Of a DNA stretch of 64,000 bases, positions 1-64,000 are shown in pieces (within the stretch, counting starts at the first letter, position 1; each line of letters begins with the position of its first letter). Position numbers and translations under genes: made by a program. Under the pieces are notes generated by a model that did not search any database, had not been told where the DNA came from, and was given only the letters and a program-made list of their open reading frames with translations. Source of the stretch: a phage; the NCBI GenBank assembly GCA_012365435.1, contig GCA_012365435.1_4518.1; one strand, given 5' to 3'.

Positions 1-2
1 AT

Positions 3-269
3 ATAGAAATTCCTGCTGGTGCTGACGGGTTCACGATTTATTGTTATCGTACAGCTCCAGTCGGGCAAGGTGGATTAAGAAACGTTATATTCACTGAAGT
101 ATCATGTAATGGAAGCGTTTCAAAACCTGCCGAGTTTGGTATAAACGGTATTCGTGTAAATTATGTTTCAGAATCTTTAAGTACCCCAGACATAATGACA
201 CTACCTACTCAATCTTCAACTGATACTGGTAAGGTATTTGGACAAGAATTTAAAGAAGAATCAGAATAA
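3..269 (+). CDS. 35: Long tail fibre protein gp35-like, C-terminal fragment (5' end outside window)
   Basis: Frame open from window edge to TAA at 267-269; lies directly upstream of gp36 homologue; synteny 35-36-37-38. Confidence 0.5.
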   Translation: MEIPAGADGFTIYCYRTAPVGQGGLRNVIFTEVSCNGSVSKPAEFGINGIRVNYVSESLSTPDIMTLPTQSSTDTGKVFGQEFKEESE

Positions 270-274
270 ATTTA

Positions 275-298
275 GGGAGACTTCGGTCTCCCATTTTT
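275..298 (+). terminator. Rho-independent terminator after gene 35, C(UUCG)G hairpin plus T-run
   Basis: gggagaC-TTCG-Gtctccc perfect 7-bp stem followed by ATTTTTGT. Confidence 0.6.
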
Positions 299-299
299 G

Positions 300-307
300 T
301 ATAAATA
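300..307 (+). promoter_or_regulatory. T4-type late promoter (TATAAATA) for gene 36
   Basis: Exact TATAAATA about 25 nt upstream of gene 36 ATG, followed by AGGAG RBS. Confidence 0.55.
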
Positions 308-331
308 TGGTATACATATAAGGAGACAACT

Positions 332-997
332 ATGGCCGATTTAAAAGCTGGTAGTACAACTGGCGGTGCCGTTATATGGCATCAAGGTAATTTCCCTTTA
401 ATGCCAGCAGGTGATGACGTCCTGTATAAAACGTTTAAACTCTATTCAGAATATAATAAACCACAAGCGGCTGATAACGATTTCGTTTCTAAAGCTAATG
501 GTGGTACGTATGCCGCTCGAGTAACATTTAATAATGGTGTGCAAGTACCTTATGCCGTAAATAACACAAATCAAAGTGGTATTTATCCTGGCAATGGCGA
601 TGCTGCTACTTTTGATACAGCAAATATTGATATTGTTTCATGGTATGGCATTGGTTTTAAATCATCACAAGGATCTGCAGGTAGAACTGTTGTTGTTAAC
701 ACTCGTACTGGTGATATCAGCACTAAAGGTGGTATTTATGCAACTGGTCCTGTCCGTTCTAACGCTACTGCTCCGGTTGCAGCAAATGATCTCACAAGAA
801 AAGATTATGTTGATGGACGAATAAATATTGTTACGGATAACGCAAATTCCCGTGTATTGCGTAAAGGCGATACCATGACTGGTACTTTAACAGCACCAAA
901 CTTTTTCTCACAGAATCCGGCGTCTGAGGCTAATCATGTTCCTCGTTTCGACCAGATTGTAATTAAAGATTCTGTTCAAGATTTCGGCTATTATTAA
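332..997 (+). CDS. 36: Long tail fibre hinge connector gp36
   Basis: 221 aa, same length and strong resemblance to T4 gp36; strong RBS; position between 35 and 37. Confidence 0.85.
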
Positions 998-1005
998 GAG
1001 GACTT

Positions 1006-4000
1006 ATGGCTACATTAAAACAGATACAATTTAAAAGAAGCAAAGTAGCAGGAGTTAATCCTACTGCAGCACAATTAGCCGAAGGCGAATTAGCGATAAA
1101 CTTAAAAGATCGAACTCTTTTTACTAAAGATGACCTCGGTAATATTATTAGCCTAGGCTTTGCTAAGGGTGGGGATATTAACGGTAATGTAACTCAAAAC
1201 GGCGATTATACACAAACTGGAAAATTTAATTTAATTGGTCCGCAAATTGTAGCAAGCGGTGGATATATTGAGTTTAATTATCGTACGACTGGAAGCGGCT
1301 CGTGGTCTGGTCAACACGCTGCAAAAGCTCCAATTTTTGTAGATTTGAGCTCCGCTACTTCTACATCTGAATATAATCCTATAATTAAACAACGCTTTAA
1401 AGATGGAACTTTTTCATTAGGTACTTTAGTTTCTGAAGGTTCATTAAAATTCCATTACATTAATGAGGCAGGTGAATCTAAATATTGGACATTTGCGCGC
1501 TCAGGTAATTTTCAAGTTGATTCTGGTAATTTATTAGTATCTGGTGGGTATTTAGTCGCTCAGAATAATATTGAAACAAGAACAGGTTCTTTGATTGGTC
1601 CACAGGTTATTACTAAAAATATCAACTTGAGCTCTAAATCTTGGGCTACTAACACTGATATAGCTTATGACGTTGTTTCATTACCGACTTGGCAGTATAC
1701 TCCAACCGAAACGGATTTGGATACTAATGGTATAAACTACCTTCGTAAATTCCGCGGACATGTTTCTTCTGCTATTTTCCATGAAGTTGCTGATGCTCGT
1801 TCAGGTAAACCACAGAATATTTCGTATTGGACGGGACGTAATGCCGAAGTTTATCAATGGTCTTATACCACAGATGGGCGTATGTCTGTTGCTAATTCGA
1901 TAGGTATAGGTCTTGCTGATGTTGGTGACCAAGGACGTTATCCATTGGTTTCGTTTGGTAAAGGTATTGCAATTGGTGACAATGATACTGGTATTAAATG
2001 GGTTCGTGACGGTGTTATTGATTTGATTGCTAATGGTATTTCGTCCGGCACAATAATCAGTAATGGTATTAATAGTACAAAGAAATTGATGGTCGGTTAT
2101 AGTCGAGATTCTGGTTCTACTTGGGATTACCCAAATAACAACCAAGCAATGTTTACTGCGCGTACCGATGTTGATGGTAATAATAACGGCGATGGACAGA
2201 CTCATATCGGTTATAGCAGCAATGCCAAGATGTATCACTATTTCCGCGGTACAGGTCGTATGTCCGTTAGTATGGGCGATGGACTTCTTGTTGAGCCTGG
2301 CATTTTAGATATTAAAACCGGTTCTAATAGCGTTGCTATTAGAGCAGACGGAACAATTAACTCCACCCAACGTATTTCAATGCGTACGGGCTTGTTTTTA
2401 AATGGTGATGATAATACCAATGCTTTGTCATTTAAAGCGCCTACAGGTGTTGACGGGACAAAAACCATTACCTGGGATGCAGGTACTCGTAATGGTCAGA
2501 ATAAAAATACTGTAACCATTAAAGCATGGGGTAACTCATTTAACGCTGAAAAGGGCAATAGAGAAACTGTATTTGAAGTATCAGATTCACAAGGTTATTA
2601 TTTTTATGCTCAACGTACCAACCCGGCTTCTGGTGAAACAGTAGGTCCGGTTAACTTTAAATTTAACGGAACTGTCGAAACAGGCAATATCATAGGCCTT
2701 GGTAATATAAGTGCCTCCGGTACAGGTTCTTTTGGTGGCAATGTTACTATGTCTAACGGTTTGTTTGTCCAAGGTGGTTCTTCTATTACTGGACAAGTTA
2801 AAATTGGTGGAACAGCTGATGCATTAAGAATTTGGAATGCTGAATATGGCGCAATTTTCCGTCGTTCAGAAAGTAATCTTTATATTATCCCGACTCTTAA
2901 AGATGCTGGAGAATCAGGCGGTATAAGTAATCTTAGACCATTGATAATAGAACTGAACACTGGCACAGTTAAAATGTCGCATGATGTTCATTTAGGAGAT
3001 TCTGGATCTGGTACAGGATTATTACAAGTAAGTAATAGTCTTAAAACTATTAAAATGATATGTCCAGTAACTATTAATGAACGTAATGCAGCGCTTACTC
3101 TAGATTCTCCTTCATCTTCTTCTGCTAATTATTTACAGGGTTCTAAAGCTGGAACTAGATCGTGGTATGTTGGTCTCGGTGGCTCTGGAAATGATTTATC
3201 AGTTTATAGTCAATCTTATGGACATGGTCTTGTTATAAGCGATAATTTCGTGTCAATTAGTAAACCTCTTAAAGTTGGAAATGCACAACTAGGAACTGAC
3301 GGTAATATTACTGGTGGTTCTGGTAATTTTGCCAACTTAAATAGTACAATTGAATCACTTAAAACTGATATTGTCTCAAGTTATCCAATTGGTGCTCCGA
3401 TTCCTTGGCCTACTGATACACCTCCTGAAGGTTATGCCATAATGGAAGGTCAAACATTTGATGTCGACTTGTATCCTAAGTTAGCTGCAGTGTATCCTTC
3501 CGGCGCTCTGCCTGATATGCGTGGTCAAACTATCAAGGGTAAACCATCTGGGCGTGCTGTATTAAGTACAGAAGCAGACGGTGTTAAGTCACATAGCCAT
3601 AGTGCAAGTGCATCAAGCACAGATTTGGGTACTAAGACCACTTCTAGTTTTGATTACGGTAGCAAAACGACTTCAAGCTTTGATTATGGTACTAAAACCA
3701 GTAATACTACTGGTAACCATAGCCATACAGTGAGTGGTACTACGAGTACGGCAGGTAATCATAATCACAGAGACGGCCGTCGATTTAACCCCAGTATTTT
3801 TAAAGATACTTATCAATATGGTTATACAAGCTCAGGTCAAAATACCTGGGGTGTACAAGGCTCAGTAGGTATGTCTATGGGGTGGTTAGCTAATACCAGT
3901 ACAGATGGTAATCATAGCCATACTTGGTCAGGAACCACGAGTACTACAGGTAACCATGCTCATACAGTAGGTATTGGCGCCCATGCTCATACAGTGGGTA

Positions 4001-4125
4001 TTGGTGCTCATTCCCATACTGTTGCAATTGGTTCCCATGGACACACAATAACTGTAAATGCCACAGGAAATACAGAAAACACAGTTAAAAACGTTGCTTT
4101 TAACTATATCGTTCGTTTAGCATAA
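1006..4125 (+). CDS. 37: Long tail fibre distal subunit gp37 with C-terminal His-box receptor-binding tip
   Basis: 1039 aa, Gly/Ser/Thr/Asn-rich fibre composition, repeated GNHSHT/GNHAHT HxH boxes near C-terminus as in T4 gp37; synteny. Confidence 0.9.
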
Positions 4126-4130
4126 GGAGA

Positions 4131-4150
4131 AGGGACTTCTGTCCCTTTTT
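4131..4150 (+). terminator. Short hairpin plus T5 after gene 37 (weak terminator or RNA structure)
   Basis: gggac-ttct-gtccc followed by TTTTT just after gene 37 stop; stem only 5 bp. Confidence 0.35.
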
Positions 4151-4155
4151 ATAAT

Positions 4156-4707
4156 ATGAAACTCTATCACTATTATTTTGACACTAAAGAATTTTACAAA
4201 GAAGAAAATTATAAACCATTAAAAGGCGTAGGATTTCCGGCTCATTCAACACCAAAAAAACCTTTAGTCCCTAAAGAAGGCTATGCTGTTATATTTGACG
4301 AACGCGAGCAAGAATGGGTATATGTTGAAGACCATCGTGGAAAAACAGTATGGACTTATGATAAGCAAAAAATTGTTATTGACACTCCAGGTGCTCTTCA
4401 AAATGTTACTACAGAAGAACCTGGCGAATTTGACATTTGGACCGGCGACGGGTGGAAGGAAGATGAAGCATATAAACGCGTAGTTCAACGTGATAAGAAA
4501 ATTCATGAACTCTATAAATTATTCAGTGTTTTAAGTTCTCTTATTGACGCAGAGGTTGCTAATAGAGAAGAAAAACGAAAATTTAAAGAGCTCAAAAAAT
4601 TCTTTGCCCTTTTAGAAAAACATGAACATCTTGGCGGTGAATTCCCTAAATTCCCTGACCTTGAAAACAAATCTATTGTCAAAGCGATTATAAATATCTT
4701 TAAGTAA
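4156..4707 (+). CDS. 38: Tail fibre assembly chaperone gp38 (T4 type)
   Basis: 183 aa, N-terminus MKLYHYYFDTKEFYKEENYKP matches T4 gp38; follows gene 37. Confidence 0.8.
   Translation: MKLYHYYFDTKEFYKEENYKPLKGVGFPAHSTPKKPLVPKEGYAVIFDEREQEWVYVEDHRGKTVWTYDKQKIVIDTPGALQNVTTEEPGEFDIWTGDGWKEDEAYKRVVQRDKKIHELYKLFSVLSSLIDAEVANREEKRKFKELKKFFALLEKHEHLGGEFPKFPDLENKSIVKAIINIFK
4689..4696 (+). promoter_or_regulatory. T4-type late promoter (TATAAATA) for holin gene t
   Basis: Exact TATAAATA inside 3' end of gene 38, about 20 nt upstream of t ATG and AGGAGG RBS. Confidence 0.5.
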
Positions 4708-4716
4708 GGAGGTATT

Positions 4717-5376
4717 ATGGCAACACCAAAAGTATCATTTTCGCCTAGTGATATTCTATTTGGGTTGCTAGATCGTATTTTCAAAGATAACGCTACTGGA
4801 AAGGTTTTAATGTCTCGAGTAGCGGTAATTATTCTTTTGTTCCTAATGGCACTAATATGGTACAAAGGAAGTATTTTGCTGGATTATTATGTAAGAGCTA
4901 AGTATGATACTTATACTGAAATAATCCAAAAAGAACGAGCTTTACGTTTTGAATCTGCGGCTCTAGAACAACTGCAAATAGTTCATATCTCATCTGGTGC
5001 AGATTTTAGTGCTGTGTATTCTTTCAGACCTAAAAACTTAAATTATTTTGTCGACCTTATAGCTTATGAAGGCAAACTACCTAGCACAATTTCTGAAAAG
5101 TCCCTTGGCGGATTCCCAGTGGATAAAACGGCCGATGAATATATAATTCATTTAAGTGGCCGTCATTTCTCGTCTAAATCAGAATTTGCATTTTTGCCTA
5201 CAAAATCTAAAACTGCCGAACTTTCTTATATGTATAGTTGTCCATACTTTAATTTGGATAACATCTATGCTGGAACTGTGACGATGTATTGGTATAAGGG
5301 GAATAATATACTTGAGGAAGATCGCTTAGCGGCTATATGCAACCAAGCGGTCCGAATACTAGGAAGGGCTAAATAA
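4717..5376 (+). CDS. t: Holin t
   Basis: 219 aa; N-terminal TM segment; extensive identity to T4 holin T as recalled; position after gene 38. Confidence 0.85.
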   Translation: MATPKVSFSPSDILFGLLDRIFKDNATGKVLMSRVAVIILLFLMALIWYKGSILLDYYVRAKYDTYTEIIQKERALRFESAALEQLQIVHISSGADFSAVYSFRPKNLNYFVDLIAYEGKLPSTISEKSLGGFPVDKTADEYIIHLSGRHFSSKSEFAFLPTKSKTAELSYMYSCPYFNLDNIYAGTVTMYWYKGNNILEEDRLAAICNQAVRILGRAK

Positions 5377-5649
5377 TTAGTTGTTAGAATACATCGCTAA
5401 ATGACGATAAATATTTTCAAAACCTTCATTGAATTCACTAATCAGTGTTTTCTTTTCTTCGGCAGTTAAATTTGTAATTAGTTTTCTAAAAGAATTCTGA
5501 TTTAGCTGCCGACCATCTTTTTTAATTCCAATCTCATTCAAGAATCCGATGAAACTTGCTCGGTCTTCAACAATATCTTCCCTAGAGAATTTAATCAAAA
5601 TAGAAGCAATAGTAATAATTTCACGTACGATTTCAATGTCTTTATTCAT
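5377..5649 (-). CDS. asiA: Anti-sigma70 factor AsiA
   Basis: 90 aa, near-identical to T4 AsiA (MNKxIxxVREIITxASILIKFSREDIVE...) as recalled. Confidence 0.85.
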   Translation of the reverse strand: MNKDIEIVREIITIASILIKFSREDIVEDRASFIGFLNEIGIKKDGRQLNQNSFRKLITNLTAEEKKTLISEFNEGFENIYRHLAMYSNN

Positions 5650-5683
5650 AACGTTTTATTCATTCCACTTAATTGATAGGAGT

Positions 5684-5712
5684 ATAGTACCATTATCAGT
5701 GTTGATTGTAAA
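5684..5712 (-). promoter_or_regulatory. Putative early promoter upstream of asiA
   Basis: On - strand GTTTACA, 17 nt, TACTAT; located about 35 nt upstream of asiA start. Confidence 0.45.
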
Positions 5713-5846
5713 CGGCTTTTTCTACGCTTTTAACGTAATCAATGTAGTCTTCCTGTTCATACGAGTGTAAGACCAAGAATTGAACTAATAGTTCATTATA
5801 GACTAAAGCCTCACGCTCACGTTCGGCCTCTACTACGTTCTGAAGA

Positions 5847-6146
5847 TTATGACTCATATCGTTCCTTATAACTATCAATATAGTCCTGTATGTCGAAAAA
5901 CGACATTTCATATTCTAGGGCGTTAAGAGCCCGTTCTTCAGTATAGTCAGAACCAAAGACGATAGTGATTTCACCAGGCTTCATATGATTGAAATCGACA
6001 CTAAAAGGAATACGAGAACATACTTCGTCTGCCATATCTACGATAACACTACGACACACTTCTCGGTTAACCTGATAAAGCTCTGCAAGTTCTTCACATC
6101 GAATAACAAGTTCAGTGGCAGGATTTTCTTTGATTTTAGTAAGCAT
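5847..6146 (-). CDS. Acidic 99-aa protein at the arn position (possible DNA-mimic anti-restriction protein)
   Basis: ORF track; strongly acidic composition; position immediately after asiA as T4 arn. Confidence 0.45.
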   Translation of the reverse strand: MLTKIKENPATELVIRCEELAELYQVNREVCRSVIVDMADEVCSRIPFSVDFNHMKPGEITIVFGSDYTEERALNALEYEMSFFDIQDYIDSYKERYES

Positions 6147-6220
6147 AGTCTTTACCCTTATGTTTTTGTTTACGTTTAGATTGAAGTTCTGATTTCTTTT
6201 TGTCCTTATGGACGGAAGCC

Positions 6221-6448
6221 TTATTGAAATCGTGTTTTGCTACAAGATTGTTCATAATGATTTATAACCTCATTTAAACATTTGTCTGTGAAAGAAAACT
6301 TTTTAGCCACAGAACATTCGATAATGTGCTCTTTCAAATCTTTAGAGTCAGTATAACCCATCTCAGTAATAAAGTGGCGAATTAAAGCTTTATTCTTATC
6401 ATTAACAGAATTAAAATAATCTGCTTTAGAATCAATTATTCTCATCAT
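6221..6448 (-). CDS. Hypothetical protein (75 aa)
   Basis: ORF track, - strand operon context between arn-like gene and motA. Confidence 0.4.
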   Translation of the reverse strand: MMRIIDSKADYFNSVNDKNKALIRHFITEMGYTDSKDLKEHIIECSVAKKFSFTDKCLNEVINHYEQSCSKTRFQ

Positions 6449-6713
6449 CTAATTTCCTTAATTGATACTGCAACGAGCTAATAATTTCTTCGTTCATTTT
6501 AATATACATGTCGCGCAAGAAAGGTTTTAACCCATCACGAATAATTGCTAACGTATCACCTTTACATAAATTAACCAAATAAGGATGGTCTAAAGCATCC
6601 CAACCAGGCTGATTAGCATACATACCATAATTTTCTTCCATCATAGCATTCAGGCGTTTGATATGATTAATGTTGGCTTCAATAGCATCAATCTGGAGTT
6701 GTTTAAGATTCAT
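6432..6713 (-). CDS. Hypothetical protein (93 aa)
   Basis: ORF track, tightly packed with neighbours on same strand. Confidence 0.45.
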   Translation of the reverse strand: MNLKQLQIDAIEANINHIKRLNAMMEENYGMYANQPGWDALDHPYLVNLCKGDTLAIIRDGLKPFLRDMYIKMNEEIISSLQYQLRKLDDENN

Positions 6714-7174
6714 TAGTAAAGGTCCTCAGAGTAAAGTTCTTTTTCATTACCACCACGTTCAATACGTACTTGTCCAGCGTAAGTTGCAATAATCATTGCT
6801 TCTTCACGTGTCCAATAATTACTATATTGGTCAATAAACCCTTGGTCATCATCACAAACTTGTTGAGTAACTAATTGAGGTTTAACTACATCTAAAACTT
6901 CTGCCATATCTTTAGAATAATGACGAGCACCTGGAATAATAAGAGTTCGTCCATCTTTTAATTTAAACCGGTTGGCTGCGCAGACAATTCGTCGTTGATA
7001 CTTTTGGTTTTCATCCCAATACAGAGTCTGCCAACAGATTTCAGGAACTTCATCTAAAACATTTTGTTCTGTATATTCACCACCGTAAGAAGCTAATTTA
7101 GCAGCCAGACTTTCCGGAGTCTCACGCGACAAAGCTTTATCTAACAGAGCTAAACGTTCTTTAAAAGTTTTCAT
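6713..7174 (-). CDS. Hypothetical protein (153 aa)
   Basis: ORF track; stop/start overlap with flanking genes. Confidence 0.5.
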
Positions 7175-7500
7175 TTAAACCATTCCTTAATACGTTGCCA
7201 AATAGATTTTTGTGCTTGTTTATTTACACCAATCGAACGAATAACCGGTTGTGACTGCTGATATTCTTTATAATCTTCTTTATAGATTTCGTAAGCTGCA
7301 TCAACAAATGAACTGATCGCTGCCATAAAGTTTTTACGAAGACCAAATGGCGCGTCATTATTTTCACGAATAACCGTATATTGGCCTGCTTTAATCTTTA
7401 CAATTGTCCCTAAATAAGCCCCGTGATACCAAATATCCCATCCTTCCTGAGTAGGTTCTGCACATTTACGAAGTTCGTTAATAATATTCAGCTTATTCAT
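7171..7500 (-). CDS. Hypothetical protein (109 aa)
   Basis: ORF track; overlaps upstream gene by 4 nt. Confidence 0.5.
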
Positions 7501-7510
7501 TATGTATTCC

Positions 7511-8143
7511 TCACAGTACGTTAGTTACAAGGGTAATGATTTCTTTAGACACATTAGGGAAGTCGATGTAAGTATATTTACCACCGATCTTAATCTTAAC
7601 ATCATTTTCAAGAGAAGTAAACAGCTTTGATTCAGTTTCTGACATGTTGTATGCAAAGATTCTAAGAGAACCATCTCGACGAATTTCAATTTGGCGAATG
7701 CCTAGAACTCGTTTAGCGAATCGAACTTCTAAGTTACTACGGTTTTCACCAATTTCTTTAACTTCAACTTTATCTTTAATATTTTCAAAAACAAAGTTTG
7801 CTAATTCATGCATTTCAGGAGTAACTCCACGTGCTTTTCTGGTGTTACGTTTCTGAAGAAGTTCTGGAGCATTTTCTTGAGCAAATAGGTCTGCAGCTTT
7901 TTGGATAATATCCATTGCTTCGCCTGTTGCTACAAGTCCATCACCGGATTTTTCGACTAAACCTTTCTTAATCAATACACCAATGTTAGAGTTAACAACC
8001 GATGCATTGTATTCTGCTTCCAGAGCTTCACGGACATTGGCAGCAGTGGTGAAGTTGTTCTTAATGATATAAACCATTATTGCAGCAGTTTTTTCATTCA
8101 GAGCGTTTTCAGAAGCTTTGATGATGTAAGTAACTTTAGACAT
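7511..8143 (-). CDS. motA: Middle-transcription activator MotA
   Basis: From MSKVTYIIKAS (ATG at 8141-8143) 210 aa, matches T4 MotA N-terminus and length; track ORF extends upstream from a probable non-ATG codon. Confidence 0.8.
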   Translation of the reverse strand: MSKVTYIIKASENALNEKTAAIMVYIIKNNFTTAANVREALEAEYNASVVNSNIGVLIKKGLVEKSGDGLVATGEAMDIIQKAADLFAQENAPELLQKRNTRKARGVTPEMHELANFVFENIKDKVEVKEIGENRSNLEVRFAKRVLGIRQIEIRRDGSLRIFAYNMSETESKLFTSLENDVKIKIGGKYTYIDFPNVSKEIITLVTNVL

Positions 8144-8182
8144 TTTATTTCTCCAATTTGGTTGTTTTGTTTTGATAGGTCT

Positions 8183-8210
8183 ATAATATCGTGTTTGAAG
8201 CAAAAGTAAA
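8183..8210 (-). promoter_or_regulatory. Early promoter upstream of motA
   Basis: - strand GTTTACT, 16-17 nt, TATTAT, about 40 nt upstream of motA ATG. Confidence 0.5.
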
Positions 8211-8220
8211 CTGTTTTTGT

Positions 8221-8256
8221 GAGAAAAAAATGCACAAAAGGGAGCTTCGGCTCCCT
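8221..8256 (-). terminator. Terminator downstream of gene 52
   Basis: Perfect 7-bp stem agggagc/gctccct with 4-nt loop followed on - strand by U-rich tract. Confidence 0.55.
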
Positions 8257-8331
8257 AATCATGTTTGTCCAACCAATACAGCCAAATCACTAGTGCAGCT
8301 ATTGCACCGAGAAATCCTAAGGCTAGGGCAC

Positions 8332-9657
8332 TCAAAGTGCCTCCAAGTCTTTAGTGTACTCTGTCACAACATCAGTAGACTTCCAATACTCATTTTCTTC
8401 TTTCTTAGCTTTAGCTTCTTCTGCTAGTTTACGTGCTTCGTCGGAAGTGATATGGAAGATGTTAAGACCCACCAGTTTATCGACATGTTCTTTGTACATT
8501 TCGATTTGTGCTAGCTCTTCAGTCAAAGCTTTACGAGTCTTGCCCTGAATCACGATTTCACCGTTGATAACTTTTTTGATGAAGTGTGCCTTAGCAAAAG
8601 CCAGTTTAAATGCTTTTTCAGATTCAAGGATTTTGTTGTCAATACGTTTCTGAACGTAAGTCTTACGGACTTCAACAAAATCTTTGATTAAGTCTACTAC
8701 ATTATCGTAGACCGCTAATTTACCCTTTTCATTAATCACTGTGATGTTTTGTGAACGACGTTCGATGAGACTAAAATCTTTCATGATTTTTTCATGACGT
8801 AGCTCTTCGTCATCTGGAAGCGAGTACTCTTTACGGAACTTCACCTTAAACCCAAAGCCGTGTTCACCACAATCATCTTCCCATGAGATTAGACCTTTGT
8901 CTTCCAACGGGTCAAGAACTTTACTCACATACGTTTCACGGTCGAATTTATATGGGATTTCAGTTATCTGCATTTGAGTACGAGATGTGAACTTGTATGT
9001 TCCGTGAATCTCATAACGCCCATCAACTTCATGCACTTCACCACGGAATTCCGGGAATTCAACTTTTGGCTTAATGACATTTTTACCTTGAAGAGCTTGT
9101 AATACAGCCTTTTTGACCGATTTAAAACTATGAGGCAGAATATTTGTTGCGTAACCGGTTGCAATACCAGAGACGCCATTCAAAAGAACTGTCGGAATAA
9201 TAGGAAGATAGAATTTTGGTGGAACGTGTTCTTTATCTTCATGAGCTGGAGCATATTCAGTATCTTTATATACGTTATAGAAATTTTTACTTACACGAGC
9301 AAAAATATAACGAGATGCTGCAGCTTTTTGGACTGTTCTAGAACCAAAGTTGCCTTGGCCATCTAACAGTGGATAGTTGTTGTTCCATGTGTTAGCCATC
9401 AATGCACCTGCATCTTGTGCAGAAGATTCACCATGGTGATAACCTAAATCTGCAACACCGCCTGCAATTGACGCAAGTTTATGAAATTTTTCTTTATTAC
9501 CACGAGCCAAATCTAACGCACGATGGACCACAAAACGTTGAACCGGCTTAAATCCATCAATCATGTTTGGGATTGCACGGTTTTCAACGGTGTACATCGC
9601 ATATGCTAAGGCTTCGTTATCAATAATACTTTTTAGATTACGAGAATTCAATTGCAT
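8332..9657 (-). CDS. 52: Topoisomerase II medium subunit gp52
   Basis: 441 aa, strong identity to T4 gp52 (GyrA-like breakage-reunion domain) as recalled. Confidence 0.9.
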   Translation of the reverse strand: MQLNSRNLKSIIDNEALAYAMYTVENRAIPNMIDGFKPVQRFVVHRALDLARGNKEKFHKLASIAGGVADLGYHHGESSAQDAGALMANTWNNNYPLLDGQGNFGSRTVQKAAASRYIFARVSKNFYNVYKDTEYAPAHEDKEHVPPKFYLPIIPTVLLNGVSGIATGYATNILPHSFKSVKKAVLQALQGKNVIKPKVEFPEFRGEVHEVDGRYEIHGTYKFTSRTQMQITEIPYKFDRETYVSKVLDPLEDKGLISWEDDCGEHGFGFKVKFRKEYSLPDDEELRHEKIMKDFSLIERRSQNITVINEKGKLAVYDNVVDLIKDFVEVRKTYVQKRIDNKILESEKAFKLAFAKAHFIKKVINGEIVIQGKTRKALTEELAQIEMYKEHVDKLVGLNIFHITSDEARKLAEEAKAKKEENEYWKSTDVVTEYTKDLEAL

Positions 9658-9661
9658 ATTT

Positions 9662-9802
9662 TCACCATATTAATGAACGAATATCCATTATAACATCTGA
9701 AATGAAAAGCACTACTTGGATTAGTCCAAACATCACACCGTAGTACAGAACCGTAAGCAACAGCAGGAGCCCGAAGGCTCCTGCTAAGATTTTCTTAATC
9801 AT
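9662..9802 (-). CDS. Small hydrophobic ORF (46 aa), doubtful
   Basis: ATG overlaps upstream stop (TAATG); hydrophobic; but contains a stable UUCG hairpin so may be intercistronic. Confidence 0.3.
   Translation of the reverse strand: MIKKILAGAFGLLLLLTVLYYGVMFGLIQVVLFISDVIMDIRSLIW
9762..9785 (-). other. Stable C(UUCG)G RNA hairpin, 10-bp perfect stem
   Basis: agcaggagcc-cgaa-ggctcctgct on + strand; reads UUCG loop in - strand transcript; no U-run after. Confidence 0.45.
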
Positions 9803-9948
9803 TACTCGCCTTTTAACACGTTAAGAAGAGCTAAGACCGCTAAGGTACCTTGTGATACCGCCTGTTGAAATACTGTTGTTTCGCCTGTAACTAAAGTGTT
9901 AACGAATAAAAACGACCAACACAGCAATGCAATAATCCATGCTACCAT
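9802..9948 (-). CDS. Small hydrophobic membrane protein (48 aa) in ac/stp region
   Basis: ATG with GAGGT RBS; hydrophobic MVAWIIALLCWSFLF; between 52 and ndd. Confidence 0.4.
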   Translation of the reverse strand: MVAWIIALLCWSFLFVNTLVTGETTVFQQAVSQGTLAVLALLNVLKGE

Positions 9949-9959
9949 TTTAATTACCT

Positions 9960-9993
9960 CAAAAATAAATTAAAGGCCTAACTTAATAGGCCT
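9960..9993 (-). terminator. Terminator downstream of ndd
   Basis: 7-bp stem aggccta/taggcct, 6-nt loop, followed on - strand by UUAAUUUAUUUUU. Confidence 0.5.
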
Positions 9994-10000
9994 GTATAAA

Positions 10001-10447
10001 TTAGTAACTCTGCAGAATAAATTTGAAATTATCGGCCAGAAGACGGTTCATTTCAGTGAGTGTTTGATATTCTGATGTATGGTTGCGAGTGAACGCTAGA
10101 GCCAATTGTCCTTTACCATAACCAGTGGTCAGAGGTTTCATGTTCTTAGCTGAAACAAAGATTACATCATATTCAATATTATTAGTGCCCATGGTACGGG
10201 CGAGTTGTGAACGGCCTTGACGAATGTGAGAAAGAATTGCATCCAACCCTTGTTTAGAACGTTGACGTCCTACAAAGAATCGTGCTGCTACTTGTCGCCA
10301 GTCAGATGAACCTTTAACGAAGAAGTAAAAACCTTCACGAGAACGAAACTCTTTAGAAACTTCAGAACCGTATTCGCCATTACGAACTACTGCAACAACT
10401 TCACCGCCAACTGCCAGAAGGTCTTTACGAGTTAAATATTTGGACAT
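10001..10447 (-). CDS. ndd: Nucleoid disruption protein Ndd
   Basis: 148 aa; long blocks identical to T4 Ndd as recalled ([56 protein letters not shown]). Confidence 0.75.
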
Positions 10448-10523
10448 GCTAATTTCCTCAATTGATTAATGTTTTTGTAATCCATGAGAGCATTATACTC
10501 TGCTCTCAAGAGTTTGTACAATT

Positions 10524-10724
10524 TTATTCGGCTATATCAGAACGTTCAAAAAGCTCTTCAACAGTTAAACATTCAGTGTCATCTTCAATAAAGAATCGAG
10601 TCCAACACGTTGGGGCGATACAGTTATGAGTTTGTCCGGCGATAGAAGCTACACGAATAAGCTGCTGGCCGTTATTCAGAACAAATTTTTCACCAATTTC
10701 AACATCTTTAAAAAGCTTAGCCAT
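10524..10724 (-). CDS. Hypothetical protein (66 aa)
   Basis: ORF track; own early promoter upstream. Confidence 0.45.
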   Translation of the reverse strand: MAKLFKDVEIGEKFVLNNGQQLIRVASIAGQTHNCIAPTCWTRFFIEDDTECLTVEELFERSDIAE

Positions 10725-10752
10725 TTTGTGTTCCTCATGTTTCAGTAGGACT

Positions 10753-10781
10753 ACTATACCATAATCCTACCGTGTTGTAAA
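10753..10781 (-). promoter_or_regulatory. Early promoter
   Basis: - strand GTTTACA, 17 nt, TGG-TATAGT; sits in palindrome taggacta...taatccta. Confidence 0.55.
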
Positions 10782-10974
10782 CAATTAAATTACATTAAAA
10801 TATGTTAAAGCCAACCATGTTCCAGTGAACGAACATGCAATGTAAAAACCAGTATCACAAATTGTTTTTAGTACAATAAGAAGTGCATTTTTCATAAGTA
10901 CCTCAACACAATTGAAAATATTATACAAATCATTGGGATACTAAGCAACCATATTCCTATCCACATTTTAGAGC

Positions 10975-11238
10975 TCATATCTCAACTTCCGCGAGTTCCA
11001 TATATCCTTTGTTGATAACCTCTTTAAGGTCTTTAGAAAGAATAACATTAAAATGGTCGTTCATATGCCCGTTAACCAGACGAGTTATTTCGGCTTCAGA
11101 TGACATATAAGGCACGTCCGAGTCCCAATGAGATAGACCTAAATGAGTATAAATCATCCCTTCGTCATCTGCAGTGTTGTACATTGAAACAAACTCACCA
11201 GTCACTTTATGTTTTGCGTAGAAAAATTTAAATTTCAT
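10975..11238 (-). CDS. Hypothetical protein (87 aa)
   Basis: ORF track; own early promoter upstream. Confidence 0.5.
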   Translation of the reverse strand: MKFKFFYAKHKVTGEFVSMYNTADDEGMIYTHLGLSHWDSDVPYMSSEAEITRLVNGHMNDHFNVILSKDLKEVINKGYMELAEVEI

Positions 11239-11264
11239 GATGTTATCCTCTTTTAGATAGGACT

Positions 11265-11293
11265 ACTATATCATAGTCCTACTTAGTTGTAAA
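11265..11293 (-). promoter_or_regulatory. Early promoter
   Basis: - strand GTTTACA, 17 nt, TATAGT; -10 embedded in perfect 8-bp inverted repeat taggacta/tagtccta. Confidence 0.55.
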
Positions 11294-11306
11294 CACTTTT
11301 ATGAAA

Positions 11307-11864
11307 TTAAAGATGAAGATACCACCCGTTGTAGTTGCTCTTGCGGACGATTTTCTTTAGGTCTTCATGGTCTCCAACGAACTTTATAGAATAAGAGAAG
11401 ACGTCAGGTGAGGTTTCTTTGACATTCAATATAATAATACAGTCAGCGACTCGATGATTAAGGAAGGGCCCTATATTGATTCCATTACCACCCGGATAAT
11501 CACCACTGTATCCTGTGGTAACCGAAATCCATTTCGAATCCATCTGATGGGTCTTTACTTCTACGCGTAGACCACAGTACTTAGGATGAGCTAAAACGTC
11601 CCATGCATACGTGTACGGGTCTTCTACGTCTTCATTACCTTTATTAACATATCCGTCTAGCCAATTTGCTACTACATACTCTGCAAAGACTGCAACCTTA
11701 CAACGTCGAACAACGTCTTCTTTTATTTGACCTGGATCTTGTTTCAACGAGTACCGAGCAGTATCAGCGATCTTAACCTTCATTTCGCTAGTCAAAAACT
11801 CATTCGACAGGATAAATGTCGGAAGATTCTTCAGCCTCAACAGTCCCAAGTTCGTCTTTACCAT
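11307..11864 (-). CDS. denB: Endonuclease IV DenB-like
   Basis: Start at internal ATG (MVKTNLGLL) gives 185 aa, same as T4 DenB; position between ndd and rIIB. Confidence 0.5.
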   Translation of the reverse strand: MVKTNLGLLRLKNLPTFILSNEFLTSEMKVKIADTARYSLKQDPGQIKEDVVRRCKVAVFAEYVVANWLDGYVNKGNEDVEDPYTYAWDVLAHPKYCGLRVEVKTHQMDSKWISVTTGYSGDYPGGNGINIGPFLNHRVADCIIILNVKETSPDVFSYSIKFVGDHEDLKKIVRKSNYNGWYLHL

Positions 11865-12087
11865 AGATACCTCTGATGTGTAGTTCGCCAAAATAAATGC
11901 GGTCTCCTTCTTCAAGATATTCTGCATCTACAGGCGGGATTTCAATAACAACTTCGTCGCATTCTAACCAGCCGTAATGTGCATCGCCAGGATGTTTTAC
12001 CAATTTAGCACAATAGACTGATTTACACTTATGATGACCACGAAGATTAGCAATTTTGGATTCTGATACGTCAAATGGATGAATCAT
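11800..12087 (-). CDS. Hypothetical protein (95 aa)
   Basis: ORF track; overlaps denB start region in another frame. Confidence 0.4.
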   Translation of the reverse strand: MIHPFDVSESKIANLRGHHKCKSVYCAKLVKHPGDAHYGWLECDEVVIEIPPVDAEYLEEGDRIYFGELHIRGIYGKDELGTVEAEESSDIYPVE

Positions 12088-12097
12088 AATTACCCCT

Positions 12098-12123
12098 AAA
12101 GAAAAAAGGGGACCGAAGTCCCC
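12098..12123 (-). terminator. Rho-independent terminator after rIIB, C(UUCG)G hairpin plus U-run
   Basis: ggggac-cgaa-gtcccc on + strand, UUCG loop in - transcript, followed by UUUUUUCUUU. Confidence 0.6.
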
Positions 12124-12128
12124 AATTA

Positions 12129-13076
12129 TTATTCTGCAAATAATTCAGTAACGTCTGAAATTACTTCATAACGACAAGTACGCATCTTAGCATCACCGTA
12201 GTCAACCGGGATGGATACAACATCACGTGGATGAACTTTAACTTTCACAACTTTATCTGAGCTTGAACCAAAGTGGCGAATATAAGATTTAGCACAAACG
12301 TGGAGACCGCGAGAACAGGTTTGAGTATCATCGTCGTTAACTCGAGTACGAGGCATTGAAACAACTTTACCTGGGGAGTTATCAAATGTACCACTATAGC
12401 AGTCTAAATAGTCCTTACGAACTACTTTCCACGCATAGAAATGACCATCTTCAGTGATTTCAATATCGTTTGCAACCAAGAAGTCGAATAAACGTTGTAC
12501 AGCTTTTTCGCTCGGGTTTTCTAACAGGTTTTCAAGGAACGGCAGGTAGAATTTAAAGTCTTCGCCTTTTTCCATGGAATCAATAATACGGTTAACCAGC
12601 CCTGAACGAATCTCTATACCTTGATAAAATAAACTACCACCTTCAATAGTAACATTACCGTCAACAAACTTACTAATAGCTTTCTTGATGTTAATAAGTT
12701 CGACAGCTTTACTAAGGTTTCCTGCGACCAGATTAGCTTTAATTTCTTCAAAATTTGCATGACTTGATGGGGTCGCATTGTATGCTACGCGTCCTTCAAT
12801 GATTGAAATAAATTTAGATGACGCGTTCCATACGATTTCTGGACGATGACCTGTAATAATAGGTTCATCATTTTCTGGAACTTCTTCGATTACATAAGAG
12901 GCATCGTTTGCTTCAGGGACAACGCCTTCAGCTTTAAAATTCTTAACAATCTTACGAAGAGTATCTGTTGAAATGTCGAAGTAATCGGCAATTTCTTTAC
13001 GAGTCCATTTGCCTGATTCAACCAGGCCGTAAGCTTCTAACTGTTCTTCTTGGGACAAGCATTTGATATTGTACAT
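12129..13076 (-). CDS. rIIB: rIIB protein
   Basis: 315 aa; extensive identity to T4 rIIB as recalled. Confidence 0.85.
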   Translation of the reverse strand: MYNIKCLSQEEQLEAYGLVESGKWTRKEIADYFDISTDTLRKIVKNFKAEGVVPEANDASYVIEEVPENDEPIITGHRPEIVWNASSKFISIIEGRVAYNATPSSHANFEEIKANLVAGNLSKAVELINIKKAISKFVDGNVTIEGGSLFYQGIEIRSGLVNRIIDSMEKGEDFKFYLPFLENLLENPSEKAVQRLFDFLVANDIEITEDGHFYAWKVVRKDYLDCYSGTFDNSPGKVVSMPRTRVNDDDTQTCSRGLHVCAKSYIRHFGSSSDKVVKVKVHPRDVVSIPVDYGDAKMRTCRYEVISDVTELFAE

Positions 13077-13085
13077 AATGTTTCC

Positions 13086-15299
13086 TTATTTGGCCGCTTC
13101 CACGGCCTTCATGAATTTAACGATTTGAGCGACCTGTTCTTTGGAAAGAGTACCACGTCGTCCCATGTATTCTGACACAATATGATAATTGGTTTCAAAT
13201 TCAATAACCATTTTATCATCATTATCGTAAGCATTATCTTTAAGCTTATCGAAAATTTTAGCACACAATTCTAACTTCCTGTTCAGGTCTGTATTAGTAG
13301 CACCTGCGAATCGATTCCATCCCCAGCGATTATTTACTGTTGAGAGTTTTGCAAAGTCTTTACTGATTTCTTTGTTCTTAGAGCTAAAATATTTACTAAG
13401 GAAATTAAGCTCTTCATTACGAGTAATATGATTCAAATAAGGCTGTGCTCTACGACTTGGTGATACATACTCATCATAATCTACTTTATCGATTAGCATA
13501 ATATAGTCATTAATTGATTTTTCAAACAAACATTCTACTTCACCGAGTTTACGAACTTTCTTAGCAATCTGTGGACGAACTACAGTGAACTCTTTAATAC
13601 CTGACAAATCAGCAATACGAGTCAAGAAATTAGAGTCATAGTTCAACCAACCTTTATCTGCGTCAAGACATTCAGCGTTAGAACGATTACGAATTACAGC
13701 ATAACCTTGAATCTCATCAGCTTTACTGGCCGGAATAAAAAGGTCTTCTGATACCCAAACATCTTTTTCGTTCTTGAAGAAACGATGGGCACTCGGTGAT
13801 TTAGGACGAGGCTGCGATGAACGTTCTTTAACTTCAATCCACGGTTTAACCAATGCAAGAATTTCAGAGGTCTTATAAAATTTAAGGCTATCACCAGCGA
13901 AAATAACCTTTAATCGTTCCAGAAGTTTCATTGCAACTTCATCTTCCGGGTTAATGAATAATACGCTACTACCATATCCGGAAGGAACCTTATCAACGAG
14001 TGTTGATGCATCTGTGGAAGTCAAAGCATCGTTCAGAGCACGCATCATTGGTACGCGTCCTTTCACATCATCAATAACAATATCAATATGCTTACGACCA
14101 ATACCTAGCAGGCTATTAATTGAAATAGTTGAAGACGAGCTTCCGCTTTCACGAATACGACGAAGTCGTGGGTCTGAAACGATATCATATACAACACCAA
14201 GGTTGCACCATTCTGGTCCCATTTTAAAACGTTTGTACAACTCAGAATAAGTTAGTTGTTCTTTAGAATATTTCAGTGATTCAATATTAGAACCGGCTTT
14301 TTCCATGTATTTACGAGCAGAGTAACCAAGAGAATCGATTTCACGGAATACATGACGTGGATATTCACAATCAATCCATTTCTTAGAATCTTCAGCAAAT
14401 AATTTTGCATCAATTTCTGCAACGCGTTTATGGATATTTGCTACTGTACGTTTATCAAATGACAATGCTTCACGAGACGGGGCTACATCTAGTTCACCCA
14501 TAGGGAATTTAATATAAGCTGTAGTGCATCGCGTCATCATCCATGTTTGTTCTTTAATAACACTTCCGATTGGATATACAATACCACCATAAACAGCCAT
14601 GATATTACCACGTTCACCCCATGGAGCTTCCTTGGCCAAATATACATCGTCAAATTCAGGAAAGTATTTAATATCTTTAACACCGCGAACTTCTGCAATA
14701 TCACCTAGAGGACGCATAACATATGCAATTTCAGATGCGAACTTTTCAAAATCTTCTGGGTTAACAGGCACAACTACTTCAACGCCGGTACGGTCATCAG
14801 GGCCCATCTTATCTACAAAGGTTGGCTTAATCTGTGGACCGCTGTCATCTTGGTAGATTACGTAACCACGAACTTCACCATTGTGATAAGACGTAAGGTT
14901 AAACGTATCGGTATATGCTAGTGGAGCTTTAGAGCCGAGTCCGAATCCACCAATGAAATCGTTACTCGATGTTTTAGTTGAAGCAAAATATGAGTTATAG
15001 ATTCCTGGCTCTTCGTCATTACCTCGAATGGTGAAATCACTCATACCAGGACCAAAGTCTCGAACTACAAAACGTGGGTCTAAACGACCTGGAGCCTGAA
15101 CAATAAACTTATCAGTGCAACCATTAAGAATTTGCCCATCGATACAGTTTGTGATTAATTCACGTACACAAGCCAGTTCTTTGTTTGTATAAAGGTCATT
15201 AGACAAAATCTTATAAACTTTGCTATTGCCTTGAATAGTGAATGCTGTGCTCTTACCGCCTGAACCAATAATCGTTTCTTTAGCCGTTTCAATAATCAT
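13086..15299 (-). CDS. rIIA: rIIA protein
   Basis: 737 aa; extensive identity to T4 rIIA (LYTNK...ELITN.ID, PGRLDPRFV.RDFGPGMSDF) as recalled. Confidence 0.9.
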   Translation of the reverse strand: MIIETAKETIIGSGGKSTAFTIQGNSKVYKILSNDLYTNKELACVRELITNCIDGQILNGCTDKFIVQAPGRLDPRFVVRDFGPGMSDFTIRGNDEEPGIYNSYFASTKTSSNDFIGGFGLGSKAPLAYTDTFNLTSYHNGEVRGYVIYQDDSGPQIKPTFVDKMGPDDRTGVEVVVPVNPEDFEKFASEIAYVMRPLGDIAEVRGVKDIKYFPEFDDVYLAKEAPWGERGNIMAVYGGIVYPIGSVIKEQTWMMTRCTTAYIKFPMGELDVAPSREALSFDKRTVANIHKRVAEIDAKLFAEDSKKWIDCEYPRHVFREIDSLGYSARKYMEKAGSNIESLKYSKEQLTYSELYKRFKMGPEWCNLGVVYDIVSDPRLRRIRESGSSSSTISINSLLGIGRKHIDIVIDDVKGRVPMMRALNDALTSTDASTLVDKVPSGYGSSVLFINPEDEVAMKLLERLKVIFAGDSLKFYKTSEILALVKPWIEVKERSSQPRPKSPSAHRFFKNEKDVWVSEDLFIPASKADEIQGYAVIRNRSNAECLDADKGWLNYDSNFLTRIADLSGIKEFTVVRPQIAKKVRKLGEVECLFEKSINDYIMLIDKVDYDEYVSPSRRAQPYLNHITRNEELNFLSKYFSSKNKEISKDFAKLSTVNNRWGWNRFAGATNTDLNRKLELCAKIFDKLKDNAYDNDDKMVIEFETNYHIVSEYMGRRGTLSKEQVAQIVKFMKAVEAAK

Positions 15300-15311
15300 A
15301 TTTTTCTCTCA

Positions 15312-15512
15312 TCACAAGTTACGTTTAAAAATTTCTGCTACTTCAAGAAGTTCTTCTTTAGTAGCTGTATCGGTTTGTATTTTATATCGAATTTCTTTAA
15401 AGCGTTCTTTAAAGGACTCTGCTGACTCGATATCAAAAAATCTTTGGATAAGCCGGAATTCCCGGAGCACTGCTTTATCAAAAAGTTCCAAGTCCACGTT
15501 ATACATTCTCAT
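15312..15512 (-). CDS. Small protein rIIA.1-position (66 aa)
   Basis: ORF track; immediately upstream of rIIA on same strand. Confidence 0.5.
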   Translation of the reverse strand: MRMYNVDLELFDKAVLREFRLIQRFFDIESAESFKERFKEIRYKIQTDTATKEELLEVAEIFKRNL

Positions 15513-15604
15513 AATATTCTCTTCAGTAGATTCCTAGAGCACTATTACTAAAGACCATATAATTTATCATCTTATGTGTAATAGTGCCTCAGGCTATTCA
15601 GGAT

Positions 15605-16705
15605 TTACGCTGTGAAGATTTTATCCCACATCGCAACAACTGCATCTCGATTATACTTCTTCCATACTGCTTCAGCACGTTTAACTCGAGCTTCGTATGT
15701 GTCAGTGAATTCTAATACAGCTTTTGTGTAAAGCGCAACTACTTCTTTCTTAGGAGTAGAGGAATCAATTTCTACACGCACAGTATCTGGGTCGTATTCG
15801 AATGTAGCATGAGGATAATCCTTAAAAACTAACTGGATTACAGGGACACCTTTAGAGATGGCTTCAATAGAACTATTCTCTACCGTGCCTGTGTCAGGAC
15901 ACGTATTAATAAGTGCTTTAGCTGTTTTAAGACGTTCCATGATTTCACTGTGTGGAGCATCAATAATAACAGGATATTTAGCTGGTGGTGCCCATTTGCT
16001 TGGACAATAACCAATACCATTTTCGCCTAGTGCTTTAATTGCTTCAAGAGCAACATCAGTGCGACGCATCTTAGTGTCATAACGTTGAGCACTAATAATC
16101 AAATCAGTTGCCGGGAGAACTTCTGGCTTTTCAGACAAACAAATAACCGGGTAGTCATCAGGTTCAAATAATGGATTTTCACGCCAGTAGTCATAATCAA
16201 TTTTGTCAGTAAGAGCTGAAGTCATATGACAATATTTACGTTCAAATTCACGGAATGCTTTAGTAGGAGCATAGCTCTTCCCACCGTTCTTGTGAATCTG
16301 GATAGTCTGATCCCAAATTTGAACAATACCACGAGACACCGGTTCAAACGGCGTAGCCATAAAATTCTTATGAACTTTAGAGAGTCCAGCATCTTTAATT
16401 GCTTGGACAGTTAGTTTAGTCGGTTCCATAGTAACAACAAAATCGTATTCATGGATGCCGGCTAGTTCAACAATCTTACGAGCCATAGTATAACTCATAC
16501 CTAGACTGAATTTAGTCAGATGACCAACAGGATGATGATTAACCTTCCAATCACCAAATGTGTCATTATCAAAACCGATATAATCAATATCGGCACCGAT
16601 AGAAACTAAATATTTCAACACATTTAAATGTACTGCTTCAAGACCACCTTGTACACGTTCTGGGTTAAATGGGACCGCACGAGATGGGATAAACATAACT
16701 TTCAT
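15605..16705 (-). CDS. Putative glycosyltransferase (GT-B-like), candidate DNA hmC sugar transferase
   Basis: 366 aa; GT-like C-terminal block (GVPVIQLV...); occupies the slot where T4 has gene 60/mobA; no alpha-gt/beta-gt elsewhere in window. Confidence 0.55.
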   Translation of the reverse strand: MKVMFIPSRAVPFNPERVQGGLEAVHLNVLKYLVSIGADIDYIGFDNDTFGDWKVNHHPVGHLTKFSLGMSYTMARKIVELAGIHEYDFVVTMEPTKLTVQAIKDAGLSKVHKNFMATPFEPVSRGIVQIWDQTIQIHKNGGKSYAPTKAFREFERKYCHMTSALTDKIDYDYWRENPLFEPDDYPVICLSEKPEVLPATDLIISAQRYDTKMRRTDVALEAIKALGENGIGYCPSKWAPPAKYPVIIDAPHSEIMERLKTAKALINTCPDTGTVENSSIEAISKGVPVIQLVFKDYPHATFEYDPDTVRVEIDSSTPKKEVVALYTKAVLEFTDTYEARVKRAEAVWKKYNRDAVVAMWDKIFTA

Positions 16706-16711
16706 AATTAA

Positions 16712-16749
16712 GCCTTATTAAAATTAAAATGAAGCTCCTGAAGGAGCTT
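16712..16749 (-). terminator. Terminator downstream of gene 39
   Basis: 7-bp stem aagctcc/ggagctt with 4-nt loop followed on - strand by AUUUUAAUUUUAAU. Confidence 0.5.
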
Positions 16750-16763
16750 AGGACATCTATCAA

Positions 16764-18584
16764 TTAACCAAGCATCCAGTCTTTACGGAGTTCAGGGTCG
16801 TTACCCATGAGCATTTCAAATAGTTCTTTCCAATTTTCAGGAAGTTTAACTACGTCGTACACAGGGTTTTGAATCATTTCTTTATATTCATCCCGCTGAA
16901 GTGAGCCCAATCCCTTGATGTATCGAATACTATGCTTAGGCAGTGTATCTTTAACTTCTTCATACTCAGCTACAGTATAAAACCATTTTTGAGTTTTGCC
17001 AATTTGTGCAATAATTACGGGTGTTTTAACAAAGCGAATACGTCCTTGTTCAAACAATTCAGGCCAATTACTAAAGAAAGCAAGCAAAGCCGGATAGATA
17101 CTTCCAAGACCGTCGTGATCTGCATCAGTCATAATTGCAATATTACGATAGTTTGTATTCTCTGCCTTTTCACCAAGAATAAGACCTGTGATAGCACAGA
17201 TATCGAATAACTCTTTGTTCTTCATCATATCAGCATATGACATACCCCAGCTATTCATCACCTTACCACGTAATGGGAATCCACCGTGTAGTTCACGGTC
17301 ACGAACATCAATGAGATAACCAATTGCCGAATCACCTTCTGTTAAGAACAATGTCGTATCTGCATCTTTACCACATTGGTTAGCTTTAATATGCTTATGA
17401 ACCTTAGCTTTAGTTGCCTTTTTAGCTGCTTTAGTTTCTGCAGCCTTTTCTGCCGCCAATTTACGAGCTAATGCTGCTTCAACAATAGGCATAATCAAGG
17501 CTTCATTTTTAAGAAGTGCCTGAGCAATTTTCTTAGCATCTAATTGGATATGATTACGAATATCACCATACGTTGACGTTAAACGTTCTTTAGTCTGAGA
17601 ATCAAAACGCATGTTGCTCATGTCTCTAATAAACATCAACATTGTGAGACATTCTTTAACACGAGCTTTAGTGACTTCAATACCCTTATATTTCTTTTTA
17701 ATACCCGGCAAAAGATGTTCGCAGATATCGTCCATTACACATTCAACATGATGTCCACCATTTTTAGTATGGATGTTATTCACATAAGTTAAATGACGGA
17801 AGCCATCTGGTGATGTTGTGAATGCTATAGAGACTTTATCATTTTCTTGAATGATGTTATCTTCGCCAAATTGTTTAGCAAATCGTTTAAAATTACCATC
17901 GACCTTTTTACCATTAAATGTGAACTTGATATCAGGATAAACGACTGCCAATGTTTGAAGTCGGTCTAAAGTAATATCTAAATAAATTTGAGATAAATTA
18001 TGCTCTTCAAATGAAGAGAAATCAGGAGTGAAGATTACTTTAGTGCCTTTACCTTTAGATTTCTTAGAAGACCATGATTTGTTTTCCATTCCGTTTGAAC
18101 AGTTAACAGTGATTTCATTTTCGCCATCTGACGTGATGCCTGTAAACAACGTAGAGAAGATATTAGTTAAACTACTCCCGACGCCGTTCATACCACCAGT
18201 CTTGCGTTCAGAATCATCACCAAAGTTACCACCGGCCTTTGGAATAGTCCAGGCTGCTACAGGACCAGGAATTTGTTCACCCGTTTGGTCGGTAACTAAA
18301 CCTTGAGGAATACCACGTCCGTTATCTTCCACCGAAACTTGATTATTTTTAATTTGCACATCAATTTTATTTGCAAACTTAAATGATGTACGAATAGCTT
18401 CATCAACCGAGTTGTCAATAATCTCATCGATTAATTTAACCAGACCAGGAACATATTCAACTTGTTGATATTTACCAAACAAAAAACGCTCGTGGGCTTC
18501 TTTAGCAGAAGAACCAATATACATGCCACTACGTTTCTTAATATGTTCTACATCTGACAGTACCTTAATTTCATTTTTAATCAT
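16764..18584 (-). CDS. 39: Topoisomerase II large subunit gp39 (intact, unsplit)
   Basis: 606 aa GyrB-like ATPase; single continuous ORF as in T2/RB69 type rather than T4 split 39+60. Confidence 0.9.
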   Translation of the reverse strand: MIKNEIKVLSDVEHIKKRSGMYIGSSAKEAHERFLFGKYQQVEYVPGLVKLIDEIIDNSVDEAIRTSFKFANKIDVQIKNNQVSVEDNGRGIPQGLVTDQTGEQIPGPVAAWTIPKAGGNFGDDSERKTGGMNGVGSSLTNIFSTLFTGITSDGENEITVNCSNGMENKSWSSKKSKGKGTKVIFTPDFSSFEEHNLSQIYLDITLDRLQTLAVVYPDIKFTFNGKKVDGNFKRFAKQFGEDNIIQENDKVSIAFTTSPDGFRHLTYVNNIHTKNGGHHVECVMDDICEHLLPGIKKKYKGIEVTKARVKECLTMLMFIRDMSNMRFDSQTKERLTSTYGDIRNHIQLDAKKIAQALLKNEALIMPIVEAALARKLAAEKAAETKAAKKATKAKVHKHIKANQCGKDADTTLFLTEGDSAIGYLIDVRDRELHGGFPLRGKVMNSWGMSYADMMKNKELFDICAITGLILGEKAENTNYRNIAIMTDADHDGLGSIYPALLAFFSNWPELFEQGRIRFVKTPVIIAQIGKTQKWFYTVAEYEEVKDTLPKHSIRYIKGLGSLQRDEYKEMIQNPVYDVVKLPENWKELFEMLMGNDPELRKDWMLG

Positions 18585-18606
18585 GTTGTCTCCTCGTTAT
18601 GAAGGT

Positions 18607-18633
18607 ATTCTATCATCCGAAATCTAAAGCAAA
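18607..18633 (-). promoter_or_regulatory. MotA-dependent middle promoter for gene 39
   Basis: - strand TTTGCTTTA (MotA box), 12 nt, TAGAAT, about 20 nt upstream of gene 39 RBS. Confidence 0.5.
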
Positions 18634-18634
18634 A

Positions 18635-18648
18635 AGGGCCGAAGCCCT
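18635..18648 (-). terminator. C(UUCG)G hairpin/terminator at end of upstream operon
   Basis: agggc-cgaa-gccct, UUCG loop in - transcript, followed by UUUUUGCUUUAG. Confidence 0.45.
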
Positions 18649-19073
18649 TATTTAAATTTAATTTTCTGAAGTGCATCAATTGCAGCCAAACGCCCTTGTT
18701 CACTTTTAACTGTAATGACCACATCACCTGATACGATCACCGAGCCGTCAACAAATTCTATAGAGCCTTTTTTGAAATCGACAGCTGTATCTTGTTCCTG
18801 AACTTCTTCAAAGAATTTAAATTCTGCACCATAAAGCAGAATATCACCTTGCATACTATGAATAGTTCGGCCATAATCGCCTACGGCTTCTACAGCAATA
18901 ACCGAAACACCGTAACCAATCATCTCTTCCACAATAAAATCTTTGGACAATAAAGTAGTATGCAGATTAGTATTAAGACGTTTACCAGTCGTATTAAGAA
19001 TTCTCAAGAAATTATCTTCTTGACCTTTGATAATACGATATTTCTTACCAACTTCAAAACCTTTAAAAGCCAT
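18648..19073 (-). CDS. Hypothetical protein (141 aa)
   Basis: ORF track; first gene upstream of 39. Confidence 0.5.
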   Translation of the reverse strand: MAFKGFEVGKKYRIIKGQEDNFLRILNTTGKRLNTNLHTTLLSKDFIVEEMIGYGVSVIAVEAVGDYGRTIHSMQGDILLYGAEFKFFEEVQEQDTAVDFKKGSIEFVDGSVIVSGDVVITVKSEQGRLAAIDALQKIKFK

Positions 19074-19075
19074 AA

Positions 19076-19255
19076 TTAACCCTTTTTAAGTAAGTCGTAA
19101 AAACCACCGTTCACATGTTTAGGAGCAGAAACCCGACGAGTAGACAGACGATGACATTCAGGGCAAACATCGTTTTCTCGTTCAGAAATCCTTTTAATTT
19201 TTTCATATTCATGACCACAATCTTCAGATTGGCATTTATAGTCGTATAACGGCAT
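19076..19255 (-). CDS. Small zinc-ribbon protein (FmdB-like CxxC...CPxC)
   Basis: 59 aa MPLYDYKCQSEDCGHEYE...CPEC; not in ORF track (below length cut-off); fills gap between flanking genes. Confidence 0.5.
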   Translation of the reverse strand: MPLYDYKCQSEDCGHEYEKIKRISERENDVCPECHRLSTRRVSAPKHVNGGFYDLLKKG

Positions 19256-19257
19256 TA

Positions 19258-19668
19258 TTATTCCTTAAAATGTGCTTTCAACATTTGATACAAAGACCAT
19301 GCCTGGTCGTTATTTTTGATAGTAATCTTCATCACCGGAAATTCAGACAATTCATCAAGTTCTCCAGAGTCTTGCTCTTCAGACGCTTGATATGGATTTC
19401 CAACTTCGTCAAAGAACTCTGCTTCATTCGTGGAGAGCCAGATAAAGTTTTCATCAAGGATATCACCGCCTGTTGCGTATCCAACCATGCCAGTAGATGT
19501 CACAATTTTAGTAGGACGACCAAGATGGTCAACATCTAATACTTTAAATGGTTCCATGCCAAGACGTCGTGCATAAATCCCATTATCAGTGTGGTCTTTA
19601 ATAAACTCTTCTTGGGCACGTTTATCTTTAAATTGGTACCATGAGTTAACGCGGAATTTATTAGCCAT
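19258..19668 (-). CDS. Hypothetical protein (about 136 aa)
   Basis: ORF track; start moved to ATG overlapping upstream stop (TAATG). Confidence 0.5.
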
Positions 19669-19895
19669 TAGTAAGTTTCCTTCCAATAAGTTGTACCGTT
19701 TTCAGTGATTTCACGGAAGATACCATAGATAGGCATTTCATCGCCAAGTTTTTCGTAAACGTAAACCACTTCGGTGTAGCATAAAAATTCGGTCCAGTTT
19801 TTCTGTACAACAACTAAATCAGGATTAAACAGAACATCTTCAAACTCATCGATGTTTGAATCAGTAGTTACGTTTTTAATGATTTGACGTTTCAT
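19668..19895 (-). CDS. Hypothetical protein (75 aa)
   Basis: Start at internal ATG preceded by AGGAG; the track start would overlap the promoter. Confidence 0.45.
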
Positions 19896-19923
19896 AATAT
19901 TCTCCTCTTGTTTTGATAGGTCT

Positions 19924-19952
19924 ATAGTATCATAGACCATAGTTGTTGTACA
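19924..19952 (-). promoter_or_regulatory. Early promoter
   Basis: - strand TGTACA, 17 nt, TACTAT; -10 inside palindrome aggtctat...atagacc. Confidence 0.5.
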
Positions 19953-20477
19953 TCATTTTAGCAAAATAAAATCAACTTGTTCTGCCAATGAACGTCTAAA
20001 CATTAATTGACAACTTCCGAGGATGAAATCAGGTGCTTCATAGACCGCGATGTAGTATCCTTTAGCTTTCAAGAGTTCAACATCTACCTGGTCATCAAAC
20101 CATGCATAAACCGCATCAACACTTTCAAATCCAAAATAGAACCCTTGAGCCCAATCTTCACTCAATTCAAATGTGTGCTCAATTCTATAGTATCTTAAGA
20201 TATTTTGTTCAAGGAGTTTGTCTTCATTTACTGTAGGACGATTAGGGACATTATAGTTGTCGCCGTGATGGTAGAAGTTACCTGAGAGTATTCCATGTTT
20301 ATCAAGGAACTCCCATGTTTCTTCAGAGTTGTCGGTGCCCGACCAACCGTACGGCGAGCGAGGTTCTTTATTCCAAGAGGTTTCCCAAATTCTGACGGCT
20401 TTACCGTCTTCGATAGCAATTCCCGGTAATGATTCACGTTGAGTACAAAAACTACGTTCTACGCGGTAAACTAACAT
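19953..20477 (-). CDS. Hypothetical protein (174 aa)
   Basis: ORF track. Confidence 0.5.
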   Translation of the reverse strand: MLVYRVERSFCTQRESLPGIAIEDGKAVRIWETSWNKEPRSPYGWSGTDNSEETWEFLDKHGILSGNFYHHGDNYNVPNRPTVNEDKLLEQNILRYYRIEHTFELSEDWAQGFYFGFESVDAVYAWFDDQVDVELLKAKGYYIAVYEAPDFILGSCQLMFRRSLAEQVDFILLK

Positions 20478-20536
20478 ATTATTCTCCTCTGGTTGATATG
20501 GTTATAATATCAAAACCGGAGGAGAAGTAAACAACT

Positions 20537-20956
20537 TTATGCGAAAGCAGCTGGGCTATATTTTTTGATTTGGAATTCAGGAACTACCATGAACTGACCA
20601 GCGAAAACAATGTTATAAAGCTTAACACCATCTTCTACCCAACGGTCGCTAATAAATCCGGCGATTTGCTTAGTTTTCCATGGCGTTCCATCAGTTGCCG
20701 CAGCAATAGTGAATTCATGGTCTTTTTCAACAGAAACTGATCTGCATAGTCCCCATTTGAACGCTTTTTCTTCTGGTTCAATGAATTGACTTTTAACGTA
20801 ACCAATGTTACCATCGGCGTCACGAACTTTAACTTCGTTACGTCCAAAAACTGGATCACTCACAGAAAGAACTTCAACCAACTTCCCGGCAACTTTAGAG
20901 CGAGAAGCAACAGATACATATACGTAATCACCTGTAGAGAGATTTACAATATTCAT
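20537..20956 (-). CDS. Hypothetical protein, paralogue family member A
   Basis: 139 aa; shares SRSKxAG.LVEV and GFISD.WVEDG.KLYNIVF motifs with the next two ORFs. Confidence 0.55.
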   Translation of the reverse strand: MNIVNLSTGDYVYVSVASRSKVAGKLVEVLSVSDPVFGRNEVKVRDADGNIGYVKSQFIEPEEKAFKWGLCRSVSVEKDHEFTIAAATDGTPWKTKQIAGFISDRWVEDGVKLYNIVFAGQFMVVPEFQIKKYSPAAFA

Positions 20957-20965
20957 AATAATTCC

Positions 20966-21421
20966 TTAAGCTTTACGAGGAGACACATAGCGAGTGATTT
21001 CAGATTCTTTAACAACTCGGAAGTCACCTAAGAATACGATATTGTATAACTTTTCACCATCTTCAACCCATTGGTCACTAATGAAGCCGCACATAGTATC
21101 AGTTTTGCTTGGATAACCGTATTCATCGATGAAGTCAAATTCTTTATCAGTCTGGAATTCAACACCTTTACACAAGGCCCATTTGAACTGTACATTAGGT
21201 TCAGTAGAAGCAAAATGAGCACTCACATGAGTTTCCAAGAATTTAGGACTTACGTAAGCGTACTGAGTTTCAGTTTTTCCGGAACTAGGAATGATTCGAA
21301 CTTTAACTTCTTTAACACGTCCAGTACCATTAGTACGAAGTCCGACAACTTCAACCAGACGACCTGCAGCTTTAGAACGAGATGCAGATGATACACGCTT
21401 AATTTCACCAATAGTAATCAT
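20966..21421 (-). CDS. Hypothetical protein, paralogue family member B
   Basis: 151 aa; same motifs as member A. Confidence 0.55.
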   Translation of the reverse strand: MITIGEIKRVSSASRSKAAGRLVEVVGLRTNGTGRVKEVKVRIIPSSGKTETQYAYVSPKFLETHVSAHFASTEPNVQFKWALCKGVEFQTDKEFDFIDEYGYPSKTDTMCGFISDQWVEDGEKLYNIVFLGDFRVVKESEITRYVSPRKA

Positions 21422-21485
21422 AATTTCTCTCTCTCTTTGTTTAAGTTGAATTCATTATACTCCATCCGTCCTTGGATGTACAACA

Positions 21486-21980
21486 TTAATTAAGGATATT
21501 AACCACAGCACTACGTGGAACTACACTAAAATCACCTGCATGAACAACGTTCAGAAGTTCAACACCGTCTTCAATCCATTGGTCAGTTACCCATCCATTT
21601 ACTGGACCAGCGAATGGGCGTCGAATTGAAACATATTTACACAACAAATCAGTAGGCTCAATAGGCTTAATCAGAGTACCGTACATACAAGTGATATCCA
21701 TATCAATACAGATATCTTTAACGGGTTCTACTTCTTCAATCAACAGTTCAAAGTCGGTGCTTGGAAGGGCGGTAGTAGAAATTGTACCATATGAATTTTT
21801 AATTTCTAAGAATAACCAAGGGCCTTCAACTTGTTTGATGAAGTTAACAATAGTGAAACTATTACCTTGAGTGGCACCTAAAATTTCACAAAACTTTTCA
21901 TAAGCTCGCACTGAAGCACCGTACCAGTTGATTTGTTTTTCATCTTTCAGGATGTAAGTAGCCGTGGTATTGATATTCAT
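21486..21980 (-). CDS. Hypothetical protein, paralogue family member C (divergent)
   Basis: C-terminal GWVTDQWIEDGVELLNVV.AGDF.VVP related to members A/B; start moved to ATG at 21978-21980 (track start is TTG). Confidence 0.5.
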   Translation of the reverse strand: MNINTTATYILKDEKQINWYGASVRAYEKFCEILGATQGNSFTIVNFIKQVEGPWLFLEIKNSYGTISTTALPSTDFELLIEEVEPVKDICIDMDITCMYGTLIKPIEPTDLLCKYVSIRRPFAGPVNGWVTDQWIEDGVELLNVVHAGDFSVVPRSAVVNILN

Positions 21981-22045
21981 AATGTTTTCCCGTTTGGTTA
22001 AGATAGAAAGATTATACTCCAACCATCCTTGGTTGTAAACTGTTT

Positions 22046-22723
22046 TTATCGCTGTTTTACACTTAACGGGTCAGGATTCTCAGGGACATCTTCAAGGCCA
22101 AGCGCGTACCGCTGAGCATATTTTAACATCAAAATATCTTTAGCACAATCATGAATACTATCATGGGCAACGAATCCTTTTAGCGTACCCATCGGTAATG
22201 GACACATACTTAATCCTCGTGTCAACGAGTAAGCTTCGATTGCCGTACGAATATCGCGTTGAGCCCAGAATTTAACCGGTTCTAATTTATCGGTATCAAT
22301 ATCTGGTTCAAGAACACCTTCATCACGATAGAGATCACGAATCAAATCGACCAAGATCGGGAAGTCAAAGCTCATACCACGGCACCACATCTGTGATTTC
22401 CATTGGTCAACTTTATTAGCTCGGCAATAATCTAAAAAGATTTTAATGCCTTCAAGCGTAGTGACATCGTCTTCAGACGGGGCCAAGTTTTTACGTGCTT
22501 CTGCTGACTGTTCTTTCCACCATTTCATAGTGGATTTAGCAAAAACTCGCTTCCCTTTCTGAGAAGCTAAATTAAATTTAATTCGCTTACCTCGTTGAAC
22601 AAGTTCTTCAAATGATTCAACAACTTCAGGGTCGGAATTATATGCAATAACCGCAAGGTCAATAACAGCCGCTTTTGATGTATTGCCGAATGTTTCAAAA
22701 TCTATAATAACATCAGTGCTCAT
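22046..22723 (-). CDS. dexA: Exonuclease A DexA (DEDDh 3'-5' exonuclease)
   Basis: 225 aa; N-terminal DFETFG exo motif; length and position match T4 dexA. Confidence 0.75.
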   Translation of the reverse strand: MSTDVIIDFETFGNTSKAAVIDLAVIAYNSDPEVVESFEELVQRGKRIKFNLASQKGKRVFAKSTMKWWKEQSAEARKNLAPSEDDVTTLEGIKIFLDYCRANKVDQWKSQMWCRGMSFDFPILVDLIRDLYRDEGVLEPDIDTDKLEPVKFWAQRDIRTAIEAYSLTRGLSMCPLPMGTLKGFVAHDSIHDCAKDILMLKYAQRYALGLEDVPENPDPLSVKQR

Positions 22724-22732
22724 AATTTTCTC

Positions 22733-24046
22733 TCAAATAAAATGGACGTCAAAACGACCACGAGTTGTGCCGACATACAATAACTGTTTAGCTAATTCTG
22801 AATCAGCATAATGGATACACGGTGTATAAACAAAAGCCGTGTCAACAGACATACCCTGGGCCTTATGGAAGGTTGATACTGGTAGTGCCTTCACCTTAGT
22901 GAACATACGTTTAGCATCCCAGAATTCGCTCCATGGAGCTTTACCACCTTTATTCCAGAATTTGTATGTTTCTGCAGTCTTAGCCAAAAACAAATTGAAT
23001 TTATAAAGCTCTTCTTCAGAAGAAATAACCTTTATATCCTCGCGGACGTATTCTTCATCATCGCCATATGTTTCTACTGTAAGATTCCAGTATCGTATCA
23101 TATATTCGCCTGAAACACCACGTGCTTTAACGAATGTAGACGTTTCTACAGCGTCTCGAATACGAACGAACTGCCCGTTATTGAAAAGCATTTCGGTCAT
23201 ATTTTTGCCATCTAGCTTATATGTCTTGGTAAACGGCTCTTGTAGAACAATGACTTCGTCTTTAATAAATGGTTTTTCTGTTTCAAGAAGTTTTCGGCGA
23301 ATAATTGAATTCAACTTATCTACTGACTTATTTGTGAATGCCATCATTCGATTTTCGAAAAGGTCTTCAGGAGTTTTAACGACATTAAAATAGTTCATCA
23401 TATACGATTTAAGGTCTGTATATCCATGAACACCATGCCCATCAACTACTTTATCATAAATCCATTTGCCATTACGAATATCAGTCGCAACATCAATAAT
23501 TGGTGCATTGCTACGTTTAACTTCTGTAAGGTTGCATTGCACGAAGTCTTTGTGAGTGAAGAAAGGACTTAGATACGCAGTTGATTCGCCTGGGTCTACC
23601 GGTCGAATCTGACATCGGTCACCAATTCCAATTACTGTGCACCATTTAGGGATACTATCTAACATTATTTTAAACAGAGAACGGTCACACATTGACGCTT
23701 CATCAAATAATAGTACACGACACAAGGCTAAGTCGGGGACCTTTTTCTGTTCAAACAATACATTTTCTTCGTATGTAGTTGGGTTGATTTTAAGAATGCT
23801 ATGAATAGTCGATGCTTCTTGACCTGCAAGTTTGCTTAGAACCTTTTTAGCAGCATGTGTAGGGGCTGCTAAAATAATACCTGATTCTCCAGAAGAAATA
23901 AGAGCTTCAACAATAAATCTAGTAAGGGTTGTTTTACCTGTACCAGCAGGCCCATTAATAGTTACGTGATGTTTCTTTTCTTTAATAGCTTTCATAACAA
24001 CGTTGAAGGCGTTTTTCTGGCCTTCAGTCAAATCATCAAATGTCAT
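22733..24046 (-). CDS. dda: DNA helicase Dda (SF1)
   Basis: 437 aa; Walker A GPAGTGKTT; matches T4 Dda length and position. Confidence 0.85.
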   Translation of the reverse strand: MTFDDLTEGQKNAFNVVMKAIKEKKHHVTINGPAGTGKTTLTRFIVEALISSGESGIILAAPTHAAKKVLSKLAGQEASTIHSILKINPTTYEENVLFEQKKVPDLALCRVLLFDEASMCDRSLFKIMLDSIPKWCTVIGIGDRCQIRPVDPGESTAYLSPFFTHKDFVQCNLTEVKRSNAPIIDVATDIRNGKWIYDKVVDGHGVHGYTDLKSYMMNYFNVVKTPEDLFENRMMAFTNKSVDKLNSIIRRKLLETEKPFIKDEVIVLQEPFTKTYKLDGKNMTEMLFNNGQFVRIRDAVETSTFVKARGVSGEYMIRYWNLTVETYGDDEEYVREDIKVISSEEELYKFNLFLAKTAETYKFWNKGGKAPWSEFWDAKRMFTKVKALPVSTFHKAQGMSVDTAFVYTPCIHYADSELAKQLLYVGTTRGRFDVHFI

Positions 24047-24354
24047 CGTAAAGTCCCTGCAATTGGAATACTAACAATACGGCCTGTGTCCAGGATTCGT
24101 TGATATAATCTTTGCGTCTCCGCATCTAGTTTAACGTGTTTCATTTCAAGCTTATTAAACCAGAACTTACGCGGAGTTTCGACCATTCTTAGAACTCCCA
24201 TTTTTAAATCTGTTTTATACTGTGTTTTCAAAGTATCAAAAACTTTATCTGCAATATCCTTTCTAAAAAATACTGCAGGACGATGCTCATCAAGTGGAAC
24301 CGGGACAGTAAATCCTTCCATATCTCGATAAACTATTGCATATACATAAACCAT
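24043..24354 (-). CDS. Hypothetical protein dda.1-position (103 aa)
   Basis: ORF track; 4-nt overlap with dda. Confidence 0.5.
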   Translation of the reverse strand: MVYVYAIVYRDMEGFTVPVPLDEHRPAVFFRKDIADKVFDTLKTQYKTDLKMGVLRMVETPRKFWFNKLEMKHVKLDAETQRLYQRILDTGRIVSIPIAGTLR

Positions 24355-24356
24355 AA

Positions 24357-25103
24357 TTAACCTTTAATCAGTTGGAATAATGATGCGCTAAGTGGTAGGC
24401 CACGTTTCAATTTTAATTTACCAATGAAACCAATCTTTTCAAAACGTTGCAGACCTTGGATAACTTTATCATATGTATCGAAAAGCGATTCAGCGTCAGT
24501 TAATTTAGTTTTAGTTTTCCAGTCAGAGCCTTTAAGAAGAACGTTGAGTTTAGTAAGTTCATGGCCTTCTGCTTGATGTGAGCCATTAATGCGTGCTTTC
24601 AAAGCAACAATTCTAAGTTTAGATTCGTTAGATAAAGGTTGATTTTTCATCATGTTCGCCATATGCTTAACACGATTTTCACGTTTTGCTCGGATTTTTA
24701 AAATAGTATCATAAACCTTTTTAATTTGGGCCCATTTCTTCTCGTCGAGATTAAGTTTCTCTACTTTACGGGCAGAAGGATTAGCAATACGTCTTGCAAC
24801 AGTGTCACGTTTCTCAATAAGTTCTTCTAGTGTTAAATCAGAACGAGCCGTGTTATATTTTTTCTTAACTGGGATAACATTACCTTTAATGTAGCCTATA
24901 TCGTTATTAAAACGTTCTAAGGATAATTTCTCACCTTCAACAGAGTTATTAAAAGATTCACCTGAGTAAGCGCAGACCTTTTGATCAAGAATGTTTTTAA
25001 GGTAATTAAAGTCTAAGTTAAAATCCTTAGAGCGTCTCTTCGCAGAAGCTCTGGTGTGGTCAAGACGACGATTGATTTTGTTAATTTTATTATTTGATAA
25101 CAT
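24357..25103 (-). CDS. srd: Srd-like protein (sigma decoy region homologue)
   Basis: 248 aa basic protein at T4 srd position. Confidence 0.5.
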   Translation of the reverse strand: MLSNNKINKINRRLDHTRASAKRRSKDFNLDFNYLKNILDQKVCAYSGESFNNSVEGEKLSLERFNNDIGYIKGNVIPVKKKYNTARSDLTLEELIEKRDTVARRIANPSARKVEKLNLDEKKWAQIKKVYDTILKIRAKRENRVKHMANMMKNQPLSNESKLRIVALKARINGSHQAEGHELTKLNVLLKGSDWKTKTKLTDAESLFDTYDKVIQGLQRFEKIGFIGKLKLKRGLPLSASLFQLIKG

Positions 25104-25256
25104 AATATTTTCCTCTGTCTTACGGACGTTAAGGTCATTTAGCTGATAAGCTTATAATATCATGCCCTCAGGTAGTGTACACTCTTTTTTCATAAAATGC
25201 TTTAATTTTTTATGTGTTATAATGGTTCTGAGTTCCATCCGGTTATTCTAATTCAG

Positions 25257-25865
25257 TCAGTAACTGACAATAGACAGATTCCAGATTGTATAACGTCCAT
25301 CTTGAATAATAGAATCTACACGCAGTGTAGTCCCTATAGGGAGCATAAATTCACATTCGTCAGATATAAGTCTAGCATTAGACCGTCTTGTCGCTTCAGG
25401 GAAAGCTCCATTGAACTCGCAAGATGGCGCAGCCAGAATCATATTAAGCATATGTTCACGGAAGTTGAAAGCAAATGGTGCATCTTTGATGCAGAACATA
25501 TTAAATGTTCCGTAAAAATTATACGAAGCAAAGTTACGTGCTACACCGAACACTGGGCTGAAGCTCATTACTCTGTCAAATTTAATAATACTACCAATGC
25601 CTTTATCATCAAGTGTGGCCATAGTTTTCTTAGAGATTCCACGATACATTGTCTCAGGAACAGAAGACGTCCAATTTCTACGAACGATTGAACTTAACTC
25701 CTGTTGGATGCTATCTGGCTTGTTTTCCATACACTGCCACAGTACACTTTGTTCAATGTCGCTGAATTGACTATCAATTTCGTACTGCAATACATCTTGA
25801 TATTCGGGGTTTTGAGCACGACGAACCATTTCTTCAATTTCACACTCGTTATACGGCATAAACAT
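25257..25865 (-). CDS. modA: ADP-ribosyltransferase ModA
   Basis: 202 aa; blocks SVLWQCMEN, MYRGISKKT as in T4 ModA (R-S-E type ART). Confidence 0.7.
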   Translation of the reverse strand: MFMPYNECEIEEMVRRAQNPEYQDVLQYEIDSQFSDIEQSVLWQCMENKPDSIQQELSSIVRRNWTSSVPETMYRGISKKTMATLDDKGIGSIIKFDRVMSFSPVFGVARNFASYNFYGTFNMFCIKDAPFAFNFREHMLNMILAAPSCEFNGAFPEATRRSNARLISDECEFMLPIGTTLRVDSIIQDGRYTIWNLSIVSY

Positions 25866-25922
25866 TTAGGTTTCTCCTGTGGTTGATAAAAGTATAATAT
25901 CATCATCGGAAGAGTTTGTACA

Positions 25923-26504
25923 CTAAAAATTCAACATTTTCAAATGAATGATTTTGTATAACCGAGATAAAGGGTCATATTCTAAGTCTTCAATTTCCAC
26001 AATCTCAAATCTAGAGATACCTGAGACCATGTATTCTTGTTCAGATTCAATCATATCTAGGACGTCAACACGCGTTTCTTCCATAACATGCTTAGGATTC
26101 TTTCCAGCGAGTATAATGTTAACCATGTTTTGGTAGTAATCAAAAATGAATGGAGCATTTCGAAGACTAAGAATAGTGTACGTTTGATATTCCCATCTCC
26201 CAGAGAATTGACGAGCTGTACTGAAATCAGTTGTGAATGATGTCACGCGTCCAGGAGACCAATGGCATCCAACAGAAAGAAGGGAAAGACGTTCTACTTC
26301 TTCTGGAGTTACACCACGGTAGAGTTCTACTGGTACTGTAGAAGTCATATGCTTACGGACAAGATGGTCTAATTCATAGTGGAAATCTGGGTCTTCCTTA
26401 GAATCAGTGCAAGCCCAGAGAATGTTTTGTTCTTGGCGGGTGAATTTGCTATCAATCAGATTTGTTAGGTATTCGCGTTCTTGAAGTTCAGATTGACATG
26501 TCAT
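25923..26504 (-). CDS. modB: ADP-ribosyltransferase ModB
   Basis: 193 aa paralogue of ModA (NILWACTDSK, LYRGVT); position after modA. Confidence 0.65.
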   Translation of the reverse strand: MTCQSELQEREYLTNLIDSKFTRQEQNILWACTDSKEDPDFHYELDHLVRKHMTSTVPVELYRGVTPEEVERLSLLSVGCHWSPGRVTSFTTDFSTARQFSGRWEYQTYTILSLRNAPFIFDYYQNMVNIILAGKNPKHVMEETRVDVLDMIESEQEYMVSGISRFEIVEIEDLEYDPLSRLYKIIHLKMLNF

Positions 26505-26531
26505 GATAGACCTCCATTTAAAGATAAGCCT

Positions 26532-26559
26532 ATCATAACACGAGAGGAGGGAATGTAAA
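26532..26559 (-). promoter_or_regulatory. Putative early promoter upstream of modB
   Basis: - strand TTTACA, 16 nt, TATGAT. Confidence 0.4.
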
Positions 26560-26724
26560 CTACTTTTTAAGCTTTCCTACTAAAGGACCATCAGGACCGG
26601 GTTGTTCTAACATGAATAAGGATGCTTTAAAAAGCAATGTCAACCCTTTCACCATTCGGTACCATGTCTCAAAGTCTTTTTCCTTGATTTCTAGTAAGAA
26701 TTTCTCTTTAAATTTCTCTTTCAT
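26560..26724 (-). CDS. Small hypothetical protein (54 aa)
   Basis: Not in ORF track; ATGA start/stop overlap with upstream ORF suggests translational coupling. Confidence 0.35.
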   Translation of the reverse strand: MKEKFKEKFLLEIKEKDFETWYRMVKGLTLLFKASLFMLEQPGPDGPLVGKLKK

Positions 26725-26909
26725 TTCCAAGGACTCCATGGTGGAGGGTCGTCATAATAAGATGCAAGGTCTTTCAGGGCTTCAACAGGTAAACTAAAGC
26801 CGTGTCGTTGTATAATACTATCTAGTTCATCAACAAGTTCACTACGATGCACTTTAGGAGCCTCAACTTCAGGCTCGTCAAACATACTCATAAGGTCCAT
26901 ATTATTCAC
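26721..26909 (-). CDS. Hypothetical protein (62 aa)
   Basis: ORF track. Confidence 0.45.
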   Translation of the reverse strand: MNNMDLMSMFDEPEVEAPKVHRSELVDELDSIIQRHGFSLPVEALKDLASYYDDPPPWSPWK

Positions 26910-27366
26910 CGAGATAAAAACTAACAGGTTCAGAGAATGTTTCTAGCGCTACACCTTTTGTCTTAAAAAATTTCCAAATAGCTCGTTGCAAATGGGTTAA
27001 ATCTGCTAATGATGTAATAAAGTATTTTTTGGCAAAATACGTATGGTCTCGCTTTTCAAACAGGTCTAAACGCTTTTCAGGATTCACATAAACAGCATTT
27101 TCCGTGGATTCATAACCTAAGTCCTTTATGCCTTCTTCAAGACTAAACGGAGAATTTTTAGAACGAGTAATAGCTCCAACTCGCTCTACACGAATTTTGT
27201 AACCTTTAGGAATCTGCAATTTGCAGAATTCTTCTACGATATATTGCGGATTATTTAGACTTTTGTTAATGAGAATAGCTATTTCTAGTGGAGTCTTATC
27301 TTCCACTGGTATATGTTTAAATGACTTGGCTTCAAGCAAATACATTTTAAATAGCATAGCATCCAT
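26902..27366 (-). CDS. Hypothetical protein (154 aa), mrh region
   Basis: ORF track; position corresponds to T4 mrh. Confidence 0.5.
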   Translation of the reverse strand: MDAMLFKMYLLEAKSFKHIPVEDKTPLEIAILINKSLNNPQYIVEEFCKLQIPKGYKIRVERVGAITRSKNSPFSLEEGIKDLGYESTENAVYVNPEKRLDLFEKRDHTYFAKKYFITSLADLTHLQRAIWKFFKTKGVALETFSEPVSFYLGE

Positions 27367-27572
27367 TATAATTTCCTCGATGGTTCACCCATATAAAGTT
27401 TTACAATACGTTCGCCTTCATCTTCGACGAGCTTTTCTTCATGTTTCTGGAATTCTTTAGCCATATTCTCTTCGAGAACATCCAGCCAATCTTCTGGACC
27501 GACACCATCGTCCCAGCTTTTAAACCATTTAACTATCTTGTTCATTCGCAGCTCCCTGAGCTTGAACCACAA
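27366..27572 (-). CDS. Hypothetical protein (68 aa)
   Basis: ORF track; start/stop overlap with neighbour. Confidence 0.45.
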   Translation of the reverse strand: MWFKLRELRMNKIVKWFKSWDDGVGPEDWLDVLEENMAKEFQKHEEKLVEDEGERIVKLYMGEPSRKL

Positions 27573-27742
27573 TCAGAATAACTTGACCCAGAATCACCAG
27601 GCCAAGACGATACGTATGAATGATTATAACTTGAAGAGCTTGAAGCATTAACCTGTTTTGTTTTTGGACGAATAACTTCTTCCATCATTCCGTCACCAAT
27701 ATATTCCCAACTTTTTTCATGTGTATCAGGAATAGGCATCAT
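27542..27742 (-). CDS. Hypothetical protein with Ser-rich C-terminus (start uncertain)
   Basis: Track ORF 27542-27865 overlaps upstream gene; internal ATG at 27740-27742 has GAAGG RBS. Confidence 0.3.
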   Translation of the reverse strand: MMPIPDTHEKSWEYIGDGMMEEVIRPKTKQVNASSSSSYNHSYVSSWPGDSGSSYSDCGSSSGSCE

Positions 27743-27755
27743 ACCTTCGCCTGGT

Positions 27756-27983
27756 TTAACAGCAAAAAACTTCTTCAGCATCGTAAGCATTAATTGTTCC
27801 TCGAACAAAACGAACACCACCATCATCCCAACGGATTTCGGCATTAAATTTGACGTCTTCACCATCCATCATGAATGAGTGTACGACTACATCATCGTAA
27901 TATCCAAGACCGTATTTCAACGAAACTTCTTGAGCAATCAAAGCACCTAATGTGTTATTAGGTTTAATCCAACGATTTAACAT
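27756..27983 (-). CDS. Hypothetical protein (75 aa)
   Basis: Start at internal ATG with AGGAGA RBS. Confidence 0.5.
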   Translation of the reverse strand: MLNRWIKPNNTLGALIAQEVSLKYGLGYYDDVVVHSFMMDGEDVKFNAEIRWDDGGVRFVRGTINAYDAEEVFCC

Positions 27984-28011
27984 ATTGTTCTCCTCTTGAG
28001 TAAGTAAGAAT

Positions 28012-28040
28012 ATCTTAACACAGTTTTTAGTGGTTGTAAA
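28012..28040 (-). promoter_or_regulatory. Putative early promoter
   Basis: - strand GTTTACA, 17 nt, TAAGAT (weak -10). Confidence 0.4.
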
Positions 28041-28044
28041 CTGT

Positions 28045-28076
28045 AGAAACAAAAAAGGAATCCCGAAGGATTCCTT
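28045..28076 (-). terminator. Rho-independent terminator after soc, C(UUCG)G hairpin plus U-run
   Basis: aaggaatcc-cgaa-ggattcctt, UUCG loop in - transcript, followed by UUUUUUGUUUC. Confidence 0.6.
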
Positions 28077-28083
28077 AAATTAT

Positions 28084-28320
28084 TTAACCACTTACTGGTG
28101 TAGGGGTAAACATTGCAGCGTTCTTAGTTTTCCAGTCAGCTGCATCAGAAACTACAGTAGAATAAGCTGCCTTTTCTGATGGAAAGATTTGGTAATGAGA
28201 ATCTGCAATCCGATGTTCGTTTGAATAAATCTCAAACGGCACAGAAACTTCCATACCTTTAACTTCTTTACCTTCACCAGCAGGATGCGTAAAGGTTTTG
28301 ATGTTTACATAACCACCCAT
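28084..28320 (-). CDS. soc: Small outer capsid protein Soc
   Basis: 78 aa; blocks GYVNIKTF, HYQ.FPSEKAAYSTV as in T4 Soc. Confidence 0.75.
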   Translation of the reverse strand: MGGYVNIKTFTHPAGEGKEVKGMEVSVPFEIYSNEHRIADSHYQIFPSEKAAYSTVVSDAADWKTKNAAMFTPTPVSG

Positions 28321-28322
28321 AA

Positions 28323-28547
28323 TTAACTCCTTTGTTGTTTAATTACAGGTGTATTTATAATGAATTTCTTCGGGACAATAAAATATCCGAATTTAGCTAA
28401 TATAACAACACCACCGTTAATTATTACCGGAGAATAATCATCTGGAGTATTAAATTTCCAGTGGAGTCTAGTATTATATCCATCAGAGCCGAATGCTTTA
28501 TTAGCCGGTCTCCCGGCTTTTTGCCATGCATAAAAATCAAGTTTCAT
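28323..28547 (-). CDS. Hypothetical protein (74 aa from internal ATG; track ORF extends to 28661)
   Basis: ORF track; overlaps next ORF in +1 frame. Confidence 0.35.
   Translation of the reverse strand: MKLDFYAWQKAGRPANKAFGSDGYNTRLHWKFNTPDDYSPVIINGGVVILAKFGYFIVPKKFIINTPVIKQQRS
28354..28361 (-). promoter_or_regulatory. T4-type late promoter (TATAAATA) for soc
   Basis: tatttata on + strand = TATAAATA on - strand, about 35 nt upstream of soc ATG. Confidence 0.55.
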
Positions 28548-28710
28548 TTGCAACCCAATCAACCATATGTAGATGGTCTGATAATTGACTAACATGCTGA
28601 AGCTGATTAGACAGGAGTTTACAAATAAGCTCACTGTTATCATTTTTAAATAGTTGGTCAATACGTTTCTTATGAGCTTTCTTAAGCTGACGTTTATTTA
28701 AACGAGCCAT
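28537..28710 (-). CDS. Small basic hypothetical protein (57 aa)
   Basis: Not in ORF track; ATG overlaps gene 56 stop (TAATG). Confidence 0.35.
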   Translation of the reverse strand: MARLNKRQLKKAHKKRIDQLFKNDNSELICKLLSNQLQHVSQLSDHLHMVDWVANET

Positions 28711-29231
28711 TAATAACCTCGGTCTTGACGAGCAAAGTTTTCAGCATTCTTCAGATAATACAGTTTAAAGATTTCTTCAGCCGAAAGACCTATACCTTGG
28801 AACATATTCAGAACGAAATGGAGAATATCAATCATTTCAAACTTAATTTCCAGTTGGTCTTCAGGAGTCAGTTCATCGATACGACGATTTCGATATTCAG
28901 CATGTTGTGCTTTCCAAGGTTTCCATACAGCAGATGCATCTTTTTCACCATTGCTCATACCACCAAGTGAAGTCAGCAGTTCACGGAATTCATCATCAAT
29001 ATAATCTTTCTGATTACGCAGCCAATCAACAACATCACCGGCAGTAGCCAATTCATCAGGATGTTTGTTATGTTCAGGCTTGTCATTAGCCAGACGAACC
29101 TGTAAAGATTTCTGCATATCAAGCATTACCTGCAGTGGGTCTTTATCTTCGTGAATCAGAGCATTAAAATAAGCTTCTTCTGCTTTATCAACACCAGAAA
29201 TAAGTTGTGAACATTCATTAAAGTGCGCCAT
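28710..29231 (-). CDS. 56: dCTP pyrophosphatase gp56 (MazG-like)
   Basis: Matches T4 gp56 as recalled; start set to ATG (MAHFNEC) with AAGGA RBS; track start upstream is TTG. Confidence 0.75.
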   Translation of the reverse strand: MAHFNECSQLISGVDKAEEAYFNALIHEDKDPLQVMLDMQKSLQVRLANDKPEHNKHPDELATAGDVVDWLRNQKDYIDDEFRELLTSLGGMSNGEKDASAVWKPWKAQHAEYRNRRIDELTPEDQLEIKFEMIDILHFVLNMFQGIGLSAEEIFKLYYLKNAENFARQDRGY

Positions 29232-29320
29232 TATTTTTCCTTTCAATTCAGTAATAAGTGAGTTAATTCTAACATTAATTTTATAAAGCGTAATAAATAA
29301 TAGGTAACTAAGGAGATATT

Positions 29321-29518
29321 ATGTTTAAACTTCCATCGTTAATCAACGCTATTAAAGGCAATAAAAAGAAAACTGCTATCGCTGCAATAGTTGTAGGTGG
29401 CATTATTTCATGGAACTTCGGGATTGCACCATTGTTAGTTGCCCATGGTATTATAGTTCCTTCTGTTCCATTGGATACTGTAGTTGATTTGGCCTTTGCT
29501 ATTATAGGGCTTGTTTAA
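29321..29518 (+). CDS. Small membrane protein (65 aa) on opposite strand
   Basis: Strong AGGAG RBS and ATG; two hydrophobic segments; stop overlaps primase gene stop on other strand. Confidence 0.4.
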   Translation: MFKLPSLINAIKGNKKKTAIAAIVVGGIISWNFGIAPLLVAHGIIVPSVPLDTVVDLAFAIIGLV

Positions 29519-30537
29519 ATCTTCGAATAACGAGATAATCTCATTTTAGCATGCAACCCACTTGAAATATTCTGTTTCATATATTCTAAAATTTCTTGTG
29601 GTGTTGCATTTTCTTTCATTACCATATCATTCACATCCTTTGAACTCCATGGAGCTCGGTCCCAGAACATGACACGTTCGCCTGCATCAACTAATCGCTT
29701 CATGCGAGCTATAGTATCCGGATGCCTAGGTTCATTATCCATTACCCATACCCGACGTTCTTTAAATGGTACCACATCCAAATCTATCGAGCCGCCTGTA
29801 ATAGCGATTGCATTGGGTATGAATAAACTATCAATAGGGCCTTCCATTACCCAGACGTCCCCTTCCTTAACACGTTCAACACCATAAATTTTTGTTGCAG
29901 ACTCAAACGCTTTAATAGTGATATATTTCTGAGGAGCATCTTTACGAAGTGCACGTCCTTGGAATGACTCGGCCTTCCCGTCTTTATTAAAAATAGGAAT
30001 CACTAAACGTGGTTCGGGAATCTCTTTCTTATACGTACCAGGTTGAATCTTGTTGACCAATTTGGGCCATTCTAATGTGAACCATAATCTGTTCCATGAT
30101 TCTTTAGGAATACACCGAGACTTAACATATTTCACAATAGGATGCTCTTCAGGCAGCTTGTCTAGACGAGAACAAGACGGCAAAGAATTTATAGTCTTTT
30201 TCTCTGGCTCTGGCTTAGCTTCAGGAACCTTTTCAATCTTTGGTTCCATTCTAGCTTTTTCTTTACGAACTTCCATTAGATATTCGCGATAAAGCTCTTC
30301 ATCATACTCTTTTAAGTATCCAGAAATTGTATTGTGGTATTGACAGTTATAGCAATGCACATTACCTGGAGTACCACCGTAATACCATCCGCGGGCTTTC
30401 ATTGCATCTGTCTGAGAGTCGCCACAAACTGGACATCGAAATGTTAATTTAAATGTGCTTGAATTATTGATTTGTCTAAAACGAGGTAGGTGAGAAAACG
30501 CACGATAAGCAAATTCATTATCTATCCATTCAGCCAT
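29515..30537 (-). CDS. 61: DNA primase gp61
   Basis: 340 aa; N-terminal zinc ribbon CPVCGDS...CYNC; matches T4 gp61 length and position. Confidence 0.85.
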   Translation of the reverse strand: MAEWIDNEFAYRAFSHLPRFRQINNSSTFKLTFRCPVCGDSQTDAMKARGWYYGGTPGNVHCYNCQYHNTISGYLKEYDEELYREYLMEVRKEKARMEPKIEKVPEAKPEPEKKTINSLPSCSRLDKLPEEHPIVKYVKSRCIPKESWNRLWFTLEWPKLVNKIQPGTYKKEIPEPRLVIPIFNKDGKAESFQGRALRKDAPQKYITIKAFESATKIYGVERVKEGDVWVMEGPIDSLFIPNAIAITGGSIDLDVVPFKERRVWVMDNEPRHPDTIARMKRLVDAGERVMFWDRAPWSSKDVNDMVMKENATPQEILEYMKQNISSGLHAKMRLSRYSKI

Positions 30538-30576
30538 AGTATTCTCCAGAGGCCTTATTAATTTAAGGCCATCATA

Positions 30577-31071
30577 TCACAACTTATTAATATTTACTTT
30601 AATTCGCTTTCTTTTCTTGGAAGGAATTTGTTCTGGACCTTTATTTACGACTGCACCTGTAGTTGTTCCTGATGCAATAGCTTGAGGGCTGCCACCTGAA
30701 TCACCAGCAACCATATCCTCGAATAAAGGGAGTTCTTTAAATATTTCTTTCTGCTGTTCTTCTGTAATGTTATAGCGGGATGCTACAGCACTCCAGGCAG
30801 ACATCATTGAGGCCATTCCATTAAGACCCGGAACAGTGCTCATCATTCGCTTCATTGAACGAACTGAAGCATGAAAAGGTGTATAAGCCGCTTTCTCTTC
30901 AGGAGTGGAAGGACGTTTAAGAACACTTCCACGTTCGTCGATGATTTTGGCTTCGTACGCTTTCCATTCGGTAAAAGGTTTTTGCATTAGTCGAATAAAC
31001 TTATATGCGTAAACAGAATCTATTGCAGTGTTAATAATACCCATAGGTACCTCCTGAGTATATTTAATCAA
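30577..31071 (-). CDS. Hypothetical protein 61.1-position (164 aa)
   Basis: ORF track. Confidence 0.5.
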   Translation of the reverse strand: MIKYTQEVPMGIINTAIDSVYAYKFIRLMQKPFTEWKAYEAKIIDERGSVLKRPSTPEEKAAYTPFHASVRSMKRMMSTVPGLNGMASMMSAWSAVASRYNITEEQQKEIFKELPLFEDMVAGDSGGSPQAIASGTTTGAVVNKGPEQIPSKKRKRIKVNINKL

Positions 31072-31261
31072 TCACAAAGATCGCTTTATCACCGTTCGCA
31101 TCTGTGACTTCATATGTAGTGTCTTCATAGTGTGGAATATTCCAAATTACACCATCATTAGCTTTTACGCTAATATTGTATTGGTGTTTTGAAACAACTT
31201 CATAATCTTCAAAACTTGTAAAAACACTAATTTTAGAACCAGTGCAAATTGCAGTAGTCAT
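31064..31261 (-). CDS. Hypothetical protein 61.2-position (65 aa)
   Basis: ORF track. Confidence 0.45.
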   Translation of the reverse strand: MTTAICTGSKISVFTSFEDYEVVSKHQYNISVKANDGVIWNIPHYEDTTYEVTDANGDKAIFVID

Positions 31262-31262
31262 T

Positions 31263-31922
31263 TTAACCTCGATTCATAAATGCATTAAATATTTGGTCAT
31301 CAACAGAAATTTCTAATTCGACTTCAATTGCTTCAACCTTTTCTTCAGGTGGTAATTCGTATCCACACACTACAATTTTTTCATCGATATCAAAATATAC
31401 AGAAGCAATACGATTAATGTTACTTTCAGTTAAGTCTAAATCAACATCAACATCTTTTTGACCTACACTTAAAGGATAACTAATACGAGTTATTTTATTA
31501 TCTTTAACAAAGAGTCCACCAACATACTCTGTACTACGTTTGAAGTTTACACGTTTCCGAATTGAAAGATATGATACATCTTTACCGTGAGCTCGGCTCA
31601 TAGGACATAATGAATAGCTAGAATAAGAGATGTCAAATCCTACACCTTCAATATGAGCCAACGTGTCATGAGTAAACCAATTATAATCATATGCCAAATC
31701 CATTAAATTATAATATGTGAAAGGCACTGGATTAACATCATATGTTGTACCTTTAAAATCTGCCCAGGCGACGATTTCGTTATCTTTAACAATTACAAAA
31801 ATTACACCAATATGATATCCGTTATTATTTTCATTCGGTGTTATATTATAACATTGTGCATTAGGAAATTTACCATATTTAAATGGCGCGTTTTTGTGCA
31901 TGTAATAAATCATATTATTCAC
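31263..31922 (-). CDS. Hypothetical protein (219 aa)
   Basis: ORF track. Confidence 0.5.
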   Translation of the reverse strand: MNNMIYYMHKNAPFKYGKFPNAQCYNITPNENNNGYHIGVIFVIVKDNEIVAWADFKGTTYDVNPVPFTYYNLMDLAYDYNWFTHDTLAHIEGVGFDISYSSYSLCPMSRAHGKDVSYLSIRKRVNFKRSTEYVGGLFVKDNKITRISYPLSVGQKDVDVDLDLTESNINRIASVYFDIDEKIVVCGYELPPEEKVEAIEVELEISVDDQIFNAFMNRG

Positions 31923-32208
31923 CTGTGATTTCGGTTACGATATCTTTGTTATCGAAATTAGGGTCACAATACAAAACATAGTTGTACTGCATGATACCAC
32001 CAGACTTAAGTTGTTCAACAACTTTATTAACCATATTAGGACGATCTCGTTTAGTGATGTTCATGATATCAGAGAAGATTTGTTGTTCAACATCTTCTTG
32101 ATTTGCAGTCATTGACCACTCACAGAGGTCTTTATCATAACCTGCCGTAACTGGAGCCGGTGCACATGATACTGCAAGTAGGATTGCTGCCAATGATAAC
32201 TTTTTCAT
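31915..32208 (-). CDS. sp: Spackle periplasmic protein Sp (superinfection exclusion / lysozyme inhibitor)
   Basis: 97 aa as T4 Sp; N-terminal signal peptide MKKLSLAAILLAVSCAPA; position after gene 61. Confidence 0.6.
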   Translation of the reverse strand: MKKLSLAAILLAVSCAPAPVTAGYDKDLCEWSMTANQEDVEQQIFSDIMNITKRDRPNMVNKVVEQLKSGGIMQYNYVLYCDPNFDNKDIVTEITGE

Positions 32209-32237
32209 TTTAACTCCTTAGTTGATTTGATAGGACT

Positions 32238-32266
32238 ACTATACTATAGTCCATCTATAATGTAAA
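32238..32266 (-). promoter_or_regulatory. Early promoter upstream of sp
   Basis: - strand GTTTACA, 17 nt, TATAGT; -10 inside palindrome ggacta...tagtcc. Confidence 0.55.
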
Positions 32267-32271
32267 CAAGT

Positions 32272-32520
32272 TTATTCTTTTTCGCGAATAATAATTACTT
32301 GTTGAGGCTGCTGAGCCGGTTTCTTTTCGGCAACGATAGACCAAATTAAAGTTCCAATCCAACCAACCATCGTCCAGTTAAAGAGTAAAGATACAAAGAA
32401 GATTGCTGTTGTGCTTTTTGTGCCACGAATAAGTGCGATTACCCAAGGCAACATGTAAATGATGATTGAACCAATACCTGCGATTAAAACTGCTACTGAA
32501 CTAGCCACGAATAATTCCAT
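32272..32520 (-). CDS. Imm-family (superinfection immunity-like) small membrane protein
   Basis: 82 aa, two TM segments, block LLFNWTMVGWIGTLIWSIV resembling the Imm_superinfect family consensus as recalled. Confidence 0.5.
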   Translation of the reverse strand: MELFVASSVAVLIAGIGSIIIYMLPWVIALIRGTKSTTAIFFVSLLFNWTMVGWIGTLIWSIVAEKKPAQQPQQVIIIREKE

Positions 32521-32581
32521 GTTAATTTCCTCTTGATTTGTTATGTTTATAGTATCTTGGTTTAACTTTGGTGTAAACCAA

Positions 32582-32950
32582 TTAATTAAATTTGTTTAAA
32601 CGTTCAATACACTGGACGTAGTTATTCGCGATTTGTTTCTGGGTAGGCTCTTTACCAGTTGTTTCAACATAGCGAATAAATGCGATTTCAGTAGCCTGTA
32701 GACAATGTTCTTTAACGCGTTGTTCTTTTGACATAGCTACAGTATCAGAGTCACGATAACGTTGAGCATGAGCATCAGCTTGAATCATTCGATTACCTAC
32801 AGTAACCGGGTCTTCCACTTCAACTTTAGGTTGGTTGTACTGTTTAACATTCGGATTGTAAATCAGTTGGCCAACGTTATTAGGGATAAAGCCATGAGCA
32901 CCACATCCGGTTAATCCAAATACCATTGCTAAAGCGATTAATTTTTTCAT
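32582..32950 (-). CDS. Putative lipoprotein (122 aa)
   Basis: Start at ATG with GAGGAA RBS gives MKKLIALAMVFGLTGC, a lipobox signal peptide. Confidence 0.55.
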   Translation of the reverse strand: MKKLIALAMVFGLTGCGAHGFIPNNVGQLIYNPNVKQYNQPKVEVEDPVTVGNRMIQADAHAQRYRDSDTVAMSKEQRVKEHCLQATEIAFIRYVETTGKEPTQKQIANNYVQCIERLNKFN

Positions 32951-32978
32951 TTCAATTTCCTCTATAGTTGATAGGTCT

Positions 32979-33007
32979 ATAGTATCACTACCATAGACCC
33001 CTGTAAA
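32979..33007 (-). promoter_or_regulatory. Early promoter upstream of lipoprotein gene
   Basis: - strand GTTTACA, 17 nt, TACTAT; flanked by inverted repeat aggtctat/atagacc. Confidence 0.55.
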
Positions 33008-33020
33008 CAATTATTTTATT

Positions 33021-33161
33021 TTATTCCTCGTCTTCATGCTCGTAAGCATGTTCTTCAGATTCACGGTCGCAGTCTAAACAAGTCGCATTATCATATGCAT
33101 CGAAAACAGCTTCGTCTTCATAGACGCTACAACCACACACTACACATTCTACTTCTTCCAT
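33021..33161 (-). CDS. Small acidic zinc-ribbon protein (46 aa)
   Basis: MEEVECVVCGC...CLDC two CxxC pairs, acidic tail; start just after dmd stop. Confidence 0.4.
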   Translation of the reverse strand: MEEVECVVCGCSVYEDEAVFDAYDNATCLDCDRESEEHAYEHEDEE

Positions 33162-33162
33162 T

Positions 33163-33366
33163 TTAGATTTCCTCTTTACGCCAATCGGATTCAAAAACTT
33201 TCTTATCATCAACAAATGCTTCAACTAAAGCTTTATTTACTTCAGCAAATTGAGAAGTGGCCCGTAGGATTTGGTCTTTATCAGACACGTCCATGGTAAC
33301 TTCTTTGGTAAACATATTCCCATTTTCAAACCAACCAATAAACAACACTTTAGCCATATTTTCCAT
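33163..33366 (-). CDS. dmd: Dmd (discriminator of mRNA degradation; antitoxin against RnlA/LsoA)
   Basis: From MENMAKVLFIGWF about 67 aa; matches T4 Dmd (VFMGWF...FTKE.TM...AEVNKALV.AF.DDKKV) as recalled. Confidence 0.7.
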   Translation of the reverse strand: MENMAKVLFIGWFENGNMFTKEVTMDVSDKDQILRATSQFAEVNKALVEAFVDDKKVFESDWRKEEI

Positions 33367-33367
33367 T

Positions 33368-33685
33368 TTAGATTTCCTCACAGAAGGCCCATTCAGCGTG
33401 ATAAACTGTAGCACCTTTAGTATCATTCATTTGAACTACGTCTACCGGAGAAATTACTCGATAGAGACGTGGTTCACCTCCATAAGAGCGTGCTGCTCGT
33501 CCTGCATAAATCTTTGCTAAACCGATATCTTCAGTAAAGAATACACGATCCAAGTTTTTCTTACGTCCAGTTTCAGACAGAACTCCTGTTTCTTCAGGAG
33601 GACAAAGCATGTTTTCGATGTTAGCTGAACTACTTGAACCGTGATAAAAAATCTTAAATTCTGCTTTACAATCGATGGTTTTCAT
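33368..33685 (-). CDS. Arr-like putative mono-ADP-ribosyltransferase (105 aa)
   Basis: FYHGSSS, RVFFTED, RLYRVISP blocks resemble FYHGT/YFSAL/YIYIVEP of the rifampin ADP-ribosyltransferase fold; inserted between dmd and 41. Confidence 0.45.
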   Translation of the reverse strand: MKTIDCKAEFKIFYHGSSSSANIENMLCPPEETGVLSETGRKKNLDRVFFTEDIGLAKIYAGRAARSYGGEPRLYRVISPVDVVQMNDTKGATVYHAEWAFCEEI

Positions 33686-33711
33686 TTTGTTCTCCAGTAG
33701 TTGATAGGTCT

Positions 33712-33739
33712 ATAATAACACAACTACTGGAGAAGTAAA
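33712..33739 (-). promoter_or_regulatory. Early promoter upstream of Arr-like gene, bracketed by 10-bp perfect inverted repeat
   Basis: - strand GTTTACT, 16 nt, TATTAT; ccagtagttg (33694-33703) and caactactgg (33721-33730) flank the -10. Confidence 0.45.
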
Positions 33740-33740
33740 C

Positions 33741-34115
33741 TTAAAAACGTAATTTAGATATATCTGCGTTGATTTCGTTTTGGTTTGCGTCGTATGCAAT
33801 TAAACGAACCGCTTTAGATGGGTCATTCAATGCATAGAAATGATGGAACATTGCTCGAACGATATCACCATTTACGAGTTCTACCTGGATAGGAGAACCT
33901 TTTTCGAGTTGGAAATGTTCATAAGCTTTGATGGTTCGTAGATAATCAAGTTTTTGATTTCCCGCTCCAACTATTTGTACGATACGTTTGCCCATGTTTT
34001 CCATACGAGATACAATAGTTTTAGGAGCAAGAATAACGTAGGTTTCCAGCGGAGAAACTACTTCAACAGTTGTGTTTTCGGTGATTGCAGTAAAAATTGC
34101 TTGAGACATATTCAT
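33741..34115 (-). CDS. Hypothetical protein (124 aa)
   Basis: ORF track; own early promoter; between dmd region and gene 41. Confidence 0.5.
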   Translation of the reverse strand: MNMSQAIFTAITENTTVEVVSPLETYVILAPKTIVSRMENMGKRIVQIVGAGNQKLDYLRTIKAYEHFQLEKGSPIQVELVNGDIVRAMFHHFYALNDPSKAVRLIAYDANQNEINADISKLRF

Positions 34116-34144
34116 AATGTTTTCCTCTTGGTTGGTGTAAGTAC

Positions 34145-34173
34145 ATCATATCATGCCTAGAGGAAGATGTAAA
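34145..34173 (-). promoter_or_regulatory. Early promoter
   Basis: - strand GGTTTACA, 17 nt, TATGAT. Confidence 0.5.
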
Positions 34174-34180
34174 CCCCGAA

Positions 34181-34198
34181 AGGAGACCGAAGTCTCCT
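34181..34198 (-). terminator. C(UUCG)G hairpin immediately after gene 41 stop (possible bidirectional terminator)
   Basis: aggagac-cgaa-gtctcct; T-run follows on + strand, UUUCGGGGUUU on - strand. Confidence 0.45.
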
Positions 34199-34203
34199 TT
34201 TTA

Positions 34204-35646
34204 TTAAAATTTTAACTCGTTGGCTAAGCTATCTAGGTCAGCACGTGTTGCTTTGGCTTTACCTACGCGTTCCGTACGATTCACCTCTGCCTGACGCATC
34301 TGAGCACCTGCGTTTTCATTTACTGTGTTAGGTGTGTTCATGCCTTCTTGCTCAATCTCAACCCATTTCTGATTGCCTTTACGTACACCCATCAAGAACT
34401 TGTTCCACTTATTCTTATCACCGTATCGTGATTTGATTTGTTTGATAAGTTGTTGTTCAGCTTGTGCAAGTTCTTCGGTTTCAATTACGGCCAACATGAA
34501 ATCTGCCGTTGCTGGTAAACCTGCTGATTCTGCGATATCACTCATGTTCATGTCTGAAGCATCCCATGCTGCACGTCCTACTTGAGCTGCAGTCCATAGA
34601 ACTGTTTCAGATTCTACTGCTAATGCACGAAGTTCTTCTGCGATAGCTTTAACTAATGTGTAGCTATTTTCAGTGTAAACTCTGATACGACAAGACCCAC
34701 AAATACCTAAGTAATCAACCATGATTACAGATGGCACAAAGTTCTTCTTAAGTTTTAACTCATTAAGCAATGCACGAAATGTATTAGCATTAGCTCCGCC
34801 AGTAGGATACTGTTTAACTACTAAACGTCCTAATGTGGATTTTGAACGCCATTTTTCCATCTTGGCTTTATATTCAGCATAAGATACGTTACCATCATCG
34901 ATATCATCGAGTGATACGTCAAGCATGTTTGCATCTATACGCTTAGCACAAACTTCTTCAGCCATTTCCATGGAAATATAAAGAACATTATGACCTGTTT
35001 GAAGATAATCTGCAGCAAGTGAACAAAGGCCTAAAGATTTACCGACGTTAACACCGGCCATTAAAACGTTTAGTGTACCGGTTTCAGCACCACCTTTAGT
35101 GATTTTATTCAAAATGTTTAATTTGAACGGGACCTTACGTGCTTTATTTAGATAAGAAAGCCAGCGTGCTTCGTAGTCTTCCATCCAGTCATGTCCAACA
35201 TAACTATCGAACGAAATTGAAAGTGCTTGACGCATAATATCAGGAATAGCTCCTACGTCAGGCATTTTCTTGTTACGTTGTTCTGGAGGTAGTTCAGCAT
35301 TAGACTGAATCTCAATGATTTTGGATGTAGCATTATACATCGCTTTTTGCTGGACATATTTCTCAGTTTCTTTAACCAACCATTCGTGGTCTTCAGGAGT
35401 GTCAGCCAATTTTTCAATTAGGTCTGAAGTTCCTTTATATTCGGCTTCAGTTAAAGAACTGTTATCTAAAGCCACCTTTAATGCATTGATAGATGGCATT
35501 GCATTATATTCGTTAACGTGGCTCTTTATAATTTTAAAGACGTTTTTTGCCGGTCCACGCTCAAAATACTCAGAATCCATATAAGGCCAGACCTTAGAAA
35601 AATAAGCCTGGTCATATACTAGATGAGACAAAATAATTTCTACCAC
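34204..35646 (-). CDS. 41: Replicative DNA helicase gp41 (DnaB-like)
   Basis: 480 aa; Walker A GVNVGKS; matches T4 gp41 length and position. Confidence 0.9.
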   Translation of the reverse strand: MVEIILSHLVYDQAYFSKVWPYMDSEYFERGPAKNVFKIIKSHVNEYNAMPSINALKVALDNSSLTEAEYKGTSDLIEKLADTPEDHEWLVKETEKYVQQKAMYNATSKIIEIQSNAELPPEQRNKKMPDVGAIPDIMRQALSISFDSYVGHDWMEDYEARWLSYLNKARKVPFKLNILNKITKGGAETGTLNVLMAGVNVGKSLGLCSLAADYLQTGHNVLYISMEMAEEVCAKRIDANMLDVSLDDIDDGNVSYAEYKAKMEKWRSKSTLGRLVVKQYPTGGANANTFRALLNELKLKKNFVPSVIMVDYLGICGSCRIRVYTENSYTLVKAIAEELRALAVESETVLWTAAQVGRAAWDASDMNMSDIAESAGLPATADFMLAVIETEELAQAEQQLIKQIKSRYGDKNKWNKFLMGVRKGNQKWVEIEQEGMNTPNTVNENAGAQMRQAEVNRTERVGKAKATRADLDSLANELKF

Positions 35647-35655
35647 GATAACTCC

Positions 35656-35997
35656 TTAAAAGAATTTAAATTTTTTCTTGGTTCGTTCATTAAAAGCTTG
35701 TTGTACTTGCATTGTAACACATTTTTCAACATGTGGCGCAAGTTCTGCTTTTCTGTCCTGGTCAAGAACTGCAAAGTCCATTACGATTTTACCATCAACC
35801 CAGTCTAGTTTTGTAATATAGACTATATGATGGGAACCGTCTTCAAGTGTAATCAGAATCTCTTGAATGACATTTTCCATTGCTGAACGGATAATTTTAA
35901 GAGATTCATTAAACACTCGTTCTTTGCGAATGTCCTCCCCTTCCGAAGAAGGGGATTCATCAACGATTTCTAGATTTAAATCATCGAGATTATTCAT
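35656..35997 (-). CDS. 40: Head vertex assembly chaperone gp40
   Basis: Start at ATG (MNNLDDLNLEIVDE) about 113 aa; overlaps uvsX stop as in T4. Confidence 0.6.
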   Translation of the reverse strand: MNNLDDLNLEIVDESPSSEGEDIRKERVFNESLKIIRSAMENVIQEILITLEDGSHHIVYITKLDWVDGKIVMDFAVLDQDRKAELAPHVEKCVTMQVQQAFNERTKKKFKFF

Positions 35998-37162
35998 CGA
36001 AATCTTCCATTTCGTCAAGGTCGTTTTCAATATCTGCTGCAGACGGAGCATCAGAAGCTTTAACAGGAACTTTAGTTGTTGCTTTGCAATTAATAAGGTC
36101 GTTAACAGCGTCATCAACTTCTTTAATAGAAGAGATAGCACCTAGTTTATATTTAGTTTCAATTGCATCTCGGAAAGGTTTGTGTTTAAACAACGGTCCC
36201 CAGAATTCTACACAATCAGTAGCTTTAGCACGCCACGATTTCTCTTCACGAATCATTTCGCCTGTTTCTTCGTCAAGGAATTCACGAGCATACCAACCGG
36301 CTTTAGGCTTAACAACAAATCCAATTTCAGTTGCCATTTCTAACAAGCCACTGAATGGGTCGATACCACCATCAAAATTAACTGTGATTGGGAAAGTAGA
36401 TTTTTCTTTAACTGTACGAGATTTTTCTGCTTTCAACGTGAAGTCATAACCGGTCAATTCTGTACCTTCTTTAACCTGACGTTTAGAGATAAAAAATACC
36501 GTGTTGGCAGAATAAAGAATACCTGTACCACCGCCCATAATCTCTTTAGGATATAGTCCGCCGATTTCCATTGCTGTATGGTTTATTGCAACACATGGAA
36601 TATCTTTAATAGTCAGATAAGGAGTCACAATGCGGAACAGAGATTTAAGTGCCTTAGCACGAGACATATCACCTACGACTTTCTCGTTCAATGCATCTTC
36701 GGTTTCTTTCTTAGATGCAGTATTACCGATTGAATCGATAAAGATAATAACTTTATCACCGCGTTCAATCGCGTCAAGCTGATTAGTCATATCAACTTTA
36801 AGTTGTTCGACGGACTGAATTGGTGTATGAACTACGCGATCCAAATCAACACCCATTGAACGAAAATAAGATTCTGAAGCACCAAATTCAGAATCATAGA
36901 ACAAACAAATTGCATCTTTATATTTCTTCATATACGCTGCAACCATAGTTAGTCCAAACAGCGTTTTAAAGTGTTTAGAAGGAGCAGCAAAAATAGTTAA
37001 GCCTGATTGCAATCCTGCATTCAGAGCACCACCTAGTGCGATATTCAACATCGGAATACGAGTAGGGACTTCATCACGATTATTAAACAGCTTAGACTTA
37101 GTCAAGTCTGCAGTCATTTTAGAAGTAGAAGCTTTAATCAGACGAGATTTTAAATCAGACAT
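35990..37162 (-). CDS. uvsX: Recombinase UvsX (RecA-like)
   Basis: 390 aa; RecA-fold motifs; acidic C-terminal tail; matches T4 UvsX length and position. Confidence 0.9.
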   Translation of the reverse strand: MSDLKSRLIKASTSKMTADLTKSKLFNNRDEVPTRIPMLNIALGGALNAGLQSGLTIFAAPSKHFKTLFGLTMVAAYMKKYKDAICLFYDSEFGASESYFRSMGVDLDRVVHTPIQSVEQLKVDMTNQLDAIERGDKVIIFIDSIGNTASKKETEDALNEKVVGDMSRAKALKSLFRIVTPYLTIKDIPCVAINHTAMEIGGLYPKEIMGGGTGILYSANTVFFISKRQVKEGTELTGYDFTLKAEKSRTVKEKSTFPITVNFDGGIDPFSGLLEMATEIGFVVKPKAGWYAREFLDEETGEMIREEKSWRAKATDCVEFWGPLFKHKPFRDAIETKYKLGAISSIKEVDDAVNDLINCKATTKVPVKASDAPSAADIENDLDEMEDFDE

Positions 37163-37260
37163 TGTATTTTTCCATAGGCATCATTATATTTTACTCATGT
37201 TTAAAAGATAAGATGATTATATACTAAGGGTTATACAGCATTTAAAACTTTAAATGGCTC

Positions 37261-37809
37261 TTAACGAGCCCATTTAATGATTTCTGTAATCAAATAATTA
37301 CGTTCGCTTGCATTAAATCCTATAACTTTGTTAGCACCATCATGATTAAGTAATTGATACGTTTGGATTTTGTTATGAATTGCAAACTCTTCAAAATATG
37401 AAATGACTGTATTAAAACCGAATGAAGACAAAGTAATAAGGTCGTCTTCAAAACTTTCAGTCATTTCGTTACGTGTTAAAATAATTGTGAACACATCATG
37501 GTTTTGGCAAAGACGAACATAATCCTGTTCATAAACATCAAGAACCGAGTCCGCATCTTGTCGAATACGTCCATAAACCCAGTTACTAATATATCCACGG
37601 TCTAACAGATAAATCTTAGTAGGGTCTAAATAATTCAACATCGTTTCGAAACAACCAACTTCATTTCGAGACTTAACATCGAAACGTCCATCAACTGTTC
37701 GTTTAGGGAAATCAATCTTTACATATCTTTCACTAATTTCCATTATGTCATTAATGAAAGTTGTTTTACCGGCATTATCCGGGCCATCTACTAAAATAAT
37801 TTTAGCCAT
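37261..37809 (-). CDS. P-loop kinase, thymidylate/cytidylate kinase-like
   Basis: 182 aa; Walker A VDGPDNAGKTT; LLDRGY resembles DRY lid motif of NMP kinases; sits in the T4 beta-gt slot. Confidence 0.55.
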   Translation of the reverse strand: MAKIILVDGPDNAGKTTFINDIMEISERYVKIDFPKRTVDGRFDVKSRNEVGCFETMLNYLDPTKIYLLDRGYISNWVYGRIRQDADSVLDVYEQDYVRLCQNHDVFTIILTRNEMTESFEDDLITLSSFGFNTVISYFEEFAIHNKIQTYQLLNHDGANKVIGFNASERNYLITEIIKWAR

Positions 37810-37810
37810 T

Positions 37811-38710
37811 TTATTCCTCGATTACGACATCTTCGTATTTAGGTATATTATACGGCGAAGAAATTAAAGCGTTAAAGTAGATGAACTCACCAAGACCTGG
37901 ATGGAATACTTCTTCAGGATTTTCGAAATATTGAATCTTCGGACGTCCTTTAAGAATTTGATAGTACTCAGTTTTAGTTGGTTTAAAAATTCGAATCAGC
38001 GCTTCTTCAGGATACTTATTTCTGTCAAAGCTATTATTTGGATCGGTTATATAAAGCGGTTGACCTAATTGAATTGCGCATTCAACCACTTGTTCAAAAC
38101 GATAACACGGGTCACTAATTCGAAATGGATGAAAAATACCATCTAGATGAATAGGAGCCAAATCACCTACAAGACGCTGCATGACGGAAGGACGTATAAC
38201 TTTCTGCGTTACGATAATCTTATTACCATCGGCACCTGCGTTAACCAGCACTTCCTTTTGACGTTCATTCAACACAGTAGTTTGAAGTGAACGATTAACA
38301 GACAACATGTCGGTTTTTAAGAATTCATCAATATAAAAACGTGGTTTATTAGGGTCTGCAGTGATATTGAAATTGAATTCTACGTCAAAAGCGCCATCAT
38401 ATCCAGTGATATCTGTGATTAGAAAATCACAATCATAATAAGCAATTAATGAATCAACCACAAATTCATTTTCAGACCAGAAATATTTACGAGTGTTATA
38501 CGCGTTATCTTTATACCATAATGGAACAAACTTAAATTCCGGGAAAAGACGTTCACATTCTTTAATATCAGATGCATTACGTGGATATGTAATCACATCA
38601 CCTGGATTAGCACGGTGCAAATGAAGTTGGAAGTTGCCATCCTTAAGGATAGCATACTGTCCAGTTTCATAAGACCGCATACTCAAGATTGGTACGCGGA
38701 AAATAGCCAT
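37811..38710 (-). CDS. Hypothetical protein (299 aa) in the T4 beta-gt slot
   Basis: ORF track; no recognisable similarity to T4 beta-glucosyltransferase. Confidence 0.5.
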   Translation of the reverse strand: MAIFRVPILSMRSYETGQYAILKDGNFQLHLHRANPGDVITYPRNASDIKECERLFPEFKFVPLWYKDNAYNTRKYFWSENEFVVDSLIAYYDCDFLITDITGYDGAFDVEFNFNITADPNKPRFYIDEFLKTDMLSVNRSLQTTVLNERQKEVLVNAGADGNKIIVTQKVIRPSVMQRLVGDLAPIHLDGIFHPFRISDPCYRFEQVVECAIQLGQPLYITDPNNSFDRNKYPEEALIRIFKPTKTEYYQILKGRPKIQYFENPEEVFHPGLGEFIYFNALISSPYNIPKYEDVVIEE

Positions 38711-39426
38711 TAGTCAAGGAATCCTTTAACATAATCAAAATCACGTTCAAACACATGGGCACTTACCATGGTATGAGTATAATCACCAACTTCTACGCCG
38801 CATTCGTTAGCGATATAATGAAGTAATTTTCCTTGGAGATAAAAATCCAACTGCATAACAACAGCACAGTTCTGAGAACGCATATGACAGTGGGTATAAA
38901 GCTTACCATCGCGAATATAATAAGTCACTGAGTCAGTACATGGATATTCAAGTGTTTCGTCCGAATCAAGCAAAGCCTGATCAGAACTTTCTAGAATTTG
39001 GAACACAACTCTTCGAGAGTTAGGTTTCTCTTTAAGTTCTTTTAGAAGAGCTGGTAATTGGGCCGCAATGCGAGGACCATAGAAAGTGTTGAAGTTCGCC
39101 GGCAAAGCGTCTGATTTAGGTTTAGAAATAAATTTAGCGACATTAGGATATGCCTTAAACGCTTCTTCTGCATCAGTACCACCAGAAATCATAAACTTCC
39201 AGAAGTCTTCGGCATATTCATAAGAGATGCGGTTAATACGTGGGTCGGTCATTTTGAATGATGATGGATTGTCAACAACTACTGTCATGGACCTGATTTC
39301 ATTACAACGTCCAATACGAGAATCAGTTACGAATTCAGGATTTTCTAAAATTTCACGATTGACTGCTTTAAATGCGGCTTGAAAATCTGCGGCTTTGATA
39401 TATTTCATTGTGTTATGTTTTCCCAT
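38710..39426 (-). CDS. 42: dCMP hydroxymethylase gp42 (thymidylate-synthase fold)
   Basis: 238 aa; block YPCTDSVTYYIRDGKLY...MRSQNCAVVMQLDF parallels FMCTNTVQYLIRDKK...MRSNDVVFGF of T4 gp42 as recalled; GAGGT RBS. Confidence 0.65.
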   Translation of the reverse strand: MGKHNTMKYIKAADFQAAFKAVNREILENPEFVTDSRIGRCNEIRSMTVVVDNPSSFKMTDPRINRISYEYAEDFWKFMISGGTDAEEAFKAYPNVAKFISKPKSDALPANFNTFYGPRIAAQLPALLKELKEKPNSRRVVFQILESSDQALLDSDETLEYPCTDSVTYYIRDGKLYTHCHMRSQNCAVVMQLDFYLQGKLLHYIANECGVEVGDYTHTMVSAHVFERDFDYVKGFLD

Positions 39427-39468
39427 GTTTACCTCAATACAATTTATTATATACTCAATTCGTAAAGC

Positions 39469-39708
39469 TTATTTGAATTTCTTGGCAATGTTGATATAAC
39501 GTAAAGCTTCAGAATCTATACTTCCAAGAACACTATGAAGGAATGCATCAGTGTAGTATTCCAATTGAACAGGTTCTTTAATCACTTTAGCCGCTTTGGT
39601 TTCAAACAGGCCCATAAGGGCCTTTTTAAGAATTTGTTCGTTAGTGTTCAGTTTTATAGTCAAAATCTCTTCATTAAGTTGGTGGTTAAAAGTTTTTCTA
39701 GAAATCAT
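39469..39708 (-). CDS. Hypothetical protein (79 aa), not Imm-like
   Basis: ORF track; hydrophilic, unlike membrane protein Imm that occupies this slot in T4. Confidence 0.45.
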   Translation of the reverse strand: MISRKTFNHQLNEEILTIKLNTNEQILKKALMGLFETKAAKVIKEPVQLEYYTDAFLHSVLGSIDSEALRYINIAKKFK

Positions 39709-40865
39709 TCCGGGTACCTCAAAGCGTCATCAGAGTTAGTTATATCAATAATAGATATAGAGTTTTCTGATAACCCATTTTTAGATAACTGACGTTTATA
39801 ATATCTTTCACAATATGTACACGTCGTCCCGCAGATTTCATTAGCACAATCGAAATCTGGATGTCTGAACCACCTTTTTTCTAAAAAACCGTCTAACAAT
39901 GAGGTTTCAATATTTACTGTATGTGAAAACTCAGTCTCATTTTCAAGAGTGAAAATAGTCTCTAAAGGCTTCCACAGTTCTAACAAATTACCTTCAAACT
40001 TTTCAGAAGCGTATGCTTCAAGAACTTTCAAAATGTAGTCTGTGCTACCTGTACGTCCTGAAACTTTGAATTGAGTGATACCAATATCATTATAAAGTTT
40101 CAAATCTTGAGGACGAACAAAACGAGTTCTCAGCCAGTTAAATGGGTCTGTATCACGAGCTTTAATACAGTGCTGCATAGGATATCCATTTAAGGATTTA
40201 GCATCATCAGCGGTAACATCAGTACTATGGAAAATATAGCAAGAGTCACGATAGCTACAATGTGTTGTATACCCTTTACCAGCATTAGAACAGAACTCAT
40301 TTACAAGAACTTCAAATATTATATTGTTCTTATTGCAAAACTCTGCTGCACGCTTCAGGAAAGAAACTGAACGGTTCTTATGAATTCCGCAACAGACTTT
40401 TTTGATGTTATATTGGTCGTGCAAGTATTTGATTTGAGTTACAGCATCAACATGTAGAATTGTTGAAACTTCAATCTCAATGTCTTTATTGACTTCACGA
40501 ACAATTTCCATAACAACAGGGTTAGCGATAGTAATACGCCATACGCCTATTGACCAAAGATACTGAACATAATCCTGAATAGCTTTCTTCTTCCACTCAA
40601 CTAGTTCTCTTTTTGAACCAGGATTTATCGTGTTGAGTGTATAGTTAAAGCAAATACCTAATTCGTTACAACGTTTAACGTAGTCTTCTAACATCTTTTT
40701 GTCAACGTCAGGAAGCCTAAAATCAGGTCTGGCTGCTACAAAAGCCATTTCTCTTGTAGAGCCGTATACTTCGTTTATCAAGCTATTAGGATAAGTTTTA
40801 TTGAGCTCTACGATTTTATCAAGAAGAGCTAAATCAAAATTCGTTCCGATTTTAAAAGTATTCAT
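39705..40865 (-). CDS. U32-family-like Cys-rich enzyme (putative Fe-S dependent; function unknown)
   Basis: 386 aa; blocks NPVVMEIVRE and EIEVSTILHVDAV resemble DPGLIMLVRE / PIHLSVQANAV of U32 proteins; Cys clusters VCCG..FCS..HCS..SC and C-x4-C-x3-C-x2-C. Confidence 0.5.
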   Translation of the reverse strand: MNTFKIGTNFDLALLDKIVELNKTYPNSLINEVYGSTREMAFVAARPDFRLPDVDKKMLEDYVKRCNELGICFNYTLNTINPGSKRELVEWKKKAIQDYVQYLWSIGVWRITIANPVVMEIVREVNKDIEIEVSTILHVDAVTQIKYLHDQYNIKKVCCGIHKNRSVSFLKRAAEFCNKNNIIFEVLVNEFCSNAGKGYTTHCSYRDSCYIFHSTDVTADDAKSLNGYPMQHCIKARDTDPFNWLRTRFVRPQDLKLYNDIGITQFKVSGRTGSTDYILKVLEAYASEKFEGNLLELWKPLETIFTLENETEFSHTVNIETSLLDGFLEKRWFRHPDFDCANEICGTTCTYCERYYKRQLSKNGLSENSISIIDITNSDDALRYPE

Positions 40866-40921
40866 TTTTTTGCATCTCGCGTTAATTGATGCGATGGTTT
40901 TTGCAGGTCTTACTTAAATTA

Positions 40922-41323
40922 TTATAGATTCGGTTTATATGATTTAAATGTTTCGAATTCGCCTTTATTCATAAGAGCTTTGAATTCGTCAGGACGCATA
41001 GCTTTGTCGTCGATAATCCAATCATATACTGGTTTATGTGTTAGCAAATTATGGTACTTCAAGCCAATGTTTGCCAAGTTCTGAATCAGACTTGGGAGAA
41101 TGTCAATTGCTATACGACCAGGACCTACTGACTTCATACCACGAGCAGTGTAAAGCGTTATGGTATGCCCTGCATCATACAGGGCATTAATGGCAGACAC
41201 CATTTCGACGTCCGGTTTGAAGTTCACGTAATCACGATTGTTATTCCACTCTGTTATACAATCATCGACATCAAAACAAAGATTAAGCATGTTTTCTACA
41301 CGGTGCATTAGATTCGTTCCCAT
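40922..41323 (-). CDS. HAD-superfamily small phosphatase (KdsC-like)
   Basis: 133 aa; HAD motif I FDVDDCIT near N-terminus; coordinates from ORF track. Confidence 0.55.
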   Translation of the reverse strand: MGTNLMHRVENMLNLCFDVDDCITEWNNNRDYVNFKPDVEMVSAINALYDAGHTITLYTARGMKSVGPGRIAIDILPSLIQNLANIGLKYHNLLTHKPVYDWIIDDKAMRPDEFKALMNKGEFETFKSYKPNL

Positions 41324-42993
41324 TGATGAGTGATATCGCCACCGATTGGACGATAGGAAACACCAGTTTCTTTATCAGTTAGTACCCATTTACCAGGATT
41401 TTTTGTAATCAGAGTAGCCGTTACAGGTTCTGCTACGTCATAACTAATAGAGCCGTCTTGAAGTACACGGCCCATGTTACGTAATTGCTTAGTCAGAAGT
41501 TCCATACCTTTATAATATGCGGCTACCGCTTTAAGTGGATTATTCTTGAAATAACCACCTAATGCAATCCAGATAATTGCTACTGCCAAATGATGATACT
41601 CGTTAAACGAACTCATCTTTCCATATTTGTAAACTAATGGATTGATGTTAATAGTCACATTACAAGTTGTTTCATCAATAGTAAACTGTCCCCAGGTCGG
41701 ATTAGCATTGAATTCATCATAACCTGAAACAGCATAAAGCACTTTAGCTTCATCATATAATTTTGGCCCGTAAATCTTGGTTTCACCAAAATATCCACGA
41801 GGGTCGATAAACTTGACTTCGCCGTTATCAGTAATCATAGTATTACTGAAGTTCGGGTCACCGTGAATAACAGAGTACTGTCCCTGAGAACGATTATGAT
41901 AACGAATAAGGTGTTCTAAAGCTTGTTTCAGCATTGGCTTCAGACGTCCAATCTTAGTGTAGTTCACGTGTGTGATTTTACCAAATGAATCAATCAATGG
42001 CTGAATGCTTTCACAACGATCAATAACTTTCGTATAGAATTCTTTAGTGAAATCACGACGAACAGTTTCAGGACTTACAAAATAAGTGTCTGTGCTGAAT
42101 TTCAGTGCATCTAAAATTGCATCAACAATTTGTGGACGAGCAAGACTTGATTTGGATTTAATATATTCAAATGCTGGCTTACCTTTAATACGTTCCATTT
42201 CAAAATTATTTTCATTTACCGAAACTAACTGAGGAACTGAATCTGATTTCACTTTCAAATACCATGAAATCTCATCTTTTTGAAGAGCTCGACCTTGTTC
42301 GGTTAACGCGAATTTAGTTACAGTTTCTTCGCCAATTTCAACTGCATTAAAACTACGATTAAGTTCACGAACTTCATGGGCCTTTTCAAGTTTAGGCATA
42401 TCACCTAAATCAATTAGATTCATAAGCTCTGATTTATTGAATGCACTGCCGTAAAGGAATTCTACGAAATCACGTCCTTTGCAGTATTCATGAATTTCCT
42501 CATCAGTAGAACCCATGTAGAATTCCCAGTCTTTGAACTGATAAATTCCTACAACATTACCGCCTGTTGAACCTACGTTAGTGATATTTTCACCATCGAA
42601 ATTATATCGACATTCATCACCCTTAACATAGATTGCGTTAACATTCCAAGACCATGAACCAAAATCAGGAATAATATCACACCAGTTAACAATTACGTTA
42701 TGGCCATCTAAATCTTTGTATAATTTAGCAAGAGCATAAGCAGAACCATACGCTTCATCAACTGTACGAATAGTCACATTGAACCCTTCTTGCTCGCAAT
42801 AAGCTCGAACAGTTTCAGCAAATTTTGAATGAACTACTACAATAATTTCATCTGCGCCAAGGTCAGAATAAATTGTATACAAATTGCTCAGAATAGTGTC
42901 TTGTTTATAGTTAACAAGAACTTTTGGAATATGATGCGTTATTGGATACAAACGAGTTGCCAGTCCAGCACCAAGAATAACAGCTTTTTTCAT
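41308..42993 (-). CDS. Bifunctional sugar-1-phosphate nucleotidyltransferase / APH-like sugar kinase
   Basis: 561 aa; N-terminal MKKAVILGAGLATRLYPIT (RmlA/MurU-type NTase); C-terminal VIHGDPNFSNTMI and FIDPRG (APH/choline-kinase-type catalytic motifs). Confidence 0.7.
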   Translation of the reverse strand: MKKAVILGAGLATRLYPITHHIPKVLVNYKQDTILSNLYTIYSDLGADEIIVVVHSKFAETVRAYCEQEGFNVTIRTVDEAYGSAYALAKLYKDLDGHNVIVNWCDIIPDFGSWSWNVNAIYVKGDECRYNFDGENITNVGSTGGNVVGIYQFKDWEFYMGSTDEEIHEYCKGRDFVEFLYGSAFNKSELMNLIDLGDMPKLEKAHEVRELNRSFNAVEIGEETVTKFALTEQGRALQKDEISWYLKVKSDSVPQLVSVNENNFEMERIKGKPAFEYIKSKSSLARPQIVDAILDALKFSTDTYFVSPETVRRDFTKEFYTKVIDRCESIQPLIDSFGKITHVNYTKIGRLKPMLKQALEHLIRYHNRSQGQYSVIHGDPNFSNTMITDNGEVKFIDPRGYFGETKIYGPKLYDEAKVLYAVSGYDEFNANPTWGQFTIDETTCNVTININPLVYKYGKMSSFNEYHHLAVAIIWIALGGYFKNNPLKAVAAYYKGMELLTKQLRNMGRVLQDGSISYDVAEPVTATLITKNPGKWVLTDKETGVSYRPIGGDITHQWERI

Positions 42994-43174
42994 GTTGTGG
43001 TCCTCATTGGTAAGTAGGTGTATTGTACACTATTCTAGTTAAAGCATTCATACTTTGCTTGTAGTCCAATCATAATCCATCCAATTACAAGTGTTGGAAT
43101 CATTACTGGAGCCGTTAAGCTCCAGTAGATAGTCATGACAAGCATCAATAGTAAAAGTCCTATTGTTATTGCTT

Positions 43175-43810
43175 TCATTGTTCGCCTCGTAACATGGCAC
43201 CTAGTGCACCGCCTGGGTGGAACTTAAGGAAGTCATTAGAGGTAAATCCACGTTCAGACGAAAGGTTGATAGCGAACGTATCGATAAGCGCTAACAACAA
43301 TGTAGTGGACATGGTCGGAGCCAGAGAATTCTCATCAACCTCTACCGCGATGCCTGTACAGAAAGAGTAATCAAAAAGGGCTTCATTTTCTTGCGGAATG
43401 TCCGGGTTACAATGCAACAGAATCTGTTTGACATTTGGACGAATCATTTTAAGATGCTTAGCCACGCCTATCATTTCTTCAGTTTTACCAGAACGACTAA
43501 TATGAATCAACACATCATTAGGCGCAATGAATCCTGCATCACCGTGAGAATAATGCCCGGTGTTCAAGTACATACTTGGGATACCGAGTGAAGCAAATGT
43601 CTCAGAAGCTTTAGTTGCAATATTAGCATTCTTACCAACACCTGTAATAATTACTCGGCTTTCATAATTACTAAGTCCAGGGCGTCGAAGAGTTTCTAGA
43701 ATAGCATTATAACGAGCAGGGTTTTGACTAATTACTTTGGCCATAGCGGCCAAAGAAGAAGCTTGTTTTATAATTGCGTCAATAGCGATAGTAATAGGAG
43801 TAGTTTTCAT
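43175..43810 (-). CDS. SIS-domain sugar-phosphate isomerase, KdsD/GutQ-like (putative D-arabinose-5-phosphate isomerase)
   Basis: 211 aa; ITGVGKNANIA...ISRSGKTEE...LAPTMSTT...FHPGGALG mirrors the KdsD SIS domain motifs as recalled; no CBS domains. Confidence 0.7.
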   Translation of the reverse strand: MKTTPITIAIDAIIKQASSLAAMAKVISQNPARYNAILETLRRPGLSNYESRVIITGVGKNANIATKASETFASLGIPSMYLNTGHYSHGDAGFIAPNDVLIHISRSGKTEEMIGVAKHLKMIRPNVKQILLHCNPDIPQENEALFDYSFCTGIAVEVDENSLAPTMSTTLLLALIDTFAINLSSERGFTSNDFLKFHPGGALGAMLRGEQ

Positions 43811-43850
43811 ATTTCTCTCATTTAATTAGTTTACCGTCCATGGCATTATA

Positions 43851-46562
43851 TCAAAAATCGAACATATCGAACAGAGATGCTTTCTTCTCGTAATCGAGTT
43901 TCGCTGCTGATGTGAATCCTTCAAGTGGTTTAATAAATGTCTTCTCAAGGAGAACAGTGTAGTCCATCCAATGAAGTACGTCGTCTTTAATTAAATCTGT
44001 GATTTCAGTGCCAGAAGGCCATGCGATACATTTATCACCGAATGGGTTTCCTTCACGTAAAGGCAGAACATATACTTTTTCACCTTCTACAACTTGTGGT
44101 GCATCAATATTACCTTTGATAGCTCGGTTATATGTCAAAATTCCACGAATATGGAACGGGCATTTAGGTCCTGGATATCCACCCACATCGTATTTAGCAA
44201 TGTTATTCGCAGAAGATACTGACGCGATGCTAATATAATTCAATTGACGGAATTCTTTTTCAAACTCTTTAAAATATTCTTGTAATGATTCTTCACCTTC
44301 TTGAAGCATACGACGAATACATTCTTTAAGAGCTTTCTGTACTGCTTTAGGGGTCGAAGATTTCTGAGTCTCTAGACCCATGATTTTGAGTTTAGGCTCA
44401 GCGTATCTGGTTCCTTCCATATCCCACACGTTTAATGCATAACGTTTCTTACCAGTCCAGAATCCACCAATACCTTTAGAACCGAGTGGAGGACCAGCGA
44501 TAGCTTCTCGGTCCATGAACATCAAATGTTGCTTATTATTCATGTATTCGCACATTTCACGGAAACCTCTATCAATAGCAGGTTCCATACGTTCACGTGC
44601 AAACTTATCTAAGAAGTCTACCCAGTGGTTGGTATCACGGAATTTAGATTCACCAACCTTATCGATAATTTTATCAGCAGATACGTAAATAGAGTCTGTA
44701 TCACCATAAAGAACGAAAGCTTCACCTTCTGTACCACAAACTTCATTCAGATATTCATTAACTTTACGTTCAATCCACTGTAAAGCCATTTGACCGAATG
44801 TTGTGATTGCAGTTGCATTACGCAAATCATAATAACGGAACCAAACGTTTCCAAGTGCACCATAAAGCGAGTTGATGAGCAATTTACGGTTAATCTGTGC
44901 AGTCATACCTGCAACTTCAGTACGTTGAGCTCTAAACAACATTTCATTAAGAGATTTAGAAGACAACTTTTTAATCTTTTCTTTAATCTCATCGCTGAAG
45001 TCGAAACGATAATCAACATCTAATGGTTCGTCAACAGAAAGATTAGGATTATGCAATGCCTCTTTAATTATTTCGCCATTACGTTGAGCCGCAAGCATGT
45101 AACCTTTATGTTCTTTACGTTGATTAAAGACCTTAGTGATTTCAGTTGGAACTACACCATCACGGTCTTTATAATACATCATGCCGTTAGGAGAACAACT
45201 GTACACATCTGAAGGACGTTCAGCGATTGCGTTAATATAATCATGCAATGGAGCTACTTTAAACGTTCCTGCTATTGTTTCCGGGCTAATATTCACTTGG
45301 CGAATAATACTTGGATACAGAGATGTAAGGTCGAAACTCATTACATATTTGTATCGATTTGGAATAGGTTCCTTAACAAAAGCGCCAGGATAAGGTTGAA
45401 CCGGGTGAGAACGACCTTGTGGAATCACCTTGTTCTGCTCTTTAAGGCTATTAAAAATAATAGCATCCCATGTTTTAATTGGGCTAAACACAGATTGAAT
45501 CTGTATCTTAGCATAATAACCCATGTCCAAACTCAAGTTGATGAACTGACGCTTAGAATCAATTTGCAATACACGATACACGTCGATAATGTTATAAGAA
45601 ATATACCGTTGGTGATTGCTTTCACGAAGCTTAGAAATAGGGCCGTCATATTTCAGTTTACCAACGTTCAATTCAAATTCTGAAATGTAATCCAGAGAAT
45701 ACGATGGTTGATTGGTAAAAGAGAATTTTTTGTAAAGGTCAATGTAATCAAGAACAGAGATACCGAACAATGTAATGATTTCACGAGAACCATACATGTT
45801 TTCGATAACTTTAACACGAGTTTTACGATGTGGTGATAAACGTTTCGCAGTAGATTCGCCAAAAATATTCTTGATTCGGTTATACACATATGGAATATCA
45901 AATGACTCAACGTTCCATCCAGTCAAAATGACAGGAGTTTTCTGTTGCCAGAAGTTGAGATATTCCATCAACAATTCTTTTTCGTTATCGAACGGCATAT
46001 AAATGATTTTATCGATAATTTCAGATGGAACTTCATCACCGCCTTGTTCTTGAAGCTTTGCAGCGATTTCAATAGACCATTCTTCTACATTACCATATGG
46101 AGAATTCAATAGATCAAATACGTAGAACCTGTCGTCAATTGAGTCATAATGGGTGATAGCATCAATCGGATGTTTTGCTTGTGACGGCTCAGGGAACCCA
46201 TCCGGAGATGTTACTTCGATGTCGAAGTTAGCCACACGAATTTTTGTATGGTCGTATTTGATTTCATAGTTATAAGTGTCAGACAAATACGCCAATTTGA
46301 AATCGTCCATGCCAAGTGCTTCAAGTCCGATATCTTCCATGCGTTTAATCCATTGGGAGGCATCACGCATATTAGCGAACAACTTACGAGTACACGGCTT
46401 ACCGTAGATATCGAAATATTTCGTAGCCTGACTTTCTGGACAATGAGCAAACAGTGATGGTTTATATTCTACTTCACGAGTACGTTCACGGCCATTAGAA
46501 TCGATGTAACGTTCAAAAATTGAATCACCAATCTGTTCAACCGTTAAGTAAAATTCTTTCAT
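43851..46562 (-). CDS. 43: DNA polymerase gp43 (family B)
   Basis: 903 aa; sequence matches RB69 gp43 as recalled (MKEFYLTVEQIGDSIFERY..., exo DIE and pol DTDS motifs). Confidence 0.95.
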   Translation of the reverse strand: MKEFYLTVEQIGDSIFERYIDSNGRERTREVEYKPSLFAHCPESQATKYFDIYGKPCTRKLFANMRDASQWIKRMEDIGLEALGMDDFKLAYLSDTYNYEIKYDHTKIRVANFDIEVTSPDGFPEPSQAKHPIDAITHYDSIDDRFYVFDLLNSPYGNVEEWSIEIAAKLQEQGGDEVPSEIIDKIIYMPFDNEKELLMEYLNFWQQKTPVILTGWNVESFDIPYVYNRIKNIFGESTAKRLSPHRKTRVKVIENMYGSREIITLFGISVLDYIDLYKKFSFTNQPSYSLDYISEFELNVGKLKYDGPISKLRESNHQRYISYNIIDVYRVLQIDSKRQFINLSLDMGYYAKIQIQSVFSPIKTWDAIIFNSLKEQNKVIPQGRSHPVQPYPGAFVKEPIPNRYKYVMSFDLTSLYPSIIRQVNISPETIAGTFKVAPLHDYINAIAERPSDVYSCSPNGMMYYKDRDGVVPTEITKVFNQRKEHKGYMLAAQRNGEIIKEALHNPNLSVDEPLDVDYRFDFSDEIKEKIKKLSSKSLNEMLFRAQRTEVAGMTAQINRKLLINSLYGALGNVWFRYYDLRNATAITTFGQMALQWIERKVNEYLNEVCGTEGEAFVLYGDTDSIYVSADKIIDKVGESKFRDTNHWVDFLDKFARERMEPAIDRGFREMCEYMNNKQHLMFMDREAIAGPPLGSKGIGGFWTGKKRYALNVWDMEGTRYAEPKLKIMGLETQKSSTPKAVQKALKECIRRMLQEGEESLQEYFKEFEKEFRQLNYISIASVSSANNIAKYDVGGYPGPKCPFHIRGILTYNRAIKGNIDAPQVVEGEKVYVLPLREGNPFGDKCIAWPSGTEITDLIKDDVLHWMDYTVLLEKTFIKPLEGFTSAAKLDYEKKASLFDMFDF

Positions 46563-46590
46563 TTAATTTCCTTTAGACGAGTTATTGTCT
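46563..46590 (-). promoter_or_regulatory. gp43 autogenous translational operator (hairpin with AAUAACUC loop plus SD)
   Basis: - strand AGAC-AAUAACUC-GUCU hairpin followed by AAAGGAAAUUAA-AUG; loop identical to T4 gene 43 operator loop as recalled. Confidence 0.6.
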
Positions 46591-46621
46591 TTTGTTTGTT
46601 GATGAACTTATTATACTCCAA

Positions 46622-46639
46622 ATGGGACCGAAGTCCCAT
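46622..46639 (-). other. C(UUCG)G hairpin between regA and gene 43
   Basis: atgggac-cgaa-gtcccat, UUCG loop in - transcript; directly after regA stop, before a TATAAT -10. Confidence 0.4.
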
Positions 46640-46643
46640 TGCT

Positions 46644-47021
46644 TTAATTACCAATTGTATATTTTGCTTTCAAAGTCCAGTCATCTTTCTGTTTAAAAGA
46701 GATAACACGGAAGTTATTAGTCAGGCCAAACAGATCTTCACGAGCAGAGTCTTCAATAACAATCAATCCCCAGTCTTCAAGCAACTGGGCAATCGAATCA
46801 CGTCGCTGGTAGTCTTCACCATCGATATCAACTTGACGTCCGTCCATACGCAACATTTCTTTAAAGTGGACGATGTAATATTTACCTTGCTTTTGGAGGA
46901 TATGACAGGACTGATAAAGAACTTTATCCTTGTTATTAGCGATGCCCATACGGGTCAAAGTCTCTTTGACTTTCAGAAAATCTTCAGGGTTCTTCAATTT
47001 AATTTCGATCATTTTTACCAT
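46644..47021 (-). CDS. regA: Translational repressor RegA
   Basis: 125 aa; matches T4 RegA length and position. Confidence 0.85.
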
Positions 47022-47578
47022 TCCAATGCTAATTTTTTAAATTGTTTTTGTTCTTTCACATTTTTTGTAACTTCTTTGAGAAACTCATCAGTGACCATGG
47101 CCTTCAGTTCTTTAAGGACTATTGGCAACTTGTTATTTTTTTCAAGGAGCCGCTTATACTCGGTAGCATCATTCATGTTGATTGTGTAATGTTTCATCAA
47201 CAGTTTGATAACTAGTAACTCTGAAGTGTCTTCGACTAGTTTAGCCCATTTAGAGAATCGACGACCACGCGGAATTGCCGCCATCATATAGTTGAAGTGC
47301 GCTTCATCACTTAATTCAGAACCGACTAAGTTCATCATGTAAACGGCTGGCATACATTCTGGGAACTGGGATAATGAGTTCTCAACCATAAATTTTGAGT
47401 AGTCGACCTGAGCAATTGACATAGATTTCTTTTCATTAATAGCATTAATGATTTTAAAGAATTCATTCTCAGGTTTTTCTTTAAACATATCAGCACATTT
47501 TTGAATCGCATCAGCGTCATTAGACTTCCATGCAATTTGGTGCTCGTTAAGCTGGACGTCATCATCGAATAAGTTCAT
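47015..47578 (-). CDS. 62: Clamp loader small subunit gp62
   Basis: 187 aa as T4 gp62; between 44 and regA. Confidence 0.75.
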
Positions 47579-47579
47579 A

Positions 47580-48542
47580 TTATTTCCAAGTCAGTTCACA
47601 GGTCAGTTGAAGAAGCATATACATAACATGTAATTCAATATTACTTGCTAGTCCATGAAACTTATTATTTTCGCCTGCAATTTCGTAAAGCGAAATAATA
47701 CTTTTACCAGGTGCAACTTGGTCATAACATTCTGAAACTAATTTATCGATGAACCATGAATAATCTGCAGCATATTTTGGAGCTAATGCACGAAGTTGTT
47801 TGATATCTTTGTTCTTCATTGCTTCGATAACATCAGAGACTGTGCCACGGTCATTAGTTACGATAGACAAAATACCTGCATCAAGAACACCTTTAGACGA
47901 GTATTGGTCTAATTGTCCAATTGTACGACGAAAGTCCGGGAAGTTCTTTTTAACCAGAGCTGCAACAACTTTCATATCAGCGATTTCGATATTTTCGTTC
48001 TTACAGATTTCAACCATACGATGAATCATTTTCTTCATCATCGAGATTTTATCTTCTTCGGTTGGACTTCCGAATTCGATAACTCGACAACGACTACGTA
48101 ATGGTTCGATAATTCCATCGATGTTGTTAGCAGTAATAATAATAGAACAGTTACTAGAGAATTCTTCCATAAACGTACGAAGGTGACGTTGTGATTCGGC
48201 GAGGCCACTACGGTCAAATTCATCAATAACAATAACTTTAGGCTTGCCTTCCATTGAGACTGAACGAGCGAATGCAGTTAACGGACCACGCACAAAATCA
48301 ATCTTACAATCAGAACCGTTGACGAACATCATTTCGGCATTGATATCATTACATAATGCTTTTGCTACGGTTGTTTTACCTGTACCAGGAGAAGGAGAGT
48401 GCAAAATAATATGAGGAAGTTTTCCTTTAGATACTAAAGACTTGAATGTTTCATGGTCATACGCAGGCAGAATACATTCGTCAATGGAAGAAGGACGATA
48501 TTTCTGTTCTAGAATGTGCTCTTTGGAATTGATAGTAATCAT
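47580..48542 (-). CDS. 44: Clamp loader large subunit gp44 (AAA+)
   Basis: 320 aa; Walker [11 protein letters not shown], Walker B VIVIDEFD. Confidence 0.85.
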
Positions 48543-48617
48543 GTAATTTTCCTCATTATCATTAAACTGGAGGATTTCTCCTCCATAATCGTACTACATT
48601 AAACGTAAAGCTTTGAC

Positions 48618-49304
48618 TTAGAAGTCGTGAGTAGAATCGGCTTCCATTGCAATAACATAACTTACTTGAGAGCTTTCAAACTTGGCTGCAACTTTATCAC
48701 CAGCTCCCCACAACAGTACTTTATAGTTACCTGGCTGGATTTTCATATTAGCCATATTGATTACGAAGTTAAAGTTGTTAGAACCATCATAATCGGTAAG
48801 AGTCAAAGAATACTTAGGACGAGTCAAGCCAGAATCTTCAACTTTATTGTAACCATTGATAACAATTTTACCATCTTTATTTGTAATAGCAATTGTATCA
48901 ATCTGGAGACCACGTGAAACTCGAAGCAATTGTTGAAGGTCTTCAGCTTTAATTTCAGTAATCACAGAAGCCACCGGGAATTGAATTGGCTTATTAGGAA
49001 AAACAATAGTGCTCTTGTCGGCAGCAGGCCAATAAACTGTGGAACGTGTATCTGCAATTTTAATATTGCCATCAGTGTGCATTGAAATTTCAGCATCGTC
49101 AGACACTAGACTCAAAATGCTTAAGAAGCTATTCAAATCATAAAGTGCTACGTCAAAATCAATTTCATCAGAGATATTTGCTTCCGCATAAGTGGTGCCA
49201 TTAACTGCACGGGTCATAATAAATTTACCTTGACTCAGCAGAATACCGGAGTTAATAGAGGCAAAGTTTTTCAGAATAGCGATAGTATCTTTAGACAGTT
49301 TCAT
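48618..49304 (-). CDS. 45: Sliding clamp gp45
   Basis: From MKLSKDT 228 aa, matches T4 gp45 N-terminus and length; track start lies 5 codons upstream. Confidence 0.8.
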   Translation of the reverse strand: MKLSKDTIAILKNFASINSGILLSQGKFIMTRAVNGTTYAEANISDEIDFDVALYDLNSFLSILSLVSDDAEISMHTDGNIKIADTRSTVYWPAADKSTIVFPNKPIQFPVASVITEIKAEDLQQLLRVSRGLQIDTIAITNKDGKIVINGYNKVEDSGLTRPKYSLTLTDYDGSNNFNFVINMANMKIQPGNYKVLLWGAGDKVAAKFESSQVSYVIAMEADSTHDF

Positions 49305-49345
49305 TTTATTTCCTTTCAAGACAATTCAAAGTTATAACAAATTTA

Positions 49346-49762
49346 TTATGCAGCAACCATCTGCTTTTTAATAGCTTCAGGCAGTGATTCAATATATTCT
49401 GGAATTTTAGAAGCAACAATTTCGCCAGCTGCAATTAATTGTTCGTCGGCATCAACACAGTAGAAATCTTCCAGACGCTCAGAACCGTCTTTATCAAGAA
49501 CGATTTTTCCACCTGCTTCAATAGAATCTTTATAGTGCTTACGCATCAGATGAATCCACATATCAGATACATCGTTATCAATAAAACCATAAATCATAAA
49601 ACGAGTTTCTTGTGGCAAAGATTGAAGCTTTTTAGCACTTGCGTCATCACAATGCAGGACCCATGCTTTACGAACACGATTATGGTTATGTGGGTTAGCG
49701 TCAGTACGGATAGAAGTAACTTTCAGATCAGCAGCGGTAAAACCTTTAGCAGTAGTAAACAT
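49346..49762 (-). CDS. rpbA: RNA polymerase-binding protein RpbA-position protein
   Basis: 138 aa; position upstream of gene 45 as T4 rpbA. Confidence 0.5.
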   Translation of the reverse strand: MFTTAKGFTAADLKVTSIRTDANPHNHNRVRKAWVLHCDDASAKKLQSLPQETRFMIYGFIDNDVSDMWIHLMRKHYKDSIEAGGKIVLDKDGSERLEDFYCVDADEQLIAAGEIVASKIPEYIESLPEAIKKQMVAA

Positions 49763-49774
49763 ATTATTTCTCTC

Positions 49775-49975
49775 TTATTCGTAGAAGTCGGTAACTGTCC
49801 ATGCGGAATTGCGATTAGACATTATTTTATTATACTCATCTTTAAAAGCAGATTTGAGCATTTGTTCAGTAACAATATGTTCTTCACCTGAAAACGTATT
49901 GGTCAAAACATATTTTTTAATTTCAGGGACAACAAGAAGATGTTGTCCGGTTGAATACTCCATGTTGTTCTCCAT
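49775..49975 (-). CDS. Hypothetical protein (66 aa)
   Basis: ORF track. Confidence 0.45.
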   Translation of the reverse strand: MENNMEYSTGQHLLVVPEIKKYVLTNTFSGEEHIVTEQMLKSAFKDEYNKIMSNRNSAWTVTDFYE

Positions 49976-50017
49976 TTAATTTGATGTGGTCATTATAACC
50001 ACATCGTGTTAAAGCGT

Positions 50018-51706
50018 TTATGAAACAGTCATCACAGTAAATCGTCCAACTTTGCTCATTTGAAGATGTTGTCCATAAGCTTGTGGGTCATGGTCTCTGT
50101 GACTAATTATAAACACATTTGCATCGGTTAGAGAGTTAAGAATTGTTGAAATAGCTTTAATACCTTCAGAATCAGTCGCGGAATCCATGACTTCATCCAT
50201 AATTAATGTATTGATTCTAACACCAGAGACCTTTTCAGCAATATCTCGCCATGTAAACAACAATGCGATATCGATACGTGCCTTTTCACCTTGACTAAAT
50301 GAAGCATAACTGAACTCTTCGCGTCCACGTGATTTTATAGATTCATTGAATTCTTCATCAATAGAAAACACGTAATCAGCTTCCATGATTTTAAGATAAT
50401 GGTTAATCTGCTTGTTGAACAGAGGCACATATTTTTTAATGATAGCACCTTTAATACCAGAATCTTTTAACATATCTGTGATAATACCACGATGGTATTT
50501 TTCAAGAACGATATCTGATTTTGTTTTAATGATTTTATCAAGTTCTTTTTGAAGCAAAGCTATCTCATCGGCATGGTCGATAAATTCCGCCGAGGCTTGT
50601 TCTATTGCAGCTTTAACTTTCTTAGCTTTATCAATAGTGGCAATCATTGCTTGTTTCTTGGTACGGATATCGGATGCAAGGTCCTGTTTAGTCTTAACAT
50701 TAGCTCGATATTCGTCCACTAGGACACTCAGATTATCTCTGTGACAGGTAAGTTGCTCGAATGAGTGATTACATTCATGAAGCTTATCGGTAATCTTAGA
50801 GACAATAGGATCACCCTGGTGCAACTGTGATGCACAAGTAGGACATGTGCCACCGTCATGATACATCTTAATAACTTTGTTATATGAGTCGATTTTAGAT
50901 TTAATCAAGAATGCTTCTTGTCCGATCTTGTTGAATGCCTCAGTAGGGTCTTCGTCAAGAACGATATTAAGTAGACGCTCATTAGCTTCTTCAATTTCTG
51001 CTTTTAATGAACGAGCTTCTTTGGCTAGGTCGTCATACATATTCTGTAGACGTGCTACATTATCGCCAGATAATTTCTTTTGACGTTCGATATTCTCGTT
51101 ATAAATCTTAATTTGTTGGATAATACCATCTTTCTTGGCATCGAGAACTTGTCCCTGGGAATTAAGTTCTCGAACTTGAGACTTATTGATTTTATCCATT
51201 TCGGCAAGTGTTCCAACTTCTAATAAGTCTTCAACAAGCTTTCTGCGAGCAGGGGTGCTAAGAGCCATGAAAGGGGTATACCCTGCCGTCCCAAGCACAA
51301 CGATCTGTTTAAAAGACGCGTATGACATTCCGATGCTACGTTCAAATTCTTCTTGGAAGTCACGACTGCTGGCAGATTCATCGAGACGAACACCGTCAAC
51401 GGAGATTTCGAAAATATTGGGCTTTTGGCCGCGTCTAATGAAGTATTTTTTATCATCGAATTCCATCCAAAGCTCAACTAAGAGCTCTTTCTTGTTCGTG
51501 CTATTAATGATTTGTCCTTTCTTAACATCACGAAATGGTTTACCGAAAAGTCCGAAAGTAATGGCTTCTAACATCGTAGATTTACCACCGCCATTTTTAC
51601 CAGTGATTAATGTCTTTTGGACTTTATCTAATTGGATATCAATAGGATTCCCACCTACCGACATGATGTTTTGATAACGAACACGATTTAATTTAAATGA
51701 TTTCAT
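50018..51706 (-). CDS. 46: Recombination nuclease subunit gp46 (SbcC/Rad50-like ATPase)
   Basis: 562 aa; Walker A GKNGGGKST, central coiled coil with CPTC zinc hook, C-terminal signature/D-loop. Confidence 0.85.
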   Translation of the reverse strand: MKSFKLNRVRYQNIMSVGGNPIDIQLDKVQKTLITGKNGGGKSTMLEAITFGLFGKPFRDVKKGQIINSTNKKELLVELWMEFDDKKYFIRRGQKPNIFEISVDGVRLDESASSRDFQEEFERSIGMSYASFKQIVVLGTAGYTPFMALSTPARRKLVEDLLEVGTLAEMDKINKSQVRELNSQGQVLDAKKDGIIQQIKIYNENIERQKKLSGDNVARLQNMYDDLAKEARSLKAEIEEANERLLNIVLDEDPTEAFNKIGQEAFLIKSKIDSYNKVIKMYHDGGTCPTCASQLHQGDPIVSKITDKLHECNHSFEQLTCHRDNLSVLVDEYRANVKTKQDLASDIRTKKQAMIATIDKAKKVKAAIEQASAEFIDHADEIALLQKELDKIIKTKSDIVLEKYHRGIITDMLKDSGIKGAIIKKYVPLFNKQINHYLKIMEADYVFSIDEEFNESIKSRGREEFSYASFSQGEKARIDIALLFTWRDIAEKVSGVRINTLIMDEVMDSATDSEGIKAISTILNSLTDANVFIISHRDHDPQAYGQHLQMSKVGRFTVMTVS

Positions 51707-51951
51707 ATGTATTCTCTTCGAATGAAGTCCTCTACATATTTTAACATGTCATCTCTATCAGCAAAATATTCATCTAGTTCTGCATACATAACAACACCTG
51801 GTGCATACTCACAGGTAACATACATTGTTCCAAAGAAACGAGGAGTTGATTCCTCGTAATTCTCAGTCCATTCAACGATACCAATATAACCGTCACCAAT
51901 ACTAAATTCATGACGATGGATTTCATAGTCAGTCTTCGTCATTATACGCAT
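51703..51951 (-). CDS. Hypothetical protein 46.1-position (82 aa)
   Basis: ORF track; 4-nt overlap with gene 46. Confidence 0.5.
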   Translation of the reverse strand: MRIMTKTDYEIHRHEFSIGDGYIGIVEWTENYEESTPRFFGTMYVTCEYAPGVVMYAELDEYFADRDDMLKYVEDFIRREYI

Positions 51952-52186
51952 CCTCGATACATGCTTCAGCCATTTTAAGAATAGAGCCAGGAGTATCGTT
52001 GTCCATTATATTAAAGCTAAATTCAATAGCCCAGTCGGTACAGACATGAACGGCTTTAACTTCATTGCCTTCAACGCGTAATGGCTCAATCCAATACTTG
52101 ATGGTGTCCTCGAATCCATCATCATCTTTAACGTCTATTTCAACTTCAAGCCCGAGCCCAGCATTGTTAAATTCATCTAAAGTCAT
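51929..52186 (-). CDS. Hypothetical acidic protein 46.2-position (85 aa)
   Basis: ORF track. Confidence 0.5.
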   Translation of the reverse strand: MTLDEFNNAGLGLEVEIDVKDDDGFEDTIKYWIEPLRVEGNEVKAVHVCTDWAIEFSFNIMDNDTPGSILKMAEACIEDAYNDED

Positions 52187-53202
52187 TGTGTTGCCTCAAT
52201 ATAAAGTTCGTTGGAATATTTGACCAGCGCTTCTCTGTCTTCGTCTGAGATATCTGGAATCGCGTCAATATATTCTTTAATGATATCTTGAAGTGATTTA
52301 ATCTCGATTTCCTGGTCATCATCAGATTCAACACTGTTATCAACTTTAGAAACCATACGAAGAGAGTGAACTACTTTTTCAAGTTCAGATTCAAATTTAG
52401 TCAACTCTGAATCAATTTCTGATACTATAACACGTATGGCTAGATTAGTATAATCAGAATAATTGATTTTGCCTTTAAACGGATAAGTGATTCGTCGATG
52501 CCATGTTGTTTCATTAGGAATAAATTCCATACGTTCAACATCAGTGTCAAATACCCAGAATCCGCGAGGGTCGTTCTCATCACCTGCAGTAAGGGTCCAC
52601 GGTGTCCCAATATATTTGACGTTAGCAGCTTCAGAGATTGTGTGGAAGTGGCCGGACCAGACTTGTTTATAGGTCTTTAAGAAATCAGGTTCAAGCCCAT
52701 GGGACTTCATTCCTTTATAGAAATAAAAGCCGTTCAGTTCCCAGTGACCAACACAATACGCGGCAGAAGAAGTCTTGATGTGCTCTAAGATTTCACCTGT
52801 ATTTTCTTCACACATCCATGGAACGATATCAATCAGACATCCGTCAAAATCTACAGTAGTTGGATGTTCGTAAATAGTAAAGTTTTCAAATTGAGTTAAC
52901 AATTCAGAAACAGTGTTAGGTGTTATTGTATTCTTAAACGCCATGTCATGGTTTCCTATCGTGACATGAACGTGAATGCCTGCTTTAGAAATCATATCAA
53001 CGATTTCACGATTGAATTCCATTGTACGATGTGTAATTGCTTTACGGACGTCAAACCAATCACCGTACTGAATCCAAGTTTTAATCCCGTGTTTCTTAGA
53101 GTATTCAATTGCTTGACGAATACCATCACGTTGAATATCTTGGACCCATGGGTCGTCTTGTTTGACTCCGATATGGAAGTCGCCTAAGTGCAAAATTTTC
53201 AT
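52183..53202 (-). CDS. 47: Recombination nuclease subunit gp47 (SbcD/Mre11-like phosphoesterase)
   Basis: 339 aa; calcineurin-like motifs GDFH, GDWFD, GNHD, GHFH. Confidence 0.85.
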   Translation of the reverse strand: MKILHLGDFHIGVKQDDPWVQDIQRDGIRQAIEYSKKHGIKTWIQYGDWFDVRKAITHRTMEFNREIVDMISKAGIHVHVTIGNHDMAFKNTITPNTVSELLTQFENFTIYEHPTTVDFDGCLIDIVPWMCEENTGEILEHIKTSSAAYCVGHWELNGFYFYKGMKSHGLEPDFLKTYKQVWSGHFHTISEAANVKYIGTPWTLTAGDENDPRGFWVFDTDVERMEFIPNETTWHRRITYPFKGKINYSDYTNLAIRVIVSEIDSELTKFESELEKVVHSLRMVSKVDNSVESDDDQEIEIKSLQDIIKEYIDAIPDISDEDREALVKYSNELYIEATQ

Positions 53203-53224
53203 ATTATTTCCTCATTAGTTAATT

Positions 53225-53251
53225 CATTCTATCATCCGTTTATAAAGCAAA
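53225..53251 (-). promoter_or_regulatory. MotA-dependent middle promoter for gene 47
   Basis: - strand TTGCTTTAT (MotA box), 12 nt, TAGAAT; near-identical to gene 39 middle promoter core GGATGATAGAAT. Confidence 0.5.
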
Positions 53252-53273
53252 AAAGGAACTCCGAAGAGTTCCT
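53244..53273 (-). terminator. Rho-independent terminator, C(UUCG)G hairpin plus U-run
   Basis: aggaactc-cgaa-gagttcct, UUCG in - transcript, followed by UUUUUUGCUUUAU. Confidence 0.55.
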
Positions 53274-53445
53274 ATCCACATAGTACGCCGTACAGAGGCT
53301 CATTTGAACTTTTAAATCGAATGGGCTTGTACGTAATAGTTCCTTCGGCTTTAGCTTTATCATAAGACTCTTTAAAACGTCTCATTCTTTCTGCTTTGCC
53401 TTTACGGATTTTATCGAAATTTTCAGAAGTCGGGATGTTCGTCAT
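53272..53445 (-). CDS. Small hypothetical protein (57 aa)
   Basis: Not in ORF track; ATG with GAGGTG RBS; terminator hairpin at its 3' end. Confidence 0.4.
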   Translation of the reverse strand: MTNIPTSENFDKIRKGKAERMRRFKESYDKAKAEGTITYKPIRFKSSNEPLYGVLCG

Positions 53446-53484
53446 GCATAAGCACCTCTCAGAAAATGCCTAAATCGATTTCTC

Positions 53485-53706
53485 TCATCGTTTCCACCAT
53501 TTCTTAACTTGAAATGAATCAACCCACACGAGTTGTTTTGGGTCTGCCTTTACAATAGGCGGACAAATTTCTGTAATAGAACCGTCGTGATATTCCTTTT
53601 CAGAAATTTTAACACAAAGAGGACCTCCCAATTTAAGGGAGAACCCTGCGTTCAGCTTCAGACGTTTAAACTTTGTTTGAACTAGCGCCATTAATGATGT
53701 CCTCAA
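53485..53706 (-). CDS. Hypothetical protein (73 aa, start uncertain)
   Basis: ORF track. Confidence 0.35.
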   Translation of the reverse strand: MRTSLMALVQTKFKRLKLNAGFSLKLGGPLCVKISEKEYHDGSITEICPPIVKADPKQLVWVDSFQVKKWWKR

Positions 53707-53989
53707 TAGCCTGACGAGTAGTAATCCACTGGATTTTAATTAACTTGTCATTATATGGTTGTCGTAGAATATCCCGAGATTTCTTAATAGCATATTCGTA
53801 AGCTTCGAAGTTGTTTTGAATTGCTGCTTCTTGAGCATGTGCATAAAGACGGTTTAGTTCAAAACGATTCTTTTTAAGAATCTTTTCGGATTTTTTACGT
53901 GCTTCAGCTTCATTTTTCTTTTGGATTTCTTGTAGCATTTTAGCTACTGCATCTTCTGCTTCTTTATTTTCAATAATCTCGGTAGTCAT
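53666..53989 (-). CDS. Hypothetical protein (107 aa)
   Basis: ORF track. Confidence 0.45.
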   Translation of the reverse strand: MTTEIIENKEAEDAVAKMLQEIQKKNEAEARKKSEKILKKNRFELNRLYAHAQEAAIQNNFEAYEYAIKKSRDILRQPYNDKLIKIQWITTRQAIEDIINGASSNKV

Positions 53990-53990
53990 A

Positions 53991-54203
53991 TTATCTCATT
54001 AAATTAAAATAAAAACGTCCATCCTCTTCAATACAGAACTCGTACTCAACTGGAGTCCCATTTATTGAAAATGACACGTCATGTGGGTTCAAAGGGTCGA
54101 TGTCAAAATTAATTTTAAATTCACGACCCAACAGTTTTACCAAATAAGGGATTGCTTCGTCAAAAGGTTCTTCTAAGTAGTTAGAGATGTCAATTGTCAT
54201 CCT
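53991..54203 (-). CDS. Hypothetical protein (about 70 aa)
   Basis: ORF track with start moved to internal ATG to avoid overlap with gene 55. Confidence 0.4.
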
Positions 54204-54747
54204 CATATAAAAAATCCAAACTAGGCGAATCGCTAACAACTTCCTTCTTTTCAGCCCCAGGAGCTTTATAAGCGGATTCTTCATAATGCGTCATTTTATC
54301 GTAGATGTCTTGAATAAACGTTTCATCTACCAACGCTACCATATCATCGTCATGACTGTCGTAGACATTATGAACGAAGTAACTATATTTCTTTGCAACT
54401 TCCTTACGTTCTTTTTTGATACGTTGGACAAAAGCATTAAAACAAGCTCGAGTTATGTATGCATGTGGGTTATTGTACTTAGTTTCGTCGAAATTATGAA
54501 GTCCCTTAATAGAGGCTTCAATCCCATCTGCAATCATCTCCTGCTTCCAAGACTGGGTATATCCTGAAAAGTTGAAACGTTTGGACAGGCCTTCGGCGAT
54601 AAGCATAATTGCTAAACCGATGGTATCATTCTGACGAATAATTTTGTTTGGGTCTTTATTATTTAGGAGCTCCTTTTTCCACTCGATTATAGCGGCGAGA
54701 AGCTCTTTATTATTCACATAGTTATTTTTAGGTTTTTGTTCAGTCAT
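54190..54747 (-). CDS. 55: Late sigma factor gp55
   Basis: From [17 protein letters not shown] 185 aa; long identity with T4 gp55 ([43 protein letters not shown]). Confidence 0.85.
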
Positions 54748-54819
54748 AAGTACCTCTTGGCTCAATTCATAGGTCTATTATATCATAATATTTAGAGACC
54801 TATCTTAAAGCACGAGATA

Positions 54820-55089
54820 CTATCGGAGCAAACAATACGCCTGGAATACTTTTTCCATTAAACGTTTGAACTCATGTATATCAATATAAAGCTCGGTTAA
54901 TCCAGCTCCATAAAGAAAATCTAAAAAGTTCTCATGTGTTTCGTTATAGTCGCCTTCGTTTAATTGAGATACATGAGTTTCCCAAAAACCGACACCTTTA
55001 ACAAATGGAAAATACGTAACTTTCATAAAGTTGTCGACGTAAAATTCGCCCAGCTTTTCTTCAGTTATACTGATTCGAGTTAATTTCAT
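54820..55089 (-). CDS. Hypothetical protein (89 aa)
   Basis: ORF track. Confidence 0.45.
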   Translation of the reverse strand: MKLTRISITEEKLGEFYVDNFMKVTYFPFVKGVGFWETHVSQLNEGDYNETHENFLDFLYGAGLTELYIDIHEFKRLMEKVFQAYCLLR

Positions 55090-55313
55090 TCTAGTTCCTT
55101 TGCTGCAAATAAGGCAGCATCCAATGAATCAAATTGGTCAACGAAATCAATATTCAACGCATCGTCAACCGTAGCATATAACCACCATTGTTTGAATTCG
55201 TATTCTAGAATAAATCCAGGACCTTCAATCTGAGGAAGACCTAGGCTATTTGTACCAACTTCGTAACCAGCTAGACGCAGGTCATTAATCAAAGTTTCTG
55301 TTAATACGCTCAT
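55086..55313 (-). CDS. Hypothetical acidic protein (75 aa)
   Basis: ORF track. Confidence 0.45.
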   Translation of the reverse strand: MSVLTETLINDLRLAGYEVGTNSLGLPQIEGPGFILEYEFKQWWLYATVDDALNIDFVDQFDSLDAALFAAKELE

Positions 55314-55642
55314 TTTGCCGCCTTAACAATTTTCAGGTCAACGAATTTTTTCTTACGTTGATTTTTCATACGACGGATAGTCTTTTCAGAGATTTCATGT
55401 TTCTGATAAGCTTTAGATTCAACACCAAATGCAGCAACGTCAAATTCAGAAAGAATATATTGCACTAGAATTTCGCGAATAGAATTACGTCCAATTTTCT
55501 GGTCGTGTTTTTGCATGATTTCATAAAGACGGAATTCCCACGCGTCAAGAACTTGAGGAGTAACAATATTGCCGGATTCCAGAAGAGCAACAACTTTATC
55601 GAAAGCGAAAGAATTAACTACGTTTTTGATTTTAGTAGACAT
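55310..55642 (-). CDS. Hypothetical protein (about 110 aa)
   Basis: Start at ATG with GAGGAA RBS (MSTKIKNVV). Confidence 0.45.
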   Translation of the reverse strand: MSTKIKNVVNSFAFDKVVALLESGNIVTPQVLDAWEFRLYEIMQKHDQKIGRNSIREILVQYILSEFDVAAFGVESKAYQKHEISEKTIRRMKNQRKKKFVDLKIVKAAK

Positions 55643-55707
55643 ATTATTTTCCTCGGTTATTTTATTATCCAACGAGAGAATTATACTCATCTCTCAAGAG
55701 TTGTATA

Positions 55708-55947
55708 TTATTTTTTAAGCATGAAAAGTAAGTAATTTGTATCACGTGGAGTGATATCAACACCCATATCAAAGATGCCTTTATAGATCGGGTATTTGTT
55801 TTCGGTTGTATCGAAGCTGAAACTATTTCCATCACAACTAACAGTAATAGCATCTGTTAAAATGTCATACTCAATCCTAACAATTGAATCCCCAATTTTA
55901 ACGTCGAGGTGTTTTTTGAATTTGATAAAATCTAATTCTTGGGCCAT
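55708..55947 (-). CDS. Hypothetical protein (79 aa)
   Basis: ORF track; early promoter upstream. Confidence 0.45.
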   Translation of the reverse strand: MAQELDFIKFKKHLDVKIGDSIVRIEYDILTDAITVSCDGNSFSFDTTENKYPIYKGIFDMGVDITPRDTNYLLFMLKK

Positions 55948-55978
55948 GATATTTTCCTCATTTTAAGACGATAGGAAG

Positions 55979-56007
55979 ATAATAACATGTCTTCCTATCG
56001 TTGTACA
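55979..56007 (-). promoter_or_regulatory. Early promoter flanked by 11-bp perfect inverted repeat
   Basis: - strand TGTACA, 17 nt, TATTAT; cgataggaaga / tcttcctatcg flank the -10. Confidence 0.5.
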
Positions 56008-56010
56008 TTA

Positions 56011-56223
56011 TTAACCGAACTTTTTAGCGCCTTTCCAGCCTTCGTACATAACTGCACAAGTCAGTAGTACAGCGTGCTGGCATTCTTTGTATTTGTAAAT
56101 CCAGAACCAGCGTAAGAAGTCTTCGTCCTCAACACCATTAAGTTTCATATTGGCAAAGAATTCCGCACGTTCTTCACGAAGCTTTTGCGATAACATAGAT
56201 TCAGGATTCATTTTATATTCCAT
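56011..56223 (-). CDS. Hypothetical protein (70 aa)
   Basis: ORF track. Confidence 0.45.
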   Translation of the reverse strand: MEYKMNPESMLSQKLREERAEFFANMKLNGVEDEDFLRWFWIYKYKECQHAVLLTCAVMYEGWKGAKKFG

Positions 56224-56342
56224 GCCCCATTTTCATCGATGAACTTAATCCAGTCATTTACAGACCATTTAGTTGTATCACCCTTTGGATTAACATTTAA
56301 AGTATATAATCCCTGCTTAAAAAGCATTCGTTTGATATTCAT
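56208..56342 (-). CDS. Small hypothetical protein (about 44 aa)
   Basis: Internal ATG with GAGGAAAAT RBS; track ORF overlaps neighbour. Confidence 0.3.
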   Translation of the reverse strand: MNIKRMLFKQGLYTLNVNPKGDTTKWSVNDWIKFIDENGAWNIK

Positions 56343-56349
56343 ATTTTCC

Positions 56350-56670
56350 TCAACTGTAACGATAACATTCGTTAGCTTTACGTTTGGCTTCAGTATGAGA
56401 AGTATTATAATCATACTCTTCTTTACTGTAAACATCTTTTTTCAACTTACGAACTTCTTTGCGGAGTTGTCGATTCATTTCATTCTTGACTTCAGAATCA
56501 ACGCCTTTCATACGTTTCCATTTATCTGAGCGGAAGATGTTTTCAACCATGTCTTTGTGGCTAACACCATCAGGAGCTTTACGCTTACCAAAATAGTCGT
56601 AATCGCGAACTTTCAAATCTTTACGACGATATGTTTTACCCATAAGTACCTCAGAGGTTGATTGATACAA
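56350..56670 (-). CDS. Hypothetical basic protein (106 aa)
   Basis: ORF track; Lys/Arg-rich. Confidence 0.45.
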   Translation of the reverse strand: MYQSTSEVLMGKTYRRKDLKVRDYDYFGKRKAPDGVSHKDMVENIFRSDKWKRMKGVDSEVKNEMNRQLRKEVRKLKKDVYSKEEYDYNTSHTEAKRKANECYRYS

Positions 56671-56899
56671 TGCGTTTGATAAAATTCACTTCACTTACTG
56701 AAAGGTCTTTAAGTCCGATTGATTCTAAACGCTGAGTAAGCGTCAACATTGGGATATAGTCCCATTGAGTTTTAGACGTTTGATAAGTACGAACGCCATT
56801 AGCAATTTCAACATGCAAATCGGAAATGGTAATGAATACCGGATGCTCGTCATTAACTTTAAGGGTTAGAACAACCTTCTTTGAATCTAAACTAATCAT
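56651..56899 (-). CDS. Hypothetical protein (82 aa)
   Basis: ORF track. Confidence 0.45.
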   Translation of the reverse strand: MISLDSKKVVLTLKVNDEHPVFITISDLHVEIANGVRTYQTSKTQWDYIPMLTLTQRLESIGLKDLSVSEVNFIKRIVSINL

Positions 56900-57078
56900 G
56901 GCTTAATTTCCTTCGCAATTGAACAGAAGATACTACGGTCACAAAGCATTTCACCAATTTCTGGATATTTGATTGAACGGTACCAAACATCCAGGCTTGA
57001 AACTCTGGTTATCTGTACTGCATTACCGTTGACAGAATAGTACTGGTCAACCTTAATTTCTTTATCTTCAATTGTCAT
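56896..57078 (-). CDS. Hypothetical protein (about 60 aa)
   Basis: Internal ATG with GAGGAAAACAA RBS. Confidence 0.4.
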   Translation of the reverse strand: MTIEDKEIKVDQYYSVNGNAVQITRVSSLDVWYRSIKYPEIGEMLCDRSIFCSIAKEIKP

Positions 57079-57243
57079 TTTGTTTTCCTCTATAGCAGAT
57101 GGTTTAATCTTAACATATCTATCGAGGATGTAAACTGTTTTATGAAAATATTTTTGATTTGAGAGGGGCACAAGGAGATAGTGAAGTGAAGATTCCAATG
57201 GATTATATTAGAAATGAGATAAAGAAGACCAGGCGGCACCTGG

Positions 57244-57570
57244 TCAATCTTCTATGATATCAGAGTCGTATCCTAATGAAATCAAGGACTTTTTAAACTC
57301 TGCAATATTCTTTTGTTTCTTATCATTTAAAAATATGACAGGATAACGAATATTAAGTGAAGTGAATCCTGCACGTTTAGCAAGAGATACGATTAAAGGA
57401 CGGTCATATTCAATCTTACCATTATTAGTGAGGACTTTATAAAATGTATAAGGAGCATTGAGCTCCTTTAAAAGTTTTGTAACAGTATAACATCCTGGAC
57501 AACGTCCAACTTCTTCAGGGATGCCATAAATTTCAATCTTGTTCTTTAAGTTCGAGTTTTGTTCCACGAG
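57244..57570 (-). CDS. nrdH: Glutaredoxin-like redoxin (CPGC active site) at nrdH position; start uncertain
   Basis: KIEIYGIPEEVGRCPGCY redoxin N-terminus; no in-frame ATG nearby, possible GTG/ATT start; upstream of nrdG. Confidence 0.5.
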   Translation of the reverse strand, partial: LVEQNSNLKNKIEIYGIPEEVGRCPGCYTVTKLLKELNAPYTFYKVLTNNGKIEYDRPLIVSLAKRAGFTSLNIRYPVIFLNDKKQKNIAEFKKSLISLGYDSDIIED

Positions 57571-57850
57571 AAATAATTCCTTGGTAAGCCCAATAAGGAG
57601 GATTAACCGAATCCTCACCCGAGTTTTCTTCAGGAAAATAAACCTGGATAACGAAGCCGGATTCATCAAATGTAAAATAAACTGTAGGCAGTTCACCTAA
57701 CAATTCGGCACGAGCATTAATTTCTTCGAGATCTCGTTCACGTCCAGCCCAAAAACTAGGATTTAGATTACATTCGTAAAAATAATAGTCATTACCGAAC
57801 GTATCAAACCCCTTCCAACTCTCTACCACGTACCGCTCAAAACTAATCAT
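57533..57850 (-). CDS. Hypothetical protein (105 aa)
   Basis: ORF track. Confidence 0.4.
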   Translation of the reverse strand: MISFERYVVESWKGFDTFGNDYYFYECNLNPSFWAGRERDLEEINARAELLGELPTVYFTFDESGFVIQVYFPEENSGEDSVNPPYWAYQGIISRGTKLELKEQD

Positions 57851-57852
57851 AA

Positions 57853-58068
57853 TTAAGCCTTTTTATCAAGAACAGAATTCAGTTTGTTAGTAATTTTATC
57901 CAGACGCTCATTGAACTCATTAGAAGATAAGCCCTTTTCTGGAGAAATTAAACTAATCACGAAAAATACACCAGTAAAAGGAATAAGAAAAATAGCTCCA
58001 ACTGCCATAAACAGAAAGAATGTTACAGTTGTAAGAAAATCAGCTAAACCTTTACGAAATTTATACAT
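57853..58068 (-). CDS. Small membrane protein (71 aa)
   Basis: ORF track; one long hydrophobic segment. Confidence 0.45.
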   Translation of the reverse strand: MYKFRKGLADFLTTVTFFLFMAVGAIFLIPFTGVFFVISLISPEKGLSSNEFNERLDKITNKLNSVLDKKA

Positions 58069-58175
58069 ATTTACCCTTAATTAACCAAGCGTTGATAAGC
58101 AAACCATATTGCGAATAAAATTCTGGACCAAAATGAAAAATCATATCATTTATAGTATCCATAATGTAATTCAAT

Positions 58176-58646
58176 TTAATCATGTTTCCACACCCCATCG
58201 GTATTTGACCAAAGTCGCTGATTATCTGATCCTCGCCACAACTTTTTGGTCGGAAGATTTTTCTCATACTTCCCATCAATAATAACATCAACATATTTAA
58301 GCATTTCTAGCTGTTTAATATCTTCAAACTTATATCCTGTCCACAACCAAATGCTTTTATTGGGATAAAGATTTTTAATAGTTTGAACTACAGAGTGAAT
58401 AACATCTCGGTTATCAGGATAGAGAGGGTCTCCTCCGGTTATAGTTAATCCTTCTATATAATCATTATTCAAACATTCAATTAATTGTTCTAGTGTCTCT
58501 CCAGTGAATGGAGCACCATTTCTAGCGTTCCATGTTGATTTATTATAACACCCTTCACATTTATGCAAACAACCTGTAACGAAAAGAACGACCCTGCAAC
58601 CAGGGCCATTAACAAAATCGCAAGGATAAAATCTATCATAATTCAT
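58176..58646 (-). CDS. nrdG: Anaerobic ribonucleotide reductase activating protein NrdG (radical SAM)
   Basis: 156 aa as T4 NrdG; CxxxCxxC cluster CLHKCEGC. Confidence 0.85.
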   Translation of the reverse strand: MNYDRFYPCDFVNGPGCRVVLFVTGCLHKCEGCYNKSTWNARNGAPFTGETLEQLIECLNNDYIEGLTITGGDPLYPDNRDVIHSVVQTIKNLYPNKSIWLWTGYKFEDIKQLEMLKYVDVIIDGKYEKNLPTKKLWRGSDNQRLWSNTDGVWKHD

Positions 58647-60460
58647 TGGTGTTTAACCCTATGCATGATTTCTTTATTTTTACCGAGATTAAATCCGCGT
58701 TCGTTCGGATTTCCCAAATAACCGCATGTCCTTCTTATAGTGTTCATCTTTTTAGGATCAGTTTCTCCACAAACTGAACAAACAAATCCGTTTTCAGTAG
58801 GAGTCATTTCATGAGTACTTCCGCATGTAAAACATTTATCTACTGGCATATTAACACCAAAATAATCTAAATGTTGTGCAGCATAATCCCACACGGCCTC
58901 AAGACCTTTTAGGTTATTTTTCATATCAGGAAGTTCAACATAAGAAATGTGACCACCTGTCGCAATGAAATGATATGGCGCTTCACGAGAAATCTTTTCA
59001 AACGGAGTAATATTTTCTTCTACTGAAACGTGGAAACTATTAGTGTACCAGCCTTTATCGGTAACATCTTTTACGCTTCCATATTTTTCTGTATCAAGTT
59101 TACAGAAACGATAACACAAGTTTTCAGCAGGAGTAGAATATAAACTAAAAGCAAATCCAGTTCTTTCGGTCCACTGTTTAAGATGAGCATTCATTTTAGT
59201 TAAAATTTCTTGCCCAATATCACGACCGACAAGAATATTCAATTCGTGAATACCAATGTATCCCAAAGACACTGAACTTCTACCGTTTTTAAATAACTCA
59301 ATTATATCGTCGTCAGGTTTAAGACGAACCCCAAATGCACCTTCTTGGTAAAGAATAGGAGCAACAGTCGCTTTAACTCCTTTTAAGGAACTAATTCTAC
59401 ACATCAAGGCTTCAAAACACAGATCCATTCGTTCATTAAATAGCTCAACAAATTTCTGTTCATTGAACTGTGTTCCAATATAAGAATCTAATGCGATACG
59501 AGGAAGATTCAGTGTTACAACACCAAGATTATTACGTCCATCAAGAATTTCATTACCAGTCGAATCTTTCCATACGCTCAAGAAACTACGGCAGCCCATT
59601 GGAGAAACCGGAACTGAAGAACCAGTAATAGCTTTATTATTCTTAACCGAAATAATGTCAGGATACATTCTTTTGCTTGCACATTCTAACGCAAGTTGTT
59701 TAATATCATAGTTTGGATCATCTTTATAAAGATTAACACCTTCTTCAACAAACATAACAAGTTTAGGAAAAATAGGAGTTATCCCATCACGACCGAGACC
59801 TTTAATCCGATTTTTCAGAATTGCCTTCTGAATCATTCGTTCAGTCCAATCGGTTCCCGTACCAAATGTAATTGTTACAAAAGGCGTTTGTCCGTTTGAA
59901 CTAAAGAGAGTATTTACTTCATATTCATAAGCTTGGAATGCATCGTATACGTCTTTTTCTGTTTTAGATTGAGCATAATTCAACGCATCAGCGATTTGCC
60001 ATTTTTCTGCATCTTCAACATGTTTAGCGTATGTACGTTTAACATAAGGAGAAAGAACTTTATCGACATTTGCAAATGTAGTTCCGCCATACTGATGTGA
60101 AGCAACTTGTGCAGTAATTTGTGCCATAATTGCAGTAGCAACACCAATCGATTTAGGCGTTTCAATTTGAGCATTGCCTAATTTAAATCCGTTCTCAAGC
60201 ATCCCCTTTAAATCGACTAAACAACAATTAGTAAACGGAAGAGCAGGAGAATAATCAATATCATGCATGTGGATAATTCCACTTTCATGCGCATTCATAA
60301 TAAAAGACGGGACCATATTTCTGGCAATGTGCTTAGACACAATACCAGCCATAAGGTCCCGTTGAGTTGGAAAAACACGAGAATCTTTATTAGCATTCTC
60401 GTTCAAAAGATCTTTATTAGTTTTATAAATTAATCCTTCAATTTCTTTTTCAATTTTCAT
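58643..60460 (-). CDS. nrdD: Anaerobic ribonucleoside-triphosphate reductase NrdD (uninterrupted)
   Basis: 605 aa; C-terminal glycyl-radical motif RTCGYLG and zinc ribbon CFTCGS...CSVCG; no intron. Confidence 0.9.
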   Translation of the reverse strand: MKIEKEIEGLIYKTNKDLLNENANKDSRVFPTQRDLMAGIVSKHIARNMVPSFIMNAHESGIIHMHDIDYSPALPFTNCCLVDLKGMLENGFKLGNAQIETPKSIGVATAIMAQITAQVASHQYGGTTFANVDKVLSPYVKRTYAKHVEDAEKWQIADALNYAQSKTEKDVYDAFQAYEYEVNTLFSSNGQTPFVTITFGTGTDWTERMIQKAILKNRIKGLGRDGITPIFPKLVMFVEEGVNLYKDDPNYDIKQLALECASKRMYPDIISVKNNKAITGSSVPVSPMGCRSFLSVWKDSTGNEILDGRNNLGVVTLNLPRIALDSYIGTQFNEQKFVELFNERMDLCFEALMCRISSLKGVKATVAPILYQEGAFGVRLKPDDDIIELFKNGRSSVSLGYIGIHELNILVGRDIGQEILTKMNAHLKQWTERTGFAFSLYSTPAENLCYRFCKLDTEKYGSVKDVTDKGWYTNSFHVSVEENITPFEKISREAPYHFIATGGHISYVELPDMKNNLKGLEAVWDYAAQHLDYFGVNMPVDKCFTCGSTHEMTPTENGFVCSVCGETDPKKMNTIRRTCGYLGNPNERGFNLGKNKEIMHRVKHQ

Positions 60461-60930
60461 TTTAAACTCTTTCTAAGCTGCTTTTTGAATGAAGCTATTA
60501 ATTGTGTTTTAGTATCAGATTCATTATATTCAAATCCTCTTTGAAGCATCTCAGCCATCATTTCCTCTTTACCTAGTCTTGAGAACTCTTTAGTTTTGTC
60601 TGGAACAAAATTAGGATGGATATTATTATCAGAATAATCTTGTTTCAAATAAGCAAGAAGAGCTTCAAGCCATTCGAGGTAGTCGACATCACGACCTTTA
60701 AGACCAGAACGGTTGAACTTATGCTTCATTTGGCCTTCTGCTGCGTTGCACAGAGAACAGAGTAACCCACGAACTCTACCAGCTTTTGGCCCGTTTAATT
60801 CATGGTCGTGGTCAAGATGGTTACCTTGAACATCAGGGTCTAATTCACGGTGGCAAATAGGACACTTACCGTTCTGTGCATCATAAAATTTTTGTTTTTC
60901 TTCTTTGTATTTTGCGCCTGATAATAGCAT
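60457..60930 (-). CDS. 49: Endonuclease VII gp49 (Holliday junction resolvase)
   Basis: 157 aa; near-identical to T4 endo VII (CPICHREL...HLDHDHELNG...LC.LCN) as recalled. Confidence 0.85.
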   Translation of the reverse strand: MLLSGAKYKEEKQKFYDAQNGKCPICHRELDPDVQGNHLDHDHELNGPKAGRVRGLLCSLCNAAEGQMKHKFNRSGLKGRDVDYLEWLEALLAYLKQDYSDNNIHPNFVPDKTKEFSRLGKEEMMAEMLQRGFEYNESDTKTQLIASFKKQLRKSLK

Positions 60931-61158
60931 GATAAACCCTTACCTTAAATAGATAAGGGTATTTATAATTTAGTAAACGTTATAAAAGTCTCGATGGAAA
61001 CGCTTATACTGGCGAATCATTCTTTTAGTAGGACGAGTTTCTGAAATAATTGAAGTCCTCATATTTGGATTGTTTGGGGCCCCAATCATAATAAATTTCC
61101 AAGATTTTTGGCCGTTTGTTCTTTCGCCAAAAAATAATGCAGTTTTCATAATAAGCCC

Positions 61159-61572
61159 TTAACTTAAACGTCTTTCTAAATATTCAATGTATTCCGCGGC
61201 GGCTTGCATCAGATTACCTTCATAACCGTCATTATTTTCTTGGGCGGCTAATTTAGCTAAAGCATAAGAAATACGTTCACCTTCGAATTCACCAAGTCCA
61301 CCATCACAAACTACTTGGTCAATTTCTTCGAGTTCATCTATTGAATGGGATTCCCAGAAGCACCAAAGAGAAGTATCACGGTCATAGATGCAAAGTTTCT
61401 CACCTGTGTTCAACATCACTTCGATAATGCCATGGTCGCCATAACCATCTTCGGTAGTAGTACCAATTACCTTGATGATTGTTCCTTTCTTTAATTCAGG
61501 AAACTTGACTTGTAGTTCTTCATCTTCTTTAACAATCTTGAACCATTTACCGCGAGTTTCAGAAATATTCAT
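61159..61572 (-). CDS. Hypothetical acidic protein (about 137 aa)
   Basis: Start at ATG (MNISETRG); track ORF extends upstream from a probable non-ATG codon. Confidence 0.5.
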   Translation of the reverse strand: MNISETRGKWFKIVKEDEELQVKFPELKKGTIIKVIGTTTEDGYGDHGIIEVMLNTGEKLCIYDRDTSLWCFWESHSIDELEEIDQVVCDGGLGEFEGERISYALAKLAAQENNDGYEGNLMQAAAEYIEYLERRLS

Positions 61573-61573
61573 A

Positions 61574-61771
61574 TCAATATTCTCTATAAAAGTTATGATG
61601 AGAACGTTTAGCTTTGCGAAGCTGACGTTTAGTAGGACGAACTGTAAATGGTTGTCCAGAGAAAAAATTCGGATCGGTTTTAATAAGCAAATACCAATCA
61701 TGCTTGCCGTTTTTTAATAAACGGTACAATAATTTAACTTGCATAATAATCTCTTCCCATTTCCAAATCAA
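61574..61771 (-). CDS. Small basic hypothetical protein
   Basis: ORF track. Confidence 0.35.
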   Translation of the reverse strand: MIWKWEEIIMQVKLLYRLLKNGKHDWYLLIKTDPNFFSGQPFTVRPTKRQLRKAKRSHHNFYREY

Positions 61772-61872
61772 TCATATCGTTTACTGTAGGTTCATCATAA
61801 CACGTTTCTTCGTCGTTGTAAACTGTTTCGACGTCTGGCTCGACAGTCTCCCATCGAGCAGAATACCACGGT

Positions 61873-62229
61873 TTAACCCCGGAGTTTATTGAGCTCTTCA
61901 TAATCAATCCAGGATTCTAGCCCTGACGGCAGGTCGCATTCAATGTTCCACAGAAGCTCTTTAATGGCTTGCAGGCGATTATATTCTTCAATGGTAATGG
62001 TAACCATTGGTGCAACCGGTTCTGCCTTTTTAACCATCATGTCGTTCATCAGGACGTAAAGGTCATCACGAACGACAGTGTCGTTCCATCCCCATGATTT
62101 GGCTTCGTAAGCTAATGATGAAGGGAGCACATTTAAAACTTCAATAATAGTTGGAGCATCAGGACCAAGTTCGTTGGCACAAACTTCGTATACATCCTGG
62201 AAATCTTTAAGATTTAATGAATATGTCAT
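61873..62229 (-). CDS. Hypothetical protein (118 aa)
   Basis: ORF track. Confidence 0.5.
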   Translation of the reverse strand: MTYSLNLKDFQDVYEVCANELGPDAPTIIEVLNVLPSSLAYEAKSWGWNDTVVRDDLYVLMNDMMVKKAEPVAPMVTITIEEYNRLQAIKELLWNIECDLPSGLESWIDYEELNKLRG

Positions 62230-62247
62230 TTAAAATTTTCTCGCAGG

Positions 62248-62544
62248 TTATTGTTCTACCCATGAACAAGAGACTTCAAAATCAGGACCACCGTATTCCC
62301 AGTGATATTCACCAACAGGAATCCAGTCACCGTGCTCGTTTTCTTCATAGTCCTCAGGCTCAAGGCCAACGAATCGCCATTGGACACCGATGATTCGATT
62401 ACCCATCATTACTCGAAATTCGCCCCATGGGTTATCGATAGCATACTGAATATCGTTCTTGGCACGAGAGCACATTTCTTGATATAATAAAGCTTCTAAT
62501 TCACCCTGGTCATAAGGGCCAGGGAAAGTTAAATCAATACTCAT
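62248..62544 (-). CDS. Hypothetical acidic protein (98 aa)
   Basis: ORF track. Confidence 0.5.
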   Translation of the reverse strand: MSIDLTFPGPYDQGELEALLYQEMCSRAKNDIQYAIDNPWGEFRVMMGNRIIGVQWRFVGLEPEDYEENEHGDWIPVGEYHWEYGGPDFEVSCSWVEQ

Positions 62545-62804
62545 TTAAAATATTCTCGTAGTTGGTCAAATCCACCAATGTGACTTCCGTCAGGAGCAAA
62601 CACTTGAGGCATAGTCAATCCAACTTGTGATTCACGTCCAAGCTTAACCAGAAGCTCAGCAATTTTCTCATCGTCGAACACACCTTTTTCCGGCATAACA
62701 TTAATGAATTCGAATGGCTGTTTCTTAACAGTCAGCAATCGTTTCGCATTATCACAATAAATGCATTTATGAATAGTAGAGTCATACCCGTACACTTTAA
62801 ACAT
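62541..62804 (-). CDS. nrdC: Thioredoxin/glutaredoxin NrdC
   Basis: From MFKVYGY 87 aa; CIYC active site; near-identical to T4 NrdC as recalled. Confidence 0.8.
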   Translation of the reverse strand: MFKVYGYDSTIHKCIYCDNAKRLLTVKKQPFEFINVMPEKGVFDDEKIAELLVKLGRESQVGLTMPQVFAPDGSHIGGFDQLREYFK

Positions 62805-63210
62805 TATTTTTCCTTTCATCGATTAAATATGCAATGCCAAATACAATACATGTAATAAAACCTGTGATACAGATAGAAACCAACAACACTGTACCAAAGA
62901 ACCAAATCAAGTTATCTTTAGTAGTTTGTTTGATATCCATCTCACGAATTTCTATAGCTATCGTATCACCTTTATTCAGAAGCGTATAAAACGATGGCGA
63001 TACACGCCTGTCAAAAACTCGTCCTTGCTCATCTTTATAGACTGCAATAAATTCCAATTTAGAATATTTTCCTGTAGATTGTCCTGAGATTAATTCCACT
63101 ACCTCCACAGGAATTACTTTAGTTTCCATGTAAGTATTCTGGCTGTTCCAAATGAATGGAATAATAGCAAAAACTAAAGCTGCGATAAAACAACGAAGGC
63201 TATATCTCAT
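62797..63210 (-). CDS. Membrane protein (137 aa), nrdC.1-position
   Basis: ORF track; N-terminal and C-terminal TM segments. Confidence 0.5.
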   Translation of the reverse strand: MRYSLRCFIAALVFAIIPFIWNSQNTYMETKVIPVEVVELISGQSTGKYSKLEFIAVYKDEQGRVFDRRVSPSFYTLLNKGDTIAIEIREMDIKQTTKDNLIWFFGTVLLVSICITGFITCIVFGIAYLIDERKNNV

Positions 63211-63515
63211 TATAATGTTCTCTCAAAATTGTGGAAGCATTTACGGCATTTCAATTTCAAGTTATCAGTGGTCCAGTTAACCAGTTGGACTTGGATAGTT
63301 CCACATTCCGGACATGGGTGTTTTGCTGCCGATTTGGCAGCATTTTCACGTCGTTCAACCATTTTCATTATTTCGTTCCATGCTGGAGGAACGAACTCTT
63401 CTTCATCATGAATTTTATCTCGCTGAACAAATTCAATCTTTGAACTATCATCAATAAACTTAACTAAGCCATGATTAGTGCTCATATCAATATCCTCTAG
63501 AAGACGTAGTTTCAT
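63210..63515 (-). CDS. Hypothetical zinc-binding protein (101 aa)
   Basis: ORF track; CPECG...CRKC motif pair. Confidence 0.5.
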   Translation of the reverse strand: MKLRLLEDIDMSTNHGLVKFIDDSSKIEFVQRDKIHDEEEFVPPAWNEIMKMVERRENAAKSAAKHPCPECGTIQVQLVNWTTDNLKLKCRKCFHNFERTL

Positions 63516-64000
63516 TATAAAACCTCAATGGCATTTCGTAAACCGTCAGCTTTCGCATTCAGAGCTTTTAATGATTTAGTTTGTTCTGCAATCTGGGCTT
63601 CGACTTCTTTCAGACGAGATTTGAGATACTCACGTTCTTCGGCCATGATATCGACCTTTTCTGCTTTAGGTTCTTTAATAGGCTTAGACTTAAACACATT
63701 AGGATTCTTCAGTTTAATTCGAATTCGAGAACTGAATAACATTGAACCGTTATCTTCGGTTTCGTCGAACATTTCAACAACATCCATAGTCTGTAACATC
63801 ACGCAGAGTTTATAAGACAACGAACGAATAGTTTTGTTGTGCTTATTAATTTCTTCGGCTTTCATGGTACCGAGATTACGTGAGTAATAATAAGGAACCT
63901 GGATATCAATTGATAATGATGCGTTACCATTACCAGTTGGTTTGAATACTGCAGTAACCCAATCTTTAACATGAACTTTATTTGTACGGCCATCACCGCC
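63515..64000 (-). CDS. Hypothetical protein, probably 5'-truncated by window edge
   Basis: Track ORF 63515-63865; the same frame stays open to the window end and the ATG at 63863-63865 lacks an RBS. Confidence 0.4.
   Translation of the reverse strand, partial: GGDGRTNKVHVKDWVTAVFKPTGNGNASLSIDIQVPYYYSRNLGTMKAEEINKHNKTIRSLSYKLCVMLQTMDVVEMFDETEDNGSMLFSSRIRIKLKNPNVFKSKPIKEPKAEKVDIMAEEREYLKSRLKEVEAQIAEQTKSLKALNAKADGLRNAIEVL

What the first reader, a model, noticed from the sequence alone, without database searches (positions are those of the whole stretch)
33368..34115. Arr-like putative ADP-ribosyltransferase and a 124-aa partner inserted between dmd and helicase gene 41
T4 has, as I recall, no genes between dmd and 41. 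Here there are two, each with its own early promoter. The 105-aa protein has FYHGSSS, RVFFTED and RLYRVISP blocks that parallel conserved blocks of the small rifampin ADP-ribosyltransferase (Arr) fold. Its position beside the antitoxin-like dmd suggests an early anti-defence or host-takeover enzyme separate from ModA/ModB.
Basis: inference. Interest (0 to 1): 0.6.

Follow-up and report, generated by a model that had tools for sequence, protein, structure and literature searches.

The report
Minimal Arr-like ADP-ribosyltransferase phage gene
A small early gene of this RB69-like phage encodes a stripped-down ADP-ribosyltransferase-fold protein whose nearest characterised relatives are the rifampicin-modifying enzyme Arr and the RNA enzyme Tpt1/KptA. 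It is real, widespread and untested in the lab, but it has already been predicted in print and in databases, and the neighbouring 124-aa gene is not a demonstrable partner.

Summary
Two minus-strand ORFs lie between gene 41 and dmd: 105 aa at 33368-33685 (RB69ORF040c) and 124 aa at 33741-34115 (RB69ORF041c). Each has a promoter-like site, and T4 has neither gene.

The 105-aa protein is an ADP-ribosyltransferase-fold domain:
- hhalign against true Arr gives 96% probability, while ART-PolyVal and KptA controls give about 2%.
- Distant family members pass Pfam's Arr-ms threshold.
- H15-G16-[ST], F49-x-T51, Y60 and E38 are essentially invariant in 93 divergent representatives.

The family occurs in 610 phage records and as a module of giant polyvalent virion proteins.

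The published idea that it forms a toxin-antitoxin pair with Dmd (Iyer et al. 2022) is not supported. Only 9 of 55 IMG/VR loci have Dmd nearby, and Dmd varies while the ART stays identical.

The 124-aa ORF is a Mosigvirus-restricted ORFan with no recognisable fold.

The most likely role is an NAD+-dependent early effector. The acceptor is unknown, and I favour a non-protein one. No experimental study was found.

The parts
33368..33685 (-). 105-aa minimal ADP-ribosyltransferase-fold protein (orthologue of RB69ORF040c; phrog_2110)
33712..33739 (-). promoter-like site (TTTACT-16-TATTAT, TG-extended) directly upstream of the ART-like ORF
   Evidence: Equivalent GTTTAC...TATAAT-type sites precede the homologues in Dhakavirus, Acinetobacter and Aeromonas phages. 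No transcript data were examined.
33685..33739 (-). inverted repeat/hairpin: the 5' arm overlaps the -35, the loop holds the -10, and the 3' arm holds the Shine-Dalgarno GGAG (33695..33692) up to the ATG
   Evidence: I2: 19-nt arms, 89% complementary. RNA fold -25 kcal/mol, z = -6.5. A weaker TCTCC/GGAGA pairing is present in related phages. Function is inferred.
33741..34115 (-). 124-aa ORFan (orthologue of RB69ORF041c; phrog_10668), function unknown
   Evidence: ORF. Only 2 homologue clusters among 5.8 billion proteins. 135 phage records, 133 of them at >=95% identity. No Pfam, NCBIfam, PADLOC or PDB match. AF2 pLDDT 35.9, unusable.
34145..34173 (-). promoter-like site (TTTACA-17-TATGAT, TG-extended) upstream of the 124-aa ORF
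   Evidence: 10 of 12 matches.
34179..34200 (-). 9-bp UUCG-tetraloop hairpin 4 nt after the gene 41 stop codon
   Evidence: The same hairpin with a compensatory A-U to G-C change is seen in IMG/VR loci L029/L030.
33163..33366 (-). dmd (antitoxin against RnlA/LsoA). It starts 1 nt after the ART-like stop codon, and its Shine-Dalgarno GAGGAA lies inside the ART-like 3' end.
   Evidence: Pfam Dmd E 2.2e-21. Junction sequence.
33361..33379 (.). 19-nt junction repeat (minus strand GAGGAAATCTAAAATGGAA), copy 1, at the ART-like/dmd boundary
   Evidence: D5, 100% identical.
33156..33174 (.). 19-nt junction repeat, copy 2, at the boundary between dmd and the 46-aa CxxC ORF. Together the two copies bracket dmd exactly.
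   Evidence: D5. Loci L028-L030 have the same junction but no dmd.

Best explanation
ORF 33368..33685(-) encodes a free-standing minimal ADP-ribosyltransferase (ART) domain of about 95 residues. It belongs to a phage-borne family whose nearest characterised relatives are rifampicin ADP-ribosyltransferase Arr and RNA 2'-phosphotransferase Tpt1/KptA.

Shown: homology to Arr; the ART fold; strict conservation of the NAD+-pocket signature (H15-G16-[ST]17 on strand 1, F49-x-T51 on strand 2, Y60 on the following helix) plus a family-specific E38-x-G-R-K-K-N motif; strong purifying selection; its own promoter-like site; and recurrence of the domain inside giant polyvalent or virion proteins.

Inferred:
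- It binds NAD+ and transfers ADP-ribose to a host or defence-related acceptor in the first minutes of infection, as a fourth ART alongside Alt/ModA/ModB.
- The residue I infer, from the model's secondary structure, to be the canonical catalytic position (start of strand 5) is T/S, not Glu, in T4-like members. Its closest relatives modify non-protein O-nucleophiles. I therefore favour a nucleic-acid end or small-molecule acceptor over a protein side chain.
- The hairpin that buries its Shine-Dalgarno sequence in read-through RNA would restrict translation to transcripts started at its own early promoter.

Its position next to dmd reflects residence in the hypervariable gene 41-61 accessory/anti-defence island (Dmd, AdfA, Imm, Sp), not a functional pair with Dmd. 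The 124-aa ORF is an unrelated lineage-specific gene of unknown function.
For: Sequence:
- A1-profile relatives (E 1e-23 to 1e-26) pass the Pfam Arr-ms gathering score on this very domain: P0134 27.5, P0153 29.4, P0129 26.9 and L068 25.6 bits against a cutoff of 25.
- The A2 profile's top PDB sequence hits are Arr 2HW2/9IAF at E 0.006.
- hhalign of A2 against three genuine Arr gives 96.3% probability, E 1.9e-9, and 92.5% against a single Arr.
- Controls: ART-PolyVal 1.6% and E. coli KptA 2.1%.

Structure:
- AF2 pLDDT 91.3, pTM 0.82.
- Foldseek: Arr is the top hit (E 5e-3, probability 1.00), followed by KptA/Tpt1.

Conservation:
- H15, G16 and Y60 in 93/93; [TS]17 in 93/93; E38 in 92/93; F49 in 91/93 (the other two are Y); T51 in 90/93.
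- dN/dS 0.05-0.12.

Distribution and context:
- 610 phage records across Escherichia, Klebsiella, Acinetobacter, Aeromonas and Vibrio phages.
- The domain occurs within proteins of up to 3924 aa together with ART-PolyVal, NUDIX, portal, 2H/Acb1, CHAP, GNAT and Toprim domains.
- Promoter-like site. Hairpin.
- AdfA lies 1.4 kb away.

Precedent: AcrIF11 is a small phage ART that acts as an anti-defence enzyme (PMC11383003).
Against: - No biochemical or genetic data exist for any family member (literature searches).
- The window protein itself gets no Pfam hit. Only 3 of 36 close homologues give sub-threshold Arr-ms hits.
- The tyrosine of Arr (Y49) is phenylalanine here.
- No acidic residue aligns with Arr D84. 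E103 is invariant only in the T4-like subfamily.
- hhalign covers only residues 8-85.
- Binding without catalysis cannot be excluded.
- The acceptor class is pure inference.
- Promoter and hairpin function are predicted from sequence only.
Confidence: 0.6

Rival explanations
1. Type II toxin-antitoxin module carried by the phage: the ART-like protein is a toxin and the adjacent Dmd is its antitoxin, as proposed by Iyer, Burroughs, Anantharaman and Aravind 2022 for 'p0068-family ART + Dmd' in Escherichia, Shigella and Salmonella phages.
Against: - Only 9 of 55 IMG/VR loci with the ART-like gene have Dmd within 4 kb.
- Phages named Klebsiella, Acinetobacter, Aeromonas, Enterobacter, Cronobacter or Vibrio hold 303 ART records but at most 8 Dmd records.
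- Downstream neighbours elsewhere are unrelated proteins or none at all. In Vibrio phage henriette the next feature is a terminator-like hairpin.
- T4 has Dmd without the ART.
- The ART is 100% identical while Dmd is only about 52% identical in APCEc01, so the pair does not co-vary.
- Loci L028-L030 have the ART followed directly by the 46-aa CxxC gene, with no dmd.
- Dmd already has established targets, RnlA and LsoA.
Confidence: 0.08
2. A protein-modifying mono-ART of the AcrIF11/Alt type: it ADP-ribosylates a specific host protein, such as a defence effector, RNA polymerase or a translation factor.
Against: T4-like members have T or S, not E/D/Q, at position 93. Sequence and fold affinity is clearly strongest to Arr and Tpt1, which modify non-protein acceptors.
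Confidence: 0.25
3. A catalytically inert ART-fold binder: a sponge or decoy for NAD+, ADP-ribose or ADPR-derived immune signals, or a stoichiometric inhibitor of a host factor.
For: There is no conserved canonical catalytic Glu. The protein is very small and expressed early. Phage sponges for nucleotide signals are a known strategy (own knowledge).
Against: H-G-[TS], [FY]-x-T and Y60 are invariant in 93 of 93 lineages, together with an invariant E38 and R41. This pattern is typical of enzymes. Arr and Tpt1 also lack the Glu yet are active enzymes.
Confidence: 0.12
4. A genuine Arr orthologue that protects the host RNA polymerase from rifamycins during infection.
For: Arr is the closest characterised family by sequence. 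T4-like phages depend on host RNA polymerase.
Against: The protein is 105 aa against Arr's 138-150 aa. The Arr C-terminal third (invariant DPNLT..KKFPGNPT..SYR..W) is not matched, since hhalign stops at Arr-2 residue 90. The window protein fails the Pfam Arr-ms model. The family-specific E-x-GRKKN motif is absent from Arr.
Confidence: 0.02

Closest known systems
Arr, rifampin ADP-ribosyltransferase (Pfam PF12120; PDB 2HW2, 9IAF, 9IBA)
   Different: The phage protein is about 40 residues shorter and lacks Arr's conserved C-terminal third. Arr Y49 is F here, and Arr's W at +10 is Y at +11. No residue aligns with Arr D84. It carries the E-x-GRKKN motif that Arr lacks. The window protein does not reach the Pfam threshold. 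It is phage-borne and expressed early, not an integron or chromosomal resistance gene.
Tpt1/KptA RNA 2'-phosphotransferase (PDB 9LD3, 7KW9, 1WFX)
   Different: No significant profile similarity to E. coli KptA (2.1%). The phage protein lacks Tpt1's N-terminal RNA-binding lobe (105 aa against about 180 aa). Tpt1's Arg-His-Arg-Arg tetrad was not identified.
AcrIF11, phage/plasmid anti-CRISPR mono-ADP-ribosyltransferase (PDB 6KYF; PMC11383003)
   Different: The structural score is lower than for Arr and Tpt1. AcrIF11 modifies a protein (Cas8f). No sequence-level link was tested here because its sequence was not at hand.
T4 Alt / ModA / ModB (R-S-E clade ARTs)
   Same: These are phage T4-type enzymes that ADP-ribosylate host components early in infection. 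A ModA/ModB-like pair is present in this same window at 25257..26504.
   Different: They belong to a different ART clade (R-S-E rather than H-aromatic) and are twice the size or more. They are not among the listed fold-search hits. The gene studied here is absent from T4 at this locus.
'p0068-family ART + Dmd' predicted phage toxin-antitoxin system (Iyer et al. 2022, Viruses 14:1977)
   Same: The published description matches this locus: an ART-like gene next to dmd in Escherichia, Shigella and Salmonella T4-like phages. I infer that it is the same gene, because no accession numbers are available in the held text.
   Different: My data place the family nearest Arr and Tpt1 rather than typical H-Y-[EDQ] protein ARTs. 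They also do not support obligate pairing with Dmd.
ART-PolyVal (PF18760), the ART of polyvalent proteins
   Same: It co-occurs in the same giant phage or conjugative-element polypeptides as this domain: P0132, P0141, P0164. It is presumed to be an early-delivered effector.
   Different: It is not specifically related: hhalign 1.6%. It is an H-Y-D family of about 140 residues.

Membership tests
ADP-ribosyltransferase superfamily (ART fold) | Split beta-sheet ART fold detectable by structure comparison | tested here: met
ADP-ribosyltransferase superfamily (ART fold) | Strand 1 His in an H-G-[ST] motif (NAD+ ribose/amide contact) | tested here: met
   H15 and G16 in 93/93, [TS]17 in 93/93 divergent representatives. 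H15 aligns with Arr-ms H19.
ADP-ribosyltransferase superfamily (ART fold) | Strand 2 aromatic-x-[ST] plus a second aromatic about 10-11 residues later (nicotinamide stacking) | tested here: met
   F49 in 91/93 (Y in 2), T51 in 90/93, Y60 in 93/93. F49 aligns with Arr-ms Y49. The equivalence to PARP and diphtheria toxin spacing rests on my own knowledge.
ADP-ribosyltransferase superfamily (ART fold) | Catalytic E/D/Q at the start of strand 5 (H-Y-[EDQ] clade) | tested here: inconclusive
   Position 93 is T in 51, E in 18, S in 12 and N in 4 of 93 representatives, and T/S in all T4-like members. Residue mapping comes from the model's secondary structure only; coordinates could not be superposed.
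ADP-ribosyltransferase superfamily (ART fold) | NAD+-dependent transfer or hydrolysis activity | not testable with these tools
   Needs biochemistry. No published assay was found.
Arr (rifampin ADP-ribosyltransferase, PF12120) | Matches the Pfam Arr-ms model above its gathering score | tested here: not met
   The window protein gives no hit even at E <= 10. Three of 36 close homologues hit only sub-threshold, best E 0.026. Distant relatives do pass, at 25.6-29.4 bits, so the protein is homologous to Arr but not a member of the family.
Arr (rifampin ADP-ribosyltransferase, PF12120) | Full-length Arr architecture including the conserved C-terminal third (DPNLT..KKFPGNPT..SYR..W..) | tested here: not met
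   Only residues 8-85 align with Arr-2 residues 15-90. The invariant C-terminal Arr residues have no counterpart. The protein is 105 aa against 138-150 aa.
Arr (rifampin ADP-ribosyltransferase, PF12120) | H19 / Y49 / D84 triad of Arr-ms | tested here: inconclusive
   H is conserved, Y is replaced by F, and D84 lies just beyond the alignable region.
Arr (rifampin ADP-ribosyltransferase, PF12120) | Confers rifamycin resistance by ADP-ribosylating the antibiotic | not testable with these tools
   Requires an MIC assay or mass spectrometry.
Type II toxin-antitoxin pair (ART toxin + Dmd antitoxin) | Adjacent, co-directional, translationally linked genes | tested here: met
   There is a 1-nt gap, and dmd's Shine-Dalgarno sequence lies inside the ART-like 3' end.
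Type II toxin-antitoxin pair (ART toxin + Dmd antitoxin) | The pair is conserved wherever the toxin occurs | tested here: not met
   9 of 55 IMG/VR loci have Dmd within 4 kb. There are 303 ART records in phage groups that hold at most 8 Dmd records. Downstream neighbours are heterogeneous or absent.
Type II toxin-antitoxin pair (ART toxin + Dmd antitoxin) | Toxin and antitoxin co-vary | tested here: not met
   ART is >=99% identical in 121 records, while Dmd is >=95% identical in only 10. In APCEc01 the ART is 100% and Dmd 52% identical. dmd is bracketed by identical 19-nt junctions and is absent in L028-L030.
Type II toxin-antitoxin pair (ART toxin + Dmd antitoxin) | Toxicity that the cognate antitoxin neutralises | not testable with these tools
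   Needs expression experiments.
Polyvalent-protein effector domains (Iyer et al. 2017, PMC5512222) | The domain recurs inside very large multidomain phage or conjugative-element proteins alongside other effector domains | tested here: met
   51 of 106 full domain matches lie C-terminally or internally in longer proteins of up to 3924 aa. Co-occurring domains are ART-PolyVal, NUDIX, portal, 2H/Acb1, CHAP, GNAT and Toprim. The window gene itself is the stand-alone form.

The most novel reading that the evidence does not exclude
The family is a new kind of phage counter-defence enzyme that uses NAD+ to ADP-ribosylate a non-protein acceptor. Candidates are an RNA or DNA terminal phosphate or hydroxyl (for example, ends produced by host RNases such as RnlA/LsoA, ToxN or anticodon nucleases), or a nucleotide-derived immune signal or antiphage small molecule. 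This would extend Arr/Tpt1-type chemistry to virus-host conflict. The invariant E-x-GRKKN motif would be the acceptor-phosphate binding site.
Probability: 0.2. Interest if true: 0.75.

Novelty: new member of a known kind. Interest (0 to 1): 0.4.

Why it matters
T4-type phages are the textbook case of viral ADP-ribosylation through Alt, ModA and ModB. This is a fourth ART, unrelated to those three and much smaller. It is present in at least 610 sequenced phages of Escherichia, Klebsiella, Acinetobacter, Aeromonas and Vibrio, including the tractable models RB69 and BASEL Bas46/Bas47. It is under strong purifying selection and recurs as a module of injected polyvalent proteins.

Its nearest relatives modify a drug (Arr) or RNA phosphates (Tpt1), so its acceptor may be unusual. 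Finding that acceptor could reveal a new host-takeover or anti-defence chemistry.

The present work also removes two tempting but unsupported readings, the Dmd toxin-antitoxin pairing and the 124-aa 'partner'. This narrows the experiments worth doing. It is not a discovery of a new kind of system, because the ART assignment is already public.

Tried and rejected
- Direct Pfam, NCBIfam and PADLOC scans of both proteins gave nothing. PHROGs returned only 'unknown function' families.
- A PDB profile search with the close-homologue alignment A1 found nothing. It worked only after broadening to A2.
The afdb50 fold library was unavailable.
- The 124-aa ORF gave only 2 homologue clusters, no PDB hit and an AF2 model of pLDDT 35.9, so no fold search was attempted and no function is proposed.
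- The genome-contig scan gave only 6 loci: three are phage contigs, two are orphan genes in CPR bacteria with uninformative neighbours, and one is a 1.3-kb fragment.
- I looked for a conserved downstream 'antitoxin' or upstream partner across 55 IMG/VR loci and found none. The only recurrent neighbours are lineage-specific, and PHROGs annotates them as unknown.
- Rfam found no known RNA in the region.
- Base composition shows no sign of recent foreign origin.
- Literature searches for RB69ORF040c/041c, p0068, phage ARTs, and Dmd together with ADP-ribosylation found no experimental work. The supplements of Iyer et al. are not held, so the identity of 'p0068 family' with this gene remains an inference.
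- I rejected the reading as a true Arr resistance enzyme and the reading as a chance ORF.
Full report
**Source and anatomy**

The window is a Mosigvirus (RB69-like T-even phage). Positions 33100-34250 are 99.4-99.6% identical to Escherichia phage LF82-41 and Shigella phage SHSML-52-1.

On the minus strand, in order of transcription, the genes are:
- uvsX
- gene 40
- gene 41 (34204..35646)
- a 124-aa ORF (33741..34115), the orthologue of RB69ORF041c
- a 105-aa ORF (33368..33685), the orthologue of RB69ORF040c
- dmd (33163..33366)
- a 46-aa CxxC...CxxC acidic ORF (33021..33161)
- an Imm.1-like DUF5481 ORF, Imm and Sp
- AdfA (31263..31922)
- primase 61

The quoted motifs are at residues 13-19, 47-53 and 73-80.

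Both new ORFs are preceded by TG-extended sigma-70/T4-early-like sites on the correct strand: 34173..34145 and 33739..33712.

**The 105-aa protein: sequence evidence**

Direct family scans were silent (Pfam, NCBIfam and PADLOC), and PHROGs gave phrog_2110, 'unknown function'. The protein nevertheless has 149 close homologue clusters. It is encoded in 610 phage records covering Escherichia, Klebsiella, Acinetobacter, Aeromonas, Enterobacter, Cronobacter, Vibrio and other phages.

An exhaustive profile search found 222 clusters at 50% identity. Several of these distant relatives, found at E 1e-23 to 1e-26, pass Pfam's own gathering score for Arr-ms (PF12120) exactly on this domain.

I built a 45-sequence alignment, A2. 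Its top PDB sequence hits are Arr 2HW2/9IAF at E 0.006, with H15 aligned to Arr-ms H19 and F49 aligned to Y49.

I fetched three genuine arr genes from plasmids and ran profile-profile comparisons:
- A2 against the three Arr: 96.3% probability, E 1.9e-9, over residues 8-85
- A2 against a single Arr: 92.5%
- A2 against ART-PolyVal (control): 1.6%
- A2 against E. coli KptA (control): 2.1%

The affinity is therefore specific to Arr and is not a generic 'HGT' artefact.

**The 105-aa protein: structure evidence**

AlphaFold2 on A2 gave pLDDT 91.3 and pTM 0.82. The order of elements is strand, short helices, strand, a long helix and then four strands, which fits a minimal ART fold.

Foldseek puts Arr first (probability 1.00), followed by KptA/Tpt1. 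In BFVD, a 94-aa family member is itself named 'Ms Rifampin ADP-ribosyl transferase'.

**Active-site reading**

I examined 93 full-length representatives that are at most 50% identical to one another:

| Position | Conservation |
|---|---|
| H15 | 93/93 |
| G16 | 93/93 |
| [TS]17 | 93/93 |
| E38 | 92/93 |
| R41 | 90/93 |
| F49 | 91/93 (Y in the other 2) |
| T51 | 90/93 |
| Y60 | 93/93 |

This is the strand 1 H-G-[ST], strand 2 aromatic-x-[ST] and second-aromatic signature of NAD+-binding ARTs. The +11 spacing matches PARP1 and diphtheria toxin, which I state from my own knowledge.

The position that should carry the catalytic Glu, at the start of strand 5, is T or S in all T4-like members and E in only 18 of 93. 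This mapping rests on the model's secondary structure, not on a superposition.

E103 is invariant only in the T4-like subfamily. A family-specific E-x-G-R-K-K-N motif lies between strands 1 and 2 and is absent from Arr.

dN/dS is 0.05 against RB69 and 0.11 against JS10.

The protein is homologous to Arr but is not a member of the Arr family. It fails the Pfam model, lacks Arr's conserved C-terminal third and is 40 residues shorter.

**Context and the Dmd question**

Iyer et al. [quoted passage not shown] This almost certainly refers to the gene studied here, but I infer that, because the supplements are not held.

The genes are indeed 1 nt apart, and dmd's Shine-Dalgarno sequence lies in the ART-like 3' end. 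The wider pattern, however, argues against a toxin-antitoxin pair:
- Dmd occurs in 799 phage records, essentially all named Escherichia, Shigella, Yersinia, Salmonella or Citrobacter. Klebsiella, Acinetobacter, Aeromonas, Enterobacter, Cronobacter and Vibrio phages hold 303 ART records but at most 8 Dmd records.
- Of 55 IMG/VR loci with the ART-like gene, only 9 have Dmd within 4 kb.
- The other downstream neighbours are a small membrane protein (9 loci), the 46-aa CxxC protein (3 loci), unrelated singletons, or nothing (14 loci).
- In Vibrio phage henriette the gene ends at a terminator-like hairpin.
- The ART-like protein is at least 99% identical in 121 records, while the window's Dmd allele is at least 95% identical in only 10. 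In APCEc01 the figures are 100% and 52%.
- dmd is bracketed by a perfect 19-nt repeat, GAGGAAATCTAAAATGGAA, which forms both stop/start junctions. JS10 has the same design. Loci L028-L030 have the junction with no dmd.

dmd therefore behaves as an exchangeable cassette inserted beside a conserved gene.

The gene 41-61 interval as a whole is an accessory, anti-defence and exclusion island. It holds Dmd, AdfA (Pfam E 1.8e-118), Imm and Sp. In RB69 and T4 it also holds TifA/61.4 (PMC9391042).

**The 124-aa ORF**

This ORF has only two homologue clusters among 5.8 billion proteins. It occurs in 135 phage records, 133 of them at 95% identity or more, and 2 at about 36% identity.

It has no family or PDB match, and its AF2 model is unusable. 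JS10-type phages carry the ART-like gene and dmd without it.

It is probably a real gene. It is conserved, it has its own promoter-like site, and its dN/dS is about 0.1, although that rests on few substitutions. Nothing links it functionally to the ART-like gene.

**The broader family**

Among the full domain matches, about 50 are stand-alone proteins of 150 aa or fewer. Thirty lie at the C-terminus and 21 inside longer proteins of up to 3924 aa.

The accompanying domains are ART-PolyVal, NUDIX, lambda-type portal, 2H/Acb1-like, CHAP, GNAT, Toprim and DUF7178. This is the 'polyvalent protein' pattern of effectors delivered with the DNA (PMC5512222).

Cellular genomes hardly carry the domain. 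A scan of 185,579 species genomes gave 6 loci. Three are phage contigs, two are orphan genes in CPR bacteria, and one is a 1.3-kb alphaproteobacterial MAG fragment.

**Regulation (inferred)**

A 19-nt inverted repeat spans 33685-33739. Its 5' arm overlaps the -35, its loop holds the -10, and its 3' arm holds the GGAG Shine-Dalgarno sequence up to the ATG. The predicted RNA hairpin has a free energy of -25 kcal/mol with z = -6.5.

RNA reading through from gene 41 or the 124-aa ORF would hide the ribosome-binding site. RNA started at the gene's own promoter, near 33705, would lack the 5' arm and leave the site free. This is the classic T4 'promoter inside a hairpin' device.

A shorter TCTCC/GGAGA pairing persists in Dhakavirus and in L028-L030. 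Homologues in other genera also carry their own GTTTAC...TATAAT-like sites.

**Mechanism, with status of each step**

- Shown: the ART fold, homology to Arr, a conserved NAD+ pocket, purifying selection, wide phage distribution and use as a polyvalent-protein module.
- Inferred: NAD+ binding and ADP-ribose transfer; immediate-early expression; a non-protein acceptor (my preference, because of the Arr/Tpt1 affinity and the T/S at the Glu position); and a counter-defence or host-takeover role.

No experimental paper was found.

The ART assignment itself is not new. UniRef names the exact sequence 'ADP-ribosyl transferase', some GenBank records say 'putative ADP-ribosyl transferase', and Iyer et al. 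published the prediction.

**Verdict**

- Novelty: an uncharacterised member of a known superfamily, already flagged in public resources.
- Interest is moderate (0.4). It is a tractable, widespread and conserved enzyme with an unknown and possibly unusual acceptor.

Noticed in passing
window 33685-33739 (-): A promoter-in-hairpin arrangement. A 19-nt inverted repeat (RNA -25 kcal/mol, z = -6.5) places the -35 in the 5' arm, the -10 in the loop, and the Shine-Dalgarno sequence and start of the ART-like ORF in the 3' arm. Read-through transcripts should therefore be translationally silent for this gene.
   Followed up: partly
window 33156-33174 and 33361-33379; loci L006, L028-L030: A perfect 19-nt direct repeat (minus strand GAGGAAATCTAAAATGGAA) forms both the ART/dmd and the dmd/46-aa-ORF junctions, so it brackets dmd exactly. 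JS10 has the same design. Three IMG/VR phages have the junction with no dmd. dmd therefore looks like an exchangeable or deletable cassette.
   Followed up: partly
window 33163-33366 (-): The window's Dmd allele (C-terminus ...RKEEI) is rare: only 10 of 799 phage records are at least 95% identical. It resembles the Dhakavirus JS10 allele more than the RB69 allele (...FRG). The adjacent ART-like gene, by contrast, is at least 99% identical in 121 records, so there is a sharp mosaic boundary at the gene junction.
   Followed up: partly
window 33021-33161 (-): The position occupied by tifA/61.4 in T4 and RB69 is taken here by a 46-aa acidic CxxC...CxxC (zinc-ribbon-like) ORF (phrog_13952, unknown function). 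No TifA-like gene lies next to dmd in this phage.
   Followed up: no
window 31263-31922 (-): This is AdfA, anti-DarT factor A (Pfam PF23813, E 1.8e-118), a known counter-defence gene 1.4 kb downstream of the ART-like gene. The gene 41-61 interval is an anti-defence and exclusion island.
   Followed up: partly
window 25257-25865 and 25923-26504 (-); 24357-25103 (-); 20966-21421 and 21486-22022 (-): A ModA/ModB-like pair (phrog_832, RNA polymerase ADP-ribosylase) follows Srd. Two MotB-family paralogues lie side by side, the second matching only the C-terminal half of the Pfam model.
   Followed up: no
window 34179-34200 (-); loci L028-L030: A 9-bp UUCG-tetraloop hairpin lies 4 nt after the gene 41 stop codon. 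It is conserved in distant relatives, with a compensatory A-U to G-C change via G-U. It has no clear U-tract, so it may be an RNA-stability element or a weak terminator.
   Followed up: partly
window 32965-32991 and 33698-33724: A 27-nt repeat (89% identical) gives the Imm.1-like ORF and the ART-like ORF the same -10 element and leader (TATAGACCTATCAAC). The motif recurs before the ART-like gene in Dhakavirus.
   Followed up: no
loci L004 (2093-2968), L007 (1680-2441), and 10 of 55 IMG/VR loci: In Slopekvirus/Karamvirus-type and Aeromonas phages, a 250-294-aa protein of unknown function (phrog_7439 / phrog_7204, mutually related) sits directly upstream of the ART-like gene. It is the only neighbour that recurs across distant phage groups.
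   Followed up: partly
cluster of the 105-aa protein: Public annotations of the same gene disagree on its start. It is 80 aa in BASEL phages Bas46/Bas47, 149 aa in Shigella phage Shf125875, 108 aa in ESh15, and 105 aa elsewhere. The 105-aa start has the GGAG Shine-Dalgarno sequence and a conserved N-terminus.
   Followed up: no
loci L015, L016 (Patescibacteria/CPR genomes): The only clearly cellular homologues found are stand-alone proteins of about 145 aa in two CPR bacterial genomes, one of them next to a transposase-like ORF. Their neighbourhoods give no functional clue.
   Followed up: partly

Follow-up and report, generated by a model that had tools for sequence, protein, structure and literature searches.

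The locus examined here raises the question of why the -10 element of a strong early promoter lies between the arms of a long perfect inverted repeat (33690-33734), and whether this repeat acts as DNA or as RNA. The window, that is, the whole 64,000-nucleotide stretch of phage DNA analysed, had been characterised in a preliminary description as carrying at least eight early promoters with a common plus-strand motif, several of them with palindromes around the -10, for which a composite terminator-promoter, a processing site for readthrough transcripts or an operator had been proposed. The reading that we favour, with a probability of about 0.55, is that these elements are early-promoter cassettes of an RB69-like Mosigvirus, of the PeSL (promoter-early stem-loop) type, and that RNA transcribed through them from upstream forms a hairpin that encloses the -10.

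A scan of the 64-kb window with TTGATAGGWCTAYWRTATC, allowing up to three mismatches, recovered 11 matches, all on the plus strand, where 0.28 were expected. Seven of the eight sites cited previously were among them, offset by 1-2 nt (5673, 8172, 11254, 19913, 32227, 32968 and 33701); the eighth, at 55970, is a more diverged copy with five mismatches, and additional copies were located at 20493, 25883, 32538 and 54766. Its reverse complement gives minus-strand early promoters of the form GTTTAC-N17/18-(TGn)TAYWRT-AG(A/T)CCT-ATCAA, with a Shine-Dalgarno sequence (SD) and an ATG some 20 nt beyond each, and a separate promoter scan also picked the motif sites. The consensus of 20 promoters of the window is A-rich at -40 to -45, has an A at -6, is C-rich at -3 to -1 and reads ATCAA at +1 to +5, which bears out the conserved block covering the -10 and start region reported earlier. 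T4-type early promoters have extra conserved regions, with C at -3 to -1 in RB69 (PMC2988021; PMC1524935), and their consensus (GTTTAC-N17/18-TGnTAtAaT plus a conserved start region) is the same as the motif in the RB69 lineage. The motif itself is merely the early-promoter consensus of the RB69-like (Mosigvirus) lineage, a point overlooked in the preliminary description, which had allowed that it might be just the known consensus with palindromy at the level of chance. The first half of that proviso holds and the second does not, as the repeats exceed chance. The published consensus descriptions examined make no mention of a spacer complementary to the start region or leader, and no prior account of such complementarity was found in the literature searched, although older papers (e.g., Liebig & Rüger 1989) may hold one; transcriptomics of T4 transcription start sites or 3' ends was not found in the literature searched either.

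The features of the focal site and of the other hairpin promoters in the window are listed in Table 1. The focal promoter is spaced as GTTTAC-N17-TGT-TATTAT (33740-33712), and the TAA stop codon of the upstream ORF (33741-33743) abuts its -35. The repeat reported at 33694-33730 was correctly placed and is in fact longer, with 14 bp formed by 33690-33703 and 33721-33734 around a 17-nt loop; CAAAATG follows the stem. Its 5' arm is present only on RNA started upstream. The predicted +1 (33705), inferred from the same -10-to-start geometry that the GenBank name of T4 Pe133295 follows, is downstream of this arm, so an internal transcript would lack it. The readthrough RNA was predicted to fold at -21.9 kcal/mol (z -5.6) with a 14-bp stem in which GGAG (33692-33695) is fully paired in both the MFE and centroid structures; the promoter's own transcript, at 0 kcal/mol, was predicted to be unstructured. 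The focal hairpin is accordingly modelled as hiding the ribosome-binding site of the downstream 105-codon ORF on readthrough RNA; that the downstream arm holds the SD of the next gene had been overlooked in the earlier inspection. To judge from the sequence, transcription of the 124-codon ORF would be the source of such RNA, since the terminator scan called no terminator-like site between the 34145-34174 promoter and 33740. The 105-codon ORF has homologues in about 50 T4-like contigs and no Pfam family, and a Pfam scan of the ORFs flanking hairpin promoters gave no family, so that gene function offers no clue to the need for such control. Orthologues of this ORF stand behind different promoter types in different phages, and the interval from gene 41 to gene 61 differs in gene content from that of T4.

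Table 1. Positions of the focal promoter elements and of the other hairpin promoters in the window.
Feature	Position	Strand	Remarks
-35 hexamer GTTTAC	33735..33740	-	focal early promoter
-10 hexamer TATTAT	33712..33717	-	preceded by TGT (extended -10); in hairpin loop
5' arm TTCTCCAGTAGTTG	33721..33734	-	-29..-16, promoter spacer; holds anti-SD CTCC
3' arm CAACTACTGGAGAA	33690..33703	-	+2..+15 of the promoter's own transcript; SD GGAG at 33692-33695
Predicted transcription start, A of ATCAAC	33705	-	7 nt past the -10; from -10 geometry
Downstream 105-codon ORF	33368..33685	-	ATG 33683-33685, at +21
Upstream 124-codon ORF	33741..34115	-	transcribed from predicted early promoter 34145-34174
12-bp repeat ACGATAGGAAGA/TCTTCCTATCGT	55968..56001	-	around -10 TATTAT (55979-55984)
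8-bp repeat TAGGACTA/TAGTCCTA	11258..11281	-	around -10 TATAGT (11265-11270); fold -15.4 kcal/mol, z -2.3
motB.2-homologue promoter	20482..20526	-	spacer arm TTCTCCTC (20519-20526) pairs with SD GAGGAGAA (20482-20489)
8-bp repeat ATAGGTCT/AGACCTAT	54769..54803	-	around TATAAT (54777-54782); upstream of gene 55 homologue
7-bp repeat GGTCTAT/ATAGACC	32974..32999	-	around TACTAT (32979-32984)
7-bp repeat GGTCTAT/ATAGACC	19919..19938	-	around TACTAT (19924-19929); cef-homologue promoter
6-bp repeat GGACTA/TAGTCC	32233..32252	-	around TATAGT; sp-homologue promoter
GTAGGA/TCCTAC, G·U-extended	10745..10770	-	around TATAGT (10753-10758)
Spacer CCTCC (26546-26550) complementary to SD GGAGG (26511-26515)	26511..26550	-	modA/modB-like gene; weak example

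The other two palindromes noted before were also recovered. That at 55969-56000 extends to 12 bp (55968-55979/55990-56001), its 3' arm being the discriminator/start region, with a predicted RNA fold of -18.6 kcal/mol (z -3.1), and that at 11257-11280 comprises 8 bp (11258-11265/11274-11281). The fold at 20482-20526 reached -19.2 kcal/mol (z -4.0), and the duplex at 10745-10770 was calculated at -18.1 kcal/mol in the sense versus -12.4 kcal/mol in the antisense strand. The promoter at 54769-54803 has no recognisable -35, and at the 34150 promoter a 7-bp match (TTCCTCT/AGAGGAA) was not within a significant fold (z +0.4).

Palindromy in these promoters is not random. Perfect repeats straddling the -10 were at least 7 bp long in 8 of the 20 early promoters of the window and at least 8 bp long in 5 of them, compared with 8.8% and 2.8% of random genomic positions (binomial P ~2e-4) and with means of 2.0 and 0.55 promoters after dinucleotide shuffles of the upstream half. 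The upstream and downstream halves of a given promoter in the window also paired better with each other than with the downstream halves of other promoters (permutation P=0.0007 for length and <5e-5 for duplex energy). In T4, 16 of 33 early promoters had a repeat of at least 7 bp (P=3e-8). Among 108 non-redundant promoters (<75% identical) from 46 T4-like phage loci, predicted by pattern and not mapped, 38 had at least 7 bp and 19 at least 10 bp (P 4e-26), against 12.4% and 0.4%, respectively, of non-self pairings. Some excess was present at late promoters too (5/21, P=0.056); early promoters are thus not the only ones to show it. No Rfam 15 covariance model matched at its gathering score anywhere in the window.

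The arm sequences vary by promoter (CCAGTAGTTG, CGATAGGAAGA, TAGGACTA, GGTCTAT, TTCTCCTC and others), with pairing kept by compensatory change. Examples are CTCCAGTAG/CTACTGGAG in the window versus CTCCTGTAG/CTACAGGAG at the T4 denV promoter, GGTAGGGCT/AGCCCTACC in locus L067 versus TGATAGGGCT/AGCCCTATCA in L069, and L089 versus L090. Hairpins of different sequence are present in both T4 and the window at the orthologous cef and motB.2 promoters: the T4 orthologue of the former (Pe at 6606) has a different 13-bp repeat, and that of the latter has its own anti-SD/SD pairing. In the window, in T4 and in the 46 loci, spacers complement their own leader more than the leaders of other promoters. 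When the register was fixed at -17:-6 to -26:+4, at least 7 consecutive pairs were found in 20 of 146 promoters; slid registers gave at most 2 such promoters and block shuffles 2.9. The pairs flanking perfect helices were G·T in 35% of cases versus a baseline of 13.6% (P=5e-6), an excess of which a part could be mimicked by a strongly strand-biased transition spectrum on decaying palindromes, and A·C was not enriched at these positions (15% vs 18%). Among mismatches within helices, G·T and A·C numbered 6 vs 1 and 2 vs 1, which was not significant with so few events. Duplex energy was -14.6 kcal/mol for the sense and -12.7 kcal/mol for the antisense strand (Wilcoxon P=0.004).

These results bear on the possibility of an element that works as DNA, that is, a palindromic operator or an extruded cruciform to which a phage or host protein binds, switching early promoters off. 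The -10 and start site, on which a repressor would be expected to act, form the centre of the repeats, and the shut-off mechanism of T4 early promoters is still unknown (PMC2988021; PMC3014915). However, the arms differ between promoters through compensatory changes, so there is no common recognition sequence and hence no shared operator; the repeat occurs in only one third to one half of early promoters; and neither the G·T/A·C asymmetry nor the sense-over-antisense energy gap is expected of a symmetric duplex or cruciform. Cruciform extrusion is also disfavoured by loops of at least 10 nt. On the strength of the unconserved arms and the strand-asymmetric pairing, the operator suggested at first was discarded together with the cruciform, and we hold any such DNA-level element to be highly improbable.

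The repeats might also be a non-adaptive by-product of a cassette spread by recombination (PeSL shuffling), in which quasi-palindromes perfected by template-switch replication errors persist without function in the only intergenic positions that are unconstrained. Promoter cassettes are shuffled in T4-type phages (PMC2839356, PMC4122927), near-identical leaders recur behind several T4 promoters, and the loop between the arms of T4 Pe133295 is reported in both orientations, which shows the repeats to be recombinationally or replicatively active. Yet the excess persists among non-redundant promoters, whose arms differ with pairing kept, and this conservation of pairing, the extension of helices by G·T and not by A·C, the depletion of repeats near terminators and the fixed position of the anti-SD (both described below) argue for selection on the sense-strand RNA. 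A functionless origin therefore seems quite improbable to us.

The promoters are tightly packed against the preceding genes, the stop codons upstream having their median at -43. Repeats of 7 bp or more were present at only 1 of 13 promoters with a canonical terminator immediately upstream versus 37 of 95 without one (Fisher P=0.03), and those orthologues of the focal locus that have gained a terminator upstream show the repeat in decayed form (TCTCC/GGAGA). The 3' arms are not followed by a T-run (2.1 vs 2.0 T in 8 nt), the hairpin loops measure 10-30 nt and the stems are A/T-rich. True terminators in such phages have a UUCG loop with a T-run, as is the case just upstream of 34150 and 28017.

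In the original reading of PeSL elements, the hairpin is a transcription attenuator or terminator that halts or curbs incoming transcription and so keeps the output of strong promoters in tandem from summing, with transcription resuming at the embedded promoter. Arbiol et al. proposed this for RB49/phi1, and one G/C-rich PeSL stem-loop cut a lacZ transcriptional fusion to about the same extent as rrnB T1 (PMC2839356); the depletion of repeats below canonical terminators is likewise what functional redundancy would lead one to expect. What makes us regard attenuation as rather unlikely is the combination of A/T-rich stems, long loops and missing T-runs, the use of classical UUCG-loop terminators where these phages do terminate, and the enrichment of anti-SD sequences in the spacers, which it leaves unexplained. 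At the focal site nothing was called by the terminator scan, and the G+C-rich stem, 3-8 nt loop and T-run of an intrinsic terminator were not found. The composite terminator-promoter suggested in the preliminary description hence fits the published PeSL concept (PMC2839356, PMC4122927) but not intrinsic termination.

Taken together, the varied but compensating arms, the favoured register, helix extension by G·T and not A·C, the rarity of repeats near terminators and the missing T-run indicate, as far as sequence comparison can tell, an RNA hairpin on sense-strand readthrough transcripts. Opening of this hairpin by a terminating ribosome (translational coupling) was considered and rejected: the gaps between stop codon and arm are mostly 6-25 nt, and only the first few base pairs would be reached, if any.

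Anti-SD sequences in the spacers and the predicted accessibility of the SD were analysed as well. CTCC or CCTC tetramers were present in 34 of 146 spacers, clustered at -28 to -24, compared with a background of 3.9% and with 9.5±2.5 in composition-matched shuffles (P=4e-17). In the anti-SD promoters, predicted SD accessibility dropped from 0.51 on the own transcript to 0.09 on readthrough RNA. Native upstream sequence gave a predicted accessibility of 0.30, random genomic sequence 0.43 (P=2e-7) and shuffled upstream sequence 0.36 (P=0.003). An upstream half taken from another promoter masked the SD nearly as well (0.32 vs 0.30 for the native one, not significant), and the self versus foreign test in a 17-nt window over the ribosome-binding site gave P=0.056; masking is thus partly generic to these promoters and not promoter-specific. 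In the T4-like loci, helices reached the SD zone in 13 of 40 cases. Since this is only about one third, SD masking is not the general function, and as a universal function it was rejected both for this reason and because the self versus foreign test was not significant. Within the window, the SD is inside the 3' arm at 33690-33703 and 20482-20489, and it is not at 55968-56001, 11258-11281, 32974-32999 and 19919-19938.

A scheme that would accommodate these results starts from a strong sigma70-type early promoter squeezed between the upstream stop codon (typically at -38 to -45) and the next SD and ATG (the latter at about +21 to +26). Within it, sequence would be free to change in two segments alone, the spacer that separates -35 and -10 (about -29 to -16) and the discriminator together with the leader (about -8 to +16), and these would have evolved mutual complementarity. 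RNA reading through from an upstream promoter would form the hairpin, with the extended -10 and -10 in its loop, and RNA from the embedded promoter, which would start inside the hairpin and lack the 5' arm, would stay open. Under this scheme, the transcript of its own early promoter would be the only one on which the focal 105-codon ORF is translated and its GGAG lies open to RegB-type cleavage; readthrough RNA from the promoter some 430 nt upstream would leave it silent. In the majority class, the 3' arm ends at about +5 and leaves the SD uncovered; such hairpins are most likely an intercistronic RNA structure serving as attenuator, decay barrier or translation insulator. What the analysis shows are the repeats and their excess, the covariation, the register preference, the strand asymmetry and the predicted folds; formation of the hairpin RNA in vivo and an effect of it on translation, transcription or decay are inferred.

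An RNA stability or processing element would be located on the same readthrough RNA. It could be a 3' barrier for the upstream cistron after leader cleavage (by RegB at GGAG, or by RNase E/G), a stem-loop at the 5' end that stabilises the processed downstream mRNA, or a nuclease site. The repeats occupy the very junction of two cistrons (upstream stop about -40, SD about +10), RegB cuts the GGAG of early leaders unless secondary structure prevents it (PMC3014915), and the majority of hairpins, which leave the SD uncovered, would find an explanation. On the other hand, stems of 7-14 bp are too short for RNase III, no nuclease site is singled out in the sequences, and the anti-SD enrichment again remains unaccounted for, so we judge this alternative unlikely. 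The earlier idea of a processing site for readthrough transcripts was right in placing the structure on readthrough RNA, to which the sense-strand G·U excess and the depletion below terminators assign it.

If hairpins on readthrough RNA act as predicted, the promoter spacer, usually deemed sequence-neutral, would double as a regulatory RNA arm, and promoter, intercistronic RNA structure and ribosome-binding site would share some 60 bp. We put forward only tentatively, as possible though doubtful, a general "promoter-of-origin" code in the early regions of T-even-type phages, where each spacer would be antisense to its own leader or SD, so that genes would be efficiently translated (and exposed to RegB) only from their own immediate-early promoter, and on RNA of the readthrough, delayed-early or middle-mode kind they would stay masked or insulated. 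[quoted passage not shown] The arms offer concrete mutable targets for separating immediate-early from readthrough expression, a part of the unexplained early shut-off. On the practical side, they matter for the annotation of T4-like genomes and for synthetic re-use of these very strong promoters, whose behaviour would depend on incoming upstream transcription.

Several known systems can be compared with these elements. Rho-independent terminators are also hairpins in intercistronic RNA, but the repeats described here have no T-run, have long loops and A/T-rich stems, and are anticorrelated with genuine UUCG-loop terminators. In the hairpin promoters of the N4 virion RNA polymerase and of plasmid single-stranded DNA (Frpo), the hairpin is the recognition element of a dedicated polymerase or rebuilds a duplex promoter on entry of single-stranded DNA. 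They share with the present elements an inverted repeat at the promoter and the possibility of strand-specific G·T pairing. T4-type DNA, however, enters double-stranded, and a hairpin promoter of this type was rejected here, as each element contains an ordinary double-stranded sigma70 promoter with -35 and -10, the latter falling in the loop.

The T4 genes e, soc, 49 and I-TevI have a hairpin that sequesters the ribosome-binding site and contains an internal promoter, such that long transcripts are silent and those from the internal promoter are translated (PMC3014915). As in those genes, the 5' arm lies upstream of the internal promoter and the 3' arm over the SD and/or AUG, an exact anatomy that is predicted here at 33690-33734 and 20482-20526. 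In e, soc, 49 and I-TevI the internal promoter is late (TATAAATA) or middle, and expression is "off early, on late", whereas here an early sigma70 promoter would make a gene "on only from its own immediate-early promoter"; most hairpins of the present family, moreover, fall short of the SD. If the prediction is correct, an early-gene layer would be added to the paradigm of transcript-specific translation in T4.

The closest relatives are the PeSL cassettes of T4-like phages (Arbiol et al. 2010, PMC2839356; Comeau et al. 2014, PMC4122927), compact intergenic units in which the upstream stop is followed by an A/T-rich stretch, a strong sigma70-type early promoter and the SD/ATG, with a stem-loop within or beside the promoter and often next to small variable ORFs. 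The focal site has these features, namely a strong early promoter with an A/T-rich upstream stretch, a stem-loop and the full intergenic span from stop to SD/ATG. [quoted passage not shown] Both in the window and in our re-analysis of T4, by contrast, the stem is formed by spacer and discriminator/leader in a preferred register, with the whole extended -10 and -10 as the loop, and, unlike in the PeSL accounts, about a quarter of the promoters contain an anti-SD within their spacer. What the PeSL papers put forward is termination and recombination; they leave translation undiscussed, and the word itself is absent from the 2010 text. The elements described here are a variant of the published PeSL promoter/stem-loop cassettes and not a new kind of element; if their hairpins act as predicted, the PeSL concept of a "terminator plus promoter" would move closer to that of a "promoter inside an RNA hairpin".

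The three inverted repeats quoted in the preliminary description were found where it had placed them, two of the three being longer than it had given. We scored 20 curated minus-strand early promoters of the window by the longest stretch over which an upstream block (-42 to -10) was perfectly complementary to a downstream block (-9 to +36); at least 7 bp were present in 8/20 and at least 8 bp in 5/20, compared with 8.8% and 2.8% of random genomic positions (P about 2e-4) and with 2.0 and 0.55 promoters after dinucleotide shuffling of the upstream blocks. Upstream blocks were fitted better by their own downstream block than by those of other promoters (permutation test, P=0.0007 by length and <5e-5 by energy). 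The palindromy therefore exceeds chance.

The plus-strand motif that had been described at early promoters is real, with 11 matches (at most 3 mismatches) versus 0.28 expected, 11/11 of them on the plus strand, and a generic promoter scan independently called the sites. On the coding (minus) strand it reads GTTTAC, 17-18 nt, often TGn, and TAYWRT, which is the early-promoter consensus of the lineage; past the -10, position -6 is A, positions -3 to -1 are C/C/T and positions +1 to +5 read ATCAA, and the SD and ATG come at about +21 to +26. Conserved blocks besides the -35, TGn and -10 have already been stated in reviews of T4 early promoters (PMC2988021), and C at -3 to -1 is reportedly preferred in RB69 (PMC1524935), so that the motif is a known kind of consensus and no separate element. 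In both the window and T4 the extended -10 block TGATA (-15 to -11) is complementary to the start-site TATCA (-1 to +4), the T4 variant TGGTA pairing with TATCA through one G·U; part of the start-region conservation could thus be structural.

The 8 kb surrounding the focal finding shared 98% identity with Escherichia phage 55 and Shigella phages Shf125875, classified as Mosigvirus (RB69 group), and SHSML-52-1. Genes lie on the minus strand from about 6 kb on, and proteins encoded downstream of the promoters (among them asiA, motA, cef, motB.2, sp, imm, gene 55) shared 30-90% identity with their T4 homologues. Homologues of imm and imm.1 (32272-33010 (-)) are located between gene 41 and sp/61, the T4 genes adjoining 42/43; the 41-61 interval also contains two small ORFs that match no Pfam family, at 33368-33685 and 33741-34115. 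In window and T4 promoters, the preceding ORFs mostly stop at -38 to -45, adjoining the -35 hexamer. Promoter and 20-nt leader therefore make up the entire intergenic region, and the hairpin geometry follows from the spacer and discriminator/leader being the only positions free to encode one.

Features of the early promoters and their inverted repeats (Pe plus number, T4 early promoter; L numbers, fetched T4-like loci, L004 being a piece of T4)
Feature	Source	Position	Strand	Remark
Repeat, 14 bp	window	33690-33703/33721-33734	-	focal promoter
Repeat, 12 bp	window	55968-55979/55990-56001	-	promoter
Repeat, 8 bp	window	11258-11265/11274-11281	-	promoter
Stop of upstream 124-codon ORF	focal site	33741-33743	-	
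GTTTAC	focal site	33735-33740	-	
5' arm TTCTCCAGTAGTTG	focal site	33721-33734	-	
-10 of TGT-TATTAT	focal site	33712-33717	-	followed by AGACCT
Predicted +1	focal site	33705	-	
3' arm CAACTACTGGAGAA	focal site	33690-33703	-	includes GGAG 33692-33695
ATG of next gene	focal site	33683-33685	-	
Pe57966	T4			repeat 14 bp
Pe6606	T4			repeat 13 bp
Pe73915 (ipI)	T4			repeat 10 bp
Pe20588 (dmd)	T4			repeat 10 bp
Pe65390 (denV)	T4			repeat 10 bp
Pe133295 hairpin	T4 NC_000866	133293-133320		L004 33293-33320
CCACA-agga-TGTGG hairpin	T4; L064; L067; L075; L076	T4 50949, 167062 (-); L064 5870/20486; L067 4927; L075 566/11457; L076 11454		

In order to see how general the arrangement is, T4 (NC_000866/AF158101) was scanned with a weight matrix from the window promoters, which gave 33 early promoters on the minus strand and 0 on the plus strand. 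In 16/33 the -10 was straddled by a perfect repeat of 7 bp or more (10% expected, P=3e-8), and self pairing again exceeded non-self pairing (permutation P<5e-5). From about 21 kb around gene 41 in 46 T4-like contigs (gp41 identity 61-99%), predicted early-type promoters were thinned to 108 that were mutually <75% identical. Repeats of at least 7 bp occurred in 38/108 and of at least 10 bp in 19/108, versus 12.4% and 0.4% of non-self pairings (P=1e-9 and 4e-26), typical arms lying at -27 to -17 (5', spacer) and -4 to +5 (3'). The observation is hence confirmed and much broader than the window. As for late promoters, T4 sites (TATAAATA) at 116454/116457 (divergent 26/51 region) and 45638 (upstream of I-TevII) are bracketed by 8-bp inverted repeats with SD-like sequence in them, and among all late sites 5/21 reached 7 bp or more (P=0.056).

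Covariation was analyzed in 146 non-redundant promoters aligned on the -10. The top column-pair signals, -18:-5, -19:-4, -22:-1, -21:-2 and -17:-6, fell on one antidiagonal, and the register -17:-6 to -26:+4 gave at least 7 consecutive pairs in 20 promoters, versus at most 2 in registers shifted by 1-4 nt and a mean of 2.9 (maximum 10) when downstream blocks were shuffled among promoters. Each paired position showed several pair types (TA, CG, AT, GC). Compensatory examples are CTCCAGTAG/CTACTGGAG in the window versus CTCCTGTAG/CTACAGGAG at the T4 denV promoter, GGTAGGGCT/AGCCCTACC versus TGATAGGGCT/AGCCCTATCA at the same position in two phages, and TTCCTCCTAGATT/AATCTAGGAGGAA versus CTCCTAGAAT/ATTCTAGGAG; the cef and motB.2 promoters have hairpins in both T4 and window orthologues, built from different sequences. 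The palindromy is selected. Since the arm sequences are not conserved across promoters, a common sequence-specific operator, one of the functions suggested earlier, is excluded.

Pairs directly flanking the perfect helices were G·T in 25/72 cases (35%) versus 13.6% in non-self helices (P=5e-6), an excess to which extreme strand bias in transitions could add; A·C, equivalent to G·U on the opposite strand, was not enriched (15% vs 18% baseline). Duplex energy was -14.6 kcal/mol on the sense versus -12.7 kcal/mol on the antisense strand (Wilcoxon P=0.004; baseline asymmetry about 1 kcal/mol). Helices of 15-19 bp appeared at T4 Pe8194, Pe53919, Pe166783, Pe62773 and Pe136312 only with G·U permitted. 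The G·T excess and the energy asymmetry point to a single-stranded structure on the sense strand; a symmetric cruciform and a protein-binding site on duplex DNA were rejected, as neither is expected to show such asymmetry. As the transcript of the promoter itself starts between the arms, the structure would in practice belong to RNA from polymerases that started upstream. Where a canonical UUCG-loop, T-run terminator lay just upstream, repeats of at least 7 bp were present in 1/13 promoters, versus 37/95 without one (Fisher P=0.03), and in focal-ORF orthologues with such a terminator the repeat had shrunk to TCTCC/GGAGA. A hairpin on readthrough transcripts is the best reading.

Of the functions proposed earlier, a processing site for readthrough transcripts holds in so far as the G·T excess and the fewer repeats beside terminators assign the structure to readthrough RNA. 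A composite terminator-promoter stands as a PeSL-type cassette (promoter-early stem-loop) and fails as an intrinsic terminator, since no T-richness was seen in the 8 nt past the 3' arms and the scan called no terminator-like site at the focal promoter. UUCG-type-loop terminators (e.g. aaggagaCTTCGgtctcctttcggg) do lie directly upstream of some early promoters, at 34175-34200 (-) and upstream of 28017 (-), which is the T4/PST PeSL arrangement of Comeau et al. 2014 (PMC4122927).

At the focal site, RNA from 33745 to 33675 was predicted to fold at -21.9 kcal/mol (z -5.6; 0/200 shuffles as stable) with the SD wholly paired, and no structure was predicted for RNA from +1. About 430 nt farther upstream is an early promoter (34145-34174), with no terminator predicted in between, so that readthrough RNA is expected at the focal site. 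Masking of the next gene's ribosome-binding site by the focal hairpin is well supported by these predictions. Anti-SD tetramers (CTCC/CCTC) occurred in 34/146 spacers, clustering at -28 to -24, versus 3.9% of background 17-mers and 9.5±2.5 in composition-matched shuffles (P=4e-17). In these promoters predicted SD accessibility fell from 0.51 on the own transcript to 0.09 on readthrough RNA, versus 0.53 to 0.36 in those without anti-SD. With native upstream sequence the predicted accessibility was 0.30; it was higher, and masking weaker, with random genomic sequence (0.43, P=2e-7) and with the upstream sequence shuffled (0.36, P=0.003). Upstream halves swapped between promoters masked the SD almost equally, part of the masking being generic because the SDs are alike. 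Predicted SD masking is likewise well supported at 20482-20526 and about a quarter of promoters. It was rejected as the explanation of the dominant class of hairpin, whose loop holds the -10 (55968-56001, 11258-11281, 32974-32999, 19919-19938), only 13/40 helices extending into the SD zone; candidate roles for this class are attenuation, a decay barrier and translational insulation.

The region 54769-54803 (-), which precedes the homologue of gene 55 (late sigma), carries a -10/AGACCTAT motif and an 8-bp repeat with no recognisable -35 (AAGATA there), and may represent either a degenerate cassette or a different promoter class. In T4, a GenBank misc_feature (133300..133313, NC_000866), 'inverted complement of previously reported sequence; corrects the early promoter Pe133295', coincides precisely with the 14-nt loop (extended -10 and -10) flanked by the arms GGTAGAG/CTCTACC. 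Both orientations of this promoter-hairpin loop are thus on record; the discrepancy is either an artefact or a genuine inversion between the repeats, which would turn the promoter off. A leader of about 40 nt (ACAACTATCAACTACTGATACGGATTTGGAGAATAAAATG) is nearly identical behind at least six T4 early promoters (167062, 163649, 70672, 55360, 27056, 6606); such repeated promoter/leader modules would serve as substrates for PeSL-type recombination.

PeSLs were defined in RB49/phi1 as early promoters with a stem-loop, mostly placed in the -35/-10 interval or across the -10 and with G-T pairs; they were proposed as terminators/attenuators and recombination sites, one G/C-rich stem-loop acted like a strong terminator in a lacZ fusion, and translation was absent from the discussion (Arbiol et al., 2010; PMC2839356). 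PeSLs were later extended to PST/T4 and nt-1/KVP40 (Comeau et al., 2014; PMC4122927), the T4/PST stem-loops sitting just upstream of the promoter, whereas here the -10 is in the loop. On their match to these published cassettes the present elements are PeSL-type cassettes. The spacer-internal CCACA-agga-TGTGG hairpin, whose 3' arm is the extended -10 (TGTGG-TA...) followed by a U-rich -10, resembles the 'between -35 and -10' subclass. In the literature searched, with older papers outside its reach, we found no prior description of a hairpin that pairs spacer with leader and leaves the -10 in its loop, of the register it prefers, of the sense-strand-RNA evidence, of anti-SD spacers or of occurrence in T4 proper. 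The elements are a variation on established kinds, namely PeSL cassettes and translational control by a hairpin that encloses a promoter. The focal site has the same anatomy as the controls of T4 e, soc, 49 and I-TevI (PMC3014915, where GGAG is also described as shielded from RegB by secondary structure), and differs from them by the early promoter inside the hairpin.

Follow-up and report, generated by a model that had tools for sequence, protein, structure and literature searches.

The window, a stretch of 64,000 nucleotides of phage DNA, belongs to the genus Mosigvirus as judged by megablast, in which ATK47 and phiEC1 were the top matches (98.6-98.8% identity) and 151 phage records covered at least 80% of the query. 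Two open reading frames on the minus strand, each with an ATG start, encode proteins of 182 aa (37261-37809) and 299 aa (37811-38710). The pair is flanked downstream by uvsX (35990-37162; Pfam T4_UVSX_C, 1e-38) and upstream by the gene for a 238-aa thymidylate-synthase (ThyA) homologue (38710-39426), and it occupies the interval that holds segA and b-gt between uvsX and gene 42 of T4. The first-pass annotation had placed the two ORFs in this beta-gt slot, with coordinates that were confirmed exactly. Together with the genes further upstream and a second glycosyltransferase gene, they can be listed as follows:

37261..37809, minus strand: 182-aa dNMP kinase with a thymidylate-kinase fold, RB69 gp45 orthologue, predicted role in the modification pathway
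37811..38710, minus strand: 299-aa compact GT-B glycosyltransferase, intact version of RB69 ORF046c+047c, predicted first arabinofuranosyltransferase on 5-hydroxycytosine
38710..39426, minus strand: 238-aa thymidylate-synthase homologue, putative 5-hydroxy-dCMP synthase of the RB69 gp48 type (PDB 9iqc/9ir2, D169N)
39469..39708, minus strand: 79-aa ORF of the RB69 ORF049c type, PHROG 8601 (unknown function)
39705..40865, minus strand: 386-aa U32 'peptidase'-like protein of the RB69 gp50 type (Pfam Peptidase_U32, 7e-11; weak NCBIfam UbiU match, 9e-4)
40922..41323, minus strand: HAD-type phosphatase, RB69 gp51/AfhF-like (PHROG 1238; NCBIfam capsule biosynthesis phosphatase, 4e-13)
41308..42993, minus strand: 561-aa bifunctional sugar kinase/UDP-arabinose pyrophosphorylase, RB69 gp52:53/AfhE-like (role from PMC13326640)
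43175..43810, minus strand: arabinose-5-phosphate isomerase of the RB69 gp55 type (NCBIfam KpsF/GutQ, 2e-32; KdsD, 7e-31)
15605..16705, minus strand: 366-aa second glycosyltransferase of the RB69 gp3 type (phmmer E 1.6e-248 to PDB 9iqz/9ir0)

Both genes are already known: they are the gp45 and gp46:47 genes described for phage RB69, and the system was published in 2025-2026. In RB69 and in Acinetobacter phage DLP3, cytosine is fully replaced by mono-, di- or tri-arabinosylated 5-hydroxycytosine (5hoC) (Lee et al., NAR 2026, PMC13326640), and literature evidence for mono- and di-arabinosyl-5-hydroxycytosine in virion DNA is available for RB69 and Mosigvirus NP. 5-hydroxy-dCMP (5hodCMP) is made by the flavin-binding ThyA homologue RB69 gp48 with oxygen derived from O2, and the region from gp45 to gp55 has been described as the biosynthetic cluster of arabinosyl-5-hydroxycytosine (ara-5hoC) (PMC13326640). 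In the same study, the prediction for gp45 is a "nucleotide kinase" with a thymidylate-kinase-like fold and that for gp46:47 an "arabinosyltransferase 1", which was modelled as a glycosyltransferase; their DLP3 counterparts are gp78 and gp79 (PMC13326640). The gp1-type dNMP kinase of RB69 (gp159) converts 5hodCMP to 5hodCDP, and co-expression of gp159 and gp48 puts 5hoC into E. coli DNA (PMC13326640). UDP-arabinofuranose is built by an isomerase, an AfhE-like enzyme and an AfhF-like phosphatase; AfhE was shown to make UDP-arabinose, and the role of the HAD phosphatase is to convert arabinose-1,5-bisphosphate to arabinose-1-phosphate (PMC13326640). Later arabinoses are added on DNA, the level at which sugars were added in the DLP3 gp76/77 assay, and addition of the second arabinose is the proposed role of the RB69 gp3-type 366-aa glycosyltransferase (PMC13326640). 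Assayed singly, the purified DLP3 glycosyltransferases, including gp79, were inactive on 5hoC DNA whether UDP-Araf or UDP-Arap was the donor, and the authors could not decide between the mononucleotide and DNA as the acceptor of the first arabinose (PMC13326640). A search for experimental characterisation of the gp45-type kinase turned up only this study (PMC13326640), and assays of RB69 gp45 or gp46:47 were not found in the literature covered.

The 182-aa kinase and RB69 gp45 share 98% amino-acid identity, and the 299-aa gene and RB69 ORF047c+046c can be aligned over their entire length, with approximately 98% nucleotide identity. Compared with RB69 gp45 and gp46:47 (DLP3 gp78 and gp79), the only difference is that the 299-aa gene is intact in the window, whereas one extra T, a 1-base insertion, splits its frame in the RB69 record. 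The genes for UDP-arabinose supply (isomerase, AfhE-like and AfhF-like) and the second glycosyltransferase are all present in the window, in agreement with the placement of the pair within an ara-5hoC cluster. In the 561-aa protein, an N-terminal Pfam NTP_transferase domain (1e-9) is combined with APH/fructosamine-kinase-like matches in the C-terminal part. The crystallised glycosyltransferase of phage HY126 is the counterpart of the 366-aa ORF and not of the 299-aa protein, and no mutual sequence similarity could be detected between the 299-aa and 366-aa glycosyltransferases.

The first-pass annotation took the neighbouring ThyA homologue for gene 42, the dCMP hydroxymethylase, an assignment that has to be revised. 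At the positions corresponding to E. coli ThyA 143, 169 and 177, the protein has E, N and D, respectively, which is the D169N (plus N177D and L143E) signature of 5hodCMP synthases, whereas T4 gp42 has D169. The D169N substitution has been described as diagnostic of these enzymes (PMC13326640). Because of this signature and its near identity to PDB 9iqc (phmmer E 2.8e-160 for 9iqc/9ir2), the gene at 38710-39426 is, as judged by its sequence, a 5hodCMP synthase gene and not a hydroxymethylase gene. The stop codon of the synthase gene overlaps the ATG of the 299-aa gene in the sequence TAATG, and a 1-nt spacer separates the stop codon of the 299-aa gene from the ATG of the kinase, ahead of which a GAGGA Shine-Dalgarno sequence lies within the 3' end of the 299-aa gene. 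We propose that the synthase, transferase and kinase genes are translationally coupled and form one inherited unit. Counts of promoter and terminator signals between 37000 and 44000 were not above those in shuffled sequence, with none above chance inside the cluster, so that the operon structure is based on the gene overlaps.

The 182-aa protein had been recognised as a P-loop NMP-kinase-like protein, and this description holds. Its Walker A motif VDGPDNAGKTT covers residues 7-17, and an AlphaFold2 model (pLDDT 88.2; less confident for the NMP-binding loop, residues 31-50, and the lid, residues 121-130) has the fold of thymidylate kinases (TMPKs). The DRGY sequence at residues 70-73, which had been read as a lid-like motif, aligns instead with the DR(Y/H) NMP-binding motif of the TMPKs. 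In its fold, P-loop and DR(Y/H) motif, the protein agrees with the thymidylate kinases; however, compared with known members (PF02223/TIGR00041; vaccinia, E. coli, M. tuberculosis), it fails both family thresholds, with a TIGR00041 score of 15.6 bits against a cut-off of 83.25 and no PF02223 match at E<=0.1. A profile search of the PDB returned only weak N-terminal TMPK matches, and when the kinase profile was compared by hhalign with E. coli Tmk as a single sequence, the alignment was limited to the P-loop. In an exhaustive HMMER search, 293 representatives were found at E<=1e-3 among 1.84 billion, indicating a small family, and among the occurrences examined it was found only in phage modification clusters. 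Family members were aligned through intermediate members (MAFFT) with E. coli Tmk, taken from the genome sequence, and with M. tuberculosis TMPK, for which the comparison is provisional. Conserved in the family are the P-loop with Asp11, FPK(R), DRxxxSNxxY and two acidic residues that end the lid, and residues G9, D11, G14, K15, D70, R71, S75, N76, Y79, R113, D122 and D123 are (near-)invariant in 38 representatives. The lid contains a single conserved arginine (R113) and a family-specific (T/D)Rxxxxx(F/Y)xDD(L/K)I motif, and no conserved counterpart of the arginine that reads thymine O4 in TMPKs could be aligned in the family. In TMPKs, the P-loop with its aspartate, FPK(R) and DRxxxSNxxY are the motifs that bind the deoxynucleoside monophosphate. 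As these motifs are kept, the sequence argues for a mononucleotide rather than a sugar or a DNA base as the substrate of the kinase. The first-pass annotation had suggested a kinase for a modified nucleotide or a sugar. Its link to a cytosine-modification pathway stands, although this pathway is not based on hydroxymethylcytosine, and a role as sugar kinase is unlikely because the deoxynucleotide motifs are kept and the AfhE-like sugar kinase/uridylyltransferase is already present in the cluster.

For the 299-aa protein, no match was found in Pfam, NCBIfam or, at the sequence level and including a profile search, the PDB, and all 138 homologues in a large protein collection are unnamed. Its fold had been described as unknown; however, an AlphaFold2 model built with 53 homologues (pLDDT 95.1) has two Rossmann-like domains in GT-B topology, in line with the glycosyltransferase model of RB69 gp46:47 (PMC13326640), and the earlier suggestion of a second transferase is supported by this fold. 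We predict that the protein is a compact GT-B glycosyltransferase that acts as the first arabinofuranosyltransferase on 5-hydroxycytosine. Motifs found throughout the family are SMRSY, FxPFRxSDxxY, TDPN, KxEYY and HPGxx(E/D). The sequence does not belong to Pfam Glycos_transf_1 or Glyco_trans_4, and the family lacks conservation of the canonical EX7E of GT4 enzymes: position 267, the would-be first glutamate, is K or T in most homologues. T4 beta-glucosyltransferase is not related to the 299-aa protein by sequence or as the closest fold. The T4 enzyme has 351 aa and a pI of 9.05, whereas the 299-aa protein is shorter and acidic (pI 5.1, net charge -10; pI 6.2 for the 366-aa glycosyltransferase of the window), a comparison that offers a weak hint on the acceptor and is no test of it. 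The predicted sugar and acceptor also differ, as the 299-aa protein would transfer arabinofuranose to a 5-OH group, whereas T4 glucosyltransferases act on 5-CH2OH.

Homologues of the transferase and the kinase are present in 349 and 344 records of cultured phages, respectively, with nearly matching genus counts and amino-acid identities of 24-100%. Because of these homologues and the confident AlphaFold models, the two ORFs are real genes and not chance ORFs. Approximately 345 cultured phages, as well as distant metagenomic loci, have synthase, transferase and kinase together. When 60 fetched loci were scanned with profiles of the transferase and kinase families, all loci that continue beyond the transferase and share at least 33% identity were found to contain the kinase, either directly after the transferase gene in the downstream direction or at another place in the cluster. 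Among these loci are two metagenomic phage contigs of 356 kb and 122 kb, on which the ORFs for a transferase with 37-38% identity and a kinase with 31% identity overlap and D169N ThyA homologues are encoded as well. In more distant loci, a TMPK-like ORF mostly lies beside the transferase homologue, in some cases with a GKD(T/S) Walker A motif; in two of them (L049 and L052), no kinase-like ORF was found within 6 kb.

A C-terminal extension is found in several kinases that belong to the distant part of the family (P0179, P0180, P0185 and others; 314-357 aa). This extension matches HhH-GPD (PF00730) in P0179 (7.5e-6) and P0180 (2.1e-4); P0185 and P0189 have no Pfam match, and the C-terminal motifs of P0179 and P0180 are, by eye, common to both. 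Also by eye, the C-terminal domain resembles the glycosylase domain of MBD4. The fusion gene is surrounded by genes for a D169N ThyA homologue, an FMN reductase and an SIS isomerase in locus L063, is overlapped by the gene for a D169N ThyA homologue in L069 and lies beside a distant transferase relative (hhalign probability 92%) in L066.

A separate observation concerns the 386-aa U32-like protein encoded upstream of the synthase gene, which belongs to the same U32 family as RlhA and TrhP. These two proteins are prephenate-dependent hydroxylases that form 5-hydroxy-C and 5-hydroxy-U in RNA. The RB69 counterpart, gp50, has been called a "sugar or heterocycle reductase" (PMC13326640), and it is possible that the U32-like protein is a prephenate-dependent hydroxylase. 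The gene was found in 222 phage records, with identities of 82% or more across genera. The ten commonest genus names (approximately 210 records) all belong to the Enterobacterales, and seven further names lie beyond these ten. Acinetobacter, with 57 phages that encode both transferase and kinase, is not among the ten commonest. In Erwinia phage Virsaitis27 and at least 10 other loci, a small ORF is located between the U32 and 5hodCMP synthase genes, and all six of the small ORFs that were scanned against Pfam encode type II chorismate mutases (CM_2, 3e-12 to 9e-9, above the gathering score). The 79-aa ORF of the window was also considered as a chorismate mutase; it has no Pfam match even at E<=10 and no similarity to the Virsaitis27 chorismate mutase, so that it is not detectable as such an enzyme by either comparison. 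The pairing of U32 protein and chorismate mutase suggests that phages of facultative anaerobes may have a prephenate-dependent route to 5-hydroxycytosine that does not require oxygen, and no earlier proposal of such a route was found in the literature searched.

Our preferred reading, which we hold to be probable though by no means assured, is that both genes belong to the ara-5hoC cluster, with the kinase acting on the modified dCMP and the 299-aa glycosyltransferase adding the first arabinose on DNA after replication. In this pathway, the ThyA homologue would hydroxylate dCMP to 5hodCMP with flavin and O2, and the 182-aa kinase would convert 5hodCMP to the diphosphate, onward to the triphosphate and polymerisation. 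The 299-aa GT-B enzyme would then transfer the first, base-proximal alpha-arabinose from UDP-arabinofuranose onto the 5-OH of 5hoC, most probably in DNA after replication. The donor would come from the isomerase and the AfhE-like enzyme together with the HAD phosphatase, all encoded a short way upstream, and in the next step the 366-aa glycosyltransferase would add the second arabinose. Transfer at the DNA level is favoured because of the T4 precedent and because 5hodCTP is made and polymerised. Standing against this pathway are the lack of conservation of EX7E, the acidity of the transferase and the inactivity of its DLP3 homologue gp79 on 5hoC DNA. In addition, a second kinase for 5hodCMP looks redundant, since the gp1-type dNMP kinase already converts 5hodCMP to 5hodCDP.

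The acidity, unlike that of T4 beta-glucosyltransferase, and the apparent redundancy would be better explained if the 299-aa glycosyltransferase arabinosylates 5hodCMP itself, the kinase is specialised for arabinosyl-5hodCMP and the polymerase uses arabinosyl-5hodCTP, with only the second sugar being added on DNA. Such an order of events would also better account for the tight coupling of transferase and kinase genes, which are adjacent or overlapping across deep divergence, and it agrees with the mononucleotide-binding motifs retained by the kinase. Host Nth and Nei excise 5hoC from DNA, and naked 5hoC in DNA would therefore be a liability. The inactivity of the transferase homologue on 5hoC DNA points in the same direction, and the authors of that work leave the substrate level open (PMC13326640). 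However, E. coli DNA acquires 5hoC when the synthase and the gp1-type kinase are co-expressed, so 5hodCTP forms, and as it is polymerised, unglycosylated 5hoC would still need a transferase acting on DNA. Sugar addition on DNA is likewise the T4 paradigm and the outcome of the DLP3 gp76/77 assay, and accommodation of a C5 pentose in a TMPK-type pocket is an assumption. On balance, we regard arabinosylation of the mononucleotide as rather unlikely, although it is the foremost of the alternatives. We know of no earlier natural case in which a nucleobase is glycosylated before replication and, if true, this would be the first one.

The kinase could also be compared with the 5-hmdU DNA kinase (5-HMUDK) system (PMC8989533), in which a small P-loop kinase of related architecture likewise has a ThyA-family gene and the gene for a group-transfer enzyme as neighbours. 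One might speculate that the kinase phosphorylates the 5-OH of 5hoC in DNA, since an HhH-GPD DNA-glycosylase-like domain forms part of distant family members as a fusion, reminiscent of 5-HMUDK and its partners, the HhH-fold amino-acid:DNA transferases, and since these fusions adjoin D169N ThyA homologues and a distant transferase relative. We consider this very unlikely. Neither the window kinase nor the kinase domain of P0179 matches PF18748, whereas the true 5-HMUDK M6 gp54 does so at 7.7e-18, and hhalign of the kinase with 5-HMUDK aligned little beyond the P-loop region (81% probability). In M6 gp54, 'FEG' replaces the NMP-phosphate-binding 'DR' that is invariant in this family and in TMPKs; the partner in the window cluster is a GT-B glycosyltransferase, and phosphorylation of the acceptor oxygen would block glycosyl transfer. 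We give similarly little credence to the view that the kinase is an ordinary paralogue of thymidylate kinase, providing dTDP without any connection to the modification, even though PHROG 761 and many GenBank records name the protein 'thymidylate kinase' and its fold is that of a TMPK. Besides the failed family thresholds, the small size of the family and the genus counts of its 344 phage records, which are close to those of the transferase, speak against it, as does the absence of the kinase from the uvsX-42 interval of T4; moreover, according to annotation, dTMP is already covered by gp1 in T4-type phages. Neither an ordinary dTMP kinase nor a structural fold for its neighbour, which together would have overturned the first interpretation of the locus, was thus found. 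Least probable of all is that the 299-aa protein is a UDP-pentose pyrophosphorylase making the activated sugar. This has been reported for its homologue TH1_063 from Shewanella phage Thanatos, which gave a UDP-xylose peak with UTP and xylose-1-phosphate in vitro (PMC12838424), but the evidence consists of a single LC-MS assay with one His-tagged preparation. The 299-aa protein has a GT-B fold and no nucleotidyltransferase match, and an NTP-transferase domain is already present in the 561-aa protein, whose homologue AfhE makes UDP-arabinose.

The ara-5hoC cluster explains the resistance of RB69-like phages to many restriction enzymes and some CRISPR systems and is therefore relevant for phage therapy and phage engineering. 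The 182-aa and 299-aa genes represent the least characterised steps of the pathway, and the transferase and kinase could provide enzymes for making glycosylated DNA. Establishing the level at which the first sugar is added, nucleotide or DNA, and the reason for a second nucleotide kinase would complete the pathway.

The modification cluster in the window and its immediate surroundings contain the following features:

39705-40865, minus strand, U32 'peptidase'-like gene, a member of the modification cluster
39469-39708, minus strand, 79-aa ORF of the RB69 ORF049c type (PHROG 8601)
37163-37260, 98-bp spacer between the kinase gene and uvsX, sequence aaaTGCTGTAtaacccttagtaTATAAT

When inspected by eye, the kinase-uvsX spacer resembles a T4 MotA-dependent middle promoter, with a putative MotA box followed by a candidate -10 element, which might serve uvsX.

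Two genes of the cluster, coding for the 299-aa predicted transferase (37811-38710) and the 561-aa AfhE-like protein (41308-42993), are misannotated in public records. Frameshift errors split both genes in RB69 (L071), and the ATK47 RefSeq record (L062) carries no annotation over either interval. Many records also label the ThyA homologue as a 'dCMP hydroxymethylase' and the HAD phosphatase as a 'phosphoheptose isomerase'.

The kinase family has distant members that are extended at the C-terminus (P0179, L063:7001-8074; P0185, L066:127-1092; P0180, L069:1446-2390). In P0179 and P0180 the extension matches an HhH-GPD DNA-glycosylase domain, and by visual inspection it is MBD4-like. These fusion genes are neighboured by genes coding for D169N ThyA homologues, an FMN reductase and a SIS isomerase, and in one case the 299-aa transferase has a distant relative encoded alongside. 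The thymidylate kinase-like ORFs adjoining the most distant transferase homologues (L053, L056-L060) have a Walker A motif that ends in GKD(T/S) rather than GK(T/S). A flavodoxin-like or NADPH-dependent FMN reductase gene adjoins the D169N ThyA homologue in distant clusters (L002:4739-5293, L063:8068-8613), an arrangement that is consistent with a flavin-dependent hydroxylase requiring reduced flavin. The modification cluster of the window is without a reductase gene of either type.

No family was detected for the 79-aa ORF, which shares four bases with the end of the U32-like gene. In phages EcS1 and Virsaitis27 the N-terminal motif of this ORF, MRRINHxMNE, occurs as a fusion with the chorismate mutase. 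In many related phages, a small type II chorismate mutase is encoded between the U32-like gene and the 5hodCMP synthase gene; loci with the U32/chorismate mutase pairing are L072 (3992-5502), L004, L008-L010, L016-L018, L021-L022 and L025-L026. According to phage records, the U32-like gene is carried by Enterobacterales phages. The ten genus names that occur most often for this gene do not include Acinetobacter, although the transferase and kinase are present in 57 Acinetobacter phages. RlhA and TrhP, which are U32 relatives, are prephenate-dependent pyrimidine C5 hydroxylases. The U32-like gene together with the chorismate mutase may provide an anaerobic route to 5-hydroxycytosine.
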